Positions 1-64,000 of a stretch of 64,000 bases of DNA are shown here, piece by piece. The translations under genes were made by a program, and so were the position numbers. Source of the stretch: a phage; the sequence record PZ019086.1. The stretch is one strand, 5' to 3'. How positions within the stretch are numbered: the first letter of the stretch is position 1; every line of letters starts with the position of its first letter. Under the pieces are notes generated by a model. The model did not search any database. It worked only from the letters and a program-made list of their open reading frames with translations, and was not told the DNA's origin.

Positions 1-2
1 CA

Positions 3-224
3 AACGGGCTTAAAGCAATCGTTCTTGAAGAAACAACCTGCGAATTCTGCGGAATGATAGGCAAGAAATGCGTTATCGCAGCGCATAGAAATTTCTGCAA
101 GAAAAATCCAAATGGACGCAAGAAAACTGAAAAGACTGGTACTTGCGTCCATTGTGGTAAAGTTACCACTTTCGGAAATTTATCAAGATGGCATAATGAT
201 AATTGTAAATATAAACCTAGCTAA
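3..224 (+). CDS. Partial CDS (C-terminal fragment entering from upstream of the window) with two C-x2-C...H-x3-C zinc-binding motifs; converges on gene 46
   Basis: Frame 3 is open from position 3 to TAA at 222-224; translation ...CEFCG...HRNFC...CVHCG...WHNDNC; its end overlaps the gene 46 stop. Confidence 0.3.
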   Translation, partial: NGLKAIVLEETTCEFCGMIGKKCVIAAHRNFCKKNPNGRKKTEKTGTCVHCGKVTTFGNLSRWHNDNCKYKPS

Positions 225-1905
225 TCTTAGCTAAACTAAATCTACCAACTTTTTCCATTTGAATGTGCTGACCATATTCCTGTGGGTCATGGTCTTTATG
301 CGAAATTATGAAGAAGTTGGTATCCTTCAAACCATCTAAAATTTTAGCCACATTTTTAATACCTTCAGCATCAAATGCACCGTCATATACTTCATCAAGA
401 AATAAACAACTTATTTTAACACCTGAAACTTTTTCAGCAATATCACGCCAAGTAAATAAAAGAGCAATATCAATTCGCGCTTTTTCACCTTGACTAAATG
501 AAGCATAACTAAAATCTTCACGACCACGGGATTTAATTGTCTCATTAAATTCTTCATCTAATGTAAACACATAATCCGCTTCCATTATTTTAAGATAATG
601 GTTAATCTGCTTATTAAATAATGGAATGTACTTTTTAATAATAGCACCTTTAATACCAGAATCTTTGAGCATATCAGTCAAAATTCCTCTATGGTATTTT
701 TCCATTACTAAATTAGTTTTTGTCTTAACAATTTTATCAAGTTCTTCTTGAAGCAGTGCTATTTCATCAGCATGATCAATAAACTCAGATGATGCTTTTT
801 CTATAGCCGCTTTAACCTTTTTAGCTTTATCTACCGTCGTGATTAGAGATTGCTTTTTATTGCGAATATCATTCGCCAACGTCTGCTGGGTTTTAATATT
901 ATCTCGGTATTCATCAACAAGAACTTTTAAATTATCACGATGTGTTGAAAGCTGTTCAAATGAATGCGTGCATTCAGAAACTTTATCTTTAATTTTAGAA
1001 ACAACTTTATCACCGGAACTTAATTGTGACAAACAGGTTGGACATAATCCACCTTCGTGATACATATTAATGACTTTATTATACGAGTCAATTTTTGATT
1101 TAATTAAAAATGCTTCTTGACCGATTTTATCAAATGCATCAGTCGGGTCTTCATCCAAAACAATATTAACTAATCTTTCATTAGCTTCTTCTATTTCCGA
1201 TTTTAACGTTCTAGCTTCTTTTGCCAAATCATCATACATATTCTGCAGACGAGTAAGGTTATCACCAGTTAATTTTTTCTGGCGTTCAACGTTATCATTA
1301 TATATTTTAATTTGTTGGATAATACTATCTTTTTTAACATCAAGCACTTGGTTTTGTGAATTTAATTCACGTATTAGTGCTTTATTAAGCTTATCCATTT
1401 CAGCTAATGTTCCTACCTCAAGCAGGTCTTCCACAAGCTTTCTTCGCGCAGGGGTCGACAAACCCATGAAAGGGGTATACCCTGCTGTACCAAGGACAAC
1501 AATCTGCTTGAAACTGGCATATGACATTCCGATAAGCTGTTCAAATTCTGCTTGGAAATCTTTACTGCTGGCAGATTCATTAAGACGTGTACCGTTAACG
1601 GTGATTTCGAAAACGTTTGGTTTTTGTCCTCTTTTGATATAGTACTTTTTCTCATCATATTCCATCCACAGTTCAACTAAAAGTTCTTTCTTATTTGTGC
1701 TGTTTATTAATTGGCCTTTCTTTACATCACGGAATGGCTTGCCAAAAAGCCCAAATGTGATGGCTTCTAACATAGTAGACTTACCACCACCATTTCGCCC
1801 AGTAATAAGAGTTTTTTGAACCTTATCTAATTGAATGTCAACTCCATTTTGACCAACTGACATTATATTTTTATATTTTACTCTATTAAGTTTAAATGAT
1901 TTCAT
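217..1905 (-). CDS. 46: Recombination endonuclease ATPase subunit gp46 (SbcC/Rad50-like)
   Basis: 562 aa; N-terminal Walker A GRNGGGKST; long coiled-coil middle; C-terminal Walker B LFLDEV; sits beside an SbcD-like gene as in T4. Confidence 0.9.
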   Translation of the reverse strand: MKSFKLNRVKYKNIMSVGQNGVDIQLDKVQKTLITGRNGGGKSTMLEAITFGLFGKPFRDVKKGQLINSTNKKELLVELWMEYDEKKYYIKRGQKPNVFEITVNGTRLNESASSKDFQAEFEQLIGMSYASFKQIVVLGTAGYTPFMGLSTPARRKLVEDLLEVGTLAEMDKLNKALIRELNSQNQVLDVKKDSIIQQIKIYNDNVERQKKLTGDNLTRLQNMYDDLAKEARTLKSEIEEANERLVNIVLDEDPTDAFDKIGQEAFLIKSKIDSYNKVINMYHEGGLCPTCLSQLSSGDKVVSKIKDKVSECTHSFEQLSTHRDNLKVLVDEYRDNIKTQQTLANDIRNKKQSLITTVDKAKKVKAAIEKASSEFIDHADEIALLQEELDKIVKTKTNLVMEKYHRGILTDMLKDSGIKGAIIKKYIPLFNKQINHYLKIMEADYVFTLDEEFNETIKSRGREDFSYASFSQGEKARIDIALLFTWRDIAEKVSGVKISCLFLDEVYDGAFDAEGIKNVAKILDGLKDTNFFIISHKDHDPQEYGQHIQMEKVGRFSLAKIS

Positions 1906-1920
1906 TTTGTATCCAATTGT

Positions 1921-2775
1921 TCACAATGAAGAAAATTCTTTAACTAAAGCCTGTAATGAAGCCTCTATTGGATATCCATTCTTAACTAACATTTTCCTAA
2001 ACATCACATGTTTAGGACGATTATATGATATCCACAATTCATACAATTTATCTTTATTATCCCAATGATAGCCTTTTCGTCGAGATGCTATATGAGCTTT
2101 TCTAATCTCCGGATTTTTCCAACTAGCGGCTACTGAATTTGATATAGCTATTTTATATTCAGGTTTTGATAAAGCAACACGAACAGCCTTTTGGTGTTTA
2201 ATTTTATTTTCTTCGTTATTAAACCATTCCCTTGAAGCCATTGAAATTTTTTGTTTTGTTTTAAAATTATTTAATCTTTCTTTGTTATCTTTCCTATTTT
2301 TTGCTACTGAAAAGTATTTTAATGCTCTTTCTCTAGCAGCATTTCTATTTTGTGGATTTGAATAATATTGTTGAAGCCTTTTTGATATTGTGTCACTTAC
2401 ATCTTGTTTTATAAAACTATATTCAGCAGCTATTAAATCAACTTCGGCTAAAGATAAATTTTTATATGTTTTTCCTGACATCATTCTATTTAAAGCATTT
2501 AGCATTTTTCCATTTTTACCTTTTGCTAATAAGAAATGTGCTTTAAAATGATTAAAATGACTTAAATTAACTAAATTCCATGTAGATTTTAAATATTCAG
2601 GAAATATTGATTTAGGAAGCACATGGTGTGCTTCCGTTTTACCTGGAGTTTTAACAGTTGAATTCATAGAAATAAAATTAATGTAAGACTTGGCGTCTTC
2701 TTCACTCAACGCTAATTTTTCAACTAATTCCTTTATTAAAAATTCATCATTAATGTCAAGTTTAAAATTCTTCAC
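1921..2775 (-). mobile_element. Freestanding HNH homing endonuclease (Mob-like) with C-terminal NUMOD-like repeats
   Basis: 284 aa; motif EAHHVLPKS...NLVNLSHFNHFKAH typical of HNH Mob proteins; basic repeated C-terminal segments; lies between genes 46 and 47. Confidence 0.55.
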
Positions 2776-3035
2776 AAAAGATTCCTTTTAATGTATCTTT
2801 TAGACCATTCTATCATATCATCATAATCTAAAAAGTATTCATCAAATTCAGCCATGCAAACAACACCTTGTGCTGCTTTTGATGTGATATAAATTATTCC
2901 AACATATCTAGAATCTTCTTCGGTGTAATCAATATTTGCTACGAATTCATCGTTAATGTCAAATGTCGAAAACTTCACAGTATGCATCCTTAATACAAGA
3001 TACAGCCATATCTTGTAATGATTTAGGTGTGTCAT
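2772..3035 (-). CDS. Hypothetical small protein
   Basis: 87-aa ORF in the minus-strand array between 46 and 47; no recognised motif. Confidence 0.45.
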   Translation of the reverse strand: MTHLNHYKIWLYLVLRMHTVKFSTFDINDEFVANIDYTEEDSRYVGIIYITSKAAQGVVCMAEFDEYFLDYDDMIEWSKRYIKRNLL

Positions 3036-3222
3036 TATCTAAAATGTTGAAGTTAAAAGATACAGCCCAGTCAGTGCAGACCGTGACCTTTTTAATACAA
3101 TTATCTTCAACCTCTAGCGGTTCAAACCAATATTCAATAATTTCTTTATGCCCAATATCATCTTTTACTTCGCATTCAAAATGCTGACTCATCATAACAT
3201 TTTTAAATTCATCAAAAGTCAT
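2959..3222 (-). CDS. Hypothetical small protein (start may be internal)
   Basis: 87-aa ORF; overlaps the downstream ORF by about 77 nt; stop is coupled to the gene 47 region. Confidence 0.45.
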   Translation of the reverse strand: MTFDEFKNVMMSQHFECEVKDDIGHKEIIEYWFEPLEVEDNCIKKVTVCTDWAVSFNFNILDNDTPKSLQDMAVSCIKDAYCEVFDI

Positions 3223-4238
3223 TGTGTTGCCTCTACATATAACTGATTTGCATATTGAATAAGTGCTTCGCGGTCAGAATCAGTGATGTCTGGAATTGCA
3301 TTAATGTATTCTTCCATCAACGTCTGAAGAGATTGAACTTCAACTTCTTCACTATCATCTGACTCGACAGAGTTATCAATCTTTGACACAACTCGTAATG
3401 AATGCACAACTTTTTCTAGTTCAGATTCGAACTTCGTTAGATTTTTGTCTACTTCAGTTACTATAACACGCACTGATAGATTTGTAAAATCTTTATAGTC
3501 AATTTTTCCCTTAAATGGATATTGAATTCGACGATGCCAGGTAGTGTTGTTTGGAATAAATTCCATTCGTTCTGTTTCTGTATCAAACATCCAGAACCCG
3601 CGAGGGTCATTCTCGTCACCTGCAGTTAATGTCCATGGTGTCCCAATATATTTGACGTTAGCAGCCTCAGAGATAGTATGGAAGTGACCAGACCACACCT
3701 CTTTATAAGTCTTAAGGAAATCAGGTTCAAGACCGTGAGATTTCATTCCTTTATAAAAATAAAATCCATTCAGTTCCCAGTGACCAACACAAAAAGAAGC
3801 AGATGAAGTTTTGATGTGTTCAAGAATTTCACCAGTATTTTCTTCACACATCCAAGGAATTAAATCAATCAAACATCCGTCAAAATCTACTGTAGTAGGC
3901 TTATCATATACTTTAACATTAGGATATTTAGCCAGAAGCTCAGTAGAAGCATTTGGATGCATTACATTTTTGTAGTGGAGATCGTGATTTCCTACAATAG
4001 TATGTAATGTGATTCCAGCACCATCAAGCATTTGAACTATTTCACGGGCAAACTCCATAGTTTTATGCGTGATCGCTTTTCGTACATCAAAAATATCACC
4101 GTATTGAATCCATACCGTAATTCCATTTTTCTTAGAATATTCTATCGCTTGCTTAATTCCATCAATTTGAATACCGCGAATCCACTCATCATCAGCTTTA
4201 ACACCTAAATGCCAATCACCTAAATTTAAAATTTTCAT
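3219..4238 (-). CDS. 47: Recombination endonuclease nuclease subunit gp47 (SbcD/Mre11-like)
   Basis: 339 aa; N-terminal phosphoesterase motifs LGDWHLG, GDIFD, GNHD; size equals T4 gp47. Confidence 0.9.
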   Translation of the reverse strand: MKILNLGDWHLGVKADDEWIRGIQIDGIKQAIEYSKKNGITVWIQYGDIFDVRKAITHKTMEFAREIVQMLDGAGITLHTIVGNHDLHYKNVMHPNASTELLAKYPNVKVYDKPTTVDFDGCLIDLIPWMCEENTGEILEHIKTSSASFCVGHWELNGFYFYKGMKSHGLEPDFLKTYKEVWSGHFHTISEAANVKYIGTPWTLTAGDENDPRGFWMFDTETERMEFIPNNTTWHRRIQYPFKGKIDYKDFTNLSVRVIVTEVDKNLTKFESELEKVVHSLRVVSKIDNSVESDDSEEVEVQSLQTLMEEYINAIPDITDSDREALIQYANQLYVEATQ

Positions 4239-4398
4239 ATATCAAGAACCGTCATTGAAATGCAAAATAAAATTATTGAAATAAATCCATCTGGAGTGCT
4301 AAAAAACCCAATCCAACATGCTCTAGTGAATAGATAAAATGCGAGAAAAAGTATCACATATCCAAGAAATATCATTATATCAAACTCCGTATAAAGCT

Positions 4399-4416
4399 AA
4401 AGGGCCGAAGCCCTTT
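4399..4416 (-). terminator. GC stem with CGAA tetraloop at the 3' end of a-gt (terminator or RNA-stability hairpin)
   Basis: aaagggccgaagcccttt palindrome overlapping the a-gt stop. Confidence 0.4.
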
Positions 4417-5617
4417 ATTTTGTAATAATGTCAAACTGTTCTTTAAAGCAGAAGCTTGAATCTTGATGCTGATACAAAAATTCATAAGCTTTTTCGCGTT
4501 CACGGTCATAAAGAGCTCGGTCAGATGACAGTTCTTTAATACGCTCAAATGTTGATTCCATGTCATTTTCATCAAACCAAACGATACCGCTATCGTGTGA
4601 AATTAACGGAGTATTATCAACACGGAATTTTAAATTTTCGCCAGTAGATTTCCAAAATACCGGAATTGTTCCACATGCACCAAGCTCGAGATGAGTGTAT
4701 TCTAAAGAACGCTGTAGATATTTTTTGTCCAACTTACTCAGCTGATAACCAAATCCGGATTTACTCATGCGTTCAAGCATTTCGCTATTTACATAACGGT
4801 CGAGAATTTGCGTTGGCAAATTAGGAGCAATTTTAATTTGGTCTACTTGATGAAGACGATAATACTCGTATGGAATTCCTTTTTCTTTAATAGGAATGAA
4901 CGCTGGAGAACGTTCCAGACCTTCCATAATAGTACTTAGTCCTGCAGGTTTAAGATGTTTTTCGTGAAAATCAAACATCTGATAAAAACCTTTCCATGTA
5001 GTCGTACGACCAATCCAACGGTTGATATTCATGTTAATTTCAGAAACATCTTTCCAGTAGGTTGATCGAACCTTCGCAATATCCATAGGAGGCTGAAAGT
5101 TATATACGGTCGGTGCTTCTTCAATATCATCAAACAGAGAAACAGTTTCCGGATACCATTCTTTCATCAAAACTTTATTAAAGTCACCATTATCAGAATG
5201 GCTAAAAATAACATCAGCTCGACGAACAGTTTCTTCTAATCCCAAATTTCGACGCAAAGAAAGAGAAGAATGGTCATGCTGATAAACTACAACACGAACC
5301 GAAGGTTTAATGTTATCAATAATTTTTTTATAGTTATTAATTGTGTCTTCTTCGACTGAAGTAGCAGGAACTGAATTGATAACTAGAATATCACAATCAT
5401 TTACCAGCTTAAGCGTTTTATCGTATTCTTTTGCCAATAAAACCGGAATTGAAAATGATTTATAATCATGCGCGCAATTACGAGTAAATGATTTATCTTT
5501 AGCATAAACCAAAGTTACTTCATGACCATTTTTAATAAACCAATCACGCTGCTCAAGAGAAAATTTAGTTACACCGCAACCTTCAAGACCTCGAGCCATA
5601 AAAATACATACTTTCAT
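4415..5617 (-). CDS. a-gt: DNA alpha-glucosyltransferase
   Basis: 400 aa; N-terminus MKVCIFMARGLEGCGVTKFSLEQRDWF matches my recollection of T4 a-gt; size and position downstream of 55 match. Confidence 0.85.
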   Translation of the reverse strand: MKVCIFMARGLEGCGVTKFSLEQRDWFIKNGHEVTLVYAKDKSFTRNCAHDYKSFSIPVLLAKEYDKTLKLVNDCDILVINSVPATSVEEDTINNYKKIIDNIKPSVRVVVYQHDHSSLSLRRNLGLEETVRRADVIFSHSDNGDFNKVLMKEWYPETVSLFDDIEEAPTVYNFQPPMDIAKVRSTYWKDVSEINMNINRWIGRTTTWKGFYQMFDFHEKHLKPAGLSTIMEGLERSPAFIPIKEKGIPYEYYRLHQVDQIKIAPNLPTQILDRYVNSEMLERMSKSGFGYQLSKLDKKYLQRSLEYTHLELGACGTIPVFWKSTGENLKFRVDNTPLISHDSGIVWFDENDMESTFERIKELSSDRALYDREREKAYEFLYQHQDSSFCFKEQFDIITK

Positions 5618-5666
5618 TTAATATCCTCATTGTTTTGGTTTATTTTACCAAAAATTTATAAAGCAA

Positions 5667-5686
5667 TATAGGAGCCGAAGCTCCTA
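5667..5686 (-). terminator. Stem-loop with CGAA tetraloop
   Basis: ataggagccgaagctcctat palindrome in the intergenic gap upstream of a-gt. Confidence 0.35.
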
Positions 5687-5875
5687 TCCGCATAATACGC
5701 CATACAAAGGCTCGTTAGAGCTTCTAAATTTTATGCGCTTATATGTTATAGTTCCTTCTGCTTTAGCTTTATCGTGAGCCTCTTTAAAGCGTCTCATCAT
5801 TTCTACTTTAGAGGAACGAATTTTGTTATAATCTATTTCACAAGTCTGGCGTTCATCTTTCACAGTTGCCACCAT
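5684..5875 (-). CDS. Hypothetical small protein
   Basis: 63-aa ORF in the packed minus-strand array. Confidence 0.4.
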   Translation of the reverse strand: MVATVKDERQTCEIDYNKIRSSKVEMMRRFKEAHDKAKAEGTITYKRIKFRSSNEPLYGVLCG

Positions 5876-6066
5876 TTTTTGACTTGATAAGAATCAACCC
5901 ACACTTTCATGTTAGGGTCTGCTCTTACAATAGGAGGATTAACTTCTTTAATTGAACTATCATGGTATTCTTTTTCAGAAATTTTCACACAAAGATGACC
6001 ATTCAAAGATTCAGTAAATCCTGCATTAATTTTAAGACGCTTGAATTTTACGTGTGTAAGCATCAA
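5860..6066 (-). CDS. Hypothetical small protein
   Basis: 68-aa ORF, overlapping neighbours. Confidence 0.4.
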   Translation of the reverse strand: MMLTHVKFKRLKINAGFTESLNGHLCVKISEKEYHDSSIKEVNPPIVRADPNMKVWVDSYQVKKWWQL

Positions 6067-6349
6067 TCATATCCTCAATCTGCGATCTAGTAGTCTTCCA
6101 AAGAATACTAATGAGTTCATCGTTATATGGCTGTTTTAGAATATCCCGACTTTTCTTGATAGCATATTCGTATTGAGCAAAATTATTGTTTTCAGCTGCA
6201 ATCTGAGCGTGCTTATAAAGACGGTTCAGTTCGCGTTTATTTTTAGACAATAACTTATTTGCTTTTCTTTCTGCTTCAAGACGGTTCTTTTCTTCAATAG
6301 AAGAAATAAGCTTTTCCACTTCATCATTAATTTCGGGTTTATCAGTCAT
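6032..6349 (-). CDS. Hypothetical protein, predicted helical
   Basis: 105-aa ORF with charged, heptad-like sequence. Confidence 0.5.
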   Translation of the reverse strand: MTDKPEINDEVEKLISSIEEKNRLEAERKANKLLSKNKRELNRLYKHAQIAAENNNFAQYEYAIKKSRDILKQPYNDELISILWKTTRSQIEDMIDAYTRKIQAS

Positions 6350-6350
6350 A

Positions 6351-6569
6351 TTATTTCTCTAATATAAAATAAAAATCATCATCTGTTAAATGATACCGAT
6401 AGTTTAATTCTACACCATTAGATTTAAAAGCGGTATCATACGGATTTTCTGGATCAATATCAATGTCAAGAGCTAAAACTTCCCTGAGATACATTTTAAG
6501 TAAATAGGGAATAGCTTCAACTTCAGGTATTTCTTCCAAGAATCCGGAGAGGTTAATCGTTAGCCTCAT
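6351..6569 (-). CDS. Hypothetical small protein
   Basis: 72-aa ORF immediately downstream of gene 55. Confidence 0.5.
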
Positions 6570-7110
6570 ATAAAAAATCCAAACTAGGAGAATCGTCTAC
6601 AACACTTTTCTTTTCAGCCCCTGGTGTTCTATAGGTTGATTCTTCGTAATGCGTCATTTTATCATAGATGTCTTGAATAAAAGTTTCATCTACTAACGCA
6701 ACCATATCGTCGTCACGACTGTCATAGACATTGTGAACGAAGTAACTATATTTCTTTGCAACTTCCTTACGTTCTTTTTTAATACGTTGGACGAATGCAT
6801 TAAAACAAGCTTGAGTTATATATGCATGTGGGTTTTTATATTTCGTTTCATCAAAATTATGAAGCCCCTTAATAGAAGCTTCTATACCATCTGCAATCAT
6901 TTCTTGTTTCCAGGATTGGGTGTATCCTGAAAAGTTGAAACGTTTAGATAAGCCTTCTGCAATAAGCATAATGGCCAATCCGATAGTATCATTCTGACGA
7001 ACTACTTTATTTGGGTCTTTATTATTTGCTAATTCTGTTTTCCAATCAATAATAGCTTGTAAAAGCTCTTTATTGTTTACGTAATTATATTTAGGCTTAG
7101 TTTCTGACAT
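6553..7110 (-). CDS. 55: Late-transcription sigma factor gp55
   Basis: ORF 6553-7116; sequence from [23 protein letters not shown] matches my recollection of T4 gp55, so the start is probably the second Met at 7110. Confidence 0.9.
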
Positions 7111-7139
7111 TTTCACCTCTTAGCTCAATTCATAGATCT

Positions 7140-7185
7140 ATTATATCATAATATTTGAAGATCTATCTTAAAGCATAGAGGATGA
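7140..7185 (-). promoter_or_regulatory. Candidate middle-type promoter upstream of gene 55 (MotA-box-like TGCTT plus TATTAT on the minus strand)
   Basis: Minus strand reads ...tatgctttaagatagatcttcaaatattat...; flanked by two AGATCT sites. Confidence 0.25.
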
Positions 7186-7192
7186 ATCAATT

Positions 7193-7408
7193 TCACGCAT
7201 TCATTAAGTTAGCCGCTTCAAGAGCTGCATCTAACGAATCAAACTGGTCAACGTATTCAATCAATTCGCCATAATTAGCATATAACCACCATTGGCTAAA
7301 TTCATACTCAAGGATGAATCCATTTCCTTCAATTTGAGTTAAACCAATGCCGTTTGTATTTACTTCATATCCAGCAAGACGTAAATCGTTAATAAGAGCT
7401 TCGTTCAT
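7193..7408 (-). CDS. Hypothetical small acidic protein
   Basis: 71-aa ORF. Confidence 0.45.
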   Translation of the reverse strand: MNEALINDLRLAGYEVNTNGIGLTQIEGNGFILEYEFSQWWLYANYGELIEYVDQFDSLDAALEAANLMNA

Positions 7409-7410
7409 AA

Positions 7411-7737
7411 TTATGCCTTAGTAATTTTCAGGTCAGCAAATTTTTTCTTGCGTTGATTTTTCATACGACGAATAGTTTTATCGGAAATTTCATGCTTTTG
7501 ATAAGCTTTAGATTCTACACCAAAAGCTTTAACATCAAATTCTGACAAGATATATTGAACCAACAATTCACGGACAGTATTGCGTCCAATCTTCTGATCA
7601 TTCTGTTTCATCGTCTGATGAAGCTCTTTTTCCCATTTATCCAAAATTTGAGGAGTTACAATATCGCCTTTTTCTAGCAAAGAAACTACTTTATCATATG
7701 CGTAAGAATTGATGGCGTTTTTAATTTGAATAGTCAT
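7411..7737 (-). CDS. Hypothetical protein
   Basis: 108-aa ORF with basic C-terminus. Confidence 0.5.
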   Translation of the reverse strand: MTIQIKNAINSYAYDKVVSLLEKGDIVTPQILDKWEKELHQTMKQNDQKIGRNTVRELLVQYILSEFDVKAFGVESKAYQKHEISDKTIRRMKNQRKKKFADLKITKA

Positions 7738-7774
7738 ACATTATCCTCAATTACATTAAAATTTTATTATCCAA

Positions 7775-7790
7775 AAGGGCCGAAGCCCTT
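7775..7790 (-). terminator. Stem-loop with CGAA tetraloop
   Basis: aagggccgaagccctt overlapping the stop of ORF 7789-7989. Confidence 0.35.
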
Positions 7791-7989
7791 AGCTAAATTT
7801 TTTGGCACCCTTCCAGCCTTCGTACATCATTGCAGCTGATATTAATATTGCTCCTGCGCATTTTGAATATTTGTGATTCCAAAACCAGTTTAGAAAAACT
7901 TCGTCATCAATACCTTGGGCTATCATATTTTCAAAGAACTGACGACGAGCTTCAGCAATTCGTTGCGATAATTTAGATTCAGGATTCAT
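7789..7989 (-). CDS. Hypothetical small protein
   Basis: 66-aa ORF. Confidence 0.45.
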   Translation of the reverse strand: MNPESKLSQRIAEARRQFFENMIAQGIDDEVFLNWFWNHKYSKCAGAILISAAMMYEGWKGAKKFS

Positions 7990-8205
7990 TTAAATTTTCC
8001 AGTTACCATTTTCATCAATAAATTTAATCCAGTCATTTACTGACCACTTGGTCGTATCGCCTTTTGGAGCAACATTTAAAGTGTATAATCCTTGTTTAAA
8101 AAGCATGCGTTTGATATTCATATTTTCCTCAGCTGTAACGATAGCACTCGTTTGATTTACGCTTAGCAACTCGTTGAGAAGTATTGTAATCAAAATCATC
8201 GTCAA
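7990..8205 (-). CDS. Hypothetical small protein
   Basis: 71-aa ORF directly abutting the previous ORF. Confidence 0.45.
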   Translation of the reverse strand: MTMILITILLNELLSVNQTSAIVTAEENMNIKRMLFKQGLYTLNVAPKGDTTKWSVNDWIKFIDENGNWKI

Positions 8206-8461
8206 TGTAAACTGATTTTTTCAACTTTCTTACTTCACCACGCAATTGACGATTTAGCTCATCTTTAACTTCTGAATCAATGCCTTTCATTCTACGCCAT
8301 TTATCTGAACGAAAAATGTTTTCAACCATATCTTTATGACTTACACCATCAGGAGCTTTACGCTTTCCGAAATAGTCATAATCACGAACTTTCAAGTCTT
8401 TACGACGATACGTTTTACCCATGGAGTTTAATTTCCTTAGCAACTGAACTAAATACAGCAC
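8129..8461 (-). CDS. Hypothetical basic protein (start uncertain)
   Basis: 110-aa ORF; Lys/Arg rich; overlaps the downstream ORF. Confidence 0.4.
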   Translation of the reverse strand: MLYLVQLLRKLNSMGKTYRRKDLKVRDYDYFGKRKAPDGVSHKDMVENIFRSDKWRRMKGIDSEVKDELNRQLRGEVRKLKKSVYIDDDFDYNTSQRVAKRKSNECYRYS

Positions 8462-8597
8462 GATCGCAAATCATCTGTTTATGTAACTTGAGTATAAGAT
8501 AATAAACTTCAAAACCGTTTACATAAGTAACACGAACAACATTACCATTAATAAAATAATATTGTCCCTTTTTAATTTCTTTATCAACCACAACCAT
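8415..8597 (-). CDS. Hypothetical small protein
   Basis: 60-aa ORF just downstream of an early-promoter motif. Confidence 0.4.
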   Translation of the reverse strand: MVVVDKEIKKGQYYFINGNVVRVTYVNGFEVYYLILKLHKQMICDRAVFSSVAKEIKLHG

Positions 8598-8619
8598 ATC
8601 AAATCCTCAAAGGCAATTC

Positions 8620-8665
8620 ATGTGTTAATAATACCACAGTTTGAACTTCTTGTAAACAACTTTGT
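8620..8665 (-). promoter_or_regulatory. T4-type early promoter (minus strand: GTTTACA, 17-nt spacer, TATTAT)
   Basis: Minus-strand read ...cacaaagttGTTTACAagaagttcaaactgtggTATTATtaac. Confidence 0.5.
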
Positions 8666-8755
8666 GAAAATTATTTTAGGGAACGATAAGAAGGGAACGA
8701 TAGCTTAGAATGGTAATATACAGAATGCGAGAAAGAAAGGCCCAGAGGGCCCGTC

Positions 8756-9049
8756 TTAGTCTTCTATGATATCTCTATCATATCCAAGTGAAATGAGAGT
8801 TTCTTTGAAGTGTTTAATGTTCTTTTGTCTAGAATCATTAATGAAAATGACTGGATAACGAATGTTAAGAGATGTGAATCCAGCGCGTTTAGCAAGAGAT
8901 ACAATCAGTGGGCGATCATACTCAATCTTACCATTATTTGTAAGAACTTTATAGAAAGTAAAAGGAGCATTGAGCTCCTTTAGAAGTTTTGTAACTGATT
9001 GACATCCAGGACAACGACCTACTTCATCTGGAATTCCATAGACTTCAAT
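8756..9049 (-). CDS. nrdH: Glutaredoxin-like protein (NrdH-like); start codon unclear
   Basis: Redox motif GRCPGCQS; adjacent to nrdG/nrdD; the long ORF (to 9208) overlaps the upstream gene and no in-frame ATG lies near the expected start. Confidence 0.55.
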   Translation of the reverse strand: MEVYGIPDEVGRCPGCQSVTKLLKELNAPFTFYKVLTNNGKIEYDRPLIVSLAKRAGFTSLNIRYPVIFINDSRQKNIKHFKETLISLGYDRDIIED

Positions 9050-9050
9050 C

Positions 9051-9362
9051 TTATTCTTTAAGTTCGAGTTTTGTTCCACGAGAAATAATTCCTTGATAAG
9101 CCCAGTATGGCGGGTTAACAGAATCATCGCCAGAATTTTCTTCAGGAAAATAAACCTGGATAACAAATCCAGATGCATCAAAGGTAAAATAAACCGTAGG
9201 TAATTCACCTAACAATTCAGCGCGGTTATTAATTTCTTCAAGTTCTCGTTCTCGTCCAGCCCAAAAACTAGGATTTAGACTACATTCATAGAAATAATAG
9301 TCATTACCGAACATATCAAAACCCTTCCAACTCTCTACCACATACCGCTCAAAACTAATCAT
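9051..9362 (-). CDS. Hypothetical protein
   Basis: 103-aa ORF. Confidence 0.5.
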   Translation of the reverse strand: MISFERYVVESWKGFDMFGNDYYFYECSLNPSFWAGRERELEEINNRAELLGELPTVYFTFDASGFVIQVYFPEENSGDDSVNPPYWAYQGIISRGTKLELKE

Positions 9363-9364
9363 AA

Positions 9365-9580
9365 TTAAGCCTTTTTATCAAGAACAGCATTCAGTTTGTT
9401 AGTAATTTTATCCAGACGCTCATTGAACTCGCTAGAAGATAGTCCTTTTTCTGGAGAAATTAAGCTAATCACGAAAAATATAGCAATAAAAGGAATAAGA
9501 AAAATAGCTCCAACTGCCATAAACAGAAAGAATGTTACAGTTGTAAGAAAATCAGCTAAACCTTTACGAAATTTATACAT
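9365..9580 (-). CDS. Small membrane protein
   Basis: 71 aa with one long hydrophobic segment FLTTVTFFLFMAVGAIFLIPFIAIFFVISLI. Confidence 0.5.
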   Translation of the reverse strand: MYKFRKGLADFLTTVTFFLFMAVGAIFLIPFIAIFFVISLISPEKGLSSSEFNERLDKITNKLNAVLDKKA

Positions 9581-9695
9581 ATTTTACCCTTAATTGATTA
9601 ACCAAGCATTGATAAGCACTAAACTATATTGCGAATAAAATTCTGGACCAAAATGAAAAATCATATCATTTATAGTGTCCATAATATAATTCAAT

Positions 9696-10166
9696 TTAAT
9701 CATGTTTCCACACCCCATCGGTATTTGACCAAAGTCGCTGATTATCTGATCCTCGCCACAGCTTTTTGGTCGGAAGATTTTTCTCATACTTCCCATCAAT
9801 AATAACATCAACATATTTAAGCATTTCTAGTTGTTTAATATCTTCAAACTTATATCCTGTCCACAACCAAATGCTTTTATTTGGATAAAGATTTTTTACT
9901 GTTTGAACAATGCAATGAATAACATCTCGGTTATCAGGATAAAGAGGGTCACCTCCAGTTATAGTTAATCCTTCTATATAATCATTATTCAAACATTCAA
10001 TTAATTGTTCTAGTGTTTCACCAGTAAATGGAACGCCATTTCTAGCATTCCATGTTGATTTATTATAACACCCTTCACATTTATGCAAACAACCTGTAAC
10101 GAAAAGAACGACCCTGCAACCAGGGCCATTCACAAAATCGCAAGGATAAAATCTATCATAATTCAT
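9696..10166 (-). CDS. nrdG: Anaerobic ribonucleotide reductase activating protein (radical SAM)
   Basis: 156 aa; CxxxCxxC motif CLHKCEGC; directly downstream of nrdD. Confidence 0.85.
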   Translation of the reverse strand: MNYDRFYPCDFVNGPGCRVVLFVTGCLHKCEGCYNKSTWNARNGVPFTGETLEQLIECLNNDYIEGLTITGGDPLYPDNRDVIHCIVQTVKNLYPNKSIWLWTGYKFEDIKQLEMLKYVDVIIDGKYEKNLPTKKLWRGSDNQRLWSNTDGVWKHD

Positions 10167-11980
10167 TGGTGTTTAACCCTATGCATGATTTCTTTATTTT
10201 TGCCGAGATTAAATCCACGTTCGTTCGGATTTCCCAAATAACCGCAAGTTCTTCTTATTGTGTTCATCTTTTTAGGATCAGTTTCTCCACAAATAGAACA
10301 AACAAATCCGTTTTCAGTAGGAGTCATTTCATGGGTACTTCCACACGTAAAACATTTATCTACTGGCATATTAACACCAAAATAATCTAAATGTTGTGCA
10401 GCATAATCCCATACAGCCTCAAGACCTTTTAGGTTATTTTTCATATCAGGAAGTTCAACATAAGAAATGTGACCACCTGTCGCAATGAAATGATATGGTG
10501 CTTCACGAGAAATCTTTTCAAACGGAGTAATATTTTCTTCTACTGAAACATGGAAACTATTAGTGTACCAGCCTTTATCAGTAACATCTTTTACACTTCC
10601 ATATTTTTCGGTATCAAGTTTACAGAAGCGATAACAAAGGTTTTCAGCAGGTGTAGAATACAAGCTAAAAGCAAAACCAGTTCTTTCAGTCCACTGCTTA
10701 AGACGAGCATTCATTTTAGTTAAAATTTCTTGCCCAATATCACGTCCGACAAGAATATTCAATTCGTGAATACCAATGTATCCTAAGGACACTGAACTTC
10801 TACCGTTTTTAAATAACTCAATTATGTCGTCATCAGGTTTAAGACGAACCCCGAATGCACCTTCTTGGTAAAGAATAGGAGCAACAGTCGCTTTAACTCC
10901 TTTTAAGGAACTAATTCTACACATCAAAGCTTCAAAACACAAATCCATTCGTTCATTGAACAATTCGGCAAATTTCTGTTCATTGAATTGTGTTCCAATA
11001 TAAGAATCTAACGCAATGCGAGGAAGATTCAGCGTTACAACGCCAAGATTATTACGTCCATCAAGAATTTCATTACCAGTCGAATCTTTCCATACGCTTA
11101 AGAAACTACGGCAACCCATTGGAGAAACAGGAATAGATGAACCGGTGATAGCTTTATTGTTCTTAGCTGAAATAATATCAGGATACATTCTTTTGCTTGC
11201 ACACTCTAGAGCAAGCTGCTTAATATCATAGTTCGGATCGTCTTTATAAAGATTAACACCTTCTTCAACAAACATAACAAGTTTAGGGAAAATAGGAGTT
11301 ATCCCATCACGACCAAGACCTTTAATACGATTTTTCAGAATTGCTTTCTGAATCATTCGTTCAGTCCAGTCAGTTCCCGTACCAAATGTAATTGTTACAA
11401 AAGGCGTTTGTCCGTTTGAACTAAAGAGAGTATTTACTTCATATTCATAAGCTTGGAATGCATCGTATACATCTTTTTCTGTTTTAGATTGGGCATAATT
11501 CAACGCATCAGCGATTTGCCATTTTTCTGCATCCTCAATATGTTTTGCGTATGTGCGTTTAACATAAGGAGAAAGTACTTTATCTACATTAGCAAAAGTC
11601 GTTCCGCCGTACTGATGTGAAGCAACCTGTGCGGTAATTTGTGCCATAATTGCAGTAGCAACGCCGATTGATTTAGGAGTTTCAATCTGTGCATTACCGA
11701 GCTTAAATCCGTTTTCAAGCATTCCTTTTAAATCTACTAAACAGCAATTAGTAAATGGAAGAGCAGGGGAATAATCAATATCGTGGAAATGGATAATTCC
11801 GCTTTCATGCGCTTTCATAATAAAAGACGGGACCATATTTTTGGCAATGTGTTTAGACACAATACCAGCCATAAGGTCCCGTTGAGTTGGAAAAACACGA
11901 GAATCTTTATTAGCATTCTCGTTCAAAAGGTCTTTATTAGTTTTATGAATCAATCCTTCAATTTCTTTTTCAATTGTCAT
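10163..11980 (-). CDS. nrdD: Anaerobic ribonucleoside-triphosphate reductase, uninterrupted
   Basis: 605-aa continuous ORF; C-terminal glycyl-radical motif RRTCGYLG and a Zn-ribbon cysteine cluster. Confidence 0.9.
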   Translation of the reverse strand: MTIEKEIEGLIHKTNKDLLNENANKDSRVFPTQRDLMAGIVSKHIAKNMVPSFIMKAHESGIIHFHDIDYSPALPFTNCCLVDLKGMLENGFKLGNAQIETPKSIGVATAIMAQITAQVASHQYGGTTFANVDKVLSPYVKRTYAKHIEDAEKWQIADALNYAQSKTEKDVYDAFQAYEYEVNTLFSSNGQTPFVTITFGTGTDWTERMIQKAILKNRIKGLGRDGITPIFPKLVMFVEEGVNLYKDDPNYDIKQLALECASKRMYPDIISAKNNKAITGSSIPVSPMGCRSFLSVWKDSTGNEILDGRNNLGVVTLNLPRIALDSYIGTQFNEQKFAELFNERMDLCFEALMCRISSLKGVKATVAPILYQEGAFGVRLKPDDDIIELFKNGRSSVSLGYIGIHELNILVGRDIGQEILTKMNARLKQWTERTGFAFSLYSTPAENLCYRFCKLDTEKYGSVKDVTDKGWYTNSFHVSVEENITPFEKISREAPYHFIATGGHISYVELPDMKNNLKGLEAVWDYAAQHLDYFGVNMPVDKCFTCGSTHEMTPTENGFVCSICGETDPKKMNTIRRTCGYLGNPNERGFNLGKNKEIMHRVKHQ

Positions 11981-12450
11981 TTTAAACTCTTTCTAAGCTG
12001 CTTCTTAAATGAAGCTATTAATTGTGTTTTAGTGTCAGATTCATTATATTCAAATCCTCTTTGAAGCATCTCAGCCATCATTTCCTCTTTTCCTAAACGA
12101 GAAAATTCCTTTGATTTATCTCCAACGAAGTTAGGGTGAATATTATTTTGGGTGTAATCGGATTTTAAATAAGTAAGTAAATTTTCTAACCATTCAAGAT
12201 AATCAACACCTTGTCCCTTTAAGCCAGAACGATTAAATTTATGCTTCATTTGACCTTCTGCAGCATTACAGAGATTACATAGCAACCCACGTACCTTTCC
12301 TGCTTTTGGTCCATTTAATTCATGGTCATGGTCAAGGTGATTAGCTTGAACATCAGGATTTAGTTCTCGTTGGCAAATTAAGCATTTACCGTTTTGTGCA
12401 TCATAAAATTTCTGTTTTTCTTCTTTGTATAATTTGCCAGTCAATAACAT
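11977..12450 (-). CDS. 49: Endonuclease VII (Holliday junction resolvase)
   Basis: 157 aa; N-terminus MLLTGKLYKEEKQKFYDAQNGKCLICQREL and H-N-H/Zn motifs match my recollection of T4 gp49. Confidence 0.9.
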   Translation of the reverse strand: MLLTGKLYKEEKQKFYDAQNGKCLICQRELNPDVQANHLDHDHELNGPKAGKVRGLLCNLCNAAEGQMKHKFNRSGLKGQGVDYLEWLENLLTYLKSDYTQNNIHPNFVGDKSKEFSRLGKEEMMAEMLQRGFEYNESDTKTQLIASFKKQLRKSLK

Positions 12451-12499
12451 AATAAAACCCTTACCTTGAATAGATAAGGGTATTTATTATTTTCAAGTA

Positions 12500-12964
12500 T
12501 TAAAACGCTCGGTCAGAAAAAGAAATTTGAGTTTCAAGCCATTCAATATATTCTGCCGCAGCTTGCATCAAATTTCCTTCATAACCATCGTTATTTTCTT
12601 GTGCAGCTAATTTAGCTAATGCATATGAAATACGTTCACCTTGAAAAGCGGCTTTAGGTTTATGAATAGCTTGATCAATTCGTTCTACGACTTCTTCAAT
12701 TTCGCCATTTTCTGCGGATTCAGTATTCCACAAGCACCAATACGTAATTGGCTTATCATAGATGTTAATAATCTTTCCATCAGAAAGTTCAATTTCAATA
12801 ATTCCAGTATCAGGTTCTATATCATCTTCGCATTCTTTTGCAAGTTCACGAACTTTAAAGACAGTACCTGCACTAAGTTCCGGCCAGTAATTACACAGCC
12901 CTTTATCAGCACGATTAATTCTAAACCACTTATCTACTGCAATCATATCCCATCTCCATATCAA
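12500..12964 (-). CDS. Hypothetical protein (map position corresponds to T4 pin; identity not verified)
   Basis: 154-aa ORF immediately upstream of gene 49. Confidence 0.35.
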   Translation of the reverse strand: MIWRWDMIAVDKWFRINRADKGLCNYWPELSAGTVFKVRELAKECEDDIEPDTGIIEIELSDGKIINIYDKPITYWCLWNTESAENGEIEEVVERIDQAIHKPKAAFQGERISYALAKLAAQENNDGYEGNLMQAAAEYIEWLETQISFSDRAF

Positions 12965-13069
12965 TTAAGTCATTTATCGTTGGTTCATTATATACTGTTT
13001 CTTCATCAGTGTAAACCGGTTCTTCCGGCTCTGGCTCTACTGTTTCCCATCTAGCCGCCCACCAAGGTT

Positions 13070-13390
13070 TTATAGCGTAATCCATTCTCGTACTGTCTGA
13101 GTTACTACACGTTCACGGGGCTCGACTAGTTCAACAGTCGGAACTGCATAATACCAGTCAGAATGGTAAGAACCTGAGCGAGATTCATTTACAGACACAT
13201 GAACGTTATGTTTTGGACTAAAATAAACGCACTGCCGATATTGGCATTTGCCATCTTGTACCCAATCTTCTATTTCGACAGGTTTAAGATAGTCTGAAAA
13301 ATCAAAATCATAATTTTCTGAAAATGCATCATGGTCTTCGATGATTTCGCTCAGAACTGCATCAACATCTAATTTATTTTCAATAGTCAT
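13070..13390 (-). CDS. Hypothetical protein
   Basis: 106-aa ORF. Confidence 0.5.
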   Translation of the reverse strand: MTIENKLDVDAVLSEIIEDHDAFSENYDFDFSDYLKPVEIEDWVQDGKCQYRQCVYFSPKHNVHVSVNESRSGSYHSDWYYAVPTVELVEPRERVVTQTVREWITL

Positions 13391-13401
13391 TTTTCACCAC
13401 T

Positions 13402-13611
13402 TTAATTTCGCAATTTATTAAGTTCTTCATAATCAATCCAGGATTCTAATCCTGATGGCAAATCAGATTCAATTTCCCAAAAAAGTTCTTCAATTTTCTG
13501 AAGACGATCTAATTCTTCAGCAGGAATAGTAACCATTGACGGAGTTCTTGATACACTAATATCGTAAATCATATTTACCCCAGTTTGACCATACAATCGC
13601 CATATTTCCAT
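13402..13611 (-). CDS. Hypothetical small protein
   Basis: 69-aa ORF. Confidence 0.45.
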   Translation of the reverse strand: MEIWRLYGQTGVNMIYDISVSRTPSMVTIPAEELDRLQKIEELFWEIESDLPSGLESWIDYEELNKLRN

Positions 13612-13790
13612 TTAGAAATAGACTTTTCGCCATTAGAATAATAAACTTCGAGTTTAGCACGATTATTTTTAATTTGAATAACCTTAGCTGTCATCAAAGT
13701 TCCATACCCATAGTAAACTGCAACTTCATCACCTACATATACCGCGCTTCCGCGGTAGTCATGGATATAATCAGTTCCTTTGAGCATCAT
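13575..13790 (-). CDS. Hypothetical small protein
   Basis: 71-aa ORF. Confidence 0.45.
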   Translation of the reverse strand: MMLKGTDYIHDYRGSAVYVGDEVAVYYGYGTLMTAKVIQIKNNRAKLEVYYSNGEKSISKWKYGDCMVKLG

Positions 13791-14050
13791 TTAAAGTATT
13801 CCCGCAATTGGTCAAATCCGCCAATATGACTTCCATCAGGAGCAAATACTTGTGGCATTGTCAAACCAATTTGAGTATCACGACCCAGTTTAGTTAGAAG
13901 CTCAGCGATTTTCTCATCATCAAAAACACCTTTTTCCGGCATAATGTTGATAAATTCAAACGGCTGTTTCTTCACAGTCAAAAGACGTTTTGCATTATCG
14001 CAATACACACATTTATGGATGCTGCTATCATAACCATATACTTTAAACAT
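13787..14050 (-). CDS. nrdC: Thioredoxin (glutaredoxin-fold reductant for aerobic RNR)
   Basis: 87 aa; MFKVYGYDSSIHKCVYCDNAKRLL with the CVYC redox motif, matching my recollection of T4 NrdC. Confidence 0.85.
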   Translation of the reverse strand: MFKVYGYDSSIHKCVYCDNAKRLLTVKKQPFEFINIMPEKGVFDDEKIAELLTKLGRDTQIGLTMPQVFAPDGSHIGGFDQLREYFK

Positions 14051-14051
14051 A

Positions 14052-14309
14052 TTATTCCTTAATTCCTAGTACTTGTTTAAAAGTCTCGTCGTAATCAAGA
14101 CTTTGACCTGTTTGTTCTTTATGTTTGTATATAATATCACTTACTTCTGATAGCATATTTTTATATGAACGAGTTAAAGCAGATTTAAGCACGCTATATC
14201 TATCAGGAAATTTACCATGTTCATTATAATACGCTATTGCTAATTCACGGACTGCTTTTTCAGCAGTCTCCATATATTCTTTACGCTTTGTCATTTTCTT
14301 CTCGGTCAA
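14052..14309 (-). CDS. Hypothetical protein
   Basis: 85-aa ORF. Confidence 0.5.
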
Positions 14310-14598
14310 ATCGGTGTTTGCAATGACGACATTTATAGCGAAGATTACTAGTCTGCCAATGGACTAATTGAACCTGTTCAGTACCGCATTCAGGACAATT
14401 AGGAACGTTTTTAGAAGCCCTTTCGCGACGTTCAACCATAGCCATAATGGCATCCCAAGCTGGAGGTATAAAGTCTAAATCATCGCAACCATGAATCTTT
14501 CCACGCATTTCCAGATCGTCTTCTTCACCAGCCATAATAATTTTAATTAGACTGGAATTACTTGAAGCTGCAATATCTTCTAATAAACGCTTTTTCAT
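14281..14598 (-). CDS. Zinc-ribbon protein
   Basis: 105 aa; CPECG...CRHCKH four-Cys motif. Confidence 0.5.
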
Positions 14599-15524
14599 TT
14601 CAATACCTCAATAGCATTACGTAAACCATTTGCTTTTGCATTAAGAGCTTTTAACAATTTGGTGTGTTCGGCAATCTGGGCTTCAACTTCAACTAGTCGA
14701 GATTTGAGGTATTCACGTTCTTCACTCATGTTATCAATCTTTTCTACTTTAGGCTCTTTTACAACTGTCTTATATGTATTAGGATTCTTCAGTTTAATTA
14801 GAATACGTGAACTGTATAACATTGAACCATTATCTTCGATTTCGTCATACATTTCTACTACGTCCATGATTTTTAACATCATGCGGAGTTTATAAGACAA
14901 CGAACGAATAGTTTTGTTGTGCTTATTAATTTCTCTAGATGTCATGGTGCCGAGATTACGTGAGTAATAATAAGGAACTTGGATATTAATTAACACTGAT
15001 GAACCACCTGGCTTGTGTGTTACTTCATCAGCAATAACCCAATCCTTAACATGAACTGTATTTGTACGGTCATCGCCTGCGGTAAATAGTTTACGAGCAT
15101 GCTTAAAAAGCATATTCACTTGGTCATTAAATTGACAGGCAAATTTATCAGCAAATTTAGTTTCAGGAATGGTAGATAGCCAATCAGCCAAATGGGTCTT
15201 TTTAACATCGTTAACAATAGTAAATTCAACCAAATCGGTTATAGATGTTGCAGATTTAATGAAGCTTGGCTTCATAAAGTTTTTAATGTTATCACGAGCT
15301 ACAGTAGAAGATAACATACGAGAACGTTTAAACCATTCAAGCAAATTGCCTAATGAATGAGAATAGGCGTTCTGAGTATCTTTACAGATATGATTTTCCT
15401 GGCCAATATATTGAAGGAAATCACGAAGAATATTATTGATTACTGCTCTGTGTCCGATCTGATAATTACGGTGTTTAGCAATAAGACTGTCAAAATAATC
15501 AATATAATGTTTACGAGTTTTCAT
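14595..15524 (-). CDS. Hypothetical protein, member 1 of a tandem paralog array; C-terminal coiled coil
   Basis: 309 aa; N-terminus MKTRKHYIDYF resembles the two following ORFs. Confidence 0.6.
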   Translation of the reverse strand: MKTRKHYIDYFDSLIAKHRNYQIGHRAVINNILRDFLQYIGQENHICKDTQNAYSHSLGNLLEWFKRSRMLSSTVARDNIKNFMKPSFIKSATSITDLVEFTIVNDVKKTHLADWLSTIPETKFADKFACQFNDQVNMLFKHARKLFTAGDDRTNTVHVKDWVIADEVTHKPGGSSVLINIQVPYYYSRNLGTMTSREINKHNKTIRSLSYKLRMMLKIMDVVEMYDEIEDNGSMLYSSRILIKLKNPNTYKTVVKEPKVEKIDNMSEEREYLKSRLVEVEAQIAEHTKLLKALNAKANGLRNAIEVLK

Positions 15525-15576
15525 GTTCTTCTCACTTGGTTAATGATTTATACTCCGAGCCATCCTTGGCTTTAAA

Positions 15577-16599
15577 TTACTTAATTAACTGTAAAGCTTG
15601 TTCAAGACGATCCAGGCGATTAACAGATTCTTCCCAAATCCTTTTAGCTTGCTCATATTCTTTCTGCGCTTTATTAGAAATTTCTAGAGCTTCTTTATAA
15701 GCTTTTTCTAATGCAATAACTTCTGGACGAATTTCTACCGGTTCAGGTGAATCGTCAAGACATTCCATTAGTTCCTCAAGGGTAGTTTCTTCTTTAGGAG
15801 TATTCACAATTTCTTCACATTTTTGTTGGTAAATTTCTTTATCAGTCGGTGAGTACGCACACTTTACTTCACGAAGACTAACTACAATTTTATATCCTTC
15901 CCAACCGCATATATTCTTAAAAGGATACGTATGAATATTTTCTACTGTTTCCATACAAAGTAGTGCAGTCTCTAATTGACGAGTTATAGTGCTAGCAATT
16001 GAGAAAAATTTATTAATATTCCTTTGGTTAGTTTCTGGTGTAAAAAATCCATAATTCACAAAAATAGATACTTTATTTTTATCAAGTTCATATTCTTTTA
16101 TGATAATCATATCAGAAGCCAAAGGATGAATTTGACGATAATCGCCATAACATAATTTAGAAGCTGATTTTAGAATCTGTCCTTTGAAAAGCCTGAAATT
16201 ACTAATCCAACGACGAGTAAAAATATTCTCAGGGTCTTCTTTATTATTAAGATGATAAGAATTAACATCACCGAACCAATTATATCCTACTACATCTTTG
16301 GTTCGTTTAATTTCTTTCCCAAAATTACCAAGAATATCTCGATTAACCAAATATGAAAGAAGACGAGACTCTTTAAAGGTTTTCTTGATAACATCTTTAT
16401 CTACACGGCTAGAAATTTTACGAATTTCATGAATAAATTTAACAGAAGAAACAATACTTGCATCAACACTATTGAGCCATTGATTGATAATAGAAATAAC
16501 GCTATTTTGGCCAAACATCGGTATAGCTTTATCATCAATAACGCTATTGAATGATTTGATATATTCGTTACGAGTCATATTAATCTCCTCAGATACCAC
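15577..16599 (-). CDS. Hypothetical protein, member 2 of the tandem paralog array
   Basis: 340 aa; N-terminus ...MTRNEYIKSF; C-terminal coiled coil. Confidence 0.6.
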   Translation of the reverse strand: MVSEEINMTRNEYIKSFNSVIDDKAIPMFGQNSVISIINQWLNSVDASIVSSVKFIHEIRKISSRVDKDVIKKTFKESRLLSYLVNRDILGNFGKEIKRTKDVVGYNWFGDVNSYHLNNKEDPENIFTRRWISNFRLFKGQILKSASKLCYGDYRQIHPLASDMIIIKEYELDKNKVSIFVNYGFFTPETNQRNINKFFSIASTITRQLETALLCMETVENIHTYPFKNICGWEGYKIVVSLREVKCAYSPTDKEIYQQKCEEIVNTPKEETTLEELMECLDDSPEPVEIRPEVIALEKAYKEALEISNKAQKEYEQAKRIWEESVNRLDRLEQALQLIK

Positions 16600-16618
16600 A
16601 TCCTTGTGGCAAAGTAAA

Positions 16619-17641
16619 CTAGTTCAGTGCATTTAGTGCATTGTTCAGTTTAGAACGTTGCTTTGTCAGATTTTGAACCCTTGACTGAGCTTGTTCTAAC
16701 ACCTTTTCAGCTTCTAGCACTTCATTGGTCGCTTTAACTAATTCAGCATCTACTGCTTTAAGAGACTTCTCAATCGCGTCAGCGTGCCATTTTTCTACAG
16801 GTTTAAAATTTGAATTTTCAGTAGGAAGAAAACTCACTTTATTAAGTTTACATGCATCTATATTGCTTGAGCTATACATCCAAAATTTAGGATCGTTTGA
16901 TAAGTAATTGGATAAATTTAAGTTATCTTGCACTTCCTGCTTTTTCTCTTGCGGGACTTCGTCCTTTCTCAAAAAATCGTATTTAAATGAAACGATCATA
17001 TCAAGTTCATACGTTGTTGTGTCTAATTTAAATCGTTCAAAACGAGGTAAAATCTTAGATTGAACAGCAGCAACAACATCCATATACTTAAATGCTTCTG
17101 TCAACTGTGATTTAAGGCATTCACAAATTGAAAGAGAATTTTTTGTATTAGGTTTAAAGCTAATTCGTGCAGTTCTGTTATTTTCTTTTAATGGTCTTAC
17201 TTCCATCTGAAGAGTATAACCATCAAATTTCAGGTTCTTTAAGTTAATATCAGAACCTTTCAATCGACTCGCAGTTGATAAAATTTGCTTTAATTGTCTA
17301 CGGAACAGAGCAATAAATCTCCATTCAATACGATAATGATTTGGATTGAAAAATCCAGATGATAAATCGACCTTACTTTGACCAACGCCTTGAACAAATA
17401 GAGGATTTTTATAATCAATAGTTTTACAGAAATCTGTGAGCTGCTCACGAGCCGTCATTTGTGTAATATACCCCGCTTTACTAAAATTACTCACCCATTC
17501 ACTGCTATTTAGATATTTAAAGTGATGAATAGCACGATTAACTTTATCAGGGTCTAAATTATTTTCACACAAAAATGTCATAACATCACGAGTATCGCTG
17601 GCATTACGAACCATATCTTCAATTTGAGAACGAGTTTTCAT
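16619..17641 (-). CDS. Hypothetical protein, member 3 of the tandem paralog array
   Basis: 340 aa; N-terminus MKTRSQIEDM; C-terminal coiled coil. Confidence 0.6.
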   Translation of the reverse strand: MKTRSQIEDMVRNASDTRDVMTFLCENNLDPDKVNRAIHHFKYLNSSEWVSNFSKAGYITQMTAREQLTDFCKTIDYKNPLFVQGVGQSKVDLSSGFFNPNHYRIEWRFIALFRRQLKQILSTASRLKGSDINLKNLKFDGYTLQMEVRPLKENNRTARISFKPNTKNSLSICECLKSQLTEAFKYMDVVAAVQSKILPRFERFKLDTTTYELDMIVSFKYDFLRKDEVPQEKKQEVQDNLNLSNYLSNDPKFWMYSSSNIDACKLNKVSFLPTENSNFKPVEKWHADAIEKSLKAVDAELVKATNEVLEAEKVLEQAQSRVQNLTKQRSKLNNALNALN

Positions 17642-17649
17642 GGTGTTCC

Positions 17650-18555
17650 TTAAGATTTAAGTAAATCAACAATTTTAATTAACTTTTCACGCTCAGATTT
17701 AGCTTTACTACTCAATCCAGATAGTCTGAAAATTTCATCGTCATACTGTTGAATAGAAATATTCAGCTCTTCAATCTGCTTATTAAAATAATCAATTTGT
17801 TCAGAATGTTTTTCGTTACTGCGAACTGGTACAGGTTTTGTAGGCAATGTAGTTGAACTGGATTCATTCGGGCGATAAATCAAAATGCAATTTGAACCAA
17901 TCGGGCATTTAGCACCAGACGTATATTCTAATGTTCCAGCTTCTTTTAAAACTTCAAAAGCTAAACAGAGATGATGCCCCATATTAACATAATCTGTAGA
18001 GTGAGCTCTGATGTAATAATCATCTCCACGAATACTAAATTTAAAGCATTTAAGGTCTTCTGTATTATTGGTCTTAAAAATCATTTGTTTATCTAGACCT
18101 TTAGCTAATCGAGCGCCTAATGCTAATAATCGTCGTTGATTTTTCCACAAATCCGCAATCATTTGATCGAATGATAATTTTGGCATTAGTCGACCATAAA
18201 GGTCATATCCTTTATTATAATTACGAAGGATTTCACTCGCGTTAATACGAGACAATGCTCCAATTTTATTAAGGGCTTTCATAATGCGATTAGATAAACT
18301 CATTCCAGATCCGTTTGTTCGCTGTAAATGTTTTTCTAATCCAAATCCAATATCAACTTTAAACTTATCTAAAATTTCAGCATGAACATCTCTGTCGATA
18401 ACATTCAAATCCAAAGTTGGGTTAAATCTATGAAAAAATTTATCTGGCTCTCCACGACGAAATACAGTCCATTCATTCATCATTTTTTTATTAACTAATG
18501 ATTTAATTACTGCATTGACATTATTAATTACTACTGACATATTTTCCTCACTCAA
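17650..18555 (-). CDS. Hypothetical protein, member 4 of the tandem paralog array (more divergent)
   Basis: 301 aa; C-terminal coiled coil. Confidence 0.55.
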   Translation of the reverse strand: MSEENMSVVINNVNAVIKSLVNKKMMNEWTVFRRGEPDKFFHRFNPTLDLNVIDRDVHAEILDKFKVDIGFGLEKHLQRTNGSGMSLSNRIMKALNKIGALSRINASEILRNYNKGYDLYGRLMPKLSFDQMIADLWKNQRRLLALGARLAKGLDKQMIFKTNNTEDLKCFKFSIRGDDYYIRAHSTDYVNMGHHLCLAFEVLKEAGTLEYTSGAKCPIGSNCILIYRPNESSSTTLPTKPVPVRSNEKHSEQIDYFNKQIEELNISIQQYDDEIFRLSGLSSKAKSEREKLIKIVDLLKS

Positions 18556-18949
18556 TTTTACTAATTACACGAAATAAGATTGAACAGACTATATAAGTAC
18601 CACATATAGACTGAACTAATGCCATTCCAAAGAACCAAACAATATTATCAAACCATGTCTGTTTTACGTCGAAAGGACGTAAACTTACAGTAATATTATC
18701 ACCTTTTTCTATTGAAGAATACATCTCTGGGGAAATATATTCACTAAATCTATAACCATCTTTGAGTTCATATACGGCAATAAACGATAAACTAGACCCT
18801 TTTCCTTGTGTTCCTGTAATGGTATTAACTACAGTAACATCATAATCTTTATAGTGCATATAATCATTAATTGCGTAATAACCATATGCAACTACTACAC
18901 ATAAACAACATATCAATAAATTCAATCTTTTAATTATCGACTGTTTCAT
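18548..18949 (-). CDS. Membrane protein (two hydrophobic segments)
   Basis: 133 aa; N-terminal LNLLICCLCVVVAYGYYAI and C-terminal FFGMALVQSICGTYIVCSILF. Confidence 0.55.
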   Translation of the reverse strand: MKQSIIKRLNLLICCLCVVVAYGYYAINDYMHYKDYDVTVVNTITGTQGKGSSLSFIAVYELKDGYRFSEYISPEMYSSIEKGDNITVSLRPFDVKQTWFDNIVWFFGMALVQSICGTYIVCSILFRVISKIE

Positions 18950-19004
18950 AATAATCTCAATTAAAAGGGCTTAGAACCATTATACCATCCTTGGTATAAA
19001 GCGG

Positions 19005-19532
19005 TTATGCGAGTACCGTCTTTAACCGTTCTTCAAACTTCCGAAGAGTATTTTGGCGTTCAGCTCTTTGCTTTTTGTAAGTTTCAATACGCTCTGAAAT
19101 GAGAGTGTATCGTTCATTTACTGATTCTTTCATAAAATCAGGAATTTCACGAGAAGCTTTAATCTCGTCAAATTTATCAATAACAGCTTGCTCTTCAGCA
19201 ATTAAGTTATCATACATTAAAATATCTTTCTTGATGAACTCAATATCTTCTTGAGTTACACTAGATAATTTAGATGCTTTATCCTTTTTGTACTGTTCGT
19301 TAGTATCACGAGACCAATGTAATGTACGATTTTTATTCGTATTTTTGTAAATTTCTACAATACCGATCTCATCAATAATAACGATCCAATTCCAACGGGA
19401 TTTGTAAATTTGTCCTCCATCAACAGTGATTTCACCTCCGATTGAGATGTCGTTAAAGAACTTGCTTTGCGCTTCAGATTTAAATTTACCATCGTTGTAA
19501 TTTACCAAGTTGAAAATATCTTTAGCGTTCAT
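19005..19532 (-). CDS. Hypothetical protein
   Basis: 175-aa ORF downstream of an early-promoter motif. Confidence 0.55.
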   Translation of the reverse strand: MNAKDIFNLVNYNDGKFKSEAQSKFFNDISIGGEITVDGGQIYKSRWNWIVIIDEIGIVEIYKNTNKNRTLHWSRDTNEQYKKDKASKLSSVTQEDIEFIKKDILMYDNLIAEEQAVIDKFDEIKASREIPDFMKESVNERYTLISERIETYKKQRAERQNTLRKFEERLKTVLA

Positions 19533-19547
19533 TTTCTGTTCCTCCGT

Positions 19548-19600
19548 AGTTGATAGTTGTATAGTACCACAGAGGAACAGTCTTGTAAACCACTAAAAGA
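19548..19600 (-). promoter_or_regulatory. T4-type early promoter
   Basis: Shared motif gttgatagttgtatagtacca...tgtaaac (plus strand) = GTTTACA / TACTAT on the minus strand. Confidence 0.5.
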
Positions 19601-19907
19601 AACTTCTTTCACAATTTTTTCCACTGAACCAGGCGCTCACTGCTTTCTTAGTCTCAGGAGCAGTGTTATCCATAAACCATTCAAAGGCAGCCTTTTTATG
19701 ATTCTGGAGGGCTTCTCGGGCTTTAATCTGCTCACGGTCTATTAACACTAACATATGAGCCTTTCTTGTCACCATGGGCTTCTTATGATTTTTTGAATAC
19801 TCCCAGTCATTTGTCCATCGCATTGTCGTTGCGAACTGAAATACTGCTTCTTTAATTTTAGTTTCGTAAATTTCACGAGCCTTTGAGTATAACATCATTA
19901 CCTCCAT
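19593..19907 (-). CDS. Hypothetical protein
   Basis: 104-aa ORF. Confidence 0.5.
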   Translation of the reverse strand: MEVMMLYSKAREIYETKIKEAVFQFATTMRWTNDWEYSKNHKKPMVTRKAHMLVLIDREQIKAREALQNHKKAAFEWFMDNTAPETKKAVSAWFSGKNCERSFF

Positions 19908-19996
19908 TCACCAGTTTAATTCTAGTCATCTTTTTAATGGCAGTCCATATAATCTATTTCTGAACTGCCTTTTTGTTATAGAAGTCCTCTTATGAA

Positions 19997-20965
19997 TTAT
20001 TTCAGAAGAGTAACCTCAGCAATTTCTTCCCAACCGTTTTTGTCGGTCATAATAAAGTCAGCAAGATAAAGAGCAGTACGCAGTGAAACATTGCGTAAAC
20101 GGTTAACATTAACTTTCATCCATGATAATGCTTTATAAGTTTCTTCATCAGAAAGACCGCGCTTTTGCATCATATCAGTTGAAAGAATAACATCTTCAAC
20201 CCTGACCATAATTTCTTCATTAGTGTGAACACCCAAATCTAAATAAACTGAGCGGGACACTAATGCTTGTAAATGTGGAGCAAGTTTAGTACCACGGTCT
20301 AATTCGCGGTCAATGTCAACGTTTGTGATAAAAACAATCGTTCCTTTAAATTCAAACTCACGGTCAATGCCTTTTTCTTCTAAGTAAGAAGATGCAGTGC
20401 TCCAGCAGACTTTACGGGTCTCTCCAGTGTCCAGAGCAGCTTTTAGAAGATTAAGAATGTCCATATCAGAGAAAACATCCACATCATCAATCAAAAGGAC
20501 AGAATTCTCTTCACGATTATTCCAAAGCTGTTCATAAAGACCAATACCAGAGATTTTACCGTTAATGCTTTTATATTCAATGTATCCATTATCATTTGCT
20601 TTATTTAAAGCTTTATCTAAAGAATACGTTTTACCAATACCTGCTGCGCCAGAGATAATCAATGAACGAATATTTCCATTAATAATACCATTCGTCATCA
20701 TTCCCATAACATTAAATCTTTTATTAATGCGGGTTTTCATATCTTCATATGATTCTTTAACTTCTTCAACTTTTACACCATCATATGAAATATCTGATTT
20801 GTAAACCCAAACACCGCGACGTTTACCGTCAATTTCAACAAAAACTTTACCATCTCCTTGTGCATCTACCGGAGCATTATCTGGGAACCATTCGCCTAAG
20901 AGCTCAAAAGTTCCAGAGATTTCTTTACCGAAGTAGATACCCTTATTGATAGTTACAGTTTTCAT
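19997..20965 (-). CDS. P-loop NTPase (AAA-like ATPase)
   Basis: Walker A GAAGIGKT and Walker B VLLIDDVD; start placed at the ATG preceded by GGAGAATAAA (the listed ORF begins 18 nt upstream at GTG). Confidence 0.6.
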   Translation of the reverse strand: MKTVTINKGIYFGKEISGTFELLGEWFPDNAPVDAQGDGKVFVEIDGKRRGVWVYKSDISYDGVKVEEVKESYEDMKTRINKRFNVMGMMTNGIINGNIRSLIISGAAGIGKTYSLDKALNKANDNGYIEYKSINGKISGIGLYEQLWNNREENSVLLIDDVDVFSDMDILNLLKAALDTGETRKVCWSTASSYLEEKGIDREFEFKGTIVFITNVDIDRELDRGTKLAPHLQALVSRSVYLDLGVHTNEEIMVRVEDVILSTDMMQKRGLSDEETYKALSWMKVNVNRLRNVSLRTALYLADFIMTDKNGWEEIAEVTLLK

Positions 20966-20994
20966 TTTATTCTCCAATTTCACATTTGTTTTGA

Positions 20995-21045
20995 TAGGGT
21001 AATAGTATCACACTACTACCCTACTGTAAACAATTTATTTTAATG
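20995..21045 (-). promoter_or_regulatory. T4-type early promoter
   Basis: ttgatagggtaatagtatcac...tgtaaac motif. Confidence 0.45.
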
Positions 21046-21298
21046 TTCGCCAAATTTTTACTGCTTCGCGACGAGATACTTCTACAGCTCCAAGTTCTAC
21101 GGCTTTTTGGCGGCGGCGCGCGTGTAAGTCATAATGTTTAATGCGTTTATCTTGAAACCAAGAGCGTTTCATTCCTATTGCTTCTGCCATTTCATGAAGC
21201 TCTTCAATATCTCCATCAGTGAACATATGACAATTTTTAGTTGGATGACCGCGAAGTTTCCATCCATGATTCATTAAAACATCTACGTAAACTGTCAT
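21035..21298 (-). CDS. Hypothetical basic protein
   Basis: 87-aa ORF; its ATG overlaps the stop of the upstream small ORF (ATGA). Confidence 0.5.
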   Translation of the reverse strand: MTVYVDVLMNHGWKLRGHPTKNCHMFTDGDIEELHEMAEAIGMKRSWFQDKRIKHYDLHARRRQKAVELGAVEVSRREAVKIWRTLK

Positions 21299-21444
21299 TG
21301 ATTCTGCTCCAAATATGTTTCTATAATTTTCTGAGCGAGATAAACTGCGTTATCTTCAGTTGCATCTTCTAAGAAATTTTCAAAACAAGCTGAAATCTCT
21401 TCTGTGTCAATCAACTTTTTTACTTCAATTAACGTAGTTTTCAT
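21297..21444 (-). CDS. Small acidic ORF (48 aa, below the ORF-track cutoff)
   Basis: Hand translation MKTTLIEVKKLIDTEEISACFENFLEDATEDNAVYLAQKIIETYLEQNQ; coupled to the next gene; lies downstream of a promoter motif. Confidence 0.4.
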
Positions 21445-21464
21445 TTTATTCCCCAAATCCACAT

Positions 21465-21535
21465 CAGTTGATAGTTGTATAGTACCATAAAGCTTTATGC
21501 TTGTAAACCGTTTTGTGAAAAAATTTTGAAATAAA
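21465..21535 (-). promoter_or_regulatory. T4-type early promoter
   Basis: cagttgatagttgtatagtaccat...tgtaaaccgttttgtgaaaaa. Confidence 0.5.
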
Positions 21536-21538
21536 AAA

Positions 21539-21556
21539 GGGAGCCCGAAGGCTCCC
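21539..21556 (-). terminator. Stem-loop with CGAA tetraloop
   Basis: gggagcccgaaggctccc palindrome after the stop of ORF 21559-22569. Confidence 0.4.
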
Positions 21557-21558
21557 TA

Positions 21559-22569
21559 TCATTTATAATAACTTCGATGGTTTTCAAGATAGACCTTCTC
21601 AAGGAAGTCATCCCAGAAACTCATGTCTACTTTTTGCTGCATACCGTTCTTAGAAGCTTCAGTAGATGCTGCTTCTACTTGATCGACCACATCTTCCAAA
21701 AACTCTTGAACAATTTTAAATGGATGTTTACCCAACTTCACGTCGAGAATAAATGGAGCGTCTTGAAGTGGATAGACTAAGTCACCAGTTTTGTAAATTT
21801 CCAATAGTTGAAGTCCACCACGACAAGCATGGCTCAGAGCTTTCCAGTCAATACCTTCGTTGGCTTCGGCCTTACGGGCACGTTCACCATATTCAGCATC
21901 TAATTTGTTCAGTGACTGCTTAAGCTCAATAAGAGAAAGCGTTGTCTGATATTTACGACCCAACACAGTGTAAAACGTTTGTGGACCTGTTTTCTCATGA
22001 TTATGGAACACCCATTCACAGAATTCGTTTTCTGGAAGACGATGCTTAATATCTTCAACTTTAGTACGACGCTGCTTAATGGAACCGTCTTCTTGGTAAT
22101 CAACCCATTGCTCAGGGATTTGATTAACTACTTTCAATACATCGCGTAATGCAGCCAAACGAGAACCCTTGACACCGTATTTAGAAGCTTGCTTGCGGAC
22201 ATATCCTAAATAGGATTTCATGTTAGTCGTATAAAAACGAGAACGATTGTCTTGAATAAACTTCCATACATCAGGCAAATCAGATTTAACCACTAGCTCG
22301 GGTGGAGTGTGGAGCATATCCAATGCTACAGTTTCACCATCTGCTGCTAATTTAAAGAAATACTTAAGACTGTATAGTTCATGGTCAATATCATCTTTAG
22401 TGTTTTTAGATGATGTGTTGTTAGTGTTTTTACTCATATGCTCTTTAACATTTCCGATAAGAATATCGCGAGCAGGAGGAACAAAGATTTCTTTAAAATC
22501 TACATCAGATTCTGGAGTAGAAGTTCCATAAAGATGACTACCAAAATAAGACTTAACTACAGTTTTCAT
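21559..22569 (-). CDS. Putative nucleotidyltransferase-fold protein (minimal Pol-beta-like NTase motif at the N-terminus)
   Basis: 336 aa; N-terminal FGSHLYGTSTPESDVDF fits the GS-x(9-13)-DxD nucleotidyltransferase signature. Confidence 0.35.
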   Translation of the reverse strand: MKTVVKSYFGSHLYGTSTPESDVDFKEIFVPPARDILIGNVKEHMSKNTNNTSSKNTKDDIDHELYSLKYFFKLAADGETVALDMLHTPPELVVKSDLPDVWKFIQDNRSRFYTTNMKSYLGYVRKQASKYGVKGSRLAALRDVLKVVNQIPEQWVDYQEDGSIKQRRTKVEDIKHRLPENEFCEWVFHNHEKTGPQTFYTVLGRKYQTTLSLIELKQSLNKLDAEYGERARKAEANEGIDWKALSHACRGGLQLLEIYKTGDLVYPLQDAPFILDVKLGKHPFKIVQEFLEDVVDQVEAASTEASKNGMQQKVDMSFWDDFLEKVYLENHRSYYK

Positions 22570-23030
22570 TATTTATCCTTATATTCAATAACAGGACATA
22601 CTTTAGCTTTACTCGCTTTTAAAAATTCGACGATAATAGATTTCTTGGGTTGAATAGGAGGTAAACCTTTATACGCCCTATCAATATTTTCTACATGTAA
22701 AGCATAATCCTTTTTCCATTTATAATCTTTATATTTTTCACGCAGTTGTACAGGAATAACAAATGAACCAATAATAAGTAAAACAAGCAAAATGACAAGT
22801 ACAAATGCTGATGGAATAAGAGTCCATAAACTACCAAAAATAAGCCATTTCTGTATGATTTCTGCACAGATGATAGTTAGACCTGCGAGTACAGTACATC
22901 CGAAAAAAGAAACGAAAAATGTAGGGATAACAATAGACCAAAAGTATGCACATAGTGTCTTAGGTCGTTTCCATTCATCATTAAACATTTTGAATAATTT
23001 ATAATGCCAAGAGTTTTCATTAATAATCAT
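22569..23030 (-). CDS. Membrane protein
   Basis: 153 aa; two long hydrophobic segments. Confidence 0.55.
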   Translation of the reverse strand: MIINENSWHYKLFKMFNDEWKRPKTLCAYFWSIVIPTFFVSFFGCTVLAGLTIICAEIIQKWLIFGSLWTLIPSAFVLVILLVLLIIGSFVIPVQLREKYKDYKWKKDYALHVENIDRAYKGLPPIQPKKSIIVEFLKASKAKVCPVIEYKDK

Positions 23031-23032
23031 AA

Positions 23033-23554
23033 TTATCCTTTCATTGAAGGTGTAACAGTTGTTAAATACTTAATCATAGCTTCAGCTTCTGATTTTGATA
23101 ATGAAATTTCTCCATTGTTTTGACGAATAGAAATAAAATCCGGATGACGGTCACCACCAGCTTTTAAAACACACATGTAAGTATCAACTTCGCCTTCAAT
23201 ATTTGAAATGATTGAAGCAGTTCCACATGAATGTGGTTGTTGATAAACTAATACAGCTTTTCTTCCACCGTTTGACTGTTCATAAACTTTTAACACATCA
23301 AACAAATCACTTCTTTTATCAATAGCTAAGATGTTGTTTTCATCTTCAATGTTAAATCCTTCGGATATTTCATAAAGTGTCACCCATAAATCGCCAATAT
23401 CAATGACAGCATTCACCTTTCCATGATTTTCAAGAGCATTACAAATTTTCTTAATTTCATCATAACTCATTTTAATAATATCATCTCCTTGAATAAAGAA
23501 GATGTCATTTTTAAATTCAACGCGAATTAAACCACTTTCACTTGAAATAAACAT
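23033..23554 (-). CDS. Hypothetical protein (paralog of the next ORF)
   Basis: 173 aa; shares GFNIE and C-terminal YLTTVTPSMKG with the neighbour's YLDSVIPTMISK. Confidence 0.55.
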   Translation of the reverse strand: MFISSESGLIRVEFKNDIFFIQGDDIIKMSYDEIKKICNALENHGKVNAVIDIGDLWVTLYEISEGFNIEDENNILAIDKRSDLFDVLKVYEQSNGGRKAVLVYQQPHSCGTASIISNIEGEVDTYMCVLKAGGDRHPDFISIRQNNGEISLSKSEAEAMIKYLTTVTPSMKG

Positions 23555-23560
23555 ATTTCC

Positions 23561-24112
23561 TCACTTTGAAATCATAGTTGGAATGACAGAATCAAGATAA
23601 GTCTTTAATAAAACAGCTTCTTCTTTGTTTAATACAACAACATTAACATCATTTACCGATTGACGAATAGTTAAGACATCTCCCTCTTCATAGCATTTTG
23701 ATACATTTAAAACAGTTTCATAATTTTGATTACAAGCGTTAGTAATAATAGCATTGCAATTTTTAAACCATTTTAAACCATGTTTTCTTTCATTAGAATA
23801 ATAGAAATATTTAATCTTAGCTATAAAATTATCCCAATTATTAATTGATAAGCATATTGACTCGCTTTCAATATTAAATCCTGGGCATAAAGAATAAAAA
23901 TGAATTTTATGCTCATCATTAATGCTTACAATTTTATCAGTGTATGGTTTTTCAATTTGGGTTAAATGAATAATTTCGCTAGGCGTAAAATATAGCATAT
24001 CGTCTTCTTGCGTCAAACGATACATATTATTTACTTTTTCTATAGCCAATTCACCAAAAAGTGAACTAACTTCTAGTACTAATCGTTTCATATTAATCCT
24101 TTTTATTGGCAT
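23561..24112 (-). CDS. Hypothetical protein (paralog of the previous ORF)
   Basis: 183 aa; shared motifs as above. Confidence 0.55.
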   Translation of the reverse strand: MPIKRINMKRLVLEVSSLFGELAIEKVNNMYRLTQEDDMLYFTPSEIIHLTQIEKPYTDKIVSINDEHKIHFYSLCPGFNIESESICLSINNWDNFIAKIKYFYYSNERKHGLKWFKNCNAIITNACNQNYETVLNVSKCYEEGDVLTIRQSVNDVNVVVLNKEEAVLLKTYLDSVIPTMISK

Positions 24113-24371
24113 GAATTTGTTCTAAAATTTTAGAGTATTCCTTTGTATCAGATTTACGTACAATCGATACACTATAAGGCATACTATCGGTGTCTTTTAT
24201 AAAGCGTTCCAAATGACACTCTAACAAAATTTCTGGGTTATAAATCGTGTACATCAAATTACCTGTTGCTCCACGATATTGACAGATTTCTACTGATTGA
24301 GCATCATTCCACAATTTTGTTAAGACTAAATCGCCTACTTCTAATTTAGGAAAGCTCATGTTATTCACCAA
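24093..24371 (-). CDS. Hypothetical protein
   Basis: 92-aa ORF. Confidence 0.45.
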   Translation of the reverse strand: MVNNMSFPKLEVGDLVLTKLWNDAQSVEICQYRGATGNLMYTIYNPEILLECHLERFIKDTDSMPYSVSIVRKSDTKEYSKILEQIHANKKD

Positions 24372-24546
24372 TTAAAGTTTCAATATAAGAATCAAGATTT
24401 ACTTTAGCTTCTTCCATAAGAGTTTTGTATTTAATCTTATTAGCATGTCCGGAGAAAGCTGATTCATCAATAACTGTTGATGCATGAACAGCTTTACTAT
24501 ACATCTCAATTAATTCTCTTAATTTAAAAGCCTGCTCACTTGTCAT
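24361..24546 (-). CDS. Hypothetical small protein
   Basis: 61-aa ORF. Confidence 0.45.
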   Translation of the reverse strand: MTSEQAFKLRELIEMYSKAVHASTVIDESAFSGHANKIKYKTLMEEAKVNLDSYIETLIGE

Positions 24547-24674
24547 TACATGCTCCTTTGAATAATATCAATAATGTTGTTCACCAGATTATAAGTAAAC
24601 ATTGGGTAATTATATTGAATCATCACATACACAACAAACAAAACTTTCATTCTCTTCTCCTTGGCAGTTGGCAA

Positions 24675-24725
24675 GATTACTATATCATAACCTTGCCAAC
24701 TTGTAAACCATTAAATGACGTTTTC
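24675..24725 (-). promoter_or_regulatory. Early promoter with a 13-bp inverted repeat in its spacer / -10 region
   Basis: ggcagttggcaag ... cttgccaacttg flanking attactatatcataac, followed by tgtaaac (plus-strand view). Confidence 0.35.
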
Positions 24726-24873
24726 AATAAAATTCTGGAGTTTTGTGTGAGCATCAACCATGATTTTCATTTCTTCCTTTGCAAAAGCTATGCCTCTTTC
24801 CCTAGAAGAACACTCATAGTCAGAAACTGCATTAGCATATTCTTCAATTAGCTTCATTAAAAACATCTGCTTT

Positions 24874-25068
24874 TCAGTTTTCATTATTCCACCTAATCAT
24901 TTCAAGATATTGAACTAACTTAGCTTTAGATTTATCCAAATCTCTTTTAGCTGCTTCTATACCATCGTATGAGTATCCTTCACAATGCTCAACTGCTAAT
25001 TGGTATGAATCTATTTCAACATCACGTGCTAATTTAATGATTTTTTCAAACTGTTCACGCGTTAGCAT
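24874..25068 (-). CDS. Hypothetical small protein
   Basis: 64-aa ORF. Confidence 0.45.
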   Translation of the reverse strand: MLTREQFEKIIKLARDVEIDSYQLAVEHCEGYSYDGIEAAKRDLDKSKAKLVQYLEMIRWNNEN

Positions 25069-25070
25069 AC

Positions 25071-25310
25071 TTAAACTCTCGTATTATGATCGATAATTTC
25101 ATCAAGAAACATATCTAAAGCTTCTACAGCATTATCAACTTTAGCTTCAAGTTCTTCAGCATCTTTATTTGCAATGCCTGACGAAAACCAAGCAAAGTCA
25201 CTAAGTTCCTCATCTGCTTTGCGAATTAAAGCTACCAATTCTTTAATTTTATCTGCTTGTTCAATGCTAATCATTATTCCACCACATATGAAAGAGAGAA
25301 TATTGCACAC
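25071..25310 (-). CDS. Hypothetical small acidic protein
   Basis: 79-aa ORF. Confidence 0.45.
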
Positions 25311-25462
25311 GCCATGTGAGTTGCAGCTTCATCACACATATCATAACGTTTCTTAAGAAGTTCTACAAGTTCTTCACTAGTAACGTCATCCACGTTGACG
25401 AAAAAATCACCATTAATGATGACGTAGATATTTCCTTCTTGATTGAGTGCTTCAATTTTCAT
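25274..25462 (-). CDS. Hypothetical small protein
   Basis: Start set at the internal Met (MKIEALNQ...) preceded by GAGGAGAA; the longer listed ORF would start inside the promoter. Confidence 0.4.
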
Positions 25463-25484
25463 GATGTTCTCCTCTTTATCCGAT

Positions 25485-25530
25485 GGTTGTATAGTATCAC
25501 AGCTCAAATGGAAAGTAAACCGGTAAAATG
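25485..25530 (-). promoter_or_regulatory. T4-type early promoter
   Basis: gttgtatagtatcac...agtaaac motif. Confidence 0.45.
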
Positions 25531-25534
25531 AAAA

Positions 25535-25552
25535 AAGTCTCCCGAAGGAGAC
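25535..25552 (-). terminator. Stem-loop with CGAA tetraloop
   Basis: agtctcccgaaggagact. Confidence 0.4.
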
Positions 25553-25557
25553 TAATG

Positions 25558-25944
25558 TTATTCGAGGGAAAGAAGATATTTGCTCTGGTAAAACATCCCA
25601 GTAATATCATCTATCGTGCTTTGAATGGCCGGAGGCATTTCTTTATAAATGCTGTTAGATTGGTCTAGTATGCGATCAATCATTTTAATTGTGTCGGTAG
25701 GAAGTTTACTGGCATCTGGAATAGAAGGCGTGTATTTTCTACCAGAATACCCCAAATATTGCTCACCAAATTTATCAATCAAATCTGGCAACTCAGAGAA
25801 AATAAAATCGTATGCTTTGTGTCTAGCATAACTTTTAGTTTCAAAATGCGCAGAATGAAAATAAGCTTGTGCAGCCATTAATAAACCTAAGTATTCATCT
25901 GCCTTTGAAGGTTTTCCACTTTGTGAAAAGTCGCTGAATTTCAT
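25558..25944 (-). CDS. Hypothetical protein
   Basis: 128-aa ORF, coupled to rI. Confidence 0.5.
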
Positions 25945-26234
25945 TCAGTCTCCAATTTAATGTTCATAATTCTAGCGTATGATTGTGCCATCTCCGCGCC
26001 TCGCTCTATACATTCAAAATCGGAAGAACACGGGTCATTTTTATAAGTCGTTCGCATAAAACTATAGAACTGTTCAGATGATTCTACGCTTTTATTTTCA
26101 AAAAGCGTATAAACATGTCTAATACCAGATTCCATAAATTTATCAAAATGAGGATCGACATTCGCTTCAATCGGCGGAGATAAAACAAACGCTAATCCTA
26201 GCATGGCGAATAATGCCGCTGCTTTTAAGGCCAT
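25941..26234 (-). CDS. rI: Lysis-inhibition regulator rI (antiholin) with N-terminal signal-anchor
   Basis: 97 aa; MALKAAALFAMLGLAFVLSPPIEANVDPHFDKFMESG... closely matches my recollection of T4 rI; lies next to tk. Confidence 0.8.
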   Translation of the reverse strand: MALKAAALFAMLGLAFVLSPPIEANVDPHFDKFMESGIRHVYTLFENKSVESSEQFYSFMRTTYKNDPCSSDFECIERGAEMAQSYARIMNIKLETE

Positions 26235-26246
26235 AAAGGCCTCCTA

Positions 26247-26459
26247 TCATTTTTGTCCTGTATTTACTTTATGCCGATGCACGGCCTTAACTTTATCAAG
26301 GTATTTTTCAAAATTTCGCAATCTAGTATAGTCTGCCGGAGATTGGTTGAGTGATACTTCTCGACGCAAAGCTGAAATGATATTTCCAACTTCCCTACGA
26401 ATTTCATCTAATTGAAGAACAGTAAGATTGCGAAGTTGCTTTTCAGTTAATTGTAGCAT
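26247..26459 (-). CDS. Hypothetical small protein
   Basis: 70-aa ORF. Confidence 0.45.
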
Positions 26460-26501
26460 ATATACCCCTTTAGTTAGATAAACCTATTTATAACTTTTGC
26501 A

Positions 26502-27083
26502 CTAACCGAGCTTTTTAGTTAATTCATTCCAATGTTTTCTACACAAAGAAACATAAATTTCATCACCAATACAGATTTGATTACCTTCTTTAACTGGTGT
26601 TCCATCTTCCATTAATCGAGCTGTCATAATAGCTTTTTTACCACAATGACAAACTGCTTTTAGTTCAATAAGTTTATCTGCAATCGCCAAAAGTTCTTTA
26701 GAACCTTCAAATAATTTTCCAGCGAAATCAGTCCTTAGCCCATAAGCCATAACAGGAACATTATATGTATCAACAATTCGGCTTAATTGATGCACCTGTT
26801 CAGTTTTTAAAAACTGGGCTTCATCTACAAATACACAATGAATATCTTTTTGTGCTTCAGCCCATTTATAGAACTCAAAAATATCCATATCATCCGTAAT
26901 AATATTCGCTTCCTGCTTAATTCCAATGCGAGAAACGACTTCACAGACAGAATCACGAGTATCAATAGCAGGCTTAAGAACTAATACGCCCATTCCGCGT
27001 TCTTTATAATTATGTGCAGCAGTCAAAAGAGAAGCAGATTTTCCAGCATTCATTGCTGCATAAGTAAAAATTAAACTCGCCAT
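26502..27083 (-). CDS. tk: Thymidine kinase
   Basis: 193 aa; P-loop AAMNAGKS; C-terminal Zn-binding cysteines; typical TK fold motifs. Confidence 0.9.
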   Translation of the reverse strand: MASLIFTYAAMNAGKSASLLTAAHNYKERGMGVLVLKPAIDTRDSVCEVVSRIGIKQEANIITDDMDIFEFYKWAEAQKDIHCVFVDEAQFLKTEQVHQLSRIVDTYNVPVMAYGLRTDFAGKLFEGSKELLAIADKLIELKAVCHCGKKAIMTARLMEDGTPVKEGNQICIGDEIYVSLCRKHWNELTKKLG

Positions 27084-27092
27084 ATCACCTTC

Positions 27093-27278
27093 TTAAAGCG
27101 TATTCACATAAGCTATTAATTCGTTTTCTTTCTTATCAAACCGGTCAGCAAATTCTTCCTGTTGTTCGGGAGATAGCGGGCCATATTCATCATAAAAGGT
27201 GTTTGCTTCTGTATGCTCATCTAGAAGTTCATGGATAAGCTCAAACAATTTATCTTTTTGTTCTTTACTCAGACTCAT
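27093..27278 (-). CDS. Hypothetical small acidic protein
   Basis: 61-aa ORF. Confidence 0.45.
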   Translation of the reverse strand: MSLSKEQKDKLFELIHELLDEHTEANTFYDEYGPLSPEQQEEFADRFDKKENELIAYVNTL

Positions 27279-27444
27279 ATATTAATTTCCAGAAGTTTTA
27301 AAATAATTCGCTTTTGCTTAAATATTTCCATAGTTAAATGATCAGTATCTTTTTGACCAATTCCGATGGCAAAACCTTTATTAACAGCGAGTTCAATTAA
27401 ATTATCAAGCTCGCGTAACACCTCATATTGTAACTCAGAACTAT

Positions 27445-27672
27445 TCATTTTGGTTTACCTTCTTTAACAAAATCGGGATAAGGATAAAATCCTGAATAAA
27501 ATCCTTCACCTTTATGATTAATGCATCCTTTATTAGAGCAATAGCACCAATAATCGAAATCACAAGCCATTTCATCATTGCATAAAGCAAAAACAACTGG
27601 CCATTTACACTTTTCACAATGTGCATTTTTAAGAATGCTAGTTTGGCTCATAACCATGTAACCTTTAAGCAA
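27445..27672 (-). CDS. Cysteine-rich small protein (probable Zn-binding)
   Basis: 75 aa with about 10 Cys (CEKCKWPVVFALCNDEMACDFDYWCYCSNKGC). Confidence 0.45.
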   Translation of the reverse strand: MLKGYMVMSQTSILKNAHCEKCKWPVVFALCNDEMACDFDYWCYCSNKGCINHKGEGFYSGFYPYPDFVKEGKPK

Positions 27673-27860
27673 TATTCTTCTACATGCTGTTTACGACCTT
27701 TCTTATCAATAAAGGTATATTCAACGAATGTTCCAATATAGTCTTTATCTACATCATGTGGACTATTAATTGGGCATTTAGTACGGCAAATGCGTTCCCA
27801 TTGACGAATAATTTCTGCTTTGTTTTTAGGATCAAACGGATGCGGGTAATGTACTTTCAT
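27648..27860 (-). CDS. Hypothetical small protein
   Basis: 70-aa ORF. Confidence 0.45.
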   Translation of the reverse strand: MKVHYPHPFDPKNKAEIIRQWERICRTKCPINSPHDVDKDYIGTFVEYTFIDKKGRKQHVEEYCLKVTWL

Positions 27861-28311
27861 AATCCACCACTATTAAATCAATATCAGGAGTAAACATGTC
27901 GATTAATTTAGAAACCTTATCCCAATCACCGCCAGCAATACCACAACCTATGCGTGGAATGTAAATTACTGGTTTAAACAAAAGGGTCTCTGCCTGTAGA
28001 TTTAATTCTATCATGCAGTTTACTAAAGCACCATAATCAAGATTAGGACCCGGTTCGTATTGCGTATACAGGTTATAGCATATACCAAATCCTGTAGGAT
28101 TATGTTTAAAAACAATAGACATATCGCCTAATTTATCACGAGAACCGTACTCAGTAGTGGTTTTATCTATTTCTAAAATTTTGGGATAGGCTCTTGCTAA
28201 TTGACCTGCTACGCCAGAGCCCATTGTGTGAAAACAGTTGCACCCGTGCGCAATAATATTACCTTGAAGAAATAGGGCGACAATATCGCCCTTGATATAT
28301 TTTACAATCAT
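27832..28311 (-). CDS. Macro-domain protein (ADP-ribose binding/processing fold)
   Basis: 159 aa; GDIVALFLQGNIIAHGCNCFHTMGSGVAGQLARAYP resembles the macro-domain core motif. Confidence 0.55.
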   Translation of the reverse strand: MIVKYIKGDIVALFLQGNIIAHGCNCFHTMGSGVAGQLARAYPKILEIDKTTTEYGSRDKLGDMSIVFKHNPTGFGICYNLYTQYEPGPNLDYGALVNCMIELNLQAETLLFKPVIYIPRIGCGIAGGDWDKVSKLIDMFTPDIDLIVVDYESTLPASV

Positions 28312-28655
28312 CTAGTACTCAATCCTCGATTATAAGAATCTACCAAACGGTCAACCATTGAATGACAAGCGGCTTTATCTTTCTCCTCCGCAACTGAACA
28401 TTCTAAGGTATTCCACTTTTTAGCATATCGTTTTAATAATGTATCGTTTTTGTATCTGCTTGATTTATCTCTTTCTCCGTCTTTATATGCATATATTAAT
28501 TTCTGCGCAAATTCAGCTTGGCATGCTTTATTTTTCCCACAATAATCCGCGGCAGTACGGTTTACATATTCTCTAATTTCAGTATATGATGTATCTGCTG
28601 ACGCAGAAGCAGAAAATGAAATTAATCCTACACATAAAACCAAAATTTTAGTCAT
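28308..28655 (-). CDS. Secreted/periplasmic small protein with signal peptide (size and position correspond to T4 vs)
   Basis: 115 aa; N-terminus MTKILVLCVGLISFSASASA. Confidence 0.4.
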   Translation of the reverse strand: MTKILVLCVGLISFSASASADTSYTEIREYVNRTAADYCGKNKACQAEFAQKLIYAYKDGERDKSSRYKNDTLLKRYAKKWNTLECSVAEEKDKAACHSMVDRLVDSYNRGLSTR

Positions 28656-29193
28656 TTACTATTTCCAACAGTTTATTATTTTTAAGGTAGTTAGCCTTTT
28701 CTAGGACTTCAGAAGCATATTTAGAACCTGCTTTAACATTCCATCCCGAATTATAAGAGGATATTGCTTTTCTTATATCGCCCTTATGTATATTTAACCA
28801 ATAAGAAAGTTCAATGTATGCCCAGGAAGCTGAATTGGACCGTTTATTCAACATTCTTTTTATTTCAGCATCAGTCATATTATAACCAAGTTCCTTAACT
28901 CTTGCTCGCATGGTTGGCAAATAATTTTGGAACATTCCGTAGGCGTGATGCTTTGGTTTAGATTTTAAATTAACTCCGGCAGAGCTTTCTTGCCATAAAA
29001 TAGCAGCCATTATATGACCCAATCCGCTCTTGTGGATATTTTTGTGTGTTTTATATTTTCCATCCTTAGAAAATTGTTCCCCGAATTGATATGCGTAGCG
29101 CATGTTATCGAGTTGGACATTACTGAAAGTATGCTCGGAGCTATGTGCCATCATTGAAATGGCCAATAGACCAGCGAGTAGTGCTTTTCTCAT
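28648..29193 (-). CDS. Periplasmic lytic-transglycosylase-like protein (SLT-domain motif) with signal peptide
   Basis: 181 aa; signal peptide; ILWQESSAGVN...AYGMFQ resembles the SLT catalytic region. Confidence 0.5.
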   Translation of the reverse strand: MRKALLAGLLAISMMAHSSEHTFSNVQLDNMRYAYQFGEQFSKDGKYKTHKNIHKSGLGHIMAAILWQESSAGVNLKSKPKHHAYGMFQNYLPTMRARVKELGYNMTDAEIKRMLNKRSNSASWAYIELSYWLNIHKGDIRKAISSYNSGWNVKAGSKYASEVLEKANYLKNNKLLEIVND

Positions 29194-29200
29194 GCTTACC

Positions 29201-29662
29201 TCATTGAGTTTTAATTACTGCTTTAGAAGCCTTTCCTGGTAAACGACGACTGTTGATAATTGCCATCCTGCACTGAAGTGACGGGTCTTTGAACTTCGCA
29301 TTAGGTTTACAAACTGTAAATCCAAGCCAAAGATTTCCATCTGTGATTTCTAAACGTCCAGGACGGTATTCAACTCCATCAATAAAATCCTCGTCAATGT
29401 CAGGACGCGGAGGCATACTCAGGAATTCATTAACTTCTAAAACATGGTCTTTTATTTTATGGAATAATTCAAAAACATATGTCTCATCAATCTCCCGTTG
29501 AATTGCGCGATCAAGAAGATGTTGAGAATATTTTAGATGAAACGATGAGACCCCTGCTGCTTTTGATGCCTCACGAATCTCATTGTTAATTTGACGAAAC
29601 TCCGACTCAAAGTGACGACGGAGCTTATTTCGACGGATAAAAACTTCTGTGTTGATAGTCAT
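29201..29662 (-). CDS. regB: Endoribonuclease RegB
   Basis: 153 aa; MTINTEVFIRRNKLRRHFESEF... matches my recollection of T4 RegB; position matches. Confidence 0.8.
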   Translation of the reverse strand: MTINTEVFIRRNKLRRHFESEFRQINNEIREASKAAGVSSFHLKYSQHLLDRAIQREIDETYVFELFHKIKDHVLEVNEFLSMPPRPDIDEDFIDGVEYRPGRLEITDGNLWLGFTVCKPNAKFKDPSLQCRMAIINSRRLPGKASKAVIKTQ

Positions 29663-29721
29663 GTTATTCTCCTCTTAACTGATAGAAAAATTATACCACA
29701 GTCAAGAGGAAAAGTAAACAG

Positions 29722-30042
29722 TTATTCTTTAAATCTAATCAATTTATTCATAGACTTTGTAACTTCTGCACGAACCTCATGTAGGTTTTTAAGCTGTTCA
29801 AGACGCTGCTCATAGTAAGCAATTTCATCTTCTTCGAGACAGTCCTGCGAATCTTCTTTAAGATAACGTGCATAGTCCTGGAAAGCTTTACGGACTACTT
29901 CCCGGAAGTCATCAAGACTTTGAATTTTCTTAGGAGCAACAGATACACGACGAGGGGCAGTATAATACTCATAACCAAACCCTGCGCTTAATTGAGCCAT
30001 TAATATTTTTCCTCTGGTTGGAACACAGCACGACAAGCCCAC
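29722..30042 (-). CDS. Hypothetical protein
   Basis: 106-aa ORF. Confidence 0.5.
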
Positions 30043-30302
30043 ATACTGGCTTCTTTGAGTTTCGTTTTAGCAATAGTTAACTGATCAAGACTTTCAGCAT
30101 AATTCTTCGCGAATTCACAGTCTTCACAATTATCTAGTGCTTCCCAGAATTCATCGTATAAAGCGTCAAAGATAAGTCCTAAACGAACTTCAGCGTCTTT
30201 GATAGCATTCACTTTACCGATTTTCTCTTCAGTATGTGGTTTATAACCCTTAATATCTTCAATCATATTTGACTTCCTCGCCAGTACCCAAATCATATTC
30301 AA
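30000..30302 (-). CDS. Small helical protein at the map position of T4 vs.4 (Acb2, cyclic-oligonucleotide sponge); true start probably an internal Met
   Basis: Position three genes downstream of regB; size about 90-100 aa; identity by synteny only. Confidence 0.35.
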
Positions 30303-30480
30303 CTAAACGAATAGGTTCATGAATGCCATATCCCTGAACAGAAATTTCTGTCGTAGGATAAATTCCATCAATATCACCCATATTCCAGGCTTCATTAAAT
30401 TGCTGTTCGCCTGAATTACTAAACCACTCGGCGAAAGCATTTAGCACATCTTCAGAACCTTCAATAATTATCTTTGCCAT
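30259..30480 (-). CDS. Hypothetical small acidic protein
   Basis: 73-aa ORF. Confidence 0.45.
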   Translation of the reverse strand: MAKIIIEGSEDVLNAFAEWFSNSGEQQFNEAWNMGDIDGIYPTTEISVQGYGIHEPIRLVEYDLGTGEEVKYD

Positions 30481-30842
30481 TACAAACTTTCAGTAAAGGT
30501 ACGAGCGATAACGTCGCGCTGCTGTTCCGGAGTCAGAGAGTTAAAGCGAACTGCATAACCGGATACACGGATGGTCAGCTGCGGATATTTTTCCGGATGC
30601 TTAACTGCATCTTCCAGAGTTTCACGACGCAGAACGTTAACGTTCAGGTGTTGACCACCTTCAATTTTAACTGTAGGTTGTGTTTCAATTTCAATTTCGC
30701 GGGCATGCAAACCGTAGAAAATTTCCGGGTCTACAAAAGAGTCCTCTTTAAAGGTTTTAGAAACGATAATTCGTGCTTGAATACCATCTTCAAAATAAAT
30801 AGTACCTTTATGTGTGCCTTCAAGAATTTGATATGCTTTCAT
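30480..30842 (-). CDS. Autonomous glycyl-radical cofactor protein (GrcA/YfiD-like)
   Basis: 120 aa; C-terminal half ...[59 protein letters not shown] with the RVSGY glycyl-radical motif; locally GC-rich DNA. Confidence 0.8.
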
Positions 30843-30849
30843 ATAAACC

Positions 30850-31227
30850 TCAATTAGAAAATAAATTTATCCAGGATTGTTCTTTAATTAAAAACGGCTC
30901 AGAATCATATGCCATTAAACTTTGGGTAATTAATCCTTTAAAAGGTCCATCAATAAATTCCATGGTAAAATATGGAATTTTATTCATTAGCCGTGCATTA
31001 GGAGCAGTGCACAAAACTCTGCATCCTTTGAATACACCTTTTTGTAATTTGTATTGCTTGGGATAAAATTCGCTTAAAATGTTATTATTTGCTAAAATTT
31101 CAAAATGATTCACCAATTTATTTTTAATAGTTTTTGGCGAAAAATAAAGATATTCGAAAAGCTGAGTGTCTGTCATCATTGCATTCCGATTACGAAAAAC
31201 TGTGGACGAGTAATACCACCAATGCAA
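30850..31227 (-). CDS. Hypothetical protein
   Basis: 125-aa ORF. Confidence 0.5.
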
Positions 31228-31763
31228 CAGTTAATATTACAGCAGTGGTGTACAGTGTCAATATGGACACTATAAATCTTATCCATATCAGGAGATTTGA
31301 CAGGCTCATCAATTATATATAAAATTCGCGAAAGCGATAAACCTCTGAACTTGCTTCCTTTATTACCAATAAAACTGCGCACAGAATCAGTAAATAAACG
31401 AAAACGTATATCATCATTAGAATAACGCGAAAATTCCTTTTTAATGTTATTTGCAGAAATTTTAGCGTAAGCTGAAGTATTAGAAAGAACAATAACTGTT
31501 CCGCCATCATATAACCAATTAGCAGCAAAGTTAGTCACAGCAATTGATTTACCGGATTGACGTCCACCATCTATACGAAGTGTGCAATACTGTTTAAGTA
31601 AGTCTTCAAATGGTGGGATATAATCGTTTTTACAAATTTCTTCTACTCTAGCATCAGAATGGTGTGTAAAAGCATTCATCAGGGATAGATAAGGACCAGT
31701 TAAAAATGTTCTCATTTTGTTCTCTCTAAGTTTGGGCCATTCCGTGGCGCATGAATTGTCCAT
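31176..31763 (-). CDS. Hypothetical protein with a P-loop-like motif
   Basis: 195 aa; GGRQSGKS; C-terminal Cys/His cluster HHCCNINCC. Confidence 0.45.
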   Translation of the reverse strand: MDNSCATEWPKLRENKMRTFLTGPYLSLMNAFTHHSDARVEEICKNDYIPPFEDLLKQYCTLRIDGGRQSGKSIAVTNFAANWLYDGGTVIVLSNTSAYAKISANNIKKEFSRYSNDDIRFRLFTDSVRSFIGNKGSKFRGLSLSRILYIIDEPVKSPDMDKIYSVHIDTVHHCCNINCCIGGITRPQFFVIGMQ

Positions 31764-31892
31764 TTCTGTATTTACCCATTACCGCACTTGGGCTCGACCT
31801 TATTACAGGTTGGCGGGAATCCCTCACAGAATCATGAGGTCCAGCTTGTTCCCATTTTATTTGAATGTAAATAGGCCTATACTTAGGCCTTA

Positions 31893-32471
31893 TTAATTAC
31901 CACGGGCCGCATTAGCAACGGCGTAAGCATACTGAACATTAGCGTCTTTAAATGTACCTTTAGAGGTATCTATTTCTGCCTTAAAGCCGCCTTTAGCCAT
32001 AACATCGGCGAATTCTTTACGGAAAGCCATTGCATCGAGACCTTTCCATGATGATTTATGCTTGGCAAATTCAAGACCTGCGAAGTTGACAGCTTTAGCC
32101 AATTTATTATCAATGACCCATTTACCGGCTTTAGGCACAAACTTCGGGCCTTTTTGTTTAGAGAACAGTTTTAAATTCCAGCGACGAAGATCACTGTCGG
32201 CTTTAACAAAAGCTGCGTCTAAGTTACTAGCAACAACATCTTCAATATGAGCAAATTTAAGTCCGTCAACTTCAATATTTAAATCGGTACGCCAGCGAAG
32301 TCCTTCCCAAGCGAAAGCTTTAAAATCGGAAGCTTTTGTAGCTAAGTATCGTTCAATAGGGGCTGTTTTAGGGTCAAAGCCGTTTCCACCACGATAGTTC
32401 CACTCGTCCTTATTAATGCCTTTGGCCTTTACTACAGAAGCTTCAGCAATAAATTCTTGATACGTTTTCAT
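31893..32471 (-). CDS. ipIII: Internal protein III-like (head-packaged, injected protein) with capsid-targeting leader
   Basis: 192 aa; N-terminus MKTYQEFIAEA (capsid-targeting sequence cleaved by the prohead protease). Confidence 0.75.
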   Translation of the reverse strand: MKTYQEFIAEASVVKAKGINKDEWNYRGGNGFDPKTAPIERYLATKASDFKAFAWEGLRWRTDLNIEVDGLKFAHIEDVVASNLDAAFVKADSDLRRWNLKLFSKQKGPKFVPKAGKWVIDNKLAKAVNFAGLEFAKHKSSWKGLDAMAFRKEFADVMAKGGFKAEIDTSKGTFKDANVQYAYAVANAARGN

Positions 32472-32497
32472 TTTTGTTCCTATTGTTTTAATTCATG

Positions 32498-32812
32498 TTA
32501 TTCTTTAGGGAAGTTTTTAGAGTATGCGTCATAAAGTTTATTACCAATACGACGGAAGACTCTAGCTGCAAAACGGTTTTCAGGGTTTTTAATCATGATT
32601 TGCATCATGTAAGTTCCTGCATCCGAAAGAGCTTCTTCATAGTACCCATTAATTTCTTTAAGAGTCCTACGTTTACCACCAGGACCATCAACAGTAATTT
32701 TCCATTTACCTGTAGAAGTGCGGCTCGGTGGCTCAACTTGTTCAATCCAAATATAACCACCTTCAACGCGTTGGTTGGCGGATTCTGCAATAAATTCTTT
32801 ATATGTTTTCAT
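32498..32812 (-). CDS. ipII: Internal protein II-like with capsid-targeting leader
   Basis: 104 aa; N-terminus MKTYKEFIAES. Confidence 0.7.
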   Translation of the reverse strand: MKTYKEFIAESANQRVEGGYIWIEQVEPPSRTSTGKWKITVDGPGGKRRTLKEINGYYEEALSDAGTYMMQIMIKNPENRFAARVFRRIGNKLYDAYSKNFPKE

Positions 32813-32834
32813 TTTTGTTTCCTTATTTGTTTTG

Positions 32835-32880
32835 ATAGAGTAATTATACCATATTAATACTTAAGCGTAAACTGTTTAAG
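32835..32880 (-). promoter_or_regulatory. Early promoter (minus strand GTTTACG ... TATAAT)
   Basis: Plus strand gagtaattataccat...cgtaaac. Confidence 0.4.
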
Positions 32881-33136
32881 CTTTACCGCCAGAAATAATT
32901 CCGAAGGTGTTAAAATCATATCCAATATCGTCAACATCTACTTTAGGGCTTGCTACAACGTAAGCAATTTCACTACGTTTTGCATAGGTGTTTATTTCTC
33001 TACCATCGCCGCCTAGGAAAGAATACCCATTACGTTTTAATGAGCCAAAATCTTCGGCATCACCAACGAAAGCTTTAACTTTAAATTTGGGGCCTTTGAC
33101 ATCTGCTTCAGCGATAAATTCTTGATACATTTTCAT
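32876..33136 (-). CDS. Additional internal-protein-like ORF with capsid-targeting leader
   Basis: Starts MKMYQEFIAEA after a GGAGGA Shine-Dalgarno; about 87 aa. Confidence 0.6.
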   Translation of the reverse strand: MKMYQEFIAEADVKGPKFKVKAFVGDAEDFGSLKRNGYSFLGGDGREINTYAKRSEIAYVVASPKVDVDDIGYDFNTFGIISGGKA

Positions 33137-33154
33137 TTTTCCTCCAAGTAGTTG

Positions 33155-33200
33155 ATGAATGTATAGTATCAAAGTCCTTGGAGGAAGTAAACACTATTTT
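33155..33200 (-). promoter_or_regulatory. T4-type early promoter
   Basis: gttgatgaatgtatagtatca...agtaaac. Confidence 0.45.
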
Positions 33201-33475
33201 TCTGAAGCGCCTGAAATATATTTTTCAAGACGTTGTTTCATTAGCGAGCCGTTCTTAGCGATTTCTTCCGGTTTATCGCACATACGCAACAAGGCTTCAA
33301 GCTTAACGATATCGCTGGTACGTTCAAATTTGCGAGTATCTATCTTACTAGCAAGTTCAGAAATACGTGCTAATAGACTTTCAGCTTCAACCAAAGCTGC
33401 ACCTAGCTTAGTTGCAAATGTGTCGGTAGCTTCGTTAAGAATAGATTCCGATAAAAATTCACTATATGTTTTCAT
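33194..33475 (-). CDS. Additional internal-protein-like ORF with variant capsid-targeting leader
   Basis: 93 aa; N-terminus MKTYSEFLSES. Confidence 0.55.
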   Translation of the reverse strand: MKTYSEFLSESILNEATDTFATKLGAALVEAESLLARISELASKIDTRKFERTSDIVKLEALLRMCDKPEEIAKNGSLMKQRLEKYISGASEK

Positions 33476-33485
33476 ATATACGCTT

Positions 33486-34010
<525 letters not shown>

Positions 34011-34466
34011 TTAAAAGAGGTTGTTCATTATTCGGTAAAGTGAAGGACCCATCACATATTGCCACTGAGTACGAGGAATAAGAGCAAAAGCGTCCATCTC
34101 TGGAATCATAACACCATCTTTATTTTCAAAATAAGACTCGCAATGGCAATTTCTAAACATCTCATGCTCTACTGGAATCGTATAATAAAACAGCTGTAAG
34201 TCTTTATTACTAGAATATTTAAATACACCTAGGTCTTCTAGAAGGTCTGGATTATAATTGCTAAAACCAGTCTCTTCTAAACATTCTCTTCGTGCTGCAT
34301 CTAGTGCGCTTAAATCAGAACTTTCTACACGCCCCTTTGGAATATCCCAGCGATGTGCCATCATTCCAGGCTTACGAGAACCAGTAACTCGTCCCATAAA
34401 TAAATCTTTATCTTCTGTCATAAAGATAATACCAGCTGATAGTGTTTTCATTTTAATTTCCTGCAT
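34011..34466 (-). CDS. nudE: Nudix hydrolase
   Basis: 151 aa; Nudix box GRVESSDLSALDAARRECLEETG. Confidence 0.8.
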   Translation of the reverse strand: MQEIKMKTLSAGIIFMTEDKDLFMGRVTGSRKPGMMAHRWDIPKGRVESSDLSALDAARRECLEETGFSNYNPDLLEDLGVFKYSSNKDLQLFYYTIPVEHEMFRNCHCESYFENKDGVMIPEMDAFALIPRTQWQYVMGPSLYRIMNNLF

Positions 34467-34936
34467 TCAGTAATAAAGTTATTTAAATTTTGAGTATATT
34501 TCTTTTCATCAAAAATCTTTTGCTGCCTACGTAACCGCCATGGCATTTCAATGAACATGTACCATATTCCTGATAGTATTGCTGCTGTAAAAATATTAAC
34601 AAGTATGGTTAAAAGAGCCCAATCTCCTATTCTGTCCATTGGATTTTTTATAAAAAAGTAAAACACAAACGATGATATAGGAAGACTAATGATATACCAC
34701 AGAATCATAATCTTATCTGTGAACCAATCAGCGTTAGTTAATTTAGCGCGACCGTTTCGAATACACACGAATTTATCATCTGTCGCAGTAGATGGCTTAA
34801 CTGGTTGATATCCCATTCTAAACTCCCTAATTAATCGTTTCTTTGTATCTTCAGAACAGCCACTCCAGTCAACTCTATCGACTGAAATGCCATCGTCCCC
34901 ATCATCTAAATCATACCAGCGAGTTTTTAAAATCAT
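34448..34936 (-). CDS. Membrane protein
   Basis: 162 aa; two or three hydrophobic helices. Confidence 0.5.
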   Translation of the reverse strand: MILKTRWYDLDDGDDGISVDRVDWSGCSEDTKKRLIREFRMGYQPVKPSTATDDKFVCIRNGRAKLTNADWFTDKIMILWYIISLPISSFVFYFFIKNPMDRIGDWALLTILVNIFTAAILSGIWYMFIEMPWRLRRQQKIFDEKKYTQNLNNFITECRKLK

Positions 34937-35295
34937 TTGATTTTCCTACAATCACTCACAAACTCTTCCATTGATTCTTTTTCAATATAAGACATGTAGT
35001 TATTATATTCCTTTAATTGTATTTTGTAATCCTTTTTTCTTTGCCAATTTATTTTAAAATTATCATAATGAAAATATAACATGGTACCAAAGAATGAAAA
35101 TAATGAAATCGCTATAGTATAACGAAGTTCACTCCAAACCTCTGTTATAATTACTGTGCCGTCGATGTTTAAAATAAAACAGTCAATTAGCAATCCAATA
35201 AGACTACCCGCAAGAGCTGCAAATACTGACACAGCAAGAATTAATAGCGCCTCGGGAAACGAATATTTGACTTTATTTAGTTTTGGCTTTTGCAT
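34933..35295 (-). CDS. Membrane protein
   Basis: 120 aa; two hydrophobic helices. Confidence 0.5.
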   Translation of the reverse strand: MQKPKLNKVKYSFPEALLILAVSVFAALAGSLIGLLIDCFILNIDGTVIITEVWSELRYTIAISLFSFFGTMLYFHYDNFKINWQRKKDYKIQLKEYNNYMSYIEKESMEEFVSDCRKIK

Positions 35296-35690
35296 CGTGA
35301 TTCCTTAACAAATTTCATAATTTCATTAAATTCATACATATTTAGTTTAAGCTGATGTTCCTTTTTAATCTTTTTGCATTGGGCTTTCCATTCGCGTACG
35401 CGTTTACGATAATGTCTTCCTTGATACCAGTATCCTACCCAATTTACAGGTACTAATAAAAATGGAACTACAAATGGAAGAATTAATACGAACAGAAATA
35501 TTACGCCAGATTCAATATCAGTCATAAAGTCTATAACCATTCCAGCAATCAATAGAATTACAAATGATATAGCTGTCACAGGACCTATTAATATATCAGT
35601 AGGAATTAGCTGGCGCTTTAATTCATACTTCACAGGTTTACTTGGAAGGTATAGTGATGGCTTTGACATATTCTCTACATTCCTTAACAA
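35277..35690 (-). CDS. Membrane protein
   Basis: 137 aa; two hydrophobic helices and basic C-terminus. Confidence 0.5.
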   Translation of the reverse strand: MLRNVENMSKPSLYLPSKPVKYELKRQLIPTDILIGPVTAISFVILLIAGMVIDFMTDIESGVIFLFVLILPFVVPFLLVPVNWVGYWYQGRHYRKRVREWKAQCKKIKKEHQLKLNMYEFNEIMKFVKESRCKSQN

Positions 35691-36246
35691 ATTTTTCTAA
35701 TAATAAATCGCTTTCAAAATTAGGATTTTCCACGAATTTATCAAAAAGATCATCAACAATAGTCAAGATATTCTTTTTACTAAGAATACGTTTATTTTCA
35801 TGTTTTGTTTCAGAATCAACTATAAGAGTAAAGAAATATTTCTTTCCCTGAAATTTTACCGTAGTATCAATATAGAACAAATTTGACTTTTGTAAATTAC
35901 GTTTAAACCATGCGTCACTTAAACTATAAACGCCAAGATAATCATAATCGTCATTTAAATAACAAACTGTCCATTCAGGAGAAATGAAATCAGTAAATTC
36001 AACATCAAAATCACATGTCAATGAATGAATTGATTCAATACTTTTAATGAGTATTCCAGGACGTATTAAAGACTTTTTACCTCTACAAAATCTTCCAGAA
36101 AGGCTTTCATCAGTTTCATATGAAGACCCCCAATAATAATTACGTCCTTCTGCCATGCGTTTAAGAGCATTTAGTAATTGGTCTGGAACATCAACTTGTC
36201 TTTGGAACTCTTCAAACATTGAATTGAAATCACTTTGCATTTTCAT
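35638..36246 (-). CDS. Hypothetical protein
   Basis: 202-aa ORF. Confidence 0.5.
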   Translation of the reverse strand: MKMQSDFNSMFEEFQRQVDVPDQLLNALKRMAEGRNYYWGSSYETDESLSGRFCRGKKSLIRPGILIKSIESIHSLTCDFDVEFTDFISPEWTVCYLNDDYDYLGVYSLSDAWFKRNLQKSNLFYIDTTVKFQGKKYFFTLIVDSETKHENKRILSKKNILTIVDDLFDKFVENPNFESDLLLEKFVKECREYVKAITIPSK

Positions 36247-36266
36247 TCCTATTTACTCCAAGTAAT

Positions 36267-36283
36267 AGGGGCCGAAGCCCCTT
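36267..36283 (-). terminator. Stem-loop with CGAA tetraloop
   Basis: aggggccgaagcccctt. Confidence 0.4.
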
Positions 36284-36287
36284 ATCA

Positions 36288-36881
36288 TTATTTCAGAGAA
36301 TTAATGTATTCCTGAACATCGGCAGAGGTAGTTTCAACCCCGGAAATATTACCGTTAAAGGTTTCAACTCGAGCAAGGGTATCTTCAATATCAACCTTAG
36401 TCAGCGCTGCAATTTCAACTACATCATCTGCAGTACTAATTCCAAGGGCATTTGCTGCACGAGTTTCACGGATATATTCCAATTTAACTGCAAGTTCTTG
36501 ACGAGCATCATCTAACTCAACTACTTTCTTGGCGATTTCAATTCGCATTTCAGCATAACCGTCAGCTTTAGTAGTCAACTGCTCAGCTGTTCGACGATAT
36601 AGCAAGCCGAGTTTAGCGTGCATTGTTACATCTTGACCTTCAGAAAGAAGTTTACGAATTTCACGCTCTTTTGATTCGGCTTGTCGATTCTTTTCAATAA
36701 CAAGTTCACGAATACGTTTTTCTTCATTAATAGATTTAACAGAAGCAGTTTTTAAGTCTTTAATCTTATCAAGTAGTTTTGCTGCTGCAGCAGTATACTG
36801 TTCTTCAACAGATAGATTTTTAGCCATAGCAGAACCAAGTTTAGTGCGAATAAACTCAACAATTTTCTTCAGTGTGTTCAT
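36288..36881 (-). CDS. Coiled-coil protein (possibly PspA/IM30-like)
   Basis: 197 aa; continuous heptad-like charged sequence. Confidence 0.4.
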
Positions 36882-36924
36882 AGTATTTCCTTAGGTTAAT
36901 TGAGATTTAAAATCCGTGGGAGTA

Positions 36925-37101
36925 TTATACTCCAAAGAGTTTATAAACTATTTCGACATCGCCTTTTGCTGCTTTATAACCTTCAGCCCAAGATACAACC
37001 GAGTTTTTATCTGAAGATTCAAAGTCAGGCATTGGACTTTCACCAATATTCACACAATATGTTTCTTCATTTTCATCGAACCAAATAATTAAAGTAGTCA
37101 T
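36925..37101 (-). CDS. Small acidic ORF (58 aa, below the ORF-track cutoff)
   Basis: ATG preceded by GGAGTAAACAAA; hand translation MTTLIIWFDENEETYCVNIGESPMPDFESSDKNSVVSWAEGYKAAKGDVEIVYKLFGV. Confidence 0.4.
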   Translation of the reverse strand: MTTLIIWFDENEETYCVNIGESPMPDFESSDKNSVVSWAEGYKAAKGDVEIVYKLFGV

Positions 37102-37127
37102 TTTGTTTACTCCTCTGTGGTTGATAA

Positions 37128-37175
37128 GTCTATAGTATCACCATCCTTGGTGCTTGTACATCATTATTTTAATTT
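37128..37175 (-). promoter_or_regulatory. Promoter-like element carrying the CCAAGGATGG motif next to TGATACTAT (minus strand)
   Basis: Motif recurs at 15562, 18987 and 37151. Confidence 0.3.
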
Positions 37176-37501
37176 TTCCAACTTAACAACTTGTAGTGTC
37201 CTTCATTAATACGTGGTTTATCCCAAGAAATACTAATATATGATTCACTGTCAATAGAAGTCGCCGGGTTTTTCTCTACCGTAAGACCTTCACTTTCCAG
37301 CCATTCAATAGTATTTGCGCATAAATCGGAAGAACACCTCATCGGAAACCGGCAAGATTTTTCACCTTTAGCTGCAGTGTTATACATCTTTTCCAAAATA
37401 CGCTTTTGCACGTTTTTAAAAATAGTTTCAGCAGATTCTTCAGATTTTTTATTCAGTTCAGTATAAAGACTCATAACATTCTTCTCATTAATAGGGCTCA
37501 T
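37169..37501 (-). CDS. Hypothetical protein
   Basis: 110-aa ORF. Confidence 0.5.
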   Translation of the reverse strand: MSPINEKNVMSLYTELNKKSEESAETIFKNVQKRILEKMYNTAAKGEKSCRFPMRCSSDLCANTIEWLESEGLTVEKNPATSIDSESYISISWDKPRINEGHYKLLSWKN

Positions 37502-37531
37502 AATATCTTAATCATGAGCCCATGTAAACAA

Positions 37532-37807
37532 TTATTTCATATTATTGAAATATTCTTCTGCAATTTCATCATTATCGTGGTAAACTTTAGAAGACAGTTT
37601 AACATAACCTTCTGCTGTGAACATGTTAATCACAACTTTTACAGTATACCACTGGCCGTCTTCATTACCCATTACTGCGTAAGTTTCAAACATCGGATGG
37701 TCAGGACCGATAACTTTAATATCATTCACTGTACGACCGAAATCTTCTGAAACACATTTCATAAAGAAGTTGAACAGTTCGCCGTAATTATCCATTTTAT
37801 TCTCCAA
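37532..37807 (-). CDS. Hypothetical protein
   Basis: 91-aa ORF with strong upstream promoter motif. Confidence 0.5.
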   Translation of the reverse strand: MENKMDNYGELFNFFMKCVSEDFGRTVNDIKVIGPDHPMFETYAVMGNEDGQWYTVKVVINMFTAEGYVKLSSKVYHDNDEIAEEYFNNMK

Positions 37808-37824
37808 GTTGTTTTCTGTATCAG

Positions 37825-37895
37825 TAGTTGATAGTTGTATAGTACCATAGAAGAACAGGAATGTAAACAGTTTTGTGAAAAATTTTTTAAAAAGT
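37825..37895 (-). promoter_or_regulatory. T4-type early promoter with A/T-rich upstream element
   Basis: Minus strand aaaaatttttcacaaaactGTTTACAttcctgttcttctatggTACTATac. Confidence 0.55.
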
Positions 37896-38081
37896 TTTAG
37901 GGAATTCTAGGGCAGGGAGGGGCAATTAAAGGATAGGATAATATATTATAAATGGTAGAAACTAAATGATGCCTAGAGAGGTCCAAAAAGGCCTAGATAC
38001 CAAAAAGCCCCAACCTTTCGGTCGGGGCTAAGCCTTGCGGCAACCTTGTCGGGGTTCCACCTGCTAAGGCAAGTGTTTGTA

Positions 38082-38171
38082 CGAAACGCCGGGATTCGAA
38101 CCCGGTTATTAAGCAGTTGACGCTACTCAATATTTTTAAAAGGCCATATCTCGACCATATCCGAACGTTCC
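38082..38171 (-). ncRNA. tRNA-like small RNA (acceptor-like stem plus GGTTCGAATCC T-arm, no normal anticodon arm); candidate stable 'species' RNA
   Basis: Minus-strand read ...ccgggTTCGAATcccggcgtttcg; 7-bp acceptor-like pairing CGGAACG/CGTTTCG. Confidence 0.3.
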
Positions 38172-38344
38172 GTCAAAAACGCTACTCGGCTTACGGCAAA
38201 GATATTTCCTCGAATCGATAATTCTGTGCGCCGTTTCTGCTGTGATGTAAGGGGATATTAACAAATCGTAAAGATTTATTAAGACCAGTCCTTACTCAGG
38301 GAACATCAGTCCGACGACTTACCGGTAGCGACCCGGCTTCTTGT

Positions 38345-38420
38345 CTGGTCGAGGCAGTAGGGATCGAACCTACGACCTAGGACTTAGAAGGTCCTTGCTC
38401 TTCCTTCTGAGCTATGCCTC
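38345..38420 (-). tRNA. tRNA-Arg (anticodon UCU), CCA encoded
   Basis: Hand-folded cloverleaf; anticodon loop CTTCTAA; T-loop GGTTCGATCC. Confidence 0.8.
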
Positions 38421-38424
38421 GGAT

Positions 38425-38499
38425 TTGGCGGACGTGATAGGATTCGAACCTATAACCAATCGCTTAACAGGCGATCGCTCTGCCATTGAGCTACACATC
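38425..38499 (-). tRNA. tRNA-Asn (anticodon GUU), CCA encoded
   Basis: Acceptor GGATGTG/CACGTCC; anticodon stem ATCGC/GCGAT; loop CTGTTAA. Confidence 0.7.
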
Positions 38500-38503
38500 C
38501 AAA

Positions 38504-38590
38504 TTGGTGGGGAGTGATGGAGTCGAACCACCCGAGTCGCAATGACAATGGATTTACAGTCCACACCGCTACCTCTACGGGATAACTCCC
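38504..38590 (-). tRNA. tRNA-Tyr (anticodon GUA), long variable arm, CCA encoded
   Basis: Acceptor GGGGAGT/ACTCCCC; anticodon loop CTGTAAA; 87 nt. Confidence 0.7.
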
Positions 38591-38603
38591 CTTAATTCTT
38601 AAT

Positions 38604-38678
38604 TTGGTGGCCCTGGGTGGAATTGAACCACCATCTGGCGATTATGAGTCGCTTGCTTGAACCTTCCAGCTACAGGGC
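38604..38678 (-). tRNA. tRNA with anticodon CAU (Ile lysidine-type or elongator Met)
   Basis: Acceptor GGCCCTG/CAGGGCC; anticodon loop CTCATAA. Confidence 0.7.
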
Positions 38679-38679
38679 C

Positions 38680-38755
38680 TTGGTGCTGATTGACGGAATC
38701 GAACCGCCGACCTTCTCATTACAAGTGAGTTGCTCTACCTACTGAGCTAAATCAG
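38680..38755 (-). tRNA. tRNA-Thr (anticodon UGU)
   Basis: Acceptor GCTGATT/AATCAGC; anticodon loop CTTGTAA. Confidence 0.8.
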
Positions 38756-38760
38756 CAAAA

Positions 38761-38850
38761 CTGGCGGAGGCGATAGGATTCGAACCTATGAGTCGCTGGA
38801 GCGACTGCCGGTTTTCAAGACCGGTGCATTAAACCACTCTGCCACGCCTC
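38761..38850 (-). tRNA. tRNA-Ser (anticodon UGA), long variable arm
   Basis: Acceptor GGAGGCG/CGCCTCC; anticodon loop CTTGAAA; 90 nt. Confidence 0.8.
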
Positions 38851-38852
38851 CA

Positions 38853-38926
38853 GTCTCCGTGGCAGGATTTGAACCTGCGACATTCTGCTCCCAAAGCAGA
38901 CGCTCTACCAAACTGAGCTACACGGA
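38853..38926 (-). tRNA. tRNA-Pro (anticodon UGG), CCA not encoded
   Basis: Acceptor CTCCGTG/CACGGAG; anticodon loop TTTGGGA; the next tRNA follows immediately with no CCA. Confidence 0.75.
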
Positions 38927-38936
38927 GTAAATTAAA

Positions 38937-39010
<74 letters not shown>

Positions 39011-39015
39011 CAAAT

Positions 39016-39102
39016 TTGGTGCGAGAAGTGGGACTCGAACCCACAAGGAAATCATTCCGCAGCATTTTAAGTGCTGTGCCTTTACCAATTTGACCATTCT
39101 CG
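39016..39102 (-). tRNA. tRNA-Leu (anticodon UAA), long variable arm
   Basis: Acceptor GCGAGAA/TTCTCGC; anticodon loop CTTAAAA; 87 nt. Confidence 0.8.
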
Positions 39103-39103
39103 C

Positions 39104-39176
39104 GCTGGGAATAAAGGACTCGAACCTTTGCATCTAGCAGTCAAAGTGCTATGCCTTACCAACTTGGCTAATTCCC
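39104..39176 (-). tRNA. tRNA-Gln (anticodon UUG), CCA not encoded
   Basis: Acceptor TGGGAAT/ATTCCCA; anticodon loop CTTTGAC. Confidence 0.75.
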
Positions 39177-39265
39177 AATTATTAACAAAGGCTCTCAAAC
39201 AAGAACCCTTGATGATAGAGGGGGTATTAATCAGTGCGATATAAGTTAATAATAACACATAATTC

Positions 39266-39817
39266 TTAAAGCAAATCAATCATTTTAACAGTTGGCAAAA
39301 CGATTTCTTCTTCAATATAAGCGAATTCAACACATTCAACTACACGCAAGAAATCATAATCATAATATTCAGAAGCATGGCCAAGAATATCAATGAGACC
39401 TTCTGATACCAAATATCCATTCTCACGGAACAGGTCGAATACACGCGATTCGTCTTCTTCAGATTTATTACCAAGGTCGACTTCAATATCAAAGACCTTT
39501 TTAATGAATTCTGGATAAAGCTGGTCTGAGAACAGTCCTTCAACCAAGTATTCATAGATTAAAAGCGAGCAATCACTGAATAGTGTATTACCACAGTAAC
39601 GTTCAGCTTTAGTGCTAGAATGACGACTCTTAAATTTCTTCAAGAGATATTTAAACTGTTGGAGCTCATGCTCTTCTACACCAAATAATGTTTTGGTTTT
39701 ATAGTTGTCGCCGTCATTTTCCCAAGTAGTGACATCAATTACGTAACCTTTAGGAATTGTACTGCCTAAACAAATATTCATTTTCTCACCGTACCATATT
39801 AATGTAATTATATTCAA
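39266..39817 (-). CDS. Hypothetical acidic protein
   Basis: 183-aa ORF immediately upstream of the tRNA array. Confidence 0.5.
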   Translation of the reverse strand: MNIITLIWYGEKMNICLGSTIPKGYVIDVTTWENDGDNYKTKTLFGVEEHELQQFKYLLKKFKSRHSSTKAERYCGNTLFSDCSLLIYEYLVEGLFSDQLYPEFIKKVFDIEVDLGNKSEEDESRVFDLFRENGYLVSEGLIDILGHASEYYDYDFLRVVECVEFAYIEEEIVLPTVKMIDLL

Positions 39818-40082
39818 TGCAACGTAATTTCAAAGGATTCTTGAAAATATCATATTCAAGAGGGCCTTTTTCTGTTTCAATAAAGAAATCAAAATTTACT
39901 GTATTAAATTTACGGTCTTCCTTCACTAATTTAACTTGAGAAGATGAACGGTCAATGTAAACCTTTTCAACTTCAAAACATGTTAAAATGCCATAATCAT
40001 CAATCAAGGCTTTAGCTGCTTCTTGATCATATTTATATCCATTTTCAATGGATGATACTTTCGCATAAAGAATCATTATCAA
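39786..40082 (-). CDS. Hypothetical protein
   Basis: 98-aa ORF. Confidence 0.45.
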   Translation of the reverse strand: MIMILYAKVSSIENGYKYDQEAAKALIDDYGILTCFEVEKVYIDRSSSQVKLVKEDRKFNTVNFDFFIETEKGPLEYDIFKNPLKLRCIEYNYINMVR

Positions 40083-40498
40083 CCTTCATCAACAATAGTA
40101 TGCGTATTGGCATTTACAATTTGCCACCAATCAAAGCGATTAGAACCATAATCTGGTTTGTTTTCATTTTCTTTGATGATGTCACGGAGTTCATCTTCAG
40201 TGGCGGCTTTCGCGATTAAATCAGCATATCCACCACGAGGATAATAATTATCACCTGCAAAAAGTAAAAAGTTTGGTTTAATGTTATTGAACTCTTCAAG
40301 AGTAATAACTTTTCCTGACGGTTGAACAATCTCTACATATTTATATCCCAATTTTTGAGCAGCATCTACTGCTTCAAGCAAAGTATCATGAGCCCATCCA
40401 ATTTGACAACTTGGCTTTTCAGATGGATTAGCTTGATAATCCGCATACACTTTATACATTCTATTCACCTTTAGAAATTTTATCCATAACGATAGCAA
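40079..40498 (-). CDS. Hypothetical protein
   Basis: 139-aa ORF. Confidence 0.5.
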   Translation of the reverse strand: MLSLWIKFLKVNRMYKVYADYQANPSEKPSCQIGWAHDTLLEAVDAAQKLGYKYVEIVQPSGKVITLEEFNNIKPNFLLFAGDNYYPRGGYADLIAKAATEDELRDIIKENENKPDYGSNRFDWWQIVNANTHTIVDEG

Positions 40499-40646
40499 TT
40501 AAACCAATTAAAAATGCTACTACAAGTGAAAACACGTTTTCTGCTGTAGTTAATAATCCGCATATAAATCCAACAAACATTGAAAAACTAAAAGCAGAAG
40601 CAGAAATTGCAATAGCAACATTTCGAATTAATTCACAACGTTTCAT
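40461..40646 (-). CDS. Small membrane protein
   Basis: 61 aa, largely hydrophobic. Confidence 0.45.
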   Translation of the reverse strand: MKRCELIRNVAIAISASAFSFSMFVGFICGLLTTAENVFSLVVAFLIGLIAIVMDKISKGE

Positions 40647-40667
40647 TTTATTCTCCTCAGTAGTTGA

Positions 40668-40720
40668 TAGGGTAATAGTATCACAACTAAAACCCTATGT
40701 AAACAACTTTGTGAAATATT
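40668..40720 (-). promoter_or_regulatory. T4-type early promoter
   Basis: gttgatagggtaatagtatcac...tgtaaacaactttgtgaaatattt. Confidence 0.5.
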
Positions 40721-40722
40721 TA

Positions 40723-41010
40723 TTACAAAAGATTTTTAGCAATAATCTTGAGATGTGCCGCAGAAATGTGTTTAGCTTTAAACAACGCAGTTTCTTCAGC
40801 AGGAGAGATAATGATTGTAGCACCATCCTTTTTAGCAGACCACCCATCGCCTAGGTAAACAGTACCTTTGATTTCTTCGCCATCAACCAGACTAATCATT
40901 GGTTTACCTTCTCGTCCTTTATTTGCTTTAATAACTTCAGAAGTAAGAGTAGCTTCGGTAATGGTAGAAACCGGGGTAGTTGTAGAAGTAAATTCTTTAA
41001 ATGTTTTCAT
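40723..41010 (-). CDS. ipI: Internal protein I precursor (IPI; the mature IPI* is an injected anti-restriction protein in T4)
   Basis: 95 aa; body ATLTSEVIKANKGREGKPMISLVDGEEIKGTVYLGDGWSAKKDG... matches my recollection of T4 IPI; leader MKTFKEFTS... is a variant capsid-targeting sequence. Confidence 0.8.
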   Translation of the reverse strand: MKTFKEFTSTTTPVSTITEATLTSEVIKANKGREGKPMISLVDGEEIKGTVYLGDGWSAKKDGATIIISPAEETALFKAKHISAAHLKIIAKNLL

Positions 41011-41034
41011 TTTATTTTCCTAATTAATTTTGAT

Positions 41035-41082
41035 GAGATAATAGTATCACTACCTCATCAGCGTGTAAACAACTTTGTGAAA

Positions 41083-41085
<3 letters not shown>
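41035..41085 (-). promoter_or_regulatory. T4-type early promoter
   Basis: gatgagataatagtatcac...tgtaaacaactttgtgaaattatttt. Confidence 0.5.
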
Positions 41086-41779
<694 letters not shown>

Positions 41780-41780
<1 letters not shown>

Positions 41781-42493
41781 TATAGTACCTTTAGTGTATT
41801 TTTAATTTTAGAAAAAAGTTCTTCAAGAGAACCATCGTTTGTAATTACTAAATCGCCATCACGAATTGGCAATCCAGCTTCTGTAATATGAGTATCATTG
41901 GATTTTTGACCAGGACGAACTACATGAATTACTGTAGCACCCATCGCCCTAGCCGCATCCATTTCATGGTCTTGACGAGTATCAGGAACGATATAATAAT
42001 CATAACCTGAGTTAAATTTATCAAGATAATCTAAAGCAAATAATTTTACCCAATACATGCGGTCGAAGTTATTAACAATCAAATCCGTACCTAGGGCTTG
42101 CATCAGACGACGGACTGACCATTGATCTTCAATATTATTTATAACGTCAATAATCTTGTTAAATGCTACGAAATTAACTGCGTCATCAAAAACACACACA
42201 CCCTTAATTGGGCTTTTACTATTAAGATAGCAAAATGCTTGTTCCATAATCGTAATTACTTCTAATTTAGTCAGATTTAAATTAGTCTCGCGATCATAGT
42301 CAATTCCTTCAAACTCTTTACGAGTTAAACAAGGATAGTCAGTGTTTGCTACGAATACGCCCCATGCATAAGCCAATGCATCTTTAATAGGACCAGCAAG
42401 TTGATATTTAACTGCAGAATAATTATTCATGATAAAATCTGCGGTAGTATCTTTTCCACTACGCTTTACACCACTTAAAAAGATTAGTTTCAT
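41780..42493 (-). CDS. 1: Deoxynucleoside monophosphate kinase
   Basis: 237 aa; P-loop LSGVKRSGKDT. Confidence 0.85.
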
Positions 42494-42542
42494 ATGTTTC
42501 TCCTCAAATTTAGTTAAGATTATAACACATGAAACTTAAGCA

Positions 42543-43073
42543 TTAAACTTCTGCTATAATTTTGCCATCTTTTTCTACTTGAAAATACGTATAAGGAATC
42601 GTTGCTGTGCATACTAAGGCTGGGTCTGAATCTTCTGTGTAGCTAAATTCTACTTCAGACAGGTCAGAAACCCAGGGCTTATAAAAATTTATTGACATCA
42701 CGATTTCAGTTTTACTATTATCTAAAATGTAAAGCGTAATGTATTCAGGACCTGTTTTTTGGGCAGTATTTTCGCCTGTAAGATAGTTACTAGTTCCTAG
42801 CATCCATTCATACATTCCTATCCACGACTTAAGCTCTTCATCAACTATAAATCTCACAATGAGTGGGTCGTACTCAAATGTAACTCCTGGACGCTGTGCT
42901 CGGCCTAGTCCAAACGGCCCAGTCACGGTATCAGTAACAGGTATCCTAATTCCCGGAATAGGAACTGACTGAGCATTTAAAGTAAAAGCAGATGTAGTAT
43001 TACTATGCGGTATTGATACTACAAAGTTAGTTGTATTTGCTTGGTTAAAAATTTGTTGTAGTGCTTGCGACAT
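42543..43073 (-). CDS. 3: Tail tube terminator / sheath stabiliser gp3
   Basis: Starting at the internal Met gives 176 aa, equal to T4 gp3; the listed ORF extends 27 codons upstream. Confidence 0.75.
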   Translation of the reverse strand: MSQALQQIFNQANTTNFVVSIPHSNTTSAFTLNAQSVPIPGIRIPVTDTVTGPFGLGRAQRPGVTFEYDPLIVRFIVDEELKSWIGMYEWMLGTSNYLTGENTAQKTGPEYITLYILDNSKTEIVMSINFYKPWVSDLSEVEFSYTEDSDPALVCTATIPYTYFQVEKDGKIIAEV

Positions 43074-43179
43074 ATATTCCTCATAATGCTTTATAAATGT
43101 TGGTGGTATAATGGGTCTAAGTCCCTTCCATTCAATTCCAATTAGAACAAACAATAGAAAAGAATGGAAGATAATAGAA

Positions 43180-44004
43180 TTAGATATTTGACCAGACTTT
43201 GTTTGCAGAGAAACGTTTTCCTTTTGAAACGAACTGCTGAAGTGGCATTAACACAACGTTCGCCCAGTCTTTCGGGGCGATTTCAACAAGACTACCCATG
43301 ATATTACCAGGTATATATGCCTTAATCATTTGGTCTGCACCCCTAAATCCTTTCACTTGACTCCAATCAATTTTTAATTTCGTTTTATTAGTAATAGTAG
43401 GTGTATTCGAATATTGCTTTAAAAGCTCTTCTAGAAATTGCTGACGAGCTTTAGGTGGAATATAGTGCAAGTTCAATCCGTACATTAAATTATGTTTACC
43501 TAAACCAAGATAAATTATCAAAGGAAATTTATCCCAGTAAGGAAGAGTTTCCTTGTGTTTAGCATCATAAGCAAAAGCATATATTCGTCCCGGCTGAGGG
43601 CGAACAACTTTATGTCCTTTTACTTGCTTAATAGTTTCAGCAAACCACTTTCTGGTTTTATTATTAATTGCTGCGCCTTCATTACGAATTTTATCACGCA
43701 ATGTTTGCCTGAATGAATTTATCATAAGCAGTTGTCTTTCTTGCTTATTGAGTTTATTCATTGGTTTTGATTCAAGCTTTTGAATCTTTTCAGCTGTTTT
43801 AATTCCTGAAGCATATTTTGACATTGCCGAAGTAAACGTAGAGTATTTGATTCCTCTTACTTCGGCAAATTGCTTTCCTGTCATTCCTTTTGCTTTGGCC
43901 TTTTTGTATTCAAGACCTATCTGAATCCATTTCTTTTCGTTTAATGATTGCTTAACCTTTGGAACTTGGGGAGTGCTTTCATTAATTATTTGAAAAATAG
44001 CCAT
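43180..44004 (-). CDS. 2: DNA end-protector protein gp2
   Basis: 274 aa; size and position between 3 and 4. Confidence 0.8.
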
Positions 44005-44456
44005 TATGCCCCCTTAAAGCCAAGAGCCCGTAATCCATCTTCTGTTAGAATTCTAAATTTTATTCCACGCTTTTCAGCTAAAGATTGTGCTGCTTTCCAT
44101 TTGTCAGTATTAACAGAATATGTATAAATTTCATTCATAAATCTTTTCTTCGCTGCTGTTGTTAGATGTGCTGGTTTAACTGGTGGTTGTGTTTCTTTTT
44201 TAGGTTTTATTTCAATAAAAAATTCTTGTCCAGAAGAATCTTTCATCCAAATATCCATGAAGTATCTACGTTTTTTCCCTTCTGCATTACAAAAATAAGG
44301 AATTACTGCTGTTTCACTACCCCATGCAATAATTTCTGGATTTTTATCTAACCATTCAAAAAAGAATTTTTCCCAATTTGATCTATACGTAATTTTTTTA
44401 GGGTCACCTCTATATTTTGATATATTTTTAGGAACCCATTTTCCAGAATATGCCAT
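44004..44456 (-). CDS. 4: Head completion protein gp4
   Basis: 150 aa; overlaps the gene 2 start by one base. Confidence 0.8.
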
Positions 44457-44467
44457 TGGATTCTCCT

Positions 44468-44475
44468 TATAAATA
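44468..44475 (+). promoter_or_regulatory. Late promoter box TATAAATA for gene 53
   Basis: Exact TATAAATA about 28 nt upstream of the gene 53 ATG. Confidence 0.6.
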
Positions 44476-44482
44476 GATAATA

Positions 44483-44490
44483 TATTTATA
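44483..44490 (-). promoter_or_regulatory. Late promoter box TATAAATA for gene 4 (divergent from the gene 53 promoter)
   Basis: Plus strand tatttata = TATAAATA on the minus strand, about 27 nt upstream of the gene 4 ATG. Confidence 0.55.
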
Positions 44491-44503
44491 AACAGGAGGG
44501 CCC

Positions 44504-45094
44504 ATGCTCTTTACATTTTTTGATCCGATTGAATATGCGGCCAAAACAGTGAATAAAAACGCGCCGACTATTCCTATGACAGATATTTTTAGAAACTATA
44601 AAGACTATTTCAAACGTGCTCTTGCGGGATACCGCTTACGCACTTATTATATCAAAGGTTCACCACGCCCGGAAGAATTAGCAAATGCTATATATGGAAA
44701 TCCACAGTTGTATTGGGTTTTATTGATGTGTAATGATAATTATGATCCGTATTATGGATGGATTACTTCGCAAGAAGCTGCTTATCAAGCATCTATACAA
44801 AAATACAAAAACGTAGGTGGAGACCAAATAGTATATCATGTGAATGAGAACGGTGAAAAATTTTATAATTTAATATCATACGATGATAATCCATATGTTT
44901 GGTATGACAAAGGCGATAAAGCTAGAAAATATCCTCAATATGAAGGAGCACTTGCTGCGGTCGATACGTATGAAGCTGCTGTTCTTGAAAATGAAAAACT
45001 TCGTCAAATAAAAATAATAGCAAAATCAGACATCAATTCATTTATGAACGACCTTATACGTATAATGGAGAAATCTTATGGAAATGATAAGTAA
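44504..45094 (+). CDS. 53: Baseplate wedge protein gp53
   Basis: 196 aa; first gene of the plus-strand late operon. Confidence 0.8.
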   Translation: MLFTFFDPIEYAAKTVNKNAPTIPMTDIFRNYKDYFKRALAGYRLRTYYIKGSPRPEELANAIYGNPQLYWVLLMCNDNYDPYYGWITSQEAAYQASIQKYKNVGGDQIVYHVNENGEKFYNLISYDDNPYVWYDKGDKARKYPQYEGALAAVDTYEAAVLENEKLRQIKIIAKSDINSFMNDLIRIMEKSYGNDK

Positions 45095-46850
45095 TAACCT
45101 TAATTGGTTTGTTGGTGTTGTTGAAGATAGAATGGACCCATTAAAATTAGGTCGCGTTCGTGTTCGTGTTGTTGGTCTGCATCCACCACAAAGAGCACAA
45201 GGTGATGTAATGGGTATTCCAACTGAAAAATTACCATGGATGTCAGTTATTCAACCTATAACTTCTGCAGCAATGTCTGGAATTGGAGGCTCCGTTACTG
45301 GTCCGGTAGAAGGAACTAGAGTTTATGGTCATTTTTTAGACAAATGGAAAACTAACGGAATTGTTCTTGGCACGTATGGTGGAATAGTTCGCGAAAAGCC
45401 TAATAGGCTTGAAGGATTTTCTGACCCAACTGGACAGTATCCTAGACGTCTAGGAAATGATACTAACGTATTAAACCAAGGCGGAGAAGTAGGATATGAT
45501 TCGTCTTCTAATATTATCCAAGATAGCAATCTAGACACTGCGATAAATCCCGATGATAGACCACTATCAGAAATTCCAACTGATGATAATCCAAATATGT
45601 CAATGGCTGAAATGCTTCGCCGTGATGAAGGATTAAGACTAAAAGTTTATTGGGATACTGAAGGATATCCGACAATTGGTATTGGTCATCTTATCATGAA
45701 GCAGCCAGTTCGTGATATGACTCAAATTAATAAAGTTTTATCAAAACAAGTTGGTCGTGAAATTACCGGAAATCCAGGTTCTATTACAATGGAAGAGGCG
45801 ACAGCTTTATTTGAACGCGATTTGGCTGATATGCAACGTGACATTAAATCACATTCTAAAGTTGGCCCAGTTTGGCAGGCAGTTAATCGTTCTCGTCAAA
45901 TGGCATTAGAAAACATGGCATTTCAGATGGGTGTTGGTGGTGTAGCTAAATTTAACACAATGTTAACTGCTATGTTAGCAGGAGATTGGGAAAAAGCATA
46001 TAAAGCTGGTCGTGATTCATTGTGGTATCAACAAACAAAAGGCCGTGCATCCCGTGTTACCATGATTATTCTTACGGGAAATTTGGAATCATATGGTGTT
46101 GAAGTGAAAACACCGGCTAGGTCTTTGTCAGCAATGGCTGCTGCTGTAGCGAAGTCTTCTGATCCAGCTGACCCTCCTATTCCTAATGATTCGAGAATTT
46201 TATTTAAAGAACCTGTTTCTTCATATAAAGGTGAATATCCATATGTTCACACAATGGAAACTGAAAGCGGTCATATTCAGGAATTTGATGATACCCCTGG
46301 GCAAGAACGATACAGATTAGTTCATCCGACTGGAACATATGAGGAAGTATCACCGTCAGGAAGAAGAACAAGAAAAACTGTCGATAATTTGTATGATATA
46401 ACAAATGCTGATGGTAATTTTTTGGTAGCCGGTGATAAAAAGACTAACGTCGGTGGATCAGAAATTTATTACAACATGGATAATCGTCTTCACCAAATAG
46501 ATGGAAGCAATACAATATTTGTGCGTGGCGACGAAACGAAAACTGTTGAAGGTAATGGAACTATCCTAGTTAAAGGTAATGTTAAAGTAGTTATTCAAGG
46601 AACAGCAGATATAACTGTTGAACAGGAAGCATACATAACTGTTGAAAAAGACACGACTGTTAATGTTAACCAAAACGCAGACATAAGTGTTAAAAATAAA
46701 GCAACTGTTAATGCTGAAAATATGGATGTCAACGTTGAGCAAGATTTAAATTTTTCAGCGACAAATATTAATTTAAGTGCATCTAATACTGTTCATATGG
46801 ATGGCGGGGTTCTTTCTAAAGTATCAGGTGGAAACGTACAGGTTGGTTAA
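45078..46850 (+). CDS. 5: Baseplate hub subunit with tail lysozyme domain gp5
   Basis: 590 aa; OB-fold N-terminus; central lysozyme domain MAEMLRRDEGLRLKVYWDTEGYPTIGIGHLI; C-terminal beta-helix repeats. Confidence 0.9.
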   Translation: MEMISNNLNWFVGVVEDRMDPLKLGRVRVRVVGLHPPQRAQGDVMGIPTEKLPWMSVIQPITSAAMSGIGGSVTGPVEGTRVYGHFLDKWKTNGIVLGTYGGIVREKPNRLEGFSDPTGQYPRRLGNDTNVLNQGGEVGYDSSSNIIQDSNLDTAINPDDRPLSEIPTDDNPNMSMAEMLRRDEGLRLKVYWDTEGYPTIGIGHLIMKQPVRDMTQINKVLSKQVGREITGNPGSITMEEATALFERDLADMQRDIKSHSKVGPVWQAVNRSRQMALENMAFQMGVGGVAKFNTMLTAMLAGDWEKAYKAGRDSLWYQQTKGRASRVTMIILTGNLESYGVEVKTPARSLSAMAAAVAKSSDPADPPIPNDSRILFKEPVSSYKGEYPYVHTMETESGHIQEFDDTPGQERYRLVHPTGTYEEVSPSGRRTRKTVDNLYDITNADGNFLVAGDKKTNVGGSEIYYNMDNRLHQIDGSNTIFVRGDETKTVEGNGTILVKGNVKVVIQGTADITVEQEAYITVEKDTTVNVNQNADISVKNKATVNAENMDVNVEQDLNFSATNINLSASNTVHMDGGVLSKVSGGNVQVG

Positions 46851-46851
46851 T

Positions 46852-48888
46852 ATGAATTATAACGAAATTGTTGATGAATTAGTTGATACCATACAATCAG
46901 CTTGTTCAATTATTCCCGAAGGTTATTATAGACGAGTTAAATGGGAATTATACAATCCCAATAAAGAAATGATTCAACCCGATAATGGGGTTGAATGGGA
47001 CACTGAAATTATTAAATTAGATACCCATCTTTACACCGAAAATCCATTTGGTCATTCTTCTGATACATTTACTGAATCATCTGATGGAGAAACCCAAACT
47101 GGTGTTTTTTGTCATAAAATCGGCGTGTATTTTCCAACTCAAACTGCGTTAGAAGATTACGTTGAACAAATTGGTGCAACTTTACTTCCAGGTAATACTT
47201 GGTATGGTGCTGATTTATCGAAACGTGAATTTTTTAAAACTGAAATTGAATATGATATGTATCGCATTGAAAATCGCGGAGGTACATGGCATCATACGGG
47301 TCCTAGAATAGATGCTAGGACAATGATCGGTGTTAACAATGACTATACAATGTATGTTAACTTTAACGGTTTAGGAGATTATCGAAGAGCATATTTAAAA
47401 TATTATGAAGATAAACCATGCACATATGTCGGTTTAACACTAAATTTAAATATAGATACATCAATTCCCGGTATTCCTTATTCACCTCCATCAATTATTG
47501 GAGAGCTTCCACTTAATGCAATTTCATGCGTTAATTTTACTGCCCAATTTCCATACAATGGCTTAACAACTGCAATTATTGAGGCTTGGAACACCTCAAG
47601 AGATTCATTTAAACTATATTGGGATATGTTGCCTGGTATGCCGGCAATTAGCGGAAGTGATTTTGAAAAATATTTTAATTCGGCATATACACATTTATCT
47701 GTAGCAATGGAAGAGCTTGGAAATTCGGCAATTGCCATGTGTCAATATGTTCAGCAACAAGCCTTTATGGTTTTTAAAAATTCTGTTTCACAAGTTCTAA
47801 ATATTGTCGGTGGCGGATGGGATTTATTAAAAAGTTTTTTACCTAAAATAACAATAATGGGCATATCTATTGATATTGAAGATTTATGTACATCAACAGA
47901 TGGTGTTCAAAAATTGAAGGAAACCTTTGAAAATTTTAATCTGGAAGATACTATTAGTTCAATTTATTCTGCAATGGGTTCTGCATATGACTATTCTATA
48001 GAACGCGTTAAAATGTATTCGCGGGATTTAATTGATGCAATAACAGATTTATATGATTGGGCCTGGTCAAAATTAATGATGGCCGGTGTCGCTTTATCAA
48101 AATTATGTGTTGATTTAGCACAAATCTGGAGCATGCCACCAATTATTCCAAATCCAGTGTGGTCTGTTATCACTTTAGTGAAGGAAATGATGAAACAAAT
48201 TCCTCCATTAGATATGATTATGTCAGGTAATTTTCCTGGATTTACTGCTTCTGATGTATATCAGATGGTTATGTCTATCGTATCTGAAAAAATTAAACAA
48301 GTTTATACTGAAATAGAATCATTAAAAACCCAAGCATTGGATGTATGGAATGAAATTAAACTAAAAACACAGGAATATAAAAAGCAAACGATTGAATTTA
48401 AACAATATTTATCAGGAATGGCTGAAAAGGTTGAAGATGAAATAACTATAGCAAAAAAGAAAGCGTTACAAGAAGCTGAATCCGCTTTAAATGTTTTAAA
48501 GGATAAATATAACAGTATTAAAGACTTGATAAAAAATAAACAGATTTCTGTGTCTGATGTATTAGATTTAGCTTTGACTGAATTTCGAAAAATTCCATTA
48601 ATTTCACAAATGGAATCATTATTATCTTTAGCTGGAGCATCTATCGATGATATAATGAAAGTATATGAAAATAGCGTTACTAAAGCAAAATCATTATATC
48701 ACGAATTCACCGATGGCGCTCGGTCAATGAAAGATCTATGCAAATCATTATACAATCAAATTTCGACTTTATGTTTGAGTAAGGTTGTGCAATGGATTAA
48801 TAAAATGCTTGGAATATTTGGATTAAGTATTACATTTCCAACAGTATCAATATGCATTCCATGCTTAAAAACTCCTATGAGGAATTAA
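46852..48888 (+). CDS. Large uncharacterised protein encoded between gene 5 and gene 6; N-terminal Trp/Tyr-rich region, C-terminal helical/coiled-coil half, hydrophobic C-terminal tail
   Basis: Uninterrupted 2.0-kb ORF in AT-rich DNA; ATG one base after the gene 5 stop (TAAtATG); its stop sits 1 nt before the gene 6 ATG. Confidence 0.7.
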   Translation: MNYNEIVDELVDTIQSACSIIPEGYYRRVKWELYNPNKEMIQPDNGVEWDTEIIKLDTHLYTENPFGHSSDTFTESSDGETQTGVFCHKIGVYFPTQTALEDYVEQIGATLLPGNTWYGADLSKREFFKTEIEYDMYRIENRGGTWHHTGPRIDARTMIGVNNDYTMYVNFNGLGDYRRAYLKYYEDKPCTYVGLTLNLNIDTSIPGIPYSPPSIIGELPLNAISCVNFTAQFPYNGLTTAIIEAWNTSRDSFKLYWDMLPGMPAISGSDFEKYFNSAYTHLSVAMEELGNSAIAMCQYVQQQAFMVFKNSVSQVLNIVGGGWDLLKSFLPKITIMGISIDIEDLCTSTDGVQKLKETFENFNLEDTISSIYSAMGSAYDYSIERVKMYSRDLIDAITDLYDWAWSKLMMAGVALSKLCVDLAQIWSMPPIIPNPVWSVITLVKEMMKQIPPLDMIMSGNFPGFTASDVYQMVMSIVSEKIKQVYTEIESLKTQALDVWNEIKLKTQEYKKQTIEFKQYLSGMAEKVEDEITIAKKKALQEAESALNVLKDKYNSIKDLIKNKQISVSDVLDLALTEFRKIPLISQMESLLSLAGASIDDIMKVYENSVTKAKSLYHEFTDGARSMKDLCKSLYNQISTLCLSKVVQWINKMLGIFGLSITFPTVSICIPCLKTPMRN

Positions 48889-48889
48889 A

Positions 48890-50869
48890 ATGACAACTCC
48901 TGTAAATTATCAATTAACAAGAACAGCAAATGCTATTCCCGAGATATTCGTCGGGGGTACATTTGCTGAAATAAAACAAAACCTCATTGAATGGCTTAAT
49001 GGTCAAAATGAATTTTTGGATTATGATTTTGAAGGCTCAAGATTAAACGTTCTGTGCGACCTTTTGGCTTATAATACATTATACATTCAGCAGTTTGGTA
49101 ATGCTGCCGTGTATGAAAGCTTTATGCGTACTGCTAATTTGCGTAGTTCAGTAGTTCAAGCGGCACAAGATAATGGATATTTACCTACTTCAAAATCAGC
49201 TGCTCAAACTGAAATTATGCTAACTTGTACAGATGCATTGAATAGAAATTACATTACTATTCCTCGTGGTACTCGCTTTTTAGCATATGCAAAGGATACT
49301 TCCGTTAATCCTTACAACTTTGTATCTACCGAAGATGTTATTGCTATTCGCGATAAAAATAACCAATATTTTCCGCGTTTAAAATTGGCCCAGGGACGTA
49401 TAGTAAGAACTGAAATCATTTATGATAAATTAACGCCTATTATCATTTATGATAAAAATATTGATAGAAACCAGGTTAAATTATATGTTGATGGAGCGGA
49501 ATGGATTAACTGGACGAGAAAGTCAATGGTTCATGCTGGTTCAACATCAACGATTTACTATATGCGTGAAACTATTGATGGAAACACTGAATTCTATTTT
49601 GGTGAAGGTGAAATTTCTGTTAATGCGGCAGAAGGAGCATTGACTGCTAATTATATTGGGGGTCTTAAACCTACCCAGAACTCTACGATTGTTATTGAGT
49701 ACATCAGTACTAACGGTGCAGATGCGAATGGCGCAGTCGGATTTTCATATGCAGATACATTAACAAATATAACTGTCATCAACATTAATGAAAATCCAAA
49801 CGATGACCCAGATTTTGTTGGGGCAGATGGCGGCGGTGATCCAGAAGATATTGAACGTATTCGCGAATTGGGTACTATTAAACGCGAAACCCAGCAACGC
49901 TGTGTAACTGCGACTGACTATGATACATTCGTTTCAGAGAGATTTGGTTCTATTATTCAAGCAGTTCAGACTTTCACTGATTCTACTAAACCTGGTTATG
50001 CATTTATTGCTGCTAAACCTAAATCAGGGTTGTATTTAACTACTGTACAGCGCGAAGATATTAAAAATTATCTCAAAGACTATAATTTAGCTCCTATTAC
50101 ACCGTCAATTATTTCTCCTAATTATCTTTTTATTAAGACTAATTTAAAAGTCACATATGCTTTAAATAAGCTGCAAGAATCCGAACAGTGGCTCGAAGGT
50201 CAAATAATTGATAAAATTGATCGTTATTATACCGAAGATGTAGAAATTTTTAACTCATCTTTCGCTAAATCTAAGATGTTGACATATGTAGATGATGCAG
50301 ATCATTCTATCATTGGTTCATCAGCGACAATTCAAATTGTTCGTGAAGTACAAAACTTCTATAAAACGCCTGAAGCAGGTATTAAATACAATAATCAAAT
50401 AAAAGATCGTTCTATGGAATCTAATACGTTTTCATTTAATTCTGGACGAAAGGTTGTAAATCCTGATACTGGTTTAGAAGAAGATGTATTATATGACGTT
50501 CGCATAGTATCAACAGACCGAGATTCTAAAGGAATTGGTAAAGTTATTATTGGTCCATTTGCTTCTGGCGATGTTACAGAAAATGAAAACATTCAGCCGT
50601 ATACAGGCAACGATTTTAACAAATTAGCAAATTCTGATGGACGCGACAAATACTATGTTATCGGTGAAATAAATTATCCAGCTGATGTGATTTATTGGAA
50701 TATCGCTAAAATTAATTTAACATCTGAAAAATTTGAAGTTCAGACTATTGAATTATATTCTGACCCAACCGATGATGTTATCTTTACTCGCGATGGTTCG
50801 CTGATTGTATTTGAAAATGACTTACGTCCACAATACTTAACTATCGATTTGGAGCCTATATCACAATGA
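48890..50869 (+). CDS. 6: Baseplate wedge protein gp6
   Basis: 659 aa; GAGGAA Shine-Dalgarno; size and order match T4. Confidence 0.9.
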   Translation: MTTPVNYQLTRTANAIPEIFVGGTFAEIKQNLIEWLNGQNEFLDYDFEGSRLNVLCDLLAYNTLYIQQFGNAAVYESFMRTANLRSSVVQAAQDNGYLPTSKSAAQTEIMLTCTDALNRNYITIPRGTRFLAYAKDTSVNPYNFVSTEDVIAIRDKNNQYFPRLKLAQGRIVRTEIIYDKLTPIIIYDKNIDRNQVKLYVDGAEWINWTRKSMVHAGSTSTIYYMRETIDGNTEFYFGEGEISVNAAEGALTANYIGGLKPTQNSTIVIEYISTNGADANGAVGFSYADTLTNITVININENPNDDPDFVGADGGGDPEDIERIRELGTIKRETQQRCVTATDYDTFVSERFGSIIQAVQTFTDSTKPGYAFIAAKPKSGLYLTTVQREDIKNYLKDYNLAPITPSIISPNYLFIKTNLKVTYALNKLQESEQWLEGQIIDKIDRYYTEDVEIFNSSFAKSKMLTYVDDADHSIIGSSATIQIVREVQNFYKTPEAGIKYNNQIKDRSMESNTFSFNSGRKVVNPDTGLEEDVLYDVRIVSTDRDSKGIGKVIIGPFASGDVTENENIQPYTGNDFNKLANSDGRDKYYVIGEINYPADVIYWNIAKINLTSEKFEVQTIELYSDPTDDVIFTRDGSLIVFENDLRPQYLTIDLEPISQ

Positions 50870-53800
50870 CAGTAAAAGCACCTTCAGTCACTAGTCTCAG
50901 AATTTCCAAGTTATCCGCAAATCAGGTGCAAGTACGCTGGGATGACGTTGGTGCTAATTTCTACTATTTTGTAGAAATCGCTGAGACAAAAACAAACTCG
51001 GGGGAAAATCTCCCGAGTAATCAATACAGATGGATTAACTTAGGATATACTGCAAATAACAGCTTCTTTTTTGATGATGCTGACCCATTGACATCATACG
51101 TTATTAGAGTAGCTACAGCTGCACAAGATTTTGAGCAGTCTGATTGGATTTATACCGAAGAGTTTGAAACTTTTGCTACAAATGCTTATACATTTCAAAA
51201 CATGATTGAAATGCAATTAGCCAATAAATTCATTCAGGAAAAATTTACTCTTAATAATTCTGATTATGTCAATTTTAATAATGACACCATAATGGCTGCA
51301 TTGATGAATGAATCGTTCCAATTCAGCCCGTCATATGTTGATGTTTCATCAATAAGTAATTTTATTATTGGTGAAAATGAGTATCATGAAATACAAGGTT
51401 CTATTCAGCAAGTATGTAAGGATATTAACCGAGTTTATTTGATGGAATCAGAAGGGATTCTATACCTTTTTGAGCGTTATCAACCTGTAGTTAAAGTATC
51501 CAATGATAAAGGACAAACTTGGAAAGCTGTAAAGCTCTTCAATGACCGCGTAGGATATCCTTTATCTAAGACAGTATATTACCAATCTGCGAACACAACA
51601 TACGTTCTAGGATACGACAAGATTTTCTATGGCCGCAAATCTACTGATGTTAGATGGTCAGCTGACGATGTCAGATTTAGTTCTCAGGATATAACATTCG
51701 CTAAACTTGGCGACCAATTACATTTAGGATTTGATGTAGAAATTTTTGCCACTTACGCAACTTTGCCAGCGAATGTATATCGCATTGCAGAAGCTATTAC
51801 TTGCAACGATGATTACATTTACGTTGTCGCCAGAGACAAAGTTAGATACATAAAAACGAGCAATGCACCTATAGATTCTGATCCATTATCTCCAACATAT
51901 TCGGAAAGGCTTTTTGAACCTGATACAATGACTATAACCGGAAATCCTAAAGCAGTATGCTATAAAATGGATTCTATCGGTGATAAAGTTTTTGCTCTTA
52001 TTATTGGTGAAGTTGAAACACTAAATGCTAATCCTAGAACATCAAAAATAATTGATTCTGCTGATAAAGGAATATATGTTTTAAATCATGACACAAAAAC
52101 ATGGAAAAGAGTTTTTGGCAACACTGAAGAAGAAAGAAGACGTATTCAACCAGGGTATGCGAATATGTCAACTGATGGTAAATTAGTTTCTCTATCATCG
52201 AGTAATTTTAAATTTTTAAGTGATAATGTTGTTAATGACCCTGAAACTGCCGCAAAATATCAGTTAATCGGTGCCGTTAAATATGAATTTCCTCGTGAAT
52301 GGTTAGCTGATAAGCATTATCATATGATGGCATTTATAGCAGATGAAAAGTCTGATTGGGAAACTTTTACTCCTCAGCCGATGAAATACTACGCTGAACC
52401 ATTCTTTAACTGGTCTAAAAAATCTAACACACGTTGTTGGATAAACAACTCTGATAGGGTTGTAGTAGTTTATGCTGATTTAAAATACACTAAAGTTATA
52501 GAAAATATTCCTGAAACATCACCAGATAGATTAGTTCATGAATACTGGGATGATGGCGATTGCACTATAGTAATGCCAAATGTTAAATTCACTGGATTTA
52601 AAAAATATGCATCTGGGATGCTTTTCTATAAAGCCTCTGGCGAAATAATTTCTTACTATGATTTTAACTATCGTGTTAGAGACACTGTCGAAATTATTTG
52701 GAAGCCAACTGAAGTATTTTTAAAAGCATTTTTACAAAACCAAGAGCATGAAACTCCTTGGTCGCCTGAAGAAGAGCGTGGATTAGCTGACCCTGATTTA
52801 AGACCGTTGATTGGCACAATGATGCCTGATTCTTATTTGTTACAGGATTCGAATTTTGAGGCATTTTGCGAAGCATATATTCAATATCTTTCTGATGGAT
52901 ATGGAACCCAGTATAACAATTTACGAAATTTAATTCGTAACAAATATCCACGAGAAGAGCATGCATGGGAATATTTGTGGTCAGAGATATATAAAAGAAA
53001 CATTTATTTAAATGCTGACAAACGTGATGCTGTTACAAGATTTTTCGAATCACGTAGCTATGATTTTTATTCTACTAAAGGAATTGAAGCATCATACAAA
53101 TTTCTTTTTAAAGTTCTTTATAATGAAGAGGTTGAAATTGAAATTGAATCTGGGGCTGGTACTGAATATGATATAATCGTTCAATCTGATTCTTTGACCG
53201 AAGACTTAGTAGGACAAACGATTTATACAGCTACAGGAAGATGTAATGTTACTTATATAGAAAGAAGCTATTCTAATGGTAAATTGCAATGGACCGTAAC
53301 TATTCATAATCTTTTGGGAAGATTGATTGCCGGTCAAGAAGTTAAAGCAGAAAGACTTCCTAGTTTTGAAGGCGAAATTATTCGTGGGGTTAAAGGAAAG
53401 GATTTGCTTCAAAATAATATAGACTATATTAATAGAAGTCGATCATATTATGTAATGAAAATTAAATCCAATTTGCCTTCTTCCCGCTGGAAATCTGACG
53501 TTATTCGTTTTGTTCATCCAGTAGGATTTGGATTTATAGCAATTACTCTTTTAACAATGTTTATTAATGTTGGTTTAACTCTTAAACACACAGAGACTAT
53601 AATTAATAAATACAAAAACTACAAATGGGATTCTGGATTGCCTACTGAATATGCTGATAGAGTAGCTAAATTAACTCCAACCGGTGAAATTGAGCATGAT
53701 TCGGTAACAGGCGAGGCAATTTATGAGCCTGGCCCAATGGCTGGTGTAAAATATCCTCTTCCTGATGACTATAATGCTGAAAATAATAATTCAATATTTC

Positions 53801-53964
53801 AAGGTCAATTGCCATCTGAACGACGTAAATTAATGAGTCCTCTATTTGATGCATCTGGAACAACATTTGCACAATTTAGAGATTTAGTTAATAAACGTCT
53901 AAAAGATAATATAGGAAATCCAAGAGACCCTGAAAATCCAACACAGGTTAAAATAGATGAATGA
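50866..53964 (+). CDS. 7: Baseplate wedge protein gp7
   Basis: 1032 aa, equal to T4 gp7; overlaps neighbours by 4 nt. Confidence 0.9.
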   Translation: MTVKAPSVTSLRISKLSANQVQVRWDDVGANFYYFVEIAETKTNSGENLPSNQYRWINLGYTANNSFFFDDADPLTSYVIRVATAAQDFEQSDWIYTEEFETFATNAYTFQNMIEMQLANKFIQEKFTLNNSDYVNFNNDTIMAALMNESFQFSPSYVDVSSISNFIIGENEYHEIQGSIQQVCKDINRVYLMESEGILYLFERYQPVVKVSNDKGQTWKAVKLFNDRVGYPLSKTVYYQSANTTYVLGYDKIFYGRKSTDVRWSADDVRFSSQDITFAKLGDQLHLGFDVEIFATYATLPANVYRIAEAITCNDDYIYVVARDKVRYIKTSNAPIDSDPLSPTYSERLFEPDTMTITGNPKAVCYKMDSIGDKVFALIIGEVETLNANPRTSKIIDSADKGIYVLNHDTKTWKRVFGNTEEERRRIQPGYANMSTDGKLVSLSSSNFKFLSDNVVNDPETAAKYQLIGAVKYEFPREWLADKHYHMMAFIADEKSDWETFTPQPMKYYAEPFFNWSKKSNTRCWINNSDRVVVVYADLKYTKVIENIPETSPDRLVHEYWDDGDCTIVMPNVKFTGFKKYASGMLFYKASGEIISYYDFNYRVRDTVEIIWKPTEVFLKAFLQNQEHETPWSPEEERGLADPDLRPLIGTMMPDSYLLQDSNFEAFCEAYIQYLSDGYGTQYNNLRNLIRNKYPREEHAWEYLWSEIYKRNIYLNADKRDAVTRFFESRSYDFYSTKGIEASYKFLFKVLYNEEVEIEIESGAGTEYDIIVQSDSLTEDLVGQTIYTATGRCNVTYIERSYSNGKLQWTVTIHNLLGRLIAGQEVKAERLPSFEGEIIRGVKGKDLLQNNIDYINRSRSYYVMKIKSNLPSSRWKSDVIRFVHPVGFGFIAITLLTMFINVGLTLKHTETIINKYKNYKWDSGLPTEYADRVAKLTPTGEIEHDSVTGEAIYEPGPMAGVKYPLPDDYNAENNNSIFQGQLPSERRKLMSPLFDASGTTFAQFRDLVNKRLKDNIGNPRDPENPTQVKIDE

Positions 53965-54961
53965 TTCAAGTGTTATCTATCGTGCGATAGTTACTTCAAA
54001 ATTTAGAACAGAAAAAATGTTGAATTTTTATAATTCAATTGGAAGTGGTCCGGATAAAAACACTATCTTTATCACATTTGGAAGATCAGAACCATGGTCA
54101 TCAAATGAAAATGAGGTGGGCTTTGCCCCACCTTATCCCACCGATTCTGTATTAGGTGTAACTGACATGTGGACTCATATGATGGGAACTGTAAAGGTTC
54201 TTCCATCTATGCTTGATGCAGTTATTCCTCGTAGAGATTGGGGAGATACTAGATATCCGGATCCATACACATTTAAAATTAACGATATTGTAGTATGTAA
54301 CTCAGCTCCTTACAATGCTACTGAATCAGGCGCAGGCTGGTTAGTATATCGCTGTTTAGATGTTCCTGACACAGGAATGTGTTCAATTGAGTCTTTAACT
54401 AATAAGGATGAATGCCTTAAGTTAGGTGGAAAATGGACTCCTTCTGTTAGGTCAATGACTCCTCCTGAAGGTCGAGGAGACGCGGAAGGAACAATCGAAC
54501 CTGGAGACGGGTATGTATGGGAATATCTTTTTGAGATTCCGCCTGATGTATCTATAAATAGATGCACGAATGAATATATCGTAGTTCCTTGGCCGGAAGA
54601 ATTAAAAGAAGACCCGACTAGATGGGGGTATGAAGATAATCTCACTTGGCAACAAGATGATTTTGGATTAATTTACCGTGTTAAGGCAAATACTATCCGT
54701 TTTAAAGCATATTTAGATTCAGTTTATTTTCCTGAAGCTGCACTGCCGGGAAATAAAGGATTTAGGCAAATATCAATAATCACGAATCCTCTTGAAGCTA
54801 AAGCTCATCCAAATGACCCAAACGTTAAAGCTGAAAAGGATTATTATGATCCGGAAGATTTAATGAGGCATTCGGGCGAAATGATTTATATGGAAAATAG
54901 GCCACCTATTATCATGGCAATGGATCAAACAGAAGAAATCAATATTCTGTTTACATTTTAA
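53957..54961 (+). CDS. 8: Baseplate wedge protein gp8
   Basis: 334 aa, equal to T4 gp8. Confidence 0.9.
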   Translation: MNDSSVIYRAIVTSKFRTEKMLNFYNSIGSGPDKNTIFITFGRSEPWSSNENEVGFAPPYPTDSVLGVTDMWTHMMGTVKVLPSMLDAVIPRRDWGDTRYPDPYTFKINDIVVCNSAPYNATESGAGWLVYRCLDVPDTGMCSIESLTNKDECLKLGGKWTPSVRSMTPPEGRGDAEGTIEPGDGYVWEYLFEIPPDVSINRCTNEYIVVPWPEELKEDPTRWGYEDNLTWQQDDFGLIYRVKANTIRFKAYLDSVYFPEAALPGNKGFRQISIITNPLEAKAHPNDPNVKAEKDYYDPEDLMRHSGEMIYMENRPPIIMAMDQTEEINILFTF

Positions 54962-54964
54962 CTT

Positions 54965-54990
54965 AAGGGAGCCCATGGGCTCCCTTTTTC
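54965..54990 (+). terminator. Rho-independent terminator after gene 8
   Basis: gggagcccatgggctccc hairpin followed by a T-run. Confidence 0.6.
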
Positions 54991-54991
54991 T

Positions 54992-54999
54992 TTATAAAT
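54992..54999 (+). promoter_or_regulatory. Late promoter box TATAAATA for gene 9
   Basis: Exact TATAAATA 26 nt upstream of the gene 9 ATG. Confidence 0.6.
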
Positions 55000-55024
55000 A
55001 CTATAAACTCATAAGGAAACCGCT

Positions 55025-55891
55025 ATGTTCATTCAAGAACCAAAGAAATTGATTGATACCGGCGAAATTGGTAACGCTTCTACTGGTGATATCTTATTCG
55101 ACGGTGGTAATAAAATTAATAGTGATTTTAACGCAATTTATAATGCGTTTGGTGATCAACGTAAAATGGCAGTAGCAAATGGAACTGGAGCAGATGGCCA
55201 AATTATCCATGCTACTGGATATTATCAAAAACACTCTATTGCAGAGTACGCAACTCCAGTAAAAGTTGGCACTAGACATGATATTGATACCTCTACTGTA
55301 GGTGTTAAAGTTATCATTGAAAGAGGCGAACTTGGCGACTGCGTTGAATTTATTAACTCAAATGGATCTATATCAGTTACTAATCCTTTAACGATTCAGG
55401 CGATTGATTCAATTAAAGGTGTTTCGGGTAATTTAGTAGTAACTAGCCCATATAGTAAAGTAACATTACGTTGTATTTCATCTGATAATTCTACATCGGT
55501 TTGGAATTATTCTATTGAAAGCATGTTTGGACAAAAGGAATCACCAGCTGAAGGTACATGGAATATTTCTACATCCGGATCAGTTGATATTCCACTATTT
55601 CATCGCACTGAATACAATATGGCTAAATTGCTAGTTACATGCCAATCAGTAGATGGAAGAAAAATTAAAACAGCAGAAATAAATATTCTTGTGGATACTG
55701 TTAATTCAGAGGTCATTTCTTCTGAATATGCTGTCATGCGGGTTGGGAATGAAACCGAAGAAGACGAAATCGCTAATATTGCATTTAGTATTAAAGAAAA
55801 TTATGTAACGGCGACTATAAGTTCTTCAACTGTCGGTATGAGAGCAGCAGTTAAAGTTATCGCTACGCAGAAAATCGGGGTGGCTCAATAA
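55025..55891 (+). CDS. 9: Baseplate protein gp9 (long tail fibre socket)
   Basis: 288 aa, equal to T4 gp9. Confidence 0.9.
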   Translation: MFIQEPKKLIDTGEIGNASTGDILFDGGNKINSDFNAIYNAFGDQRKMAVANGTGADGQIIHATGYYQKHSIAEYATPVKVGTRHDIDTSTVGVKVIIERGELGDCVEFINSNGSISVTNPLTIQAIDSIKGVSGNLVVTSPYSKVTLRCISSDNSTSVWNYSIESMFGQKESPAEGTWNISTSGSVDIPLFHRTEYNMAKLLVTCQSVDGRKIKTAEINILVDTVNSEVISSEYAVMRVGNETEEDEIANIAFSIKENYVTATISSSTVGMRAAVKVIATQKIGVAQ

Positions 55892-57699
55892 TGAAACAAA
55901 ATATTAATATCGGTAATGTTGTTGATGATGGTACCGGTGACTACCTGCGTAAAGGTGGTATAAAAATAAATGAAAACTTTGATGAGCTTTATTATGAGCT
56001 CGGTGATGGAGATGTTCCATATTCAGCCGGTGCCTGGAAAACTTATGATGCTTCAACTGGCCAAACATTAAAAGCTGAGTGGGGGAAATCATACGCTATT
56101 AATACCTCTTCTGGAAGAGTAACTATAAATCTTCCAAAAGGAACTGTCAATGATTACAACAAGGTAATTAGAGCTAGAGACGTATTTGCTACATGGAACG
56201 TCAACCCAGTTACATTAGTAGCTGCTTCCGGCGATACGATTAAAGGGTCTGCAGTACCAGTTGAAATTAATGTTCAATTCAGCGATTTGGAATTAGTGTA
56301 TTGCGCCCCAGGACGTTGGGAATATGTCAAAAATAAGCAAATTGACAAAATTACCAGTTCAGACATTAGTAATGTAGCTCGTAAAGAATTTTTAGTCGAA
56401 GTCCAAGGACAAACAGACTTTTTAGATGTTTTCCGTGGAACTAGTTATAATGTAAATAACATCAGAGTAAAACATCGTGGTAACGAATTGTATTACGGCG
56501 ATGTATTTAGTGAAAACAGCGATTTTGGCTCTCCGGGCGAAAATGAAGGTGAATTAGTTCCTCTTGATGGATTTAATATTCGATTAAGACAGCCTTGTAA
56601 TATTGGTGATACTGTTCAAATTGAAACATTTATGGATGGCGTATCACAGTGGAGAAGTTCATATACAAGACGTCAAATTAGAGTGTTAGATTCAAAATTA
56701 ACGTCAAAAACTTCTTTAGAAGGAAGCATTTACGTTACTGATTTATCAACAATGAAATCAATTCCGTTTTCAGCTTTTGGATTAATTCCAGGTGAACCTA
56801 TTAATCCTAATTCTCTCGAGGTCCGTTTTAATGGAATTTTACAAGAATTGGCTGGAACAGTTGGAATGCCATTATTTCATTGTGTTGGTGCCGATTCAGA
56901 CGATGAAGTAGAATGCTCTGTTTTAGGTGGAACTTGGGAACAGTCTCATACCGACTATTCAGTTGAAACTGATGAAAACGGCATACCAGAAACATTGCAC
57001 TTCGATAGAGTATTTGAGCATGGCGACATTATTAATATCACCTGGTTTAATAATGATTTAGGTACATTATTAACAAAAGATGAGATTATTGATGAAACTG
57101 ATAATCTCTATGTATCGCAAGGACCAGGAGTAGATATTTCCGGTGATGTAAATTTAACAGACTTCGATAAAATTGGTTGGCCAAATGTAGAAGCAGTTCA
57201 ATCCTATCAACGTGAATTTAATGCTGTTTCAAATATCTTTGATACGATTTATCCTATTGGAACTATATATGAAAACGCTGTTAATCCAAATAACCCTGTT
57301 ACATATATGGGATTCGGCTCATGGAAATTATTTGGGCAAGGAAAAGTTTTAGTTGGATGGAATGAAGATATTTCGGACCCTAACTTTGCTCTAAATAACA
57401 ACGATTTAGATTCGGGCGGAAATCCTTCACATACTGCGGGCGGAACAGGTGGTTCTACTTCTGTTACATTGGAAAATGCTAATCTTCCTGCAACTGAAAC
57501 AGATGAAGAAGTTCTAATAGTTGATGAAAATGGATCAGTCATTGTTGGTGGATGTCAATACGATCCAGATGAATCTGGTCCAGTTTACACGAAATACCGT
57601 GAAGCTAAAGCATCTACTAACTCTACTCACACTCCGCCAACATCAATAACTAACATTCAACCATATATTACAGTTTATCGTTGGATAAGGATTGCATAA
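55891..57699 (+). CDS. 10: Baseplate protein gp10
   Basis: 602 aa, equal to T4 gp10. Confidence 0.9.
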
Positions 57700-58358
57700 T
57701 GAGTTTACTTAATAATAAAGCGGGAGTTATTTCCCGCTTAGCCGATTTTCTTGGTTTTAGACCTAAAACTGGTGACATCGATGTAATGAATCGTCAATCA
57801 GTTGGGTCAGTGACAATTTCTCAATTAGCGAAAGGATTTTATGAACCAAACGTAGAATCAGCTATTAATGACGTTCATAATTTTTCTATAAAAGACGTCG
57901 GTACAATTATTACTAATAAAACCGGTGTTTCTCCTGAGGGTGTTTCTCAAACTGATTACTGGACATTTTCGGGAACTGTAACAGATGATTCGCTTCCTCC
58001 TGGTTCTCCTGTTACTGTGTTAGTATTTGGTCTTCCAGTTTCAGCAACAACTGGAATGACAGCTATTGAGTTTGTCGCCAAAGTTCGTGTTGCTCTGCAA
58101 GAAGCTATTGCGTCATTTACTGCTATCAATTCATATAAAGACCATCCAACCGATGGTAGTAAATTAGAAGTTACTTATTTAGATAATCAAAAACATGTAT
58201 TAAGCACATATTCTACATATGGAATAACTATTTCCCAAGAAATTATTTCAGAATCTAAGCCTGGGTATGGCACATGGAATTTGCTTGGTGCACAAACTGT
58301 AACTTTAGATAATCAGCAAACTCCAATAGTACTTTATCATTTTGAGAGAACAGCATGA
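57699..58358 (+). CDS. 11: Baseplate protein gp11 (short tail fibre attachment)
   Basis: Start set at the ATG overlapping the gene 10 stop (TAATG), giving 219 aa as in T4; the listed ORF begins 18 nt upstream. Confidence 0.85.
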
Positions 58359-59938
58359 GTAATAATACATACCAACACGTTTCTAATGAATCTCGCTATG
58401 TAAAATTTGATCCAACTGGCACAAATTTTCCAGCAGAGATTACTGATGTTCAGGCTGCTATAGCAGCCATTTCTCCTGCTGGTGTAAATGGAGTTCCTGA
58501 CGCATCATCAACAACAAAGGGAATTTTATTTCTTGCCACTGAACAGGAAGTTATCGATGGAACTAATAATACCAAAGCAGTTACACCAGCAACGTTGGCA
58601 ACAAGATTATCTTATCCAAACGCAACTGAAACTGTTTACGGATTAACAAGATATTCAACCAATGATGAAGCAATTGCCGGAGTTAATAATGAATCTTCTA
58701 TAACTCCTGCTAAATTTACTGTTGCCCTTAATAATGCCTTTGAAACTCGTGTTTCAACTGAATCATCAAATGGAGTTATTAAAATTTCATCTCTACCGCA
58801 AGCATTAGCTGGCGCAGATGATACTACTGCGATGACTCCATTAAAAACACAACAGTTAGCTATTAAACTAATTGCACAAATCGCTCCTTCTGAAACCACA
58901 GCTACCGAATCGGACCAAGGTGTTGTTCAATTAGCGACAGTAGCTCAAGTTCGTCAAGGAACCTTAAGAGAAGGCTATGCAATTTCTCCTTATACGTTAA
59001 TGAATTCTACTGCTACTGAAGAATATAAAGGCGTAATTAAATTAGGAACACAATCAGAAGTTAACTCGAATAATGCTTCTGTTGCGGTTACTGGCGCAAC
59101 TCTTAATGGTCGTGGTTCTACAACGTCAATGAGAGGCGTAGTTAAATTAACTACAACCGCCGGCTCACAGAGTGGAGGCGATGCTTCATCAGCACTAGCT
59201 TGGAATGCTGACGTTATCCACCAAAGAGGTGGTCAAACGATTAATGGAACACTTCGCATTAATAATACGCTCACAATAGCTTCAGGTGGAGCAAATATTA
59301 CCGGAACAGTTAACATGACTGGTGGTTATATTCAAGGTAAGCGTGTTGTAACACAGAATGAAATAGATAGAACTATTCCTGTTGGAGCTATTATGATGTG
59401 GGCGGCAGATAGTCTTCCTAGTGATGCTTGGCGCTTCTGTCATGGTGGAACTGTTTCTGCGTCAGATTGCCCATTATATGCTTCTAGAATTGGAACAAGA
59501 TACGGTGGAAGCTCATCAAATCCTGGATTGCCTGACATGCGTGGTCTTTTTGTTCGTGGCTCTGGTCGCGGCTCTCACTTAACAAATCCAAATGTTAATG
59601 GTAATGACCAATTTGGTAAGCCTAGATTAGGTGTAGGTTGTACCGGTGGATATGTTGGTGAAGTACAAAAACAGCAGATGTCTTATCATAAACACGCTGG
59701 CGGATTTGGTGAATGGGATGATTCTGGAGCATTCGGTAATACCCGTAGATCAAATTTTGTTGGTACACGTAAAGGACTTGACTGGGATAACCGTTCATAC
59801 TTCACCAATGATGGATATGAAATTGACCCAGCATCACAACGAAATTCTAGATACACACTAAATCGTCCTGAGTTAATTGGAAATGAAACACGTCCATGGA
59901 ACATTTCTTTAAACTACATAATTAAGGTAAAAGAATGA
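58355..59938 (+). CDS. 12: Short tail fibre protein gp12
   Basis: 527 aa; Gly/Thr/Ser/Ala-rich fibrous repeats. Confidence 0.9.
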
Positions 59939-61398
59939 CAGATATTGTACTGAATGACTTACCATTCGTTGACGGCCCTCCTGCAGAGGGCCAGAGCCGC
60001 ATTTCCTGGATTAAAAACGGCGAAGAAATATTAGGAGCTGACACACAGTATGGAAGTGAAGGTTCAATGAATAGACCTACAGTTTCTGTACTAAGAAATG
60101 TTGAAGTTCTTGATAAAAACATTGGAATACTCAAAACATCTTTAGAATCCGCGAATAGTGATATTAAAACAATTCAGGGCATCTTAGATGTATCTGGTGA
60201 TATTGAAGCTTTGGCCCAAATAAGTATCAATAAAAAGGATATTTCTGACCTTAAAACGCTTACCAGTGAACATACAGAAATATTAAATGGAACTAATAAC
60301 ACGGTTGATAGCATTCTTGCTGATATTGGTCCATTTAACTCCGAGGCCAACTCTGTATACAGAACGATCAGAAATGATTTACTGTGGATAAAGCGTGAAC
60401 TTGGACAATACACGGGTCAAGATATTAATGGTCTTCCTGTTGTAGGAAATCCTAGCACAGGAATGAAGCATCGCATTATTAATAATACTGATGTCATTAC
60501 TTCACAGGGAATACGTTTAAGCGAATTAGAAACAAAATTTATTGAATCTGATGTAGGTTCTTTAACTATTGAAGTTGGTAATCTTCGTGAAGAGCTTGGG
60601 CCAAAACCACCATCGTTTTCACAAACCGTCTACAGCCGCTTAAATGAAATTGACACTAAACAGACAACAGTTGAGTCTGACATTAGTGCTATTAAGACCT
60701 CAATAGGATATCCAGGAAATAATTCGATTATCACGAGTGTTAATACAAACACTGATAATATTGCATCTATTAATTTAGAGCTAAATCAAAGTGGAGGTAT
60801 TAAACAGCGTTTAACCGTTATTGAAACTTCTATTGGTTCAGATGATATTCCTTCGAGTATTAAAGGCCAAATCAAAGATAATACAACTTCAATCGAAGCT
60901 CTAAATGGAATCGTCGGTGAAAACACTTCATCCGGTTTAAGAGCGAATGTTTCGTGGTTAAACCAAATTGTTGGAACTGATTCTAGCGGTGGACAACCTT
61001 CTCCTCCTGGGTCTCTTTTAAACCGAGTTTCTACAATTGAAACTTCTGTTTCAGGCTTGAATAACGATGTTCAAAACCTACAAGTAGAGATTGGTAATAA
61101 CAGCGCAGGAATTAAAGGGCAAGTTGTAGCGTTAAATACTTTAGTAAATGGAACTAATCCAAATGGTTCAACTGTCGAAGAACGTGGATTAACCAATTCA
61201 ATAAAAGCTAACGAAACCAACATTGCATCAGTTACACAAGAAGTGAATACAGCCAAAGGTAGTATATCTTCTCTGCAAGGCGATGTTCAAGCTCTACAAG
61301 AAGCAGGTTATATTCCTGAAGCTCCAAAAGATGGTCAAGCTTACGTTCGTAAAGACGGCGAATGGGTATTACTTTCTACCTTTTTATCACCAGCATAA
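59935..61398 (+). CDS. wac: Fibritin (whisker/collar protein)
   Basis: 487 aa; segmented coiled coil; ends with foldon-like [27 protein letters not shown]. Confidence 0.9.
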
Positions 61399-61401
61399 CA
61401 T

Positions 61402-61429
61402 GGGGCCGCAAGGCCCCAAAGGATTTTTA
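61402..61429 (+). terminator. Stem-loop after wac
   Basis: ggggccgcaaggcccc followed by aaaggattttt. Confidence 0.45.
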
Positions 61430-61430
61430 A

Positions 61431-63132
<1,702 letters not shown>

Positions 63133-63173
63133 TAAATATTATAAACTAATTAAAGCCCAGATTAGGAGAAATC

Positions 63174-63992
63174 ATGTTTGGTTATTTTTATAATTCGTCT
63201 TTTAGACGATATGCTACCTTGATGGGCGATTTGTTTTCAAATATCCAAATCAAACGTCAGTTAGAATCTGGTGATAAGTTTATACGTGTTCCTATTACGT
63301 ATGCATCAAAGGAACACTTCATGATGAAATTAAATAAATGGACATCGATAAATTCACAAGAAGATGTAGCTAAAGTTGAAACTATTCTACCTCGTATAAA
63401 TTTACATTTAGTTGATTTTAGCTATAATGCTCCATTTAAAACAAACATTTTAAATCAGAATTTACTGCAAAAAGGCGCAACTTCTGTAGTATCACAGTAT
63501 AATCCATCTCCTATTAAAATGATTTATGAATTGAGTATCTTTACTCGCTACGAAGATGATATGTTTCAAATAGTTGAACAGATTCTTCCATATTTTCAAC
63601 CTCATTTTAATACAACTATGTACGAACAGTTTGGAAATGATATTCCATTTAAAAGGGATATTAAAATTGTACTGATGTCTGCTGCTATAGACGAATCTAT
63701 AGATGGAGATAATTTATCTCGTCGTAGAATTGAATGGTCACTAACATTTGAAGTAAACGGATGGATGTATCCTCCAGTAGATGATGCAGAAGGATTAATT
63801 CGTACTACTTATACAGATTTTCACGCCAATACAAGAGATTTGCCTGATGGCGAAGGTGTTTTTGAATCTGTCGATAGCGAAGTTGTTCCTCGAGATATTA
63901 ACCCAGAAGACTGGGATGGAACAGTAAAACAAACTTTCACTAGCAATGTAAATAGACCAACACCGCCAGAACCTCCTGGCCCAAGAACATAG
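63174..63992 (+). CDS. 15: Tail sheath stabiliser / tail completion protein gp15
   Basis: 272 aa, equal to T4 gp15. Confidence 0.85.
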   Translation: MFGYFYNSSFRRYATLMGDLFSNIQIKRQLESGDKFIRVPITYASKEHFMMKLNKWTSINSQEDVAKVETILPRINLHLVDFSYNAPFKTNILNQNLLQKGATSVVSQYNPSPIKMIYELSIFTRYEDDMFQIVEQILPYFQPHFNTTMYEQFGNDIPFKRDIKIVLMSAAIDESIDGDNLSRRRIEWSLTFEVNGWMYPPVDDAEGLIRTTYTDFHANTRDLPDGEGVFESVDSEVVPRDINPEDWDGTVKQTFTSNVNRPTPPEPPGPRT

Positions 63993-64000
63993 AGGTTATT

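Follow-up and report, generated by a model that had tools for sequence, protein, structure and literature searches.

At the left edge of a 64,000-nucleotide stretch of phage DNA (sequence record PZ019086.1; this whole stretch is called the window below) lies a short coding fragment, and the question arises to which gene it belongs and how it came to stand beside gene 46. The fragment runs against the local array, because the sizeable ORFs between 217 and about 44 kb are essentially all on the minus strand; for ORFs of at least 120 aa, the only exceptions are a few short overlapping ones. The answer which we prefer, with a probability of roughly 85%, is that a free-standing gene on the plus strand, inserted between genes 45.2 and 46 and encoding a homing endonuclease of the Mob (HNH) family of T4, has its 3' end at positions 3..224. 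The features at this edge of the window are as follows:

3..224, plus strand: Mob-like HNH homing endonuclease gene, last 73 codons and stop, assigned by alignment to relatives
39..98, plus strand: zinc-finger unit 2 of 3, CEFC-x11-HRNFC, assigned by motif, alignment with I-TevIII finger 1 and structure model (hairpin plus helix at residues 175-197)
144..206, plus strand: zinc-finger unit 3 of 3, CVHC-x12-HNDNC, the conserved, family-wide C-terminal finger, assigned by motif and alignment with I-TevIII finger 2
217..1905, minus strand: gene 46, Rad50/SbcC-like recombination nuclease subunit of 562 aa, the neighbour and likely target
217..224: 8-nt overlap between the endonuclease gene and gene 46 at their convergent 3' ends

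On the plus strand, frame 3 stays open between base 3 and the TAA at 222-224, and its translation gives 73 residues, NGLKAIVLEETTCEFCGMIGKKCVIAAHRNFCKKNPNGRKKTEKTGTCVHCGKVTTFGNLSRWHNDNCKYKPS*. The sequence-only reading of this DNA had described the frame as open from the window edge to 224 and opposite in strand to the early array, and both descriptions are accurate. It had also noticed two C-x2-C...H-x3-C units; two are indeed encoded by the fragment, but the full protein has three, the first of which lies upstream of the window edge. Similarly, the stop had been said to overlap that of gene 46, and while the two ORFs share 8 nt at their ends, the stop codons themselves are separate, CTA/TAG occupying 217-219 and TAA 222-224.

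Under a mononucleotide composition model, 73 open codons in a row would occur with a probability of about 0.006. When all 64 kb were translated in six frames, the pattern C..C.{9,14}H...C was matched exactly twice, both times within 3..224. The remaining five frames over these bases contain stops, except for one antisense stretch without annotation. Since the region is AT-rich and this antisense stretch, about 70 codons long, is open across the same bases, the fragment could in principle be a chance open frame or the antisense of a minus-strand gene. We give this a negligible probability: more than 2,000 protein homologues were found (32 were aligned for conservation), the Cys and His ligands are invariant, copies of the gene differ mostly synonymously in plus-strand frame 3, and a minus-strand gene is annotated there in no record inspected. 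Beyond the 8-nt end of gene 46, no gene on that strand covers the fragment. The conservation pattern rules out both the chance ORF and the minus-strand gene as candidates.

The complete gene was seen in relatives. Positions 1-1200 of the window were compared with phage records by megablast, and about 650 T-even (Tequatrovirus) genomes matched, the closest being phage N2 with 99.2%. In N2 and in RB32 the frame extends upstream to an ATG, giving a gene of 717 nt (238 aa) between 45.2 and 46; early stop codons upstream, which would have spoken against a gene, are absent from these 99%-identical relatives. The first 495 nt of the gene lie upstream of the window, which aligns to its last 224 bases, and over 222 nt the window differs from the N2 gene by 1 nt, a Ser-to-Thr change. 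The catalytic half is thus outside the window, and its intactness in the window phage is deduced from relatives 98-99% identical to the window, in which the gene is full-length and intact. Because the window begins mid-gene and the N-terminal 165 codons are unseen, a defunct remnant could be imagined, of which only the zinc-finger tail is left while the nuclease half was deleted or broken upstream; the I-TevIII gene of T4 provides a precedent for such a finger-only remnant. This appears very unlikely, since the visible 222 nt are one base off an intact gene, the gene is covered to at least 93% in all 60 records carrying it, and pN/pS is low (values are given below).

The protein is modular: an N-terminal HNH (His-Me finger) nuclease domain is followed by a short NUMOD3-like helix and three CCHC zinc fingers. 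The full protein matched phrog_655, "homing endonuclease", with an E value of 8.6e-69, and in the N-terminal 115 aa it shares 43% identity with T4 MobE (E 2e-29). Residues E24, H26, H27, N41, H50 and H54 are invariant in the alignment of 32 homologues and correspond to the HH...N...H...H pattern of HNH proteins. The AlphaFold2 model computed on the homologue alignment (pLDDT 88.6) shows a beta-beta-alpha HNH core and then three repeats of a beta-hairpin plus helix:

residues 121-140, 175-197 and 210-232: beta-hairpin plus helix finger modules (AlphaFold2 model)

The HH...N...H(...H) motif is therefore placed on a beta-beta-alpha-metal fold, by which HNH/His-Me finger proteins are recognized. 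The Pfam model HNH (PF01844) scored 16.9 bits, below its gathering cut-off of 21.4, as was likewise the case for homologues; HNH membership thus rests on the homology to MobE and on the motif. Pfam searches with the fragment and with the full protein gave sub-threshold matches only (C1_1, Lar, NUMOD3, HNH), NCBIfam gave only a weak match to the IscB HNH model (23 bits against a cut-off of 175), and a sequence search of the PDB returned nothing significant. In the last unit (core RWHxDNC), C213, C216, H229 and C233 are invariant in 32/32 homologues, even in those with NUMOD3 repeats replacing fingers 1 and 2 in the middle region. The earlier suggestion that the fragment might be part of a mobile endonuclease or of its DNA-binding domain was therefore well founded: it is the C-terminal zinc-finger domain of a Mob-like HNH protein.

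The type of finger could be narrowed down with the fragment alone, which matched phrog_27406 (5e-07), phrog_12324 (3e-06) and phrog_655 (1e-05); the profile lengths of the first two, 97 and 269, are those of the truncated I-TevIII of T4 and the full-length I-TevIII of RB3, respectively. In a pairwise alignment with the T4 I-TevIII remnant, identity was 40% over 63 residues (E 2e-10), and all eight ligands as well as the inter-finger "CK-NPN" linker were in register. The two units of the window, CX2CX11HX3C and CX2CX12HX3C, thus form a tandem C-terminal motif of the I-TevIII type. In I-TevIII, two CX2CX12-13HX3C motifs bind one zinc ion each, and finger mutation impairs both DNA binding and cleavage (PMC1865063). 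For the residues encoded in the window, sequence-specific DNA binding is the function with the best support, since the fingers of I-TevIII are homologous and were shown to bind DNA. Compared with classical C2H2 fingers, the predicted hairpin-plus-helix modules bear some resemblance, but the ligands are CCHC, and no Pfam finger model reached threshold; the top Foldseek matches were finger arrays of CTCF, at a non-significant E value of 0.011. With the homologues and the I-TevIII remnant as queries, no Pfam family was found which covers the finger, and the precomputed "domains" are generic sub-threshold matches to Cys-rich models. The I-TevIII remnant of T4 (locus L007, 2597-2887) is itself without any Pfam match.

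Comparison of occupied and empty sites defined the inserted segment exactly. In N2, 786 nt (locus L001, 3451-4236) stand in place of 72 nt in T4 (locus L003, 5245-5316), which represents the empty site with a spacer of 55 nt between 45.2 and 46; genomes without the gene align with the window only from position 237 onwards. The part of the segment in the window is:

1..236, no strand assigned: right-hand part of the 786-nt segment, with the junction between 236 and 237

Both neighbouring genes are altered by the insertion. The tail of gp46 is provided by the insert and reads ...GRFSLAKIS* versus ...GRFTVMV* in T4, and 45.2 in carriers has a GTG-GCA start and a new ribosome-binding site from the insert (L001, 3451-3456, upstream of the window) versus the ATG of T4. 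In phage Lutter a promoter is annotated in the 46/45.2 spacer, which would be displaced by the insertion. A second right junction was observed in RB51 (locus L011, 2273-2986), RB68, ESH35 and REP2, where the gene is 3 nt shorter and ends in ...CKHKH*, and gp46 ends in ...GRFSVATIN. The cassette end seems to exist in a second haplotype here.

The insert of N2 contains a T4 late-promoter box without mismatch, TATAAATA, located 33 nt upstream of the ATG; this box is also present in the Dhakavirus copy described below. No sigma-70-like promoter was detected in the insert, and a terminator scan gave none between the convergent genes. Rfam revealed neither an intron nor any other RNA family at the locus, and the gene is therefore considered free-standing.

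The sequence on the two sides of the insertion was compared between 7 carriers, including the window, and 8 non-carriers. On the side of 45.2 the two groups are about 1% divergent right up to the junction. On the side of gene 46, divergence is 21-28% over the initial ~190 aligned positions (window 217-408), with 30 fixed differences, and past about 300 nt it is again about 1%, with zero fixed differences. The divergent tract is:

237..408, minus strand: endonuclease-linked allele of the gene 46 3' end, from 7 carriers versus 8 non-carriers

Database-wide, positions 225-420 of the window are matched with at least 90% identity in exactly 60 records and with about 82% or less in all others, with none between. 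The number of records with the gene, the number with the linked allele and the number with at least 95% for window 1-1200 agree, being 60 in each case, and the linkage of the gene to the gene 46 allele holds in every genome which was inspected individually. Inside the divergent tract a conserved island encodes the Rad50 H-loop region of gp46, ...FIISHKDHDPQEYGQH....

A divergent flank linked to a mobile gene is the classic footprint of intronless homing, in which the cassette moves together with a co-converted flank. The tract at 237..408 is therefore a candidate for co-conversion or self-immunity, and the target site is likely to lie there. The polymorphisms of the tract probably confer immunity on the carrier; the same argument from flank polymorphisms was made for MobE and nrdB (PMC2790892). 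In genomes without the gene, the linked divergent flank leads one to expect the target either in the spacer or within the final ~200 bp of gene 46. Non-carriers have two haplotypes of gene 46 at the window-equivalent positions 310-420, about 15% apart, with RB18 (locus L016) and ime09 (locus L017) on one side and the T4 type on the other. The haplotype of RB18 and ime09 resembles the carrier allele in part, and this mosaicism could trace past homing or loss.

From these observations we infer a cycle of the following kind. Transcription of the gene would occur late and begin at its own promoter, TATAAATA. When a T-even phage lacking the gene infects the same cell, the fingers would bind in or close to the 3' end of gene 46 or the 45.2/46 spacer, and the HNH domain would nick or cut at the bound site. 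During recombinational repair off the carrier genome, the cassette would then be copied in, and with it about 190 nt of the gene 46 allele of the carrier. The carrier itself would be protected by the divergence of about 25% in this stretch and by the replacement of its spacer.

One of the closest known systems is T4 MobE, an experimentally supported mobile HNH nicking enzyme (PMC2790892). Both genes are free-standing in a spacer between conserved genes (nrdA and nrdB in the case of mobE), both proteins have an N-terminal nuclease and a C-terminal DNA-binding part, and in both cases polymorphisms of the target gene separate carriers from non-carriers (for MobE: PMC2790892). The gene described here differs by its location at 45.2/46 on the strand opposite to its neighbours, by its late-promoter box, mobE being promoterless (PMC2790892), and by three C-terminal CCHC fingers, a region which the annotated T4 MobE (141 aa) lacks; MobE-like proteins of other phages align with the studied protein over their full length, with about 35% identity. 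A Mob-type N-terminal HNH domain joined to a protein-specific C-terminal domain, encoded by a free-standing gene which is present in some close relatives and absent from others at the same site, is typical of the Mob family, and all of this was found here. The family is further characterized by site-specific nicking or cleavage of alleles without the gene and by super-Mendelian inheritance in crosses, to which, for the studied gene, the linked flank of about 190 nt would be an indirect pointer.

I-TevIII, the HNH endonuclease of the nrdB group I intron of RB3, of which T4 contains a relic, has the C-terminal CX2CX11-13HX3C finger pair and the CK-NPN linker in common with the studied protein. 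It dimerises and makes a double-strand break. It has two fingers, whereas the studied protein has three, and the studied gene is located outside of and antisense to gene 46; since it is not encoded in an intron, it is not I-TevIII, although the domain is shared.

The element is already known, having been annotated since the RB32 genome, and it is ordinary for a T-even genome. ORF054w of RB32 and ORF057 of RB51 are the same gene at the same site, with identities of 98% (nucleotides) and 99.6% (protein). In the RB32 annotation it appears as [quoted passage not shown], in RefSeq as "homing endonuclease", and Petrov et al. (2010) counted it among the two mob-like HNH homing endonuclease genes of RB32 (PMC2993671). 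The copy in the window differs from that of RB32 by one Ser-to-Thr change, and the window phage contains in addition a second HNH gene which RB32 lacks. A literature search for an endonuclease at the 45.2/46 site or for "ORF054w" yielded no paper, and no experimental work on the gene was found.

At an identity of at least 97% the gene is present in 60 phage records, and one more contains it at 78%. The carriers are 60 of about 650 Tequatrovirus records with this gene 46, or about 9%. Six full-length copies gave pN/pS values of 0.02-0.13, the differences being mostly synonymous (12 synonymous changes and 1 non-synonymous change between N2 and RB32); the gene is therefore maintained by purifying selection. 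A pN/pS of 0.59 between N2 and Dhakavirus was discarded, since synonymous sites were saturated.

Copies at the same site and in the same convergent orientation were found in other groups. The Dhakavirus copy (locus L006, 3001-3717; 63.6% aa identity) is separated from gene 46 by a gap of 5 nt, while those of Cronobacter phage Cronuts, a Pseudotevenvirus (locus L004, 3001-3711; 44.1% aa), and of a Klebsiella phage (locus L005, 2995-3720; 42% aa) each overlap it by 14 nt. All of them have kept the three fingers. The adjacent gp46 and gp47 proteins have identities of 69.2% in Dhakavirus, 44.4/44.3% in Cronuts and 44.7/43.4% in the Klebsiella phage. Since the identities of the endonuclease track those of gp46/gp47, long residence at the site is suggested rather than recent or frequent transfer between genera; Petrov et al. 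saw no convincing evidence for such elements crossing between phage clusters (PMC2993671).

This pattern leaves room for a domesticated or dual role, i.e., the protein could be kept for a benefit to the phage and not mainly by ongoing selfish homing; possible benefits are the exclusion of markers of competing phages in the same cell, regulation through site-specific DNA binding, or late antisense transcription into gene 46. Several results would fit: the same-site, same-orientation copies in four genera with a divergence matching gp46/gp47 (63.6 versus 69.2%; 44.1 versus 44.4/44.3%), the strong purifying selection, the conservation of all three fingers in every genus, and the failure of the scan to detect a terminator between the late promoter and antisense gene 46. 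There is also the precedent of I-TevI, a homing endonuclease which is a repressor as well (PMC2988022). Nevertheless, we regard a mainly domesticated protein as unlikely, since the gene is dispensable, with carriers making up only about 9% of the Tequatrovirus records, the invariance of the HNH residues argues that the nuclease has been kept, and the linked divergent flank bears the mark of homing with co-conversion. Homing and domestication are compatible with each other and need not be exclusive.

A further gene of this kind is found in the surroundings:

1921..2775, minus strand: second Mob-like HNH homing endonuclease gene, 284 aa, between 46 and 46.1 (phrog_655, E 8e-45)

This second gene was found in 71 phage records; its relationship to the plus-strand gene is distant, with similarity limited to the HNH motif region. 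Both genes are present in N2 and in the window; RB32, slur07, UFV10 and OES_C-2 have only the plus-strand gene, RPN226 and Lutter only the one on the minus strand, and T4, RB59, RB5, RB18, ime09 and PEC04 neither. The two genes thus segregate independently. N2 has a third phrog_655 gene (L001, 1982-2869, minus strand, 295 aa, E 2e-31) between 45 and rpbA, outside the window, which RB32 and T4 lack. The idea that the neighbourhood of gene 46 is an insertion hotspot, put forward from the sequence alone, is supported by the independence of the second gene of the same PHROG and by the third one in N2.

For annotation, these results mean that a label such as new zinc-finger protein would be wrong for the fragment, which should be entered as a Mob-like HNH homing endonuclease gene (3' end). 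The CCHC finger of I-TevIII type is a widespread DNA-binding module of Mob endonucleases which is without a curated Pfam model. In the window phage, gene 46 is accompanied by two independent selfish elements, one on each flank, and the full linkage of the plus-strand cassette with a piece of gene 46 of ~190 nt, ~25% diverged, provides a concrete and testable prediction of the cut site. A more speculative thought, which we consider rather improbable, is that the lineage, instead of being a transient invader, might have been a partner of the 3' end of gene 46 since ancient times. In at least four genera of the Straboviridae the endonuclease is convergent with gp46 and overlaps its last codons or lies a few bases from them, and the cassette carries its own allele of the gp46 C-terminus beside the Rad50 H-loop. 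If the partnership were indeed old, functional coupling would be possible: the endonuclease might target the gene of the gp46/47 nuclease which resects its breaks, or gene 46 might be shut off late in infection by antisense read-through of the late endonuclease transcript.

Follow-up and report, generated by a model that had tools for sequence, protein, structure and literature searches.

Gene content and coding features of the locus

The window analyzed here is a stretch of 64,000 nucleotides from phage sequence record PZ019086.1. It is a Tequatrovirus of the T2/T6/RB32-RB51 kind, with phage N2 as its top match (98.7% over 4.4 kb). The region around genes 46 and 47 contains the following genes:

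217..1905, minus strand: gene 46, Rad50/SbcC-like recombination nuclease subunit with an SMC/Rad50-type ATPase, restarted by the insert
1921..2775, minus strand: Mob-like HNH homing endonuclease ORF, 284 aa, GTG start, TGA stop
2772..2978, minus strand: gene 46.1 (DUF5487), the stop of which overlaps the endonuclease GTG
2959..3222, minus strand: gene 46.2
3219..4238, minus strand: gene 47, Mre11/SbcD-like subunit, metallophosphoesterase

These genes all read in the same direction (47-46.2-46.1-endonuclease-46), with 47.1 and a-gt as further same-strand neighbors beyond gene 47. The GTG start codon of the endonuclease corresponds to CAC at 2773-2775, where the ORF overlaps 46.1 by 4 nt, and its TGA stop occupies 1921-1923. 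An earlier note on this DNA had described a 284-aa ORF with an HNH signature at exactly these coordinates, and the motif that it quoted, TEAHHVLPKSIFPEYLKSTWNLVNLSHFNHFKAH, is present in the translation. A chance ORF is ruled out by the scale of the match to PHROG 655 ('homing endonuclease', E=8e-45), which covers aa 1-282, and the ORF is intact in eight of ten sampled carriers, the PZ019086.1 window included. GC content is 0.24-0.30 within the cassette compared to 0.30-0.41 in the flanks.

The cassette is inserted within the first codons of gene 46

Alignment of the window to T4 and other genomes delimited an insert that is 870 bp long in intact copies, with the following junctions:

1897..2766, unstranded: net 870-bp insertion relative to T4 and all other empty-site relatives, in which the site is contiguous
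1888..1905, minus strand: left junction, consisting of the repeat AAGTTTAAA and the new gene 46 start ATGAAATCATTTAAACTT (MKSFKL)
2758..2775, minus strand: right junction, consisting of the repeat AAGTTTAAA and the T4-type gene 46 start GTGAAGAATTTTAAACTT (MKNFKL)

In T4, the 46.1 stop overlaps the gene 46 GTG start (GTGA) with no other gene at the junction, and the only genes between 46 and 47 are 46.1 (68 aa) and 46.2 (87 aa). This agrees with the statement in the earlier note that T4 has only small ORFs there and with its proposal of a free-standing insertion relative to T4. Its placement of the insertion between genes 46 and 47 is correct but too broad, as the cassette lies downstream of 46.1 and interrupts gene 46 after its sixth codon, a position that is no neutral spacer. 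We compared junctions and flanks in a sample of about 25 genomes. The same precise site was found in every sampled copy, with identical junctions in 10 of 10 carriers and contiguous empty sites in 13 of 13 Tequatrovirus non-carriers.

The insert is bounded by a 9-nt direct repeat, AAGTTTAAA, with copies at 1888-1896 and 2758-2766. On the coding strand, the right junction reads GTG AAG AAT TTT AAA CTT / GAC ATT, and the left junction reads TGA-ACAATTGGATACAAA-ATG AAA TCA TTT AAA CTT / AAT AGA. What was the T4-type gene 46 start now forms the opening six codons of the endonuclease, which has taken over the Shine-Dalgarno sequence, the GTG, the GTGA overlap with 46.1, and six codons (MKNFKL) from gene 46, while the 3' end of the cassette provides a 15-nt spacer followed by a new ATG and five codons that restore gene 46. 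As a result, gp46 remains a single full-length protein that differs from T4 by the changes K2K, N3S, and I22V. Gene 46 opens with GTGAAGAATTTTAAACT in all 13 empty-site Tequatrovirus genomes, while the first 15 nt of the new start, ATGAAATCATTTAAA, match exactly those with which gene 46 begins in RB69 (Mosigvirus), which suggests that the cassette may once have been located upstream of an RB69-type gene 46. The gene 46 start has also changed from a 46.1-coupled GTG to an independent ATG, which could alter gp46 dosage.

The ORF encodes a predicted Mob-family HNH endonuclease

To place the protein in a family, similarity searches were run at the level of single sequences and profiles. In addition to PHROG 655, the protein matched PHROG 12434 ('HNH endonuclease', 4e-15). 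A tblastn search of 50,697 phage records identified T4 MobD, with 29.6% identity across 83% of the 284-aa protein (E=9e-11). It also picked up Mob-like genes at the mobC site (nrdG/nrdD) of PST, Ozark, and KK4-type phages at 35-36% identity (E=2e-22); the genes matched in phage PST and its relatives carry the mobC annotation. MobD was the only T4 gene to reach significance, and MobE did not. At a cutoff of E<=1e-3, an exhaustive profile search returned 15,439 cluster representatives. When 61 and 67 diverse homologues were aligned, the invariant columns were Y31, H50, H51, P54, N67, H76, and H80, of which H50, H51, N67, H76, and H80 were also invariant in a 6-sequence alignment. The His(-His)...Asn...His motif of the HNH superfamily is therefore present and conserved across all three alignments, and the endonuclease, MobD, and the mobC-site relatives have in common the core EAHHVLPKSIFPE...WN...H...H.

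Curated models were less informative. Neither Pfam (HNH models including PF01844 and PF13392, as well as NUMOD models) nor NCBIfam produced a match to the protein at E<=1, and PDB sequences returned nothing significant with phmmer using the protein or hmmsearch using the 61-sequence profile, where the top HNH-related match was a group II maturase En domain (E=0.95). Among the 61 homologues, Pfam matches were to NUMOD3 (28 of 61), HNH (PF01844; 6 of 61), I-HmuI_NUMOD-like (6 of 61), and HNH_5 (three). The following domain layout was obtained from the alignments and an AlphaFold2 model:

2524..2637, minus strand: predicted HNH beta-beta-alpha core, aa 47-84, with invariant H50, H51, N67, H76, and H80 (AlphaFold2)
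2071..2361, minus strand: basic region, aa 139-235, with six predicted helices of ~16 residues each; presumed DNA-binding linker
1924..2070, minus strand: C-terminal three-helix domain, aa 236-284, colinear with the AV113-type endonuclease described below

The model has an overall pLDDT of 95.1, with strands at 47-51 and 68-72 followed by a helix at 73-84, all at pLDDT >90. The predicted strand-strand-helix order is that expected of a beta-beta-alpha fold, and the His, Asn, and His residues fall in the appropriate modeled elements. When the full model and the N-terminal model were used in fold searches, the matches were all generic helical proteins. The six-helix stretch spans aa 141-232, and the NUMOD3 match of remoter homologues maps to the equivalent position, aa ~134-154. 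The earlier note had seen basic C-terminal repeats resembling NUMOD modules in this part of the protein. The basic, helical character of aa 139-235 is borne out, but the likeness to NUMOD3 extends only to position and to that character, with Pfam PF07460 absent at E<=1, and an internal repeat in aa 121-240 is not significant (best self-match of 31 compared to a shuffle mean of 22.7, standard deviation of 3.7, and maximum of 36). Unlike the mobC-site relatives scanned alongside, aa 236-284 match neither I-HmuI_NUMOD-like nor NUMOD1, and we consider this C-terminal domain to be locus specific and putatively DNA binding.

The protein thus shares the traits of Mob-family members: similarity to named Mob proteins, an N-terminal HNH motif with a protein-specific C-terminal domain, and a free-standing, co-oriented gene. 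Judged by its sequence, the 284-aa ORF is a free-standing HNH homing endonuclease gene and an uncharacterized member of the T4 Mob family, in line with the Mob-like assignment that had been made from the letters alone. Its predicted function is metal-dependent DNA nicking or cleavage.

The gene looks like a promoterless cassette coupled to 46.1

We searched the cassette for signals that could drive its own expression, including the kinds of control element described for mobE and I-TevI. Sigma-70-like promoter sites were not above chance (17 compared to 14.0 expected), the T4 late-promoter box TATAAATA was not found within 20 kb, and RNA structure at both start codons was not significant (z about 0). 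Since none of these signals stands out, the gene looks like a promoterless cassette that is translated from its GTG by coupling to 46.1. Several T4 seg and mob genes have the same promoterless, upstream-coupled expression (Edgell review, PMC2988022). The cassette contains no mobE-type internal terminator or RBS-sequestering hairpin that we could find. A terminator-like palindrome, GGAAGCACATGGTGTGCTTCC, at 2615-2635 was set aside as chance: it is a perfect 9-bp palindrome with a terminator-like score on the plus strand, but it is made up of the codons for EAHHVLP and is perfect only in the PZ019086.1 window, where position 2623 is unique among 10 copies.

The endonuclease gene is patchily distributed and has probably moved between genera

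To determine how widespread the gene is, we searched for it among Tequatrovirus records. Approximately 72 records carry it at >=95% identity (at least 95%), out of ~504 with the 46.1/46 junction region (~14%). The gene is absent from T4 and from ~86% of close relatives, so it is far from uniformly present. A scan of IMG/VR with gp46.2 yielded six loci only, all of them empty sites. A copy that is 98-100% identical (94-100% per 50-nt bin) is present in two RB69-like Mosigviruses, NRG-P0074 and BEU50. Outside window coordinates ~1800 (NRG-P0074) or ~1825 (BEU50) to ~3060, their DNA is 96-100% RB69-like and 60-85% window-like. The transferred patch therefore amounts to ~1.25 kb in an RB69-like backbone and comprises the cassette together with 75-105 bp from gene 46 on one side and ~290 bp from 46.1/46.2 on the other, with different left breakpoints in the two phages. 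These near-identical copies within a divergent backbone point to recent, efficient transfer, and the element appears to have jumped between phage genera recently. Ordinary recombination without cleavage could, in principle, also account for the transfer into Mosigvirus.

Two of the sampled copies are decayed. The T2 copy has a 2-nt deletion that leads to a stop at codon 205, while the RB51 copy (RB51/RB68) has a 1-nt deletion that leads to a stop at codon 209; these frameshifts are independent, and both delete the C-terminal DNA-binding half. Substitutions among copies number ~21 at third positions compared to ~10 elsewhere, a rough count that suggests purifying selection on the ORF.

Phage Ac3 (OK040907.1) at first appeared to carry a 71% identical allele, which we dismissed as an artefact of the record. 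Compared to RB51, it has 836 substitutions and zero indels over ~3.4 kb, strongly biased to A>G and T>C, and the differences end at record position ~35,280 with none beyond. The divergence is almost certainly an artefact of the record, with no divergent allele behind it.

Decay of this kind raises the question of whether the copy in the window is itself an inactive, Mob-derived relic that is still open but has lost nuclease activity or target recognition and spreads by ordinary homologous recombination. The lack of a curated HNH model matching the protein would fit such a relic, as would the decay already seen in T2 and RB51 and the fact that activity has yet to be demonstrated for several of the mob genes of T4 (PMC2988022, Table 1). 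However, all family-invariant catalytic residues are kept, the substitution pattern suggests purifying selection, and 98-100% identical copies are found in two genera with backbones that are 60-85% identical. We regard the relic explanation as very improbable.

A second alternative is that the gene encodes a domesticated or retained HNH protein that no longer homes and has a role in phage competition or exclusion, genome rearrangement, or gene 46 expression. In its favor, the ORF is intact with a third-position excess in most carriers, the insertion changes how translation of an essential recombination gene begins, and SegB, a T-even homing endonuclease, is reported in a 2026 paper to benefit its phage by amplifying anti-defense loci (PMC13096335). 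On the other hand, a domesticated gene would have to be reconciled with its presence in only ~14% of close relatives, with the two independent frameshifts in T2 and RB51, and with a recent cross-genus transfer that left short flanking tracts. Domestication therefore seems unlikely, though less so than a relic. Given the patchiness, the frameshifts, and the cross-genus transfer, a selfish mobile element fits better than a fixed beneficial gene. We conclude that the locus very probably holds a mobile, free-standing Mob-family homing endonuclease gene that would home into the 5' end of gene 46; its product would consist of an N-terminal HNH domain, a linker of basic helices, and a C-terminal DNA-binding domain particular to the locus. 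The element is a tidy example of a selfish gene that has settled among the opening codons of an essential gene and done it no harm.

Carrier-linked changes point to a candidate target in gene 46

The flanks were examined for differences between carriers and empty sites. One position stood out:

1842..1843, minus strand: gene 46 nt 63-64, GGG ATT -> GGA GTT (I22V); carrier-linked, candidate immunity or target position

The carrier type at nt 63-64 (window 1843 and 1842) was found in 10 of 10 carriers and 0 of 12 empty sites. Besides the rebuilt start, these are the sole flank substitutions linked to the presence of the endonuclease, and the right flank (2767-3500, covering 46.1/46.2) has no carrier-linked SNPs. 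Carriers have the codons GGA GTT, while empty sites have GGG ATT (T4 type) or CCT ATT (RB14 type and RB69); RB69 also has A at nt 64. The shortest conversion tract, that of BEU50, still contains nt 63-64.

The association at nt 64 is imperfect. A 55-nt probe for the allele, used with every 28-mer seed spanning nt 64, matched 76 records compared to the 72 with the gene, and phage 235Ecol030PP has an empty site and a T4-type junction together with GGG GTT at gene 46 nt 61-66, that is, G at nt 64. The 235Ecol030PP allele may be an ancestral intermediate or an escape allele. The linked SNPs could also be just hitch-hiking markers of the original donor.

MobE nicks at nt 122-126 of the adjacent nrdB, and its own genome is spared through local polymorphisms (PMC2790892). 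Based on this analogy, the carrier-linked changes at nt 63-64, the divergence at the beginning of gene 46, and the codon 18-22 changes that accompany the AV113-type endonuclease described below, we infer that the most likely target is the stretch of gene 46 near codons 17-23, which immediately precedes the Walker A codons. During mixed infection, the endonuclease would nick or cut the empty allele of a co-infecting phage at the 5' end of gene 46, as MobE does in its own neighbor, and repair by recombination from the carrier genome would copy the cassette along with ~70-300 bp of flank. The carrier would be protected by the disrupted junction, by the linked GGGATT -> GGAGTT change, or by both. 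The life cycle of the element would then comprise invasion, cross-genus spread, and decay, the last represented by the frameshifts in T2 and RB51/RB68.

Gene 46 has a divergence hot spot in both genera, formed by its first ~100 nt. T4 and RB14 have 13 mismatches in gene 46 nt 10-105 and 0-2 per 48 nt afterwards, while RB69 and AV113 have 14 mismatches in the first 96 nt. Empty-site Tequatroviruses have two gene 46 N-terminal haplotypes over codons 6-22 (window 1842-1888): the T4 type encodes KYKNIMSVGQNGI, and the RB14 type, which matches RB69 at the protein level, encodes RYQNIMSVGGNPI. The two differ by 13 substitutions in ~47 nt, compared to a background of ~1-3%.

The available phages form a natural test set, with an intact copy in T6, frameshift alleles in T2 and RB51, and an empty site in T4. 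Also at hand are an empty allele with the candidate immunity SNP and a cross-genus transfer with mapped tract ends.

Other endonuclease insertion sites flank gene 46 and gene 47

Another HNH homing endonuclease gene, of the RB32ORF054w type, extends into the window with its C-terminal end at positions 1-224 (plus strand). This gene is labeled 'similar to mobB' in the RB51 record, where it is 714 nt long and located between 45.2 and 46. It is oriented toward gene 46 on the opposite strand, with an overlap at the gene 46 stop. The gene is restricted to a subset of carriers (N2, SYGD1, G28, Aplg8, and RB51/RB68), and it is also found in NRG-P0074 and Bp7. Gene 46 is 1689 nt long with the RB32ORF054w-type gene and 1683 nt long without it, and its last ~150 nt are a second divergence hot spot, with 12-19 mismatches per 48 nt.

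Lutter, G28, PhiZZ23, F26, and LYE-01 have an extra ~600-bp 'HNH endonuclease' gene between 47 and a-gt (4480-5103 in the Lutter locus extract), and the equivalent site in the window, 4235-4400, holds 47.1. The stretch from 45.2 to a-gt thus has at least three alternative endonuclease insertion sites. Two of the sites are at the two ends of gene 46, which itself encodes part of the nuclease named among the homing nuclease candidates, 'possibly gp46, gp47', in the Edgell review (PMC2988022).

Relation to known homing endonucleases

In T-even phages, free-standing Mob/HNH homing endonucleases are textbook knowledge. The RefSeq label of the gene is already 'homing endonuclease' in T2, T6, RB51/RB68, ECML-134, SHFML-26, Lutter, and others. 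Petrov et al. 2010 (PMC2993671) tabulate the number of homing endonucleases per genome, for example, one in T2 and two mob-like ones in RB32. Our literature search found no paper characterizing the endonuclease at the 46.1/46 site. The element is real but ordinary and represents no new kind of biology. Modest extras are the capture and restoration of the start codon, the mapped cross-genus transfer, the null alleles, the candidate immunity allele, and the second lineage described next.

The closest paralogue is the AV113/F2-type 'MobD-like homing endonuclease' of Mosigvirus, which has 45% identity in a gap-free alignment of aa 24-281. Matches appear densest in the C-terminal domain, with ~63% identity over aa 217-281 by hand count of the printed alignment. 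This endonuclease is located between 46.2 and 46, where it replaces 46.1 (2444-3304 in AV113 locus-extract coordinates), and was found in 10 of ~155 Mosigvirus records (AV113 and nine others). It begins with MTKTDYE, the first seven residues of RB69 gp46.1, its end overlaps the gene 46 start, and it has linked changes of its own in gene 46, which affect codons 18-22 and differ from those of the carriers above. The two endonucleases are alike in locus, orientation, patchiness, and fusion to the first codons of the resident gene that was displaced, namely gene 46 (6 codons) in the window and 46.1 (7 codons) in AV113. However, the AV113 type replaces 46.1, whereas the endonuclease at 1921..2775 is inserted downstream of it, and the two represent separate lineages.

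One possible, though rather doubtful, reading of this pair is that the 5' end of gene 46 (codons 1-23) is a long-standing battleground of one Mob sub-lineage. It would exist in two 45%-identical versions, one per genus, with recurrent start-codon capture followed by downstream restoration, and the N-terminal haplotypes would have arisen from endonuclease-driven conversion and escape. If true, this would explain the T4 type, the RB14/RB69 type, the AV113 type, and the A64G empty allele.

By sequence, MobD and the mobC-site homing endonucleases are the closest named relatives and have the same core. The C-terminus of the mobC-site relatives is I-HmuI_NUMOD-like or NUMOD1-type (at sub-threshold scores), whereas the endonucleases at 1921..2775 and of the AV113 type share a different, three-helix C-terminus. 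MobE resembles the endonuclease at 1921..2775 in having an N-terminal HNH domain and a distinct C-terminal domain. Both cassettes are promoterless, co-oriented, and overlapping with or coupled to the upstream ORF (PMC2790892), and both adjoin the 5' end of a conserved DNA-metabolism gene. Patchiness among T-even phages is a further likeness, as is the difference of a few nucleotides in the neighboring gene of carriers (PMC2790892). On the other hand, MobE is located at nrdA/nrdB rather than 46.1/46, and, unlike MobE, the insertion described here interrupts the beginning of the downstream coding sequence and reconstitutes it. Mob homing endonuclease genes inside an essential gene whose function is kept are known from Aeh1 (mobE in nrdA) and T4 (mobA in gene 60/39) (PMC2988022). 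In Aeh1 nrdA and T4 60/39, the host gene is split into two polypeptides, whereas at gene 46 only six N-terminal codons are displaced, and these are supplied again by the cassette.

Follow-up and report, generated by a model that had tools for sequence, protein, structure and literature searches.

A putative CsrA-type hairpin with an invariant loop in promoter spacers of T-even phages

Intergenic cassettes combining a strong sigma-70-type promoter with a stem-loop, termed PeSLs, have been described for the phages RB49 and phi1, and in a reporter assay one of the published elements was as efficient a terminator as rrnB T1 (Arbiol 2010, PMC2839356). The description has been extended to the PST/T4 pair, where AGNA-loop-TCNT stem-loops are located upstream of the promoter according to the authors, as well as to MotA-type versions referred to as PmSLs (Comeau 2014, PMC4122927). 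In T4, an internal promoter lies downstream of the 5' arm or of the entire hairpin in the start regions of e, 49, soc and I-TevI (PMC3014915) and, therefore, only long upstream transcripts can fold these hairpins. Besides, extension of early transcripts also contributes to the transcription of T4 middle genes (PMC2988021). For the host RNA-binding regulator CsrA, the SELEX consensus RUACARGGAUGU presents the hexaloop ARGGAU closed by a C-G pair on a short stem, and the repeats of CsrB display CAGGA(U/A/C)G in hairpin loops (PMC7652899). A CsrA dimer can bridge two sites 10-63 nt apart, as in the glgC leader.

The DNA analysed here, a stretch of 64,000 nucleotides in the following called the window, belongs to a Tequatrovirus and shares about 96% identity with Ec_MI-02 and pSs-1. 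An earlier note on this sequence had pointed to a 10-mer, CCATCCTTGG, occurring three times on the plus strand. Exact copies are indeed present at 15560-15569 (site 1), 18985-18994 (site 2) and 37141-37150 (site 3), the last one about 10 nt away from the coordinate originally given, and the window holds no further exact copy. The minus strand is the coding strand at all three sites, and there the motif reads CCAAGGATGG. In agreement with the initial description, each copy is followed on this strand by a -10-like box, i.e., TATAAAT starting 7 nt further on at site 1, and TATAAT and TGATACTAT directly adjoining at sites 2 and 3, respectively, and each precedes a different gene, namely nrdC.3, the membrane protein gene nrdC.7 and a 58-aa ORF that is absent from T4. 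The expected number of copies is 0.06, and none of 100 dinucleotide-preserving shuffles reached three. Copy number by itself is, however, not decisive for the significance of the motif, as 724 different 10-mers are present at least three times in the window and CCATCCTTGG ranks only about 17th among them by Markov-adjusted P (4.9e-6). The case for the motif rests on its context, that is, intergenic position, location in promoter spacers, complementary flanks and conservation in other genera. All three exact copies are intergenic and are placed within promoter spacers. Sequences with one or two mismatches were rejected as further members, being found in coding DNA at chance level (36 versus 30.9 expected). 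On the other hand, a fourth member of the family not listed in the earlier note, CCACAAGGATGTGG, is located at 16596-16609 on the minus strand. The four window copies reside in intergenic gaps of 44-67 nt in the nrdC.x and e.x regions. The whole T4 genome contains exactly two exact 10-mer copies, which correspond in position to sites 1 and 2. A scan of viral contigs for CCAAGGATGG-N0-9-TATAA returned unrelated random matches, with no T4-like contig among the matches listed. A search for related loci yielded only 7 viral loci and 10 metagenome loci, and the sample compared in the following is therefore small, covering three genera and a few metagenomic contigs.

At site 1, in the intergenic region between nrdC.4 and nrdC.3, the motif is part of the hairpin AGCCA-AGGA-TGGCT (15558-15571, minus strand), which is identical in T4 (at 49901) and on its own is predicted to fold at -5.1 kcal/mol. 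By consensus match, the surrounding promoter (15546-15576, minus strand) is degenerate, consisting of TTTAAA (15571-15576), an 18-nt spacer and TATAAAT (15546-15552), and includes a GGAG at 15553-15556. The copies upstream of nrdC.3 in RB69 and upstream of nrdC.4 in JS10 are embedded in intact early promoters of the layout GTTTACA-hairpin-GGAG-TATAAT. The additional member, CCACA-AGGA-TGTGG (16596-16609, minus strand), is found between nrdC.5 and nrdC.4 and is preceded by a -35 element, TTTACT, at 16613-16618. In its T4 counterpart (50958), TATAAT follows the hairpin, whereas in the window a 17-nt deletion has removed the -10 element of this promoter, and the distance from the hairpin to the GGA in the Shine-Dalgarno sequence of nrdC.4 is consequently 15 nt.

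Site 2 lies between nrdC.8 and nrdC.7, and its hairpin TTATACCA-AGGA-TGGTATAA (18980-18999, minus strand) is identical in T4 (53344) and JS10 (46534); the surrounding 51 nt show at least 99% identity in 473 of 588 phage records. The hairpin is enclosed by a predicted MotA-type middle promoter (18979-19003, minus strand) with CGCTTTA at 18997-19003, a 12-nt spacer and TATAAT at 18979-18984. In phage SA20RB, the same place carries two annotations, a T4-type middle promoter and a terminator. At site 3, between an e.7-like gene and the 58-aa ORF, the hairpin CACCA-AGGA-TGGTG (37139-37152, minus strand) is identical to that of RB69 at 72541. It is enclosed by a predicted early promoter of the sigma-70 type (37132-37160, minus strand) with TGTACA at 37155-37160, a 17-nt spacer and an extended TGA-TACTAT (-10 at 37132-37137), and GTGATACTAT is the commonest early -10 word of the window, with five copies.

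Hence, the three exact copies are associated with three promoter types, i.e., a degenerate one (TTTAAA-N18-TATAAA(T)) at site 1, a MotA middle promoter at site 2 and an early promoter (TGTACA-N17-TACTAT plus TGn) at site 3, and the distance between motif and -10 box varies from 1 to 8 nt among relatives, which does not agree with the distinct promoter class that had been considered. A fixed contact with RNA polymerase is likewise ruled out, because such an element would need a constant position relative to the -10 box. The suggested comparison with MotA promoters identified only site 2 as MotA-type (CGCTTTA-N12-TATAAT), while sites 1 and 3 are devoid of a MotA box, and an interpretation as a feature of the MotA box was consequently rejected. 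A mini-ORF starting at the ATG of the motif was also discarded, as it would comprise just 2-9 codons, often ending at the TAA within the -10 box, lacks a suitable Shine-Dalgarno spacing and loses its ATG in the ACG and AAG variants. In RB69 (Mosigvirus) and JS10 (Dhakavirus), the motif occurs in intact early promoters (TTTACA-N17-TATAAT by consensus match), for example, GTTTACA-A-CCAAGGATGG-TTGGAG-TATAAT, with copies upstream of nrdC.3, nrdC.5, motB.1, motB, alc and nrdC.4 and, in addition, in a MotA-type promoter after nrdC.8. In total, sense-strand copies in promoter spacers number four in the window, four in T4, at least seven in RB69 and two in the first 50 kb of JS10. A further relative of this hairpin within T4, with a 7-nt loop and located at 167072, is likewise situated in a promoter spacer on the sense strand.

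On the minus strand, CCAAGGATGG represents the loop and the closing base pairs of a small predicted hairpin of the general form N2-5-CC[AAGGAN]GG-N'2-5, and in every copy the flanks lengthen CCA/TGG into a longer stem. In RB69, the hairpins read CAACCA..TGGTTG, CATCC[AAGGAC]GGATG, ACCC[AAGGAC]GGGT and AACACC[AAGGAA]GGTGTT; JS10 has CATCCA..TGGATG, and the metagenomic relative L147 has TATC[AAGGAT]GATA. The longer variant CCACA-AGGA-TGTGG is shared by the window copy at 16596-16609 and the T4 promoters before nrdC.4 and rIIA.1. When aligning 11 distinct copies, pairing was established for 87.9% of stem cells versus 57.2% in shuffles, and the covariation score amounts to 0.718 versus 0.18, with none of 500 shuffles reaching 0.718 and slid-partner controls staying at or below 0.32. 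In the same set, the C, the AAGGA and the G are invariant, while at the stem positions three or four kinds of base pair are seen; U, C and A occur at the variable loop position, but G does not. Compensatory change is evident after nrdC.8, where TATACCA..TGGTATA in T4 and JS10 corresponds to ACCC..GGGT in RB69. Moreover, at the denA/rnlA site the hairpin CCACA..TGTGG with GGA in the loop is kept even though RB69 has an early-type promoter there and T4 a MotA-type one. In the predicted folds, AGGA or AAGGAN forms the loop on stems of 4-8 bp, with stabilities of the isolated hairpins between -4.4 and -7.4 kcal/mol (one outlier at -1.1 kcal/mol) and fold z-scores in context between -0.5 and -2.1.

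The flanking complementarity also separates these elements from the bulk of related words. Copies of the 8-mer CAAGGANG number 17 in T4, 20 in RB69 (127.6 kb) and 8 in the first 50 kb of JS10, of which 4, 7 and 2, respectively, have at least three extra flanking pairs. All 13 flanked copies are located in sense-strand promoter spacers, whereas the unflanked ones never are. Enrichment by number is modest in T4, where 4 hairpin-flanked copies contrast with 1.2 expected and 3 of 60 simulations reached 4. Several RB69 copies, including those preceding motB.1, nrdC.3 and nrdC.5, share near-identical stretches of more than 30 nt and are hence not independent, so that part of the conservation could result from common descent or gene conversion and not from selection. 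In some lineages, the element is dispensable, as L008 has CCAAGGATAG and a mutated -10 box, and the chimeric copy of phage Bas43 described below lacks flank complementarity. A known RNA family was rejected, since an Rfam scan of the window at gathering score found only tRNAs and no family at the hairpin positions. In principle, covariation of this kind fits an RNA hairpin, a single-stranded DNA hairpin or a cruciform alike, and only two G-U pairs would favour RNA. The combination of an invariant loop and a covarying stem suggests recognition by a sequence-specific factor and not a plain terminator. Even without CsrA, the element represents a clean case in which the stem covaries and the loop stays the same from genus to genus.

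Judged by its layout, the element belongs to the composite promoter-stem-loop cassettes of the PeSL/PmSL kind. All four window copies are intergenic, between an upstream stop codon and a downstream Shine-Dalgarno sequence plus ATG, and reside in a hyperplastic region. A promoter is recognizable by consensus match, being degenerate at site 1 and without the -10 box in the copy at 16596, the stem-loop is indicated by the covariation test, and its placement matches the published one (PMC2839356). As with PeSLs and PmSLs, indels and recombination between copies occur. In phage TadeuszReichstein (Bas43, MZ501106), nrdC.8 is followed by ...cataaccgctttata-CCAAGGATGG-ctcggagtataaac... and then by the ATG of nrdC.3. 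This junction consists of the left flank of site 2 and the right flank of site 1, joined within the 10-mer, and the 3.4 kb from nrdC.7 to nrdC.4 are missing; it was found in only 1 of 586 matching records. Consequently, the shared 10-mer also serves, as shown in this one case, as microhomology for deletion or shuffling of the genes between copies, and the Bas43 deletion provides a natural, base-resolved example of gene loss through a promoter-stem-loop repeat. Furthermore, the module of about 1 kb bearing site 3 shows 94.7% identity to RB69, compared with 80% for the adjacent e.6 gene, a mosaicism which is typical of such regions. In several respects, the present element deviates from the PeSLs of RB49 and phi1. 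The stems of the latter are G/C-rich and their loops mutually unrelated, while the stems found here are weak and variable, terminator activity is predicted to be weak, and one loop, C-AAGGA-N-G, is conserved across the three genera of T-even-type phages in which the element was found (Tequatrovirus, Mosigvirus and Dhakavirus). The cassette layout is thus already known, whereas the match of the loop to a CsrA site appears to be unreported.

With regard to this match, the 11 distinct copies conform to C-AAGGA-N-G (N = U, C, A) and thereby to the CsrA sequence consensus, and in the predicted folds an unpaired GGA is exposed in the loop of a short hairpin, as in CsrA sites. The T4 hairpin CCACAAGGAUGUGG (T4 positions 2445 and 50960) even holds an exact ACAAGGAUGU, and CC[AAGGAU]GG equals the SELEX hexaloop with the outer A-U pair swapped for C-G, although most copies have CCA and not the ACA of the SELEX consensus. 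For direct comparison, CsrB was taken from an E. coli genome and confirmed by Rfam (382.9 bits). Its hairpins, among them ACACCA-GGA-UGGUGU, CUCCA-GGA-UGGAG, CAUCA-GGA-UGAUG and UCA-AGGA-UGA, match the phage hairpins in form, and with -1.8 to -5.5 kcal/mol their stabilities overlap with those of the phage elements. Hence, the latter resemble the CsrB repeats and the glgC leader hairpin in having GGA in the loop of a short hairpin, a core of CA(N)GGA(U/C/A)G and similar stabilities. A possible additional likeness to the glgC leader is a second GGA, at bridging distance, in the Shine-Dalgarno sequence of a part of the sites. The hairpin GGA is positioned 39-45 nt before the start codon, and at 9 of 13 sites it precedes a Shine-Dalgarno GGA by 29-39 nt and at a tenth one (nrdC.4 of the window) by 15 nt, so that these distances, where present, all fall within the CsrA bridging range of 10-63 nt. 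It has to be considered that GGA is common in Shine-Dalgarno sequences anyway, and that the genes downstream of window sites 1 and 2 and of RB69 8364 have Shine-Dalgarno sequences without it. In contrast to the CsrB and glgC hairpins, the present ones are phage-encoded and placed inside a promoter spacer, and would therefore appear in read-through RNA only. Moreover, most phage copies (CAAGGAUG) have one A more than the usual CAGGAUG of CsrB, and about 4-9 dispersed copies per genome compare with an array in CsrB. In RB49, which infects the same host, the PeSL hairpins are G/C-rich and without GGA loops, and a link to CsrA is consequently not general to PeSLs. A literature search on CsrA and T4 did not find a link of CsrA to T4 RNA. 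As the motif is the loop plus the closing pairs of a covarying hairpin and this loop fits the CsrA consensus, the regulator-binding site and the RNA signal with an AAGGA core that had been put forward in the earlier note as alternatives to a promoter class may both belong at the RNA level.

Assuming standard promoter geometry, the whole hairpin should lie upstream of the start site of the embedded promoter, ending at least 14 nt before it, and would thus be present solely in read-through RNA initiated at upstream promoters. In this confinement to read-through RNA, it resembles the start-region hairpins of e, 49, soc and I-TevI, of which those of T4 e and gene 49 were recovered by the hairpin scan employed here; these, however, sequester the downstream Shine-Dalgarno sequence, whereas the present hairpin is self-contained and leaves the real Shine-Dalgarno sequence outside. 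Separately, the Shine-Dalgarno sequence of T4 alc was observed to pair with its own promoter spacer. A possible course of events starts with read-through from an upstream promoter, by which the hairpin would become part of the RNA. CsrA, or another reader of GGA loops, might then bind the hairpin on this RNA and thereby alter translation or decay of the neighbouring cistron. In the case of CsrA, read-through RNA could be marked, for instance through a bridge to the Shine-Dalgarno sequence 29-39 nt downstream, comparable to that of the glgC leader, while transcripts begun at the embedded promoter would escape the reader. It is tentatively proposed that T-even phages put CsrB-like high-affinity CsrA hairpins into promoter spacers, with host CsrA acting on read-through (delayed-early) RNA only, or with abundant early read-through RNA soaking up CsrA. 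If true, a global host RNA regulator would be linked to gene expression in T4, the reference lytic phage, in a way not recognised before. Binding of CsrA would demonstrate how a phage tells read-through from locally initiated transcripts and how a very compact genome can use a promoter spacer as an RNA signal as well. It would also explain the unusual behaviour of CsrB during T4 infection (PMC9697503).

The confidence in the parts of this proposal differs. It is quite probable that the element is a hairpin of the PeSL type, situated in a promoter spacer and under selection in its loop. Putative reading of this loop by host CsrA is a cautious suggestion, CsrA being the likeliest among the conceivable factors. 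The conserved PeSL/PmSL-type spacer hairpin with CsrA as proposed reader represents the best explanation overall, with about even chances of being correct.

Among the alternatives, a plain PeSL/PmSL stem-loop without a dedicated reader deserves most attention, although it is rather unlikely. Such a hairpin would attenuate or terminate upstream transcription or protect the 3' end of the upstream cistron, and its copies would be kept alike by recombination or gene conversion. In line with this, the layout matches that of published PeSLs, including the one as efficient as rrnB T1, site 2 was classified in SA20RB as a rho-independent terminator by prediction software, recombination of copies is evident from the Bas43 deletion, and the RB69 copies mentioned above are near-identical well beyond the hairpin. 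However, an intrinsic terminator was rejected, as none of the copies has a U tract behind it and all have weak stems, context z-scores and isolated stabilities both being unimpressive, and a simple terminator scan did not call the hairpins on the sense strand. More importantly, a purely structural hairpin should keep its stem and drift in its loop, whereas the present copies share one loop on differing stems. The PeSLs of RB49 have G/C-rich stems and mutually unrelated loops.

A less probable alternative is a processing signal for RegB, which cuts at GGAG/U (PMC3014915). Cleavage at the unpaired GGA-U of the loop, or at a GGAG following the hairpin, could separate cistrons in read-through early RNA. 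RegB cuts best, and on its own cleaves, when GGA is unpaired and the fourth base constrained (PMC3014915), a geometry realized in CCA[AGGA]UGG, and like RegB sites the present elements are intergenic in early RNA with an unpaired GGA, followed in about half of the copies by GGAGUAUAA. Specifically, T4 site 1, four RB69 copies, JS10 and L147 have GGAG 2-3 nt downstream of the hairpin, in a context, GGAGUAUAA(U/A), which partially matches the strong-site consensus GGAGRAYARAA, and the T4 denA/rnlA relative carries GGAG in the loop itself. On the other hand, RegB sites typically have GGAG, rarely GGAU, in single-stranded RNA and in the GGAGRAYARAA context, while the loop of the CAAGGANG family reads GGAU, GGAC or GGAA, and the copies with GGAC and GGAA keep compensated stems. 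In addition, GGAG is not present near sites 2 and 3, and where it does occur beside TATAAT it could be a mere part of the cassette sequence. A literature search for global RegB site maps or T4 transcript-end maps did not yield usable ones.

Ranking lower again, a Shine-Dalgarno mimic would have the AAGGA loop pairing with the 16S rRNA 3' end in read-through RNA and acting as ribosome standby site or decoy. This improbable reading draws on the complementarity of AAGGA to the anti-Shine-Dalgarno sequence, on the position of the loop 39-45 nt before the start codon and on the read-through-specific hairpins around ribosome-binding sites for which T4 is known, those of e and 49 having been recovered and the alc pairing having been seen here. 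Nevertheless, AAGGAG would lengthen the pairing, yet a G is never seen at the sixth position, and neither the invariant closing C-G pair nor the CA...G frame is explained by pairing with 16S rRNA. Next in order comes an action at the DNA level, either as operator for a phage or host DNA-binding protein or as cruciform, in both cases blocking the enclosing promoter. Every copy indeed lies inside a promoter spacer, where a bound protein would exclude RNA polymerase, and NNCCA-N4-TGGNN is an interrupted palindrome. However, the asymmetric centre AGGA is invariant while the outer half-sites vary compensatorily, which is the reverse of the pattern of a dimeric binder, palindromes with arms of 5-8 bp extrude poorly as cruciforms, and a candidate protein is not known, making this explanation highly doubtful. 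Finally, a chance recurrence or a hitch-hiking 10-mer without function, which might be suspected from the 724 recurring 10-mers of the window and from T4 having two exact copies only, is very improbable and already disfavoured, given the intergenic position of every copy in a promoter spacer, the covariation of the flanks and the conservation of the element in three genera.

A minor observation concerns the box downstream of the motif. The T4 late promoter (gp55) is characterized by TATAAATA at -10. While sites 2 and 3 show no match to this box, the -10 region of site 1, TATAAATC, agrees with it in 7 of 8 positions.

Many early promoters have a spacer whose 3' portion is complementary to the first transcribed bases, resulting in a pairing that spans the -10 box, as exemplified by GATGAGGTA-gtgatactat-TACCTCATC. 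This arrangement is present at minus-strand promoter positions 73938, 73571, 133330, 129917 and 146142 of T4, at 72054, 136672 and 165007 of RB69, and at 41069, 40703 and 21030 of the window. These promoters represent a subclass of PeSL, the published promoter-early stem-loop cassette of T4-like phages, distinguished by a stem-loop that overlaps the -10 hexamer, and formation of such hairpins is possible only in read-through RNA, that is, in transcripts from upstream promoters crossing the embedded one. The most over-represented 10-mer of the window, GTGATACTAT, with five copies on the minus strand (21002, 25491, 37132, 40675 and 41041 in plus coordinates), constitutes the extended -10 element of early promoters of the T4 type.

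At the rnlA/alc intergenic region of T4 (136276–136339, minus strand), the promoter spacer AAGTCCCTC has a complement in GAGGACTT, the Shine-Dalgarno region of alc. Judged from this complementarity, the alc ribosome-binding site could be masked in read-through RNA, but not in RNA starting at the local promoter. Two hairpins already known to sequester Shine-Dalgarno sequences were picked up by the hairpin scan and served as its positive control, one at gene 49 (TTCAAA-gagga-TTTGAA; window 12058, minus strand; T4 46463) and one at gene e (AATAC-ttaggag-GTATT; window 33984, minus strand; T4 67007).

Compared to T4, the nrdC.4 promoter region of the window (16576–16621, minus strand) has suffered a 17-nt deletion by which the TATAAT is lost, and the CCACA-AGGA-TGTGG hairpin is now located 15 nt upstream of the GGA in the nrdC.4 Shine-Dalgarno sequence (GAGGAG). 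At position 5956 of the IMG/VR contig L008, whose nrdC.3 is 93% identical, the copy corresponding to site 1 (the 10-mer at nrdC.4/nrdC.3) reads CCAAGGATAG and the -10 is TACAAAT, indicating joint decay of hairpin and promoter in this lineage. In phage TadeuszReichstein (Bas43), the genes nrdC.7, nrdC.6, nrdC.5 and nrdC.4 are missing. The junction (MZ501106.1 123517–123582, corresponding to L149 1518–1583, minus strand) lies within CCAAGGATGG, where the left flank of site 2, the copy at nrdC.8/nrdC.7, is followed by the right one of site 1, and was found in only one of 586 matching records, namely Bas43.

The module carrying the site-3 promoter (window 36944–37907), which also comprises e.8, the e.7-like gene and the 58-aa ORF, shows 94.7% identity to 72336–73300 of the Mosigvirus RB69, while the adjoining e.6 is just 80% identical. 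From these sequence comparisons, the module looks like a lateral exchange between genera.

Among other hairpins, GGGCTTCGGCCC, in which a G/C stem closes a UUCG tetraloop, occurs three times on the minus strand of the window (4402–4413, 7777–7788 and 36269–36280). The third copy, situated between e.6 and e.5, resembles a stable hairpin of the terminator or RNA-stabilising type. In a simple terminator scan, CCGAGCCATCCTTGG followed by CTTTAAATTA was called terminator-like on the strand antisense to site 1 (15555–15569, plus), a call that probably arises from the palindrome of the hairpin itself. Besides, ten clustered tRNA genes are encoded at 38349–39177 (minus strand), versus eight in the corresponding region of T4.

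Follow-up and report, generated by a model that had tools for sequence, protein, structure and literature searches.

The gene at 21559..22569 (minus strand) of the phage DNA analysed here (64,000 nucleotides of record PZ019086.1, henceforth the window) is the ortholog of nrdC.11 of phage T4, a gene that is already known and annotated. Its product is, as judged from sequence homology, a predicted active nucleotidyltransferase of the DNA polymerase β (Pol-β) superfamily belonging to the RlaP family (PF10127), and it probably serves the T-even phages as an RNA nucleotidyltransferase that would add nucleotides to the 3'-OH of broken RNA before ligation. By analogy, restoration of nucleotides on damaged (t)RNA is the most likely role, given the RlaP membership of the protein, the repair-operon context of its cellular homologs and the biochemistry of characterised RlaP enzymes.

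The nrdC.11 gene and its surroundings in the window

The open reading frame, with its stop codon contained within the coordinates, specifies a product of 336 aa and 38.9 kDa that begins with MKTVVKSYFGSHLYGTSTPESDVDF. Its DNA matches 699 phage records, and over 1011 bases it is 96.6% identical to T4 nrdC.11, the gene that lies under the match, with mobD and nrdC.10 as flanks; the T4 gene also goes by the synonym tk.-11 and carries the label 'putative 38.9 kDa protein'. In T4 and in the window alike, nrdC.11 has nrdC.10 on one flank and the mobD/rI side on the other. Among protein clusters the nearest is that of phage T2, at 99% identity, and from the T4 and T2 matches the window is recognisable as a segment of a T-even (Tequatrovirus) genome spanning the nrdC-tk variable region. 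In comparison with T4T, the gene shows 35 base differences, which amount to 31 synonymous and 2 non-synonymous codon changes, and the two proteins differ at 2 amino acids. This ratio of codon changes indicates strong purifying selection on nrdC.11; since it is the minus-strand frame that displays it, the plus-strand ORFs running across the gene (e.g. 21577..21780) were taken as spurious. The coding sequence is defined by the ORF list, the nucleotide identity to T4, the codon changes and the matches to PF10127 and phrog_388. 'Thioredoxin' is a very frequent label for NrdC.11 and NrdC.10 orthologs in GenBank and UniRef, and 'HNH homing endonuclease' occurs once; the 'thioredoxin' label looks like an error spread from the nrdC prefix of the gene names.

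The ATG of nrdC.11 has one base in common with the stop codon of the 153-aa ORF that precedes it (22569..23030), a predicted membrane protein (phrog_944) that stands, within 22569-24112 (minus strand), in place of the mobD homing-endonuclease gene of T4, which is absent from the window. Further upstream are two tandem y05I/MobD.1-like paralogs (23033..23554 and 23561..24112, minus strand), both with the Pfam domains T4_y05I_N and T4_y05I_C, one more than T4 possesses. On the downstream side, a G+C-rich, intrinsic-terminator-like hairpin, AGGGAGCCTTCGGGCTCCCT followed by TTTTTATTTC (21538..21557, minus strand; an 8-pair stem with 6 G-C pairs in the terminator scan), starts one base past the nrdC.11 stop codon and leads into a run of T residues. 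Past this hairpin is an early-promoter-like site, TTTACA-17-TACTAT (21507..21479, minus strand). It is one of three copies with an upstream TG on this strand, the others being at 21030..21002 and 19589..19561, and they precede a 55-aa ORF, nrdC.10 and nrdC.8 respectively. In sequence these copies look like repeated T4-type early promoters that would divide the region into short transcription units.

The P-loop ATPase that the first-pass annotation had placed two genes away is real: it is the NrdC.10 ortholog (19997..20983, minus strand), with a Walker A motif GAAGIGKT at residue 112 and a Walker B-like VLLIDD at residue 162. Its Pfam matches to AAA and STAND-NTPase families are all sub-threshold, and NrdC.10 is found in 1312 phage records. 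Between the two genes lie the 55-aa ORF (21295..21462, minus strand; phrog_6888) and an 87-aa ORF (21035..21298, minus strand) coding for a DUF4031 protein (Pfam E=8e-22), which together constitute an insertion of about 460 bp relative to T4 (20977-21462). This pair occurs at the same place in 8 of 78 IMG/VR loci, and DUF4031 in 9 of the 78; DUF4031 is present in 337 phage records. As a functional lead the DUF4031 neighbour was checked and nothing was gained from it. Neither the ORF list nor Pfam revealed RNA-repair genes next to nrdC.11 in the window, and an Rfam scan of the window recovered ten tRNAs only, with no RNA element in or near the gene.

The RlaP signature and predicted architecture of NrdC.11

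The starting point for a nucleotidyltransferase assignment had been an N-terminal Gly-Ser followed by DxD about 11 residues later, and the motif is present as described: G10-S11, D22 and D24, with 11 residues from S11 to D22, all within the segment FGSHLYGTSTPESDVDF (residues 9-25; 22495..22545, minus strand). By itself this motif is weak evidence, not beyond chance: in shuffles of the 97 ORFs of the window, 0.37 chance occurrences are expected for the strict pattern hG[GS]x9-13Dh[DE]h and 4.7 for a loose form. It is homology that makes the call solid. A Pfam search, as had been proposed, matched the protein to PF10127 (RlaP, 'RNA repair pathway DNA polymerase beta family') with a score of 43.7 bits, the curated cut-off being 23 (E=3.6e-11), and with residues 7-134 aligned to profile positions 24-142 of 249, i.e. 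the N-terminal half of the model only; at E<=0.01 no other Pfam family was found. All close homologs have a precomputed PF10127 hit, and the PHROGs search returned phrog_388, 'nucleotidyltransferase', at 1.2e-135, while searches of NCBIfam and PADLOC gave no match. An exhaustive HMMER search recovered 3370 clusters at 50% identity, 824 of them at E<=1e-30, and full-length alignment of the homologs extends to identities as low as about 34%.

In an alignment of 67 diverse homologs (34-55% identity), G10, S11, S21, D22, D24, N56, D62, Y131, R230, K243, R250 and K278 are invariant, and D60, D84 and H247 are conserved in at least 90%. Profile comparison by hhalign with 11 canonical RlaP proteins of 255 aa yielded a probability of 94% over residues 2-129, with the GS, D22, D24 and D62 of NrdC.11 aligned to S/G, D37, D39 and D73, all of which are invariant in the canonical group. 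NrdC.11 thus possesses the three conserved catalytic aspartates and the Pol-β G-S characteristic of RlaP, the predicted third carboxylate being D62 (codon 22384..22386, minus strand), which is on the modelled β-strand 61-67. For the C-terminal half, hhalign found no profile similarity to canonical RlaP; a K-x3-[HY]-x2-R motif common to NrdC.11 and the canonical RlaP consensus was discarded as an unsupported conjecture.

The AlphaFold2 model built on the 67-sequence alignment (mean pLDDT 94.4, pTM 0.82) displays an α/β core, with strands at residues 2-9, 23-30, 44-48 and 61-67, and a long helix at 118-150. Three regions can be delineated in it. The predicted Pol-β-type nucleotidyltransferase core occupies residues 1 to about 115 (22225..22569, minus strand), where the putative catalytic D22, D24 and D62 are placed. 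A β-rich insert follows at residues about 151-212 (21934..22119, minus strand; modelled strands 154-158, 164-168, 184-191, 195-202 and 205-208), and it is the most variable segment of the family, with a gappy 67-homolog alignment. The C-terminal helical domain, residues 213-336 (21562..21933, minus strand), is delimited by conservation and by modelled helices at 213-235, 242-261, 271-278, 284-307 and 316-335; it contains the invariant R230, K243, R250 and K278, the near-invariant H247 and the motif DWKAxSHAxR. The best structural neighbours of the model are Pol-β-type nucleotidyltransferases only. Many phage 'nucleotidyltransferases' of 230-290 aa in BFVD align over the whole of NrdC.11 at 11-17% identity, with target-normalised TM-scores of 0.54-0.74, which suggests that these shorter proteins and the modelled NrdC.11 have a common two-domain layout, interrupted in NrdC.11 by the insert. 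The fold proposed in the first-pass annotation is hence corroborated by the Pfam and PHROG matches, the conserved catalytic residues, the confident model and its structural neighbours, and the acidic residues on which that proposal hinged are invariant in the 67 homologs.

The characterised enzymes closest to NrdC.11 are the Pseudomonas RlaPs (PfRlaP and PaRlaP), which share PF10127 and the aligned GS, DxD and third Asp, and whose N-terminal nucleotidyltransferase and C-terminal helical domains may correspond to the core and the helical C-terminal region of the NrdC.11 model, the C-terminal halves being without hhalign signal. NrdC.11 differs from them in its length (336 as against about 255 aa), in its extra β insert, in a C-terminal half that is not profile-alignable, and in its position in the family network, where it belongs to cluster 5 and the Pseudomonas proteins to cluster 1a (PMC12776372). 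Sequence searches of the PDB with NrdC.11, its profile and the canonical RlaP profile found no match in a copy that apparently did not include the PfRlaP structure. Similarity to other enzymes is confined to remote structural likeness. Hailong HalB (PDB 9dbh), a 217-aa defence-system enzyme that makes oligodeoxyadenylate, is 16% identical over the core only, and its C-terminal domain and genomic context are unlike those of NrdC.11. The kanamycin nucleotidyltransferase ANT(4'), LinB and the nucleotidyltransferase-like protein 3c18, small-molecule enzymes to which Pfam gives NrdC.11 no match, are 8-10% identical with TM-scores of 0.24-0.38. Class II CCA-adding enzymes are also of the Pol-β superfamily and, in a manner analogous to that envisaged for NrdC.11, add nucleotides to RNA 3' ends without a template, but they have other body domains and their Pfam domains are unmatched in NrdC.11.

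Genomic contexts and alternative functions

A scan of one genome per prokaryotic species identified 156 NrdC.11 relatives, of which 80 loci, bacterial and archaeal, were examined; the proteins they encode are 33-54% identical to NrdC.11 over its full length. Neighbouring genes were classed by clustering, Pfam and phmmer, with 6 kb as the limit for association. RtcB, Pnkp, Ro60 or canonical RlaP was found within this distance, often directly adjacent, in 24 of the 80 loci, a large enrichment given that each of these repair genes is typically present at most once per genome. A canonical RlaP paralog accompanies the NrdC.11-like gene in 14 of the 80 (immediately downstream in 12), Pnkp (kinase-phosphatase-ligase) in 6 (directly upstream in 5), RtcB in 6 and Ro60/TROVE-vWA in 4. 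Among the more elaborate arrangements is that of Nitrosospira (locus L038, 1555-12057), with the gene order Ro60, RtcB, RtcA, NrdC.11-like, RlaP, Hen1, MoxR-type AAA and vWA/metallopeptidase; another locus (L055, 3338-8277) has Pnkp, NrdC.11-like, RlaP and Macro. A further bacterial locus (L079, 1770-4895) likewise has the two types in tandem, the canonical RlaP being of 255 aa. The neighbourhood of RNA ligase and repair genes that typifies RlaP is therefore seen around the full-length cellular homologs and not in the phage window, and relatives of both the Pseudomonas RlaPs and NrdC.11 lie in RtcB or Pnkp operons. Because the two types so often stand side by side in bacteria, NrdC.11-like and canonical RlaP proteins do not appear to be equivalent, and their co-occurrence in one operon suggests, at the level of gene order, a division of labour.

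In phages the NrdC.11 type is found in 1520 records, mostly T4-like, as against just 86 for canonical RlaP, which are largely genomes above about 250 kb and include no Escherichia phages. In 36 of 78 IMG/VR loci nrdC.10 is downstream of nrdC.11, as it is in T4 and in the window, and one of the bacterial repair operons, L038, holds an AAA ATPase of the MoxR type. These observations would fit an obligate two-component system in which the ATPase loads or regulates the transferase. We regard such a system as very unlikely. NrdC.10 is nearby only where the viral NrdC.11 shares about 51% identity or more with the query, the two genes are anywhere from 0.1 to 3.3 kb apart with unrelated inserts between them, and in the window they are separated by the terminator-like hairpin and a distinct promoter-like site. 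Their record counts are unequal (1520 for NrdC.11 and 1312 for NrdC.10 overall; 286 and 149 in Klebsiella phages), and neither NrdC.10 nor any other neighbour of the gene in the window has a relative in the 80 cellular loci. On this comparison of loci, the adjacency is best described as inherited synteny of close relatives in a variable region and not as a conserved functional pair; the terminator, the cellular loci and the viral loci led us to reject a functional pairing as unsupported.

Three other functions had to be weighed against end addition on broken RNA, two of which, along with nucleic-acid end modification, had been listed in the first-pass annotation. One was tRNA 3'-end repair, in which NrdC.11 would act as a phage CCA-adding enzyme. 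The ten-gene tRNA cluster of the window (38346-39177, minus strand) comprises Arg, Asn, Tyr, Met/Ile(CAU), Thr, Ser, Pro, Gly, Leu and Gln, against the eight tRNAs described for T4. As had been observed, tRNA-Pro (38853..38927) and tRNA-Gln (39104..39177) have no complete encoded CCA, which the other eight carry; these include tRNA-Ser, in contrast to the T4 Pro-Ser precursor, where CCA is absent from both tRNAs (PMC11143913). Full-length tRNAs do serve RlaP enzymes as substrates in vitro, with labelling at the 3'-OH (PMC12776372). T4, however, possesses nrdC.11 and still needs the host tRNA nucleotidyltransferase for pre-tRNA processing (PMC11143913; also Deutscher, Foulds and McClain 1974, as cited in PMC6468291), and this dependence leaves the link to the CCA-less tRNAs unsupported. 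Moreover, the characterised RlaP discriminates little among NTPs and adds no more than 1-2 nucleotides, the cellular homologs of NrdC.11 adjoin RNA ligases and healing enzymes and not tRNA genes, and the PolyA_pol head and body domains of class II CCA-adding enzymes and poly(A) polymerases are lacking, with Pfam detecting RlaP only and NCBIfam nothing. A CCA-adding role consequently appears extremely improbable.

Synthesis or manipulation of nucleotide signals (oligonucleotide or cyclic messengers, or decoys) against host defence, in the manner of HalB or CD-NTases, draws on the resemblance to HalB, which covers the generic nucleotidyltransferase core alone. Among models of known defence proteins, PADLOC finds no counterpart of NrdC.11, and the cellular homologs keep the company of RNA-repair genes and not of effector or sensor genes; we give this possibility little credence. 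[quoted passage not shown] Structural scores for such transferases are low, and helical bundles match non-specifically. NrdC.11 has neither an NTP_transf_2-type Pfam domain nor a partner or fused HEPN domain, and the Rx4-6H motif of the latter is absent among the residues conserved in the 67 homologs. The operon partners of its homologs are RNA ligases and RNA end-healing enzymes, and the characterised RlaP leaves proteins unlabelled (PMC12776372). For signal synthesis and for protein or small-molecule nucleotidylylation alike, the basis in sequence and model is the generic similarity of the core fold. Nucleic-acid end modification, in the form of RNA 3'-end addition, is thus the part of the earlier list that we would retain, on grounds of RlaP membership, the repair operons of cellular homologs and, by analogy, RlaP biochemistry (PMC12776372); CCA repair and signal manipulation are not supported.

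A predicted role at the 3' ends of broken RNA

The repair of tRNA by T4, in which Pnkp and Rnl1 counter PrrC, is the founding example of RNA repair. RlaP was reportedly named, and a repair role predicted for it, before 2021. Nolan et al. 2006 had already recognised a match of nrdC.11 to the nucleotidyltransferase domain COG3541 and one of nrdC.10 to AAA ATPases (PMC1524935). Among the RNA-end-restoring nucleotidyltransferases of jumbo phages, RlaP is the most prevalent according to Iyer et al. 2021, who report a prediction that, ahead of ligation, it replaces the nucleotides that enzymes such as RloC have removed (PMC7824862). Carruthers, Fatma and Huang (bioRxiv, Dec 2025; PMC12776372) then reported the extension of RNA 3'-OH ends by one or two NMP (or dNMP) with two RlaP enzymes from Pseudomonas; these enzymes prefer Mn2+, favour the broken end of the anticodon loop in a mimic of cleaved tRNA, and are inactive on DNA and protein. 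In the crystal structure of PfRlaP an N-terminal nucleotidyltransferase domain is joined to a C-terminal helical domain, the last helix of which packs back on the former, and the same study explicitly places 'T4NrdC.11' in cluster 5 of the RlaP family network (PMC12776372). The activity of Pseudomonas RlaP, taken together with the family membership of T4 NrdC.11, makes the restoration of nucleotides on damaged (t)RNA before ligation the likely role.

In the mechanism that we propose, D22, D24 and D62 would hold two divalent metal ions, probably Mn2+, which would bind the NTP and activate the 3'-OH at the RNA break. The RNA would be accommodated in a cleft to which the β insert and the helical C-terminal domain, the latter bearing conserved R/K residues, would both contribute, and one or two nucleotides would be added independently of a template. 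During infection, cleaved tRNAs of the host or the phage would in this way regain the nucleotides trimmed from them, for instance the wobble base excised by RloC-type anticodon nucleases, after which phage Pnkp and RNA ligases would reseal a functional tRNA. What we infer in this scheme is that the subfamily acts on RNA, how many nucleotides it adds, and its in vivo target or anti-nuclease role in the phage. Several observations count against it. The nrdC.11-mobD.3 segment was among those deletable in a T4 genome-reduction study, and under laboratory conditions T4 stays viable without nrdC.11 (PMC9825161); RloC is reportedly absent from E. coli (PMC3014915). Further, nrdC.11 in the window is not adjacent to RNA-repair genes, and the C-terminal half, the expected substrate binder, is without profile similarity to canonical RlaP and carries an insert of about 60 residues.

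The tandem occurrence of the two types in bacteria and the non-alignable C-terminal half imply that the specificity of NrdC.11 may differ from that of canonical RlaP. We tentatively put forward, as a possibility short of an even chance, that the NrdC.11 type is a distinct RlaP subfamily and, in T-even phages, the missing third step of Pnkp-Rnl1 tRNA repair, rebuilding the nucleotide excised by RloC. The traits that may set this subfamily apart are, in the model, its extra β insert and its divergent substrate-binding half. The family assignment of NrdC.11 and the idea of a repair function have already been published, so that the analysis of the window confirms an annotation and introduces no new object; what it highlights is the structural divergence of the phage NrdC.11 subfamily in the substrate-binding half. 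Whether there are phages that repair the RloC lesion is a question raised in a review of T4 (PMC3014915), and an NrdC.11 with this role would, if the proposal is true, provide the answer. A phage enzyme restoring excised nucleotides would extend the tRNA-repair arms race of T4 to RloC-type nucleases.

Follow-up and report, generated by a model that had tools for sequence, protein, structure and literature searches.

In this study, we asked what two neighbouring genes are, and what they might do, that lie on the minus strand of a T4-like phage genome, in an accessory stretch of early genes bounded by rI and the gene of the NrdC.11 nucleotidyltransferase. A sequence-only reading of the same DNA had described them as an adjacent pair of paralogous unknown proteins that had arisen by local duplication and divergence. 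The window referred to below is the whole stretch that was analysed, 64,000 nucleotides of the record PZ019086.1, numbered from its first letter. It belongs to a T4-like (Tequatrovirus) genome; its segment 22500-24600 is 97.5-97.6% identical to the Escherichia phages ZCEC14 and vB_EcoM_P8, and 504 phage records were matched by this region. The two genes, here called A and B, and their parts are the following.

23033..23554, minus strand: gene A, diverged mobD.1 paralog, 173 aa (Pfam, BLASTP, shuffles)
23561..24091, minus strand: gene B, ortholog of T4 mobD.1 (Y05I), 176 aa (identity, position, Pfam, start site)
23559..23563, minus strand: stop codon TGA of B (23561-23563), overlapping the GAGG ribosome-binding site of A (read from the sequence)
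23792..24082, minus strand: N-terminal domain of B, residues 4-100, repeats R1 and R2 (PF24449 match; secondary structure of the model)
23573..23776, minus strand: C-terminal domain of B, residues 106-173, repeat R3, tail YLDSVIPTM (PF24448 match; model)
23270..23551, minus strand: N-terminal domain of A, residues 2-95 (PF24449 match; pLDDT of the model about 85 in this domain)
23042..23251, minus strand: C-terminal domain of A, residues 102-171, tail YLTTVTPSM (PF24448 match)
23867..23881, minus strand: GFNIE in B, residues 71-75 of the 176-aa version, in a strand of R2 (alignments; model strand 72-75)
23345..23359, minus strand: GFNIE in A, residues 66-70 (alignments; model strand 67-70)

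Identity and paralogy taken together, A and B are almost certainly tandem paralogs of the T4 MobD.1 (Y05I) family. A formal pairwise alignment with BLASTP spanned 174 columns, nearly the whole of both proteins, with 24% identical and 47% positive positions and significant similarity (E 9e-9), and their Smith-Waterman score was 114 compared with 31.7 +/- 5.4 (maximum 71) for 1000 shuffles (z = 15). Two Pfam models recognise both A and B with scores far above gathering, namely T4_y05I_N (PF24449, cut-off 24.9 bits; A 113.6 bits, E 7e-33; B 136.9 bits, E 4e-40) and T4_y05I_C (PF24448, cut-off 27 bits; A 78.5 bits, E 5e-22; B 64.1 bits, E 2e-17), and both match PHROG 1502 over its full length (A E 2e-64, B E 5e-75). 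The two features on which the sequence-only reading had been based, a shared GFNIE and related C-termini (YLTTVTPSMKG in A and YLDSVIPTMISK in B), are present as described and fall in alignment columns that are invariant across the family. It might be argued that the similarity arose by chance or through AT-rich composition between unrelated ORFs, given that the identity is so low and that a composition-corrected tblastn within the window gave no cross-match between A and B; however, this explanation is refuted by the BLASTP, shuffle, Pfam and PHROG results and is hardly credible when a natural in-register chimera of B and A also exists. The pair therefore stands as one of neighbouring, true paralogs produced by local duplication and divergence. 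No third copy was found in the window by tblastn or by four domain HMMs run against its 542 six-frame ORFs, and the HMMs detected no single-repeat relative among these ORFs either.

The extent of B needs one revision. The coordinates of the pair and the 173 aa of A given previously are correct, and both ORFs lie on the minus strand; the 183 aa given for B, in contrast, imply a start at ATG 24112, a codon that falls within the upstream gene and is preceded by no ribosome-binding site. At ATG 24091 an AAGGA and the TAA stop of the Tudor-domain gene come immediately before the start, and for this reason B is most likely a protein of 176 aa (23561-24091) rather than 183 aa. The Pfam N-domain match in B begins at residue 4 of this shorter version. 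The 6-nt gap between the two genes suggests that A and B may be translationally coupled.

On the minus strand, the order of genes is tk, rI.1, rI, rI.-1, several small genes, the Tudor-domain gene, B, A, a membrane-protein gene, nrdC.11 and a hairpin, with the landmarks listed here.

26502-27083, minus strand: tk
25941-26234, minus strand: rI
24679..24707, minus strand: early-type sigma-70 promoter-like site upstream of the A/B unit (TTTACA, 17 nt, TG-TATAGT)
24093-24371, minus strand: Tudor-domain gene, directly upstream of B
22569..23030, minus strand: downstream membrane-protein gene, 153 aa (PHROG 944; without counterpart in T4)
21559..22569, minus strand: nrdC.11, RlaP-type nucleotidyltransferase, last gene of the unit (Pfam RlaP and PHROG 388)
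21538..21557, minus strand: terminator-like hairpin at the end of the unit (GC-rich 8-bp stem, then a run of T)

A and B share one early unit, which runs from the early promoter-like site through a small DUF7438 gene, the Tudor-domain gene, B, A, the membrane-protein gene and nrdC.11 to the terminator. The promoter-like site is a prediction from a consensus scan, with 10 of 12 consensus matches and an extended -10 element, and a terminator has been annotated in phage G50 at the position equivalent to the hairpin. In scans around the pair, no MotA-box middle promoter or late promoter was detected within 21000-26400, the sole late-like site being at 26492. The nrdC.11 gene of the window is 96.5% identical to that of T4 at the nucleotide level. 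For the membrane-protein gene, a 37% identical ortholog was found in the equivalent position in a distant T4-like contig, and its place beside a MobD.1-family gene is kept in the phages APCEc01 and VR7.

Comparison with T4 gives B its identity. B is 81% identical in amino acids and 88.9% in nucleotides to T4 MobD.1 (181 aa; UniProt P39240, Y05I_BPT4), it lies in the equivalent position with common flanking genes, and it is by these measures the T4 MobD.1 ortholog; the Pfam families T4_y05I_N and T4_y05I_C are named after Y05I. The two proteins have both domains in common, although the B allele carries a rare C-domain variant. A has the same two-domain architecture and length as T4 MobD.1, but it is a paralog at low identity (23-28% to MobD.1 proteins) rather than an ortholog and has no counterpart in T4. 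The earlier label of unknown proteins no longer fully fits the pair, as the family has been catalogued and B has a T4 ortholog.

When the window was aligned with T4, positions 22574-23535, which hold the membrane-protein gene and A, were found to be replaced in T4 by the 780-bp mobD HNH homing-endonuclease gene; a review of T4 mobile elements describes mobD as inserted between nrdC.11 and mobD.1 (PMC2988022). Distribution among T-even phages had been proposed as a check on the pair, and the result is that the pair is common in Tequatrovirus. A is present at more than 90% identity (90-96%) in about 430 phage records of this genus, whereas mobD was found in only 47 phage records, all of them at least 99% identical to T4, and the two-copy state is therefore the norm of T4's genus and T4 the exception, having lost A. 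In Mosigvirus APCEc01, Gaprivervirus VR7 and one metagenomic T4-like contig, a single MobD.1 is followed by the membrane-protein gene and nrdC.11. Because these related genera carry a single MobD.1 in a conserved order, the ancestral arrangement had one copy and the second is specific to Tequatrovirus. The duplication does not, however, seem to be recent. Against each of the MobD.1 lineages A shows 23-31% identity, compared with 31-44% between the MobD.1 proteins of different genera, which indicates that either the duplication is old or A has changed faster. T4 and the single-copy genera also show that B can do without A. Nor do the clustered genes form an obligate module, since MobD.1 is retained in T4 although neither the Tudor gene nor the membrane-protein gene is present there.

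The family as a whole is very small and, where the source is named or located, confined to T4-like phages. A profile search of 1.84 billion representative proteins gave 18 clusters at E <0.001 and a word-indexed search of 5.8 billion proteins gave 45 proteins, and all members with a source name or a located contig came from T4-like phages. Other T4-like phages contain stand-alone C-terminal domains of 74-83 aa, one of which could be placed in a 175-kb T4-like genome, directly after the Tudor gene. Two genes of 162 aa and 173 aa that follow the stand-alone C-domain in contig L005 were tested as hidden relatives and proved not to be related. In full-length and stand-alone forms alike the tail YLxxVIPTM is nearly invariant. 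The MobD.1 alleles fall into classes of 80-100%, about 44% and about 32% identity, and the N-domain has diverged more than the C-domain: A and the family member P0047 are 41% identical in the N-domain versus 78% in the C-domain, MobD.1 classes 1 and 2 are about 40% versus 53-69% identical, and the C-terminal 45 residues of class-2 alleles are almost identical to those of T4. Natural rearrangements also occur. P0048, found on six contigs, is the in-register chimera mentioned above, with the N-terminal part of B and the C-terminal part of A, and in P0080 the first 50 residues of MobD.1 are fused to the C-terminal part of NrdC.11. The A/B locus is thus plastic. A 52% match in T2 was considered as a divergent A allele and rejected, as its translation shows the T2 record leaving and regaining frame in both genes; the vB_EcoM_P8 record has a broken reading frame, as in T2.

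Structure prediction, also named beforehand as a way of examining the pair, gave a three-repeat model of B. This AlphaFold2 model, based on 24 sequences, has a pLDDT of 89 and a pTM of 0.67, and in each of its repeats (R1 3-45, R2 53-99, R3 105-169) four to five strands are followed by a helix, with five strands in R3. The model of A, from a six-sequence alignment, is good only in the N-domain, where the layout is as in B (overall pLDDT 67). In the models, R1 and R2 would make up the N-terminal domain and R3 the C-terminal domain; R3 is folded confidently on its own in the B monomer model. Two of the repeats, R1 and R3, are related in sequence and matched with an hhalign probability of 89% (E 2e-6). 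DUF7189 (PF23819) matched R1 (E 4e-6) and R3 (E 4e-4), which argues that the MobD.1 locus of T4-like phages holds single- and three-repeat proteins probably built from one unit. Proteins with DUF7189 are about 70 aa long and are encoded directly upstream of MobD.1 in Gaprivervirus-type (VR7-type) phages, and A gives a sub-threshold Pfam match to them; they differ, however, in having a single repeat and no YLxxVIPTM tail, and none is encoded in the window. A sequence-profile search of the PDB gave no match even at E 10, and PADLOC and NCBIfam scans gave no matches. The PDB structures retrieved by Foldseek with the B model (the Pob3 middle domain, hydroquinone dioxygenase and sliding clamps) were rejected at TM-scores <0.4 and RMSD of 8-24 angstroms, and a toxin-antitoxin or defence-system reading was dropped as no match or architecture supports it.

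One structural likeness deserves closer consideration. The strand-strand-strand-strand-helix topology of PC4-like domains is found in the B model and in the N-domain of the A model. When the A model was searched against the PDB, human PURA repeats I-II ranked first and the Whirly-like proteins SsgA/SsgB came next (probabilities of 0.92-0.97), at TM-scores of 0.29-0.41 and Foldseek E values of 0.04-0.06. With the better B model, in contrast, no PUR, Whirly or PC4 structure appeared among the top 50 PDB matches. At the level of profiles, R3, that is the C-domain, matched the PUR repeats in register (GDVLTIRQ versus GRFLRIRQ) with an hhalign E of 0.002 and a probability of 14%, a score that none of 300 column shuffles attained; no significant match to the PUR repeats was obtained with R1, R2, the whole N-domain or DUF7189, so that one of five profile comparisons produced a signal. 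PurA, Whirly and PC4 families were matched neither in Pfam nor in the PDB sequence-profile search. Pur-alpha and the bacterial PUR-domain proteins (PDB 8cht, 3k44, 5fgo, 3n8b) have four-strand-plus-helix repeats like the MobD.1 family, Pur-alpha has the same 2+1 layout of two N-terminal repeats and a lone third, and single-repeat relatives occur on both sides, on the PUR side for instance in Borrelia. According to a 2020 review of PC4-like domains, one such repeat by itself would probably not fold, and Pur-alpha, which forms dimers by way of its third repeat, is the only protein known with an intramolecular as well as an intermolecular PC4-like domain (PMC7549692). The MobD.1 family differs from the PUR-domain proteins in that it is acidic, lacks basic binding surfaces, has a five-stranded R3 in the model and shows no significant Pfam or PDB sequence match to them. 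SsgA/SsgB, actinomycete cell-division proteins (PDB 3cm1, 6slc), were the second and fourth matches of the A model (probability 0.92-0.96), but their TM-scores are in the low range given above, they have no sequence similarity and they were not retrieved by the B model. In SsgA/SsgB, a fold of this type serves protein recruitment and not nucleic-acid binding. With support that is weak and mixed, we regard the PUR-likeness of the repeat as a lead and not as membership.

With regard to expression, T4 mobD.1 has been reported as an early RNA and an early protein, the protein having been detected by mass spectrometry (PMC9697503 supplement). Its knock-down by CRISPRi-ART was scored as 'Not Fit', that is without effect on fitness (PMC11879866 supplement), and a viable genome-reduced T4 has lost the nrdC.11-mobD.3 block (PMC9825161). 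A comparison of the window with phage G50 gave dN/dS values of 0.20 (A), 0.31 (B) and, for reference, 0.19 (membrane-protein gene) and 0.07 (nrdC.11). Both copies are thus kept by purifying selection in nature, although laboratory hosts do not require MobD.1 of the phage.

Several alternatives have to be weighed against the view that both genes have a function of their own and against the function that we propose for them. A could be a redundant, decaying duplicate, with only B being of importance, and one might point in this respect to the lack of A in T4 and its close relatives, to the broken frames in the T2 and vB_EcoM_P8 records and to the natural deletions or fusions that have removed A (P0048, P0080). 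We consider this very improbable. The reading frame of A is intact and preceded by a GAGG ribosome-binding site of its own, and A is conserved in the many records mentioned above and has a lower dN/dS than B. In the T2 record, moreover, B is broken too, and the return of both genes to frame would sooner be explained by errors in the record or by a loss in that lineage. More serious, although still unlikely in our estimate, is the proposal that A and B bind single-stranded DNA or RNA in the manner of PUR/Whirly-type proteins and serve as early regulators, perhaps together with the Tudor-domain protein and NrdC.11 on an RNA or DNA substrate. Pfam itself names both domains 'y05I-like putative transcription factor', and the strand-helix topology of the repeats, the PURA match of the A model and the weak in-register match of the C-domain to PUR repeats would all fit; the linkage to the RlaP-family nucleotidyltransferase gene is conserved, and PC4- or Whirly-like binders are known from phages, such as the T5 PC4 homolog and a jumbo-phage protein (PMC11077065). 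This is opposed by the composition of the proteins, as full-length members are all acidic, with net charges of -4 to -20, and the pI is 4.2-5.6 in 23 of 24 members. A basic and aromatic nucleic-acid-binding surface is not seen at the level of composition, and family-wide conservation falls on Q, E, D, Y, L and M instead of on basic and aromatic residues. Acidity is, however, common among T4 early proteins and for this reason disfavours nucleic-acid binding only weakly. The failure of the high-confidence B model to retrieve PUR, Whirly or PC4 structures, the lack of a Pfam or PDB sequence match to these families and the presence of MobD.1 in T4 without the Tudor and membrane genes also speak against a nucleic-acid binder. 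Pfam scans of A and B detected no recognised DNA-binding domain or RNA-polymerase-binding motif, and no functional study of MobD.1 or Y05I was found in the literature.

Our own proposal is that A and B are accessory early proteins working as dimeric adaptors, a reading that we put forward tentatively. The single conserved C-terminal repeat with its YLxxVIPTM tail would pair with another such repeat to form homodimers and possibly A-B heterodimers, or else the C-domain might serve for docking onto a common partner. The monomer model of B, in which R3 folds confidently by itself, and the lack of any need of B for A in T4 and the single-copy genera count against this proposal. The fast-evolving, cassette-like N-domain would then recognise a variable target, an idea that comes from the divergence patterns of the N- and C-domains alone. 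This target could be a host or a phage protein, possibly a component of host defence, and is favoured over naked DNA because every member of the family is acidic. If identity and mechanism are blended, with the weight on the mechanism, this adaptor proposal is the best overall explanation that we can offer, and we would place it somewhat short of an even chance. More speculative, and in our view rather doubtful, is an extension in which the MobD.1 family would have branched off from the PUR/PC4-like fold as an acidic form peculiar to phages, with the 2+1 layout of Pur-alpha, and in which A, B, the stand-alone C-domains and the DUF7189 proteins mix through their single repeats to give homo- and heterodimers whose N-terminal recognition domains differ and are rapidly exchanged.

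The results also bear on how these genes are named. RefSeq homologs carry the name 'molybdopterin-guanine dinucleotide biosynthesis protein MobD', and no similarity to molybdenum-cofactor biosynthesis proteins was found in Pfam or NCBIfam. It seems that the T4 symbol mobD.1, given to the gene beside the mobD homing endonuclease, was wrongly expanded into this name, and the widespread molybdopterin name for MobD.1 proteins in RefSeq is thus an annotation error. The A/B pair itself is real and is an ordinary part of Tequatrovirus genomes, catalogued before this study: the genes, the family (PF24448, PF24449, PHROG 1502) and its common membership were already public, and identical sequences exist in sequenced phages. 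It is the T4 reference that is atypical here, a homing endonuclease having displaced one paralog together with the membrane-protein gene, and consequently studies based on T4 miss gene A, which is carried by most of the genus. Testable hypotheses for an expressed early T4 protein follow from how the repeats are arranged, from the conserved tail of the C-domain and from the cassette-like variation of the N-domain. If the doubtful extension were true, mixing dimers of the MobD.1 family would provide the phage with a combinatorial set of early adaptors for host takeover or counter-defence.

Immediately upstream of the A/B pair lies a second local gene-family expansion, which consists of four adjoining small genes of 57–79 aa on the minus strand (24361-25310), all four of which match Pfam DUF7438:

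24361-24546, minus strand, DUF7438 gene (Pfam match E 5e-15)
24711-24884, minus strand, DUF7438 gene (E 7e-14)
24874-25068, minus strand, DUF7438 gene (E 3e-17)
25071-25310, minus strand, DUF7438 gene (E 3e-15)

The T4 counterpart of this cluster is the mobD.2a–mobD.5 region. The nrdC.3–nrdC.6 region of the window (14595-18555, minus strand) holds four large ORFs of 309, 340, 340 and 301 aa, whose C-terminal tails are alike and coiled-coil-like. The 309-aa protein and the first 340-aa protein share 27.5% identity over 160 aa (BLASTP, E 1.5e-7) and, judged by their sequences, these two are shown to be paralogs; BLASTP detected no similarity between the remaining pairs among the four. Two gene pairs have no counterpart in T4, where the genes that flank each of them in the window are joined directly:

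20978-21435, DUF4031 gene (87 aa) and a 55-aa gene
24090-24534, Tudor-domain gene and a 61-aa gene

The MobD.1 allele of the window carries a rare variant in the C-domain of ORF B (23573-23680), which reads SVNDVNVVVLNKEEAVLL, the common form at this place being IDDFRxHIVTFTKDEAIAL. Only 6/727 records are at least 99% identical to this allele, which suggests that the variant is a small recombination patch.

Rearranged or broken members of the family were also seen elsewhere. A 179-aa protein from six metagenomic contigs (P0048) is an in-register chimera of a MobD.1 N-terminal part and an A-type C-terminal part, and in a second metagenomic protein of 210 aa (P0080) MobD.1 residues 1–50 are fused to the C-terminal part of NrdC.11, with all of the sequence between these two segments deleted. 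In the T2 reference record (NC_054931, 2452-3519), both MobD.1-family genes, which are annotated as fragments, lose the reading frame and then regain it; they are either pseudogenes or reflect indel errors of this record. The A gene of vB_EcoM_P8 is likewise split.

Many records name MobD.1 and MobD.4 homologs 'molybdopterin-guanine dinucleotide biosynthesis protein MobD' (for example, 5062-5595 and 12353-12535 in the RefSeq records L001 and L003, respectively). Neither Pfam nor NCBIfam lends support to this name; it seems to have arisen when the T4 gene symbol mobD.x was wrongly spelled out.

Outside the MobD.1 family, the nearest structural neighbours in BFVD are several paralogous proteins of 120–136 aa from large Bacillus phages, including Gp230 and Gp212 of Bacillus phage W.Ph. 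and proteins of Bacillus phage BPS13/BPS10C (TM-score 0.4–0.5, probability 1.0). A distant relationship between these Bacillus phage proteins and the N-domain fold is possible.
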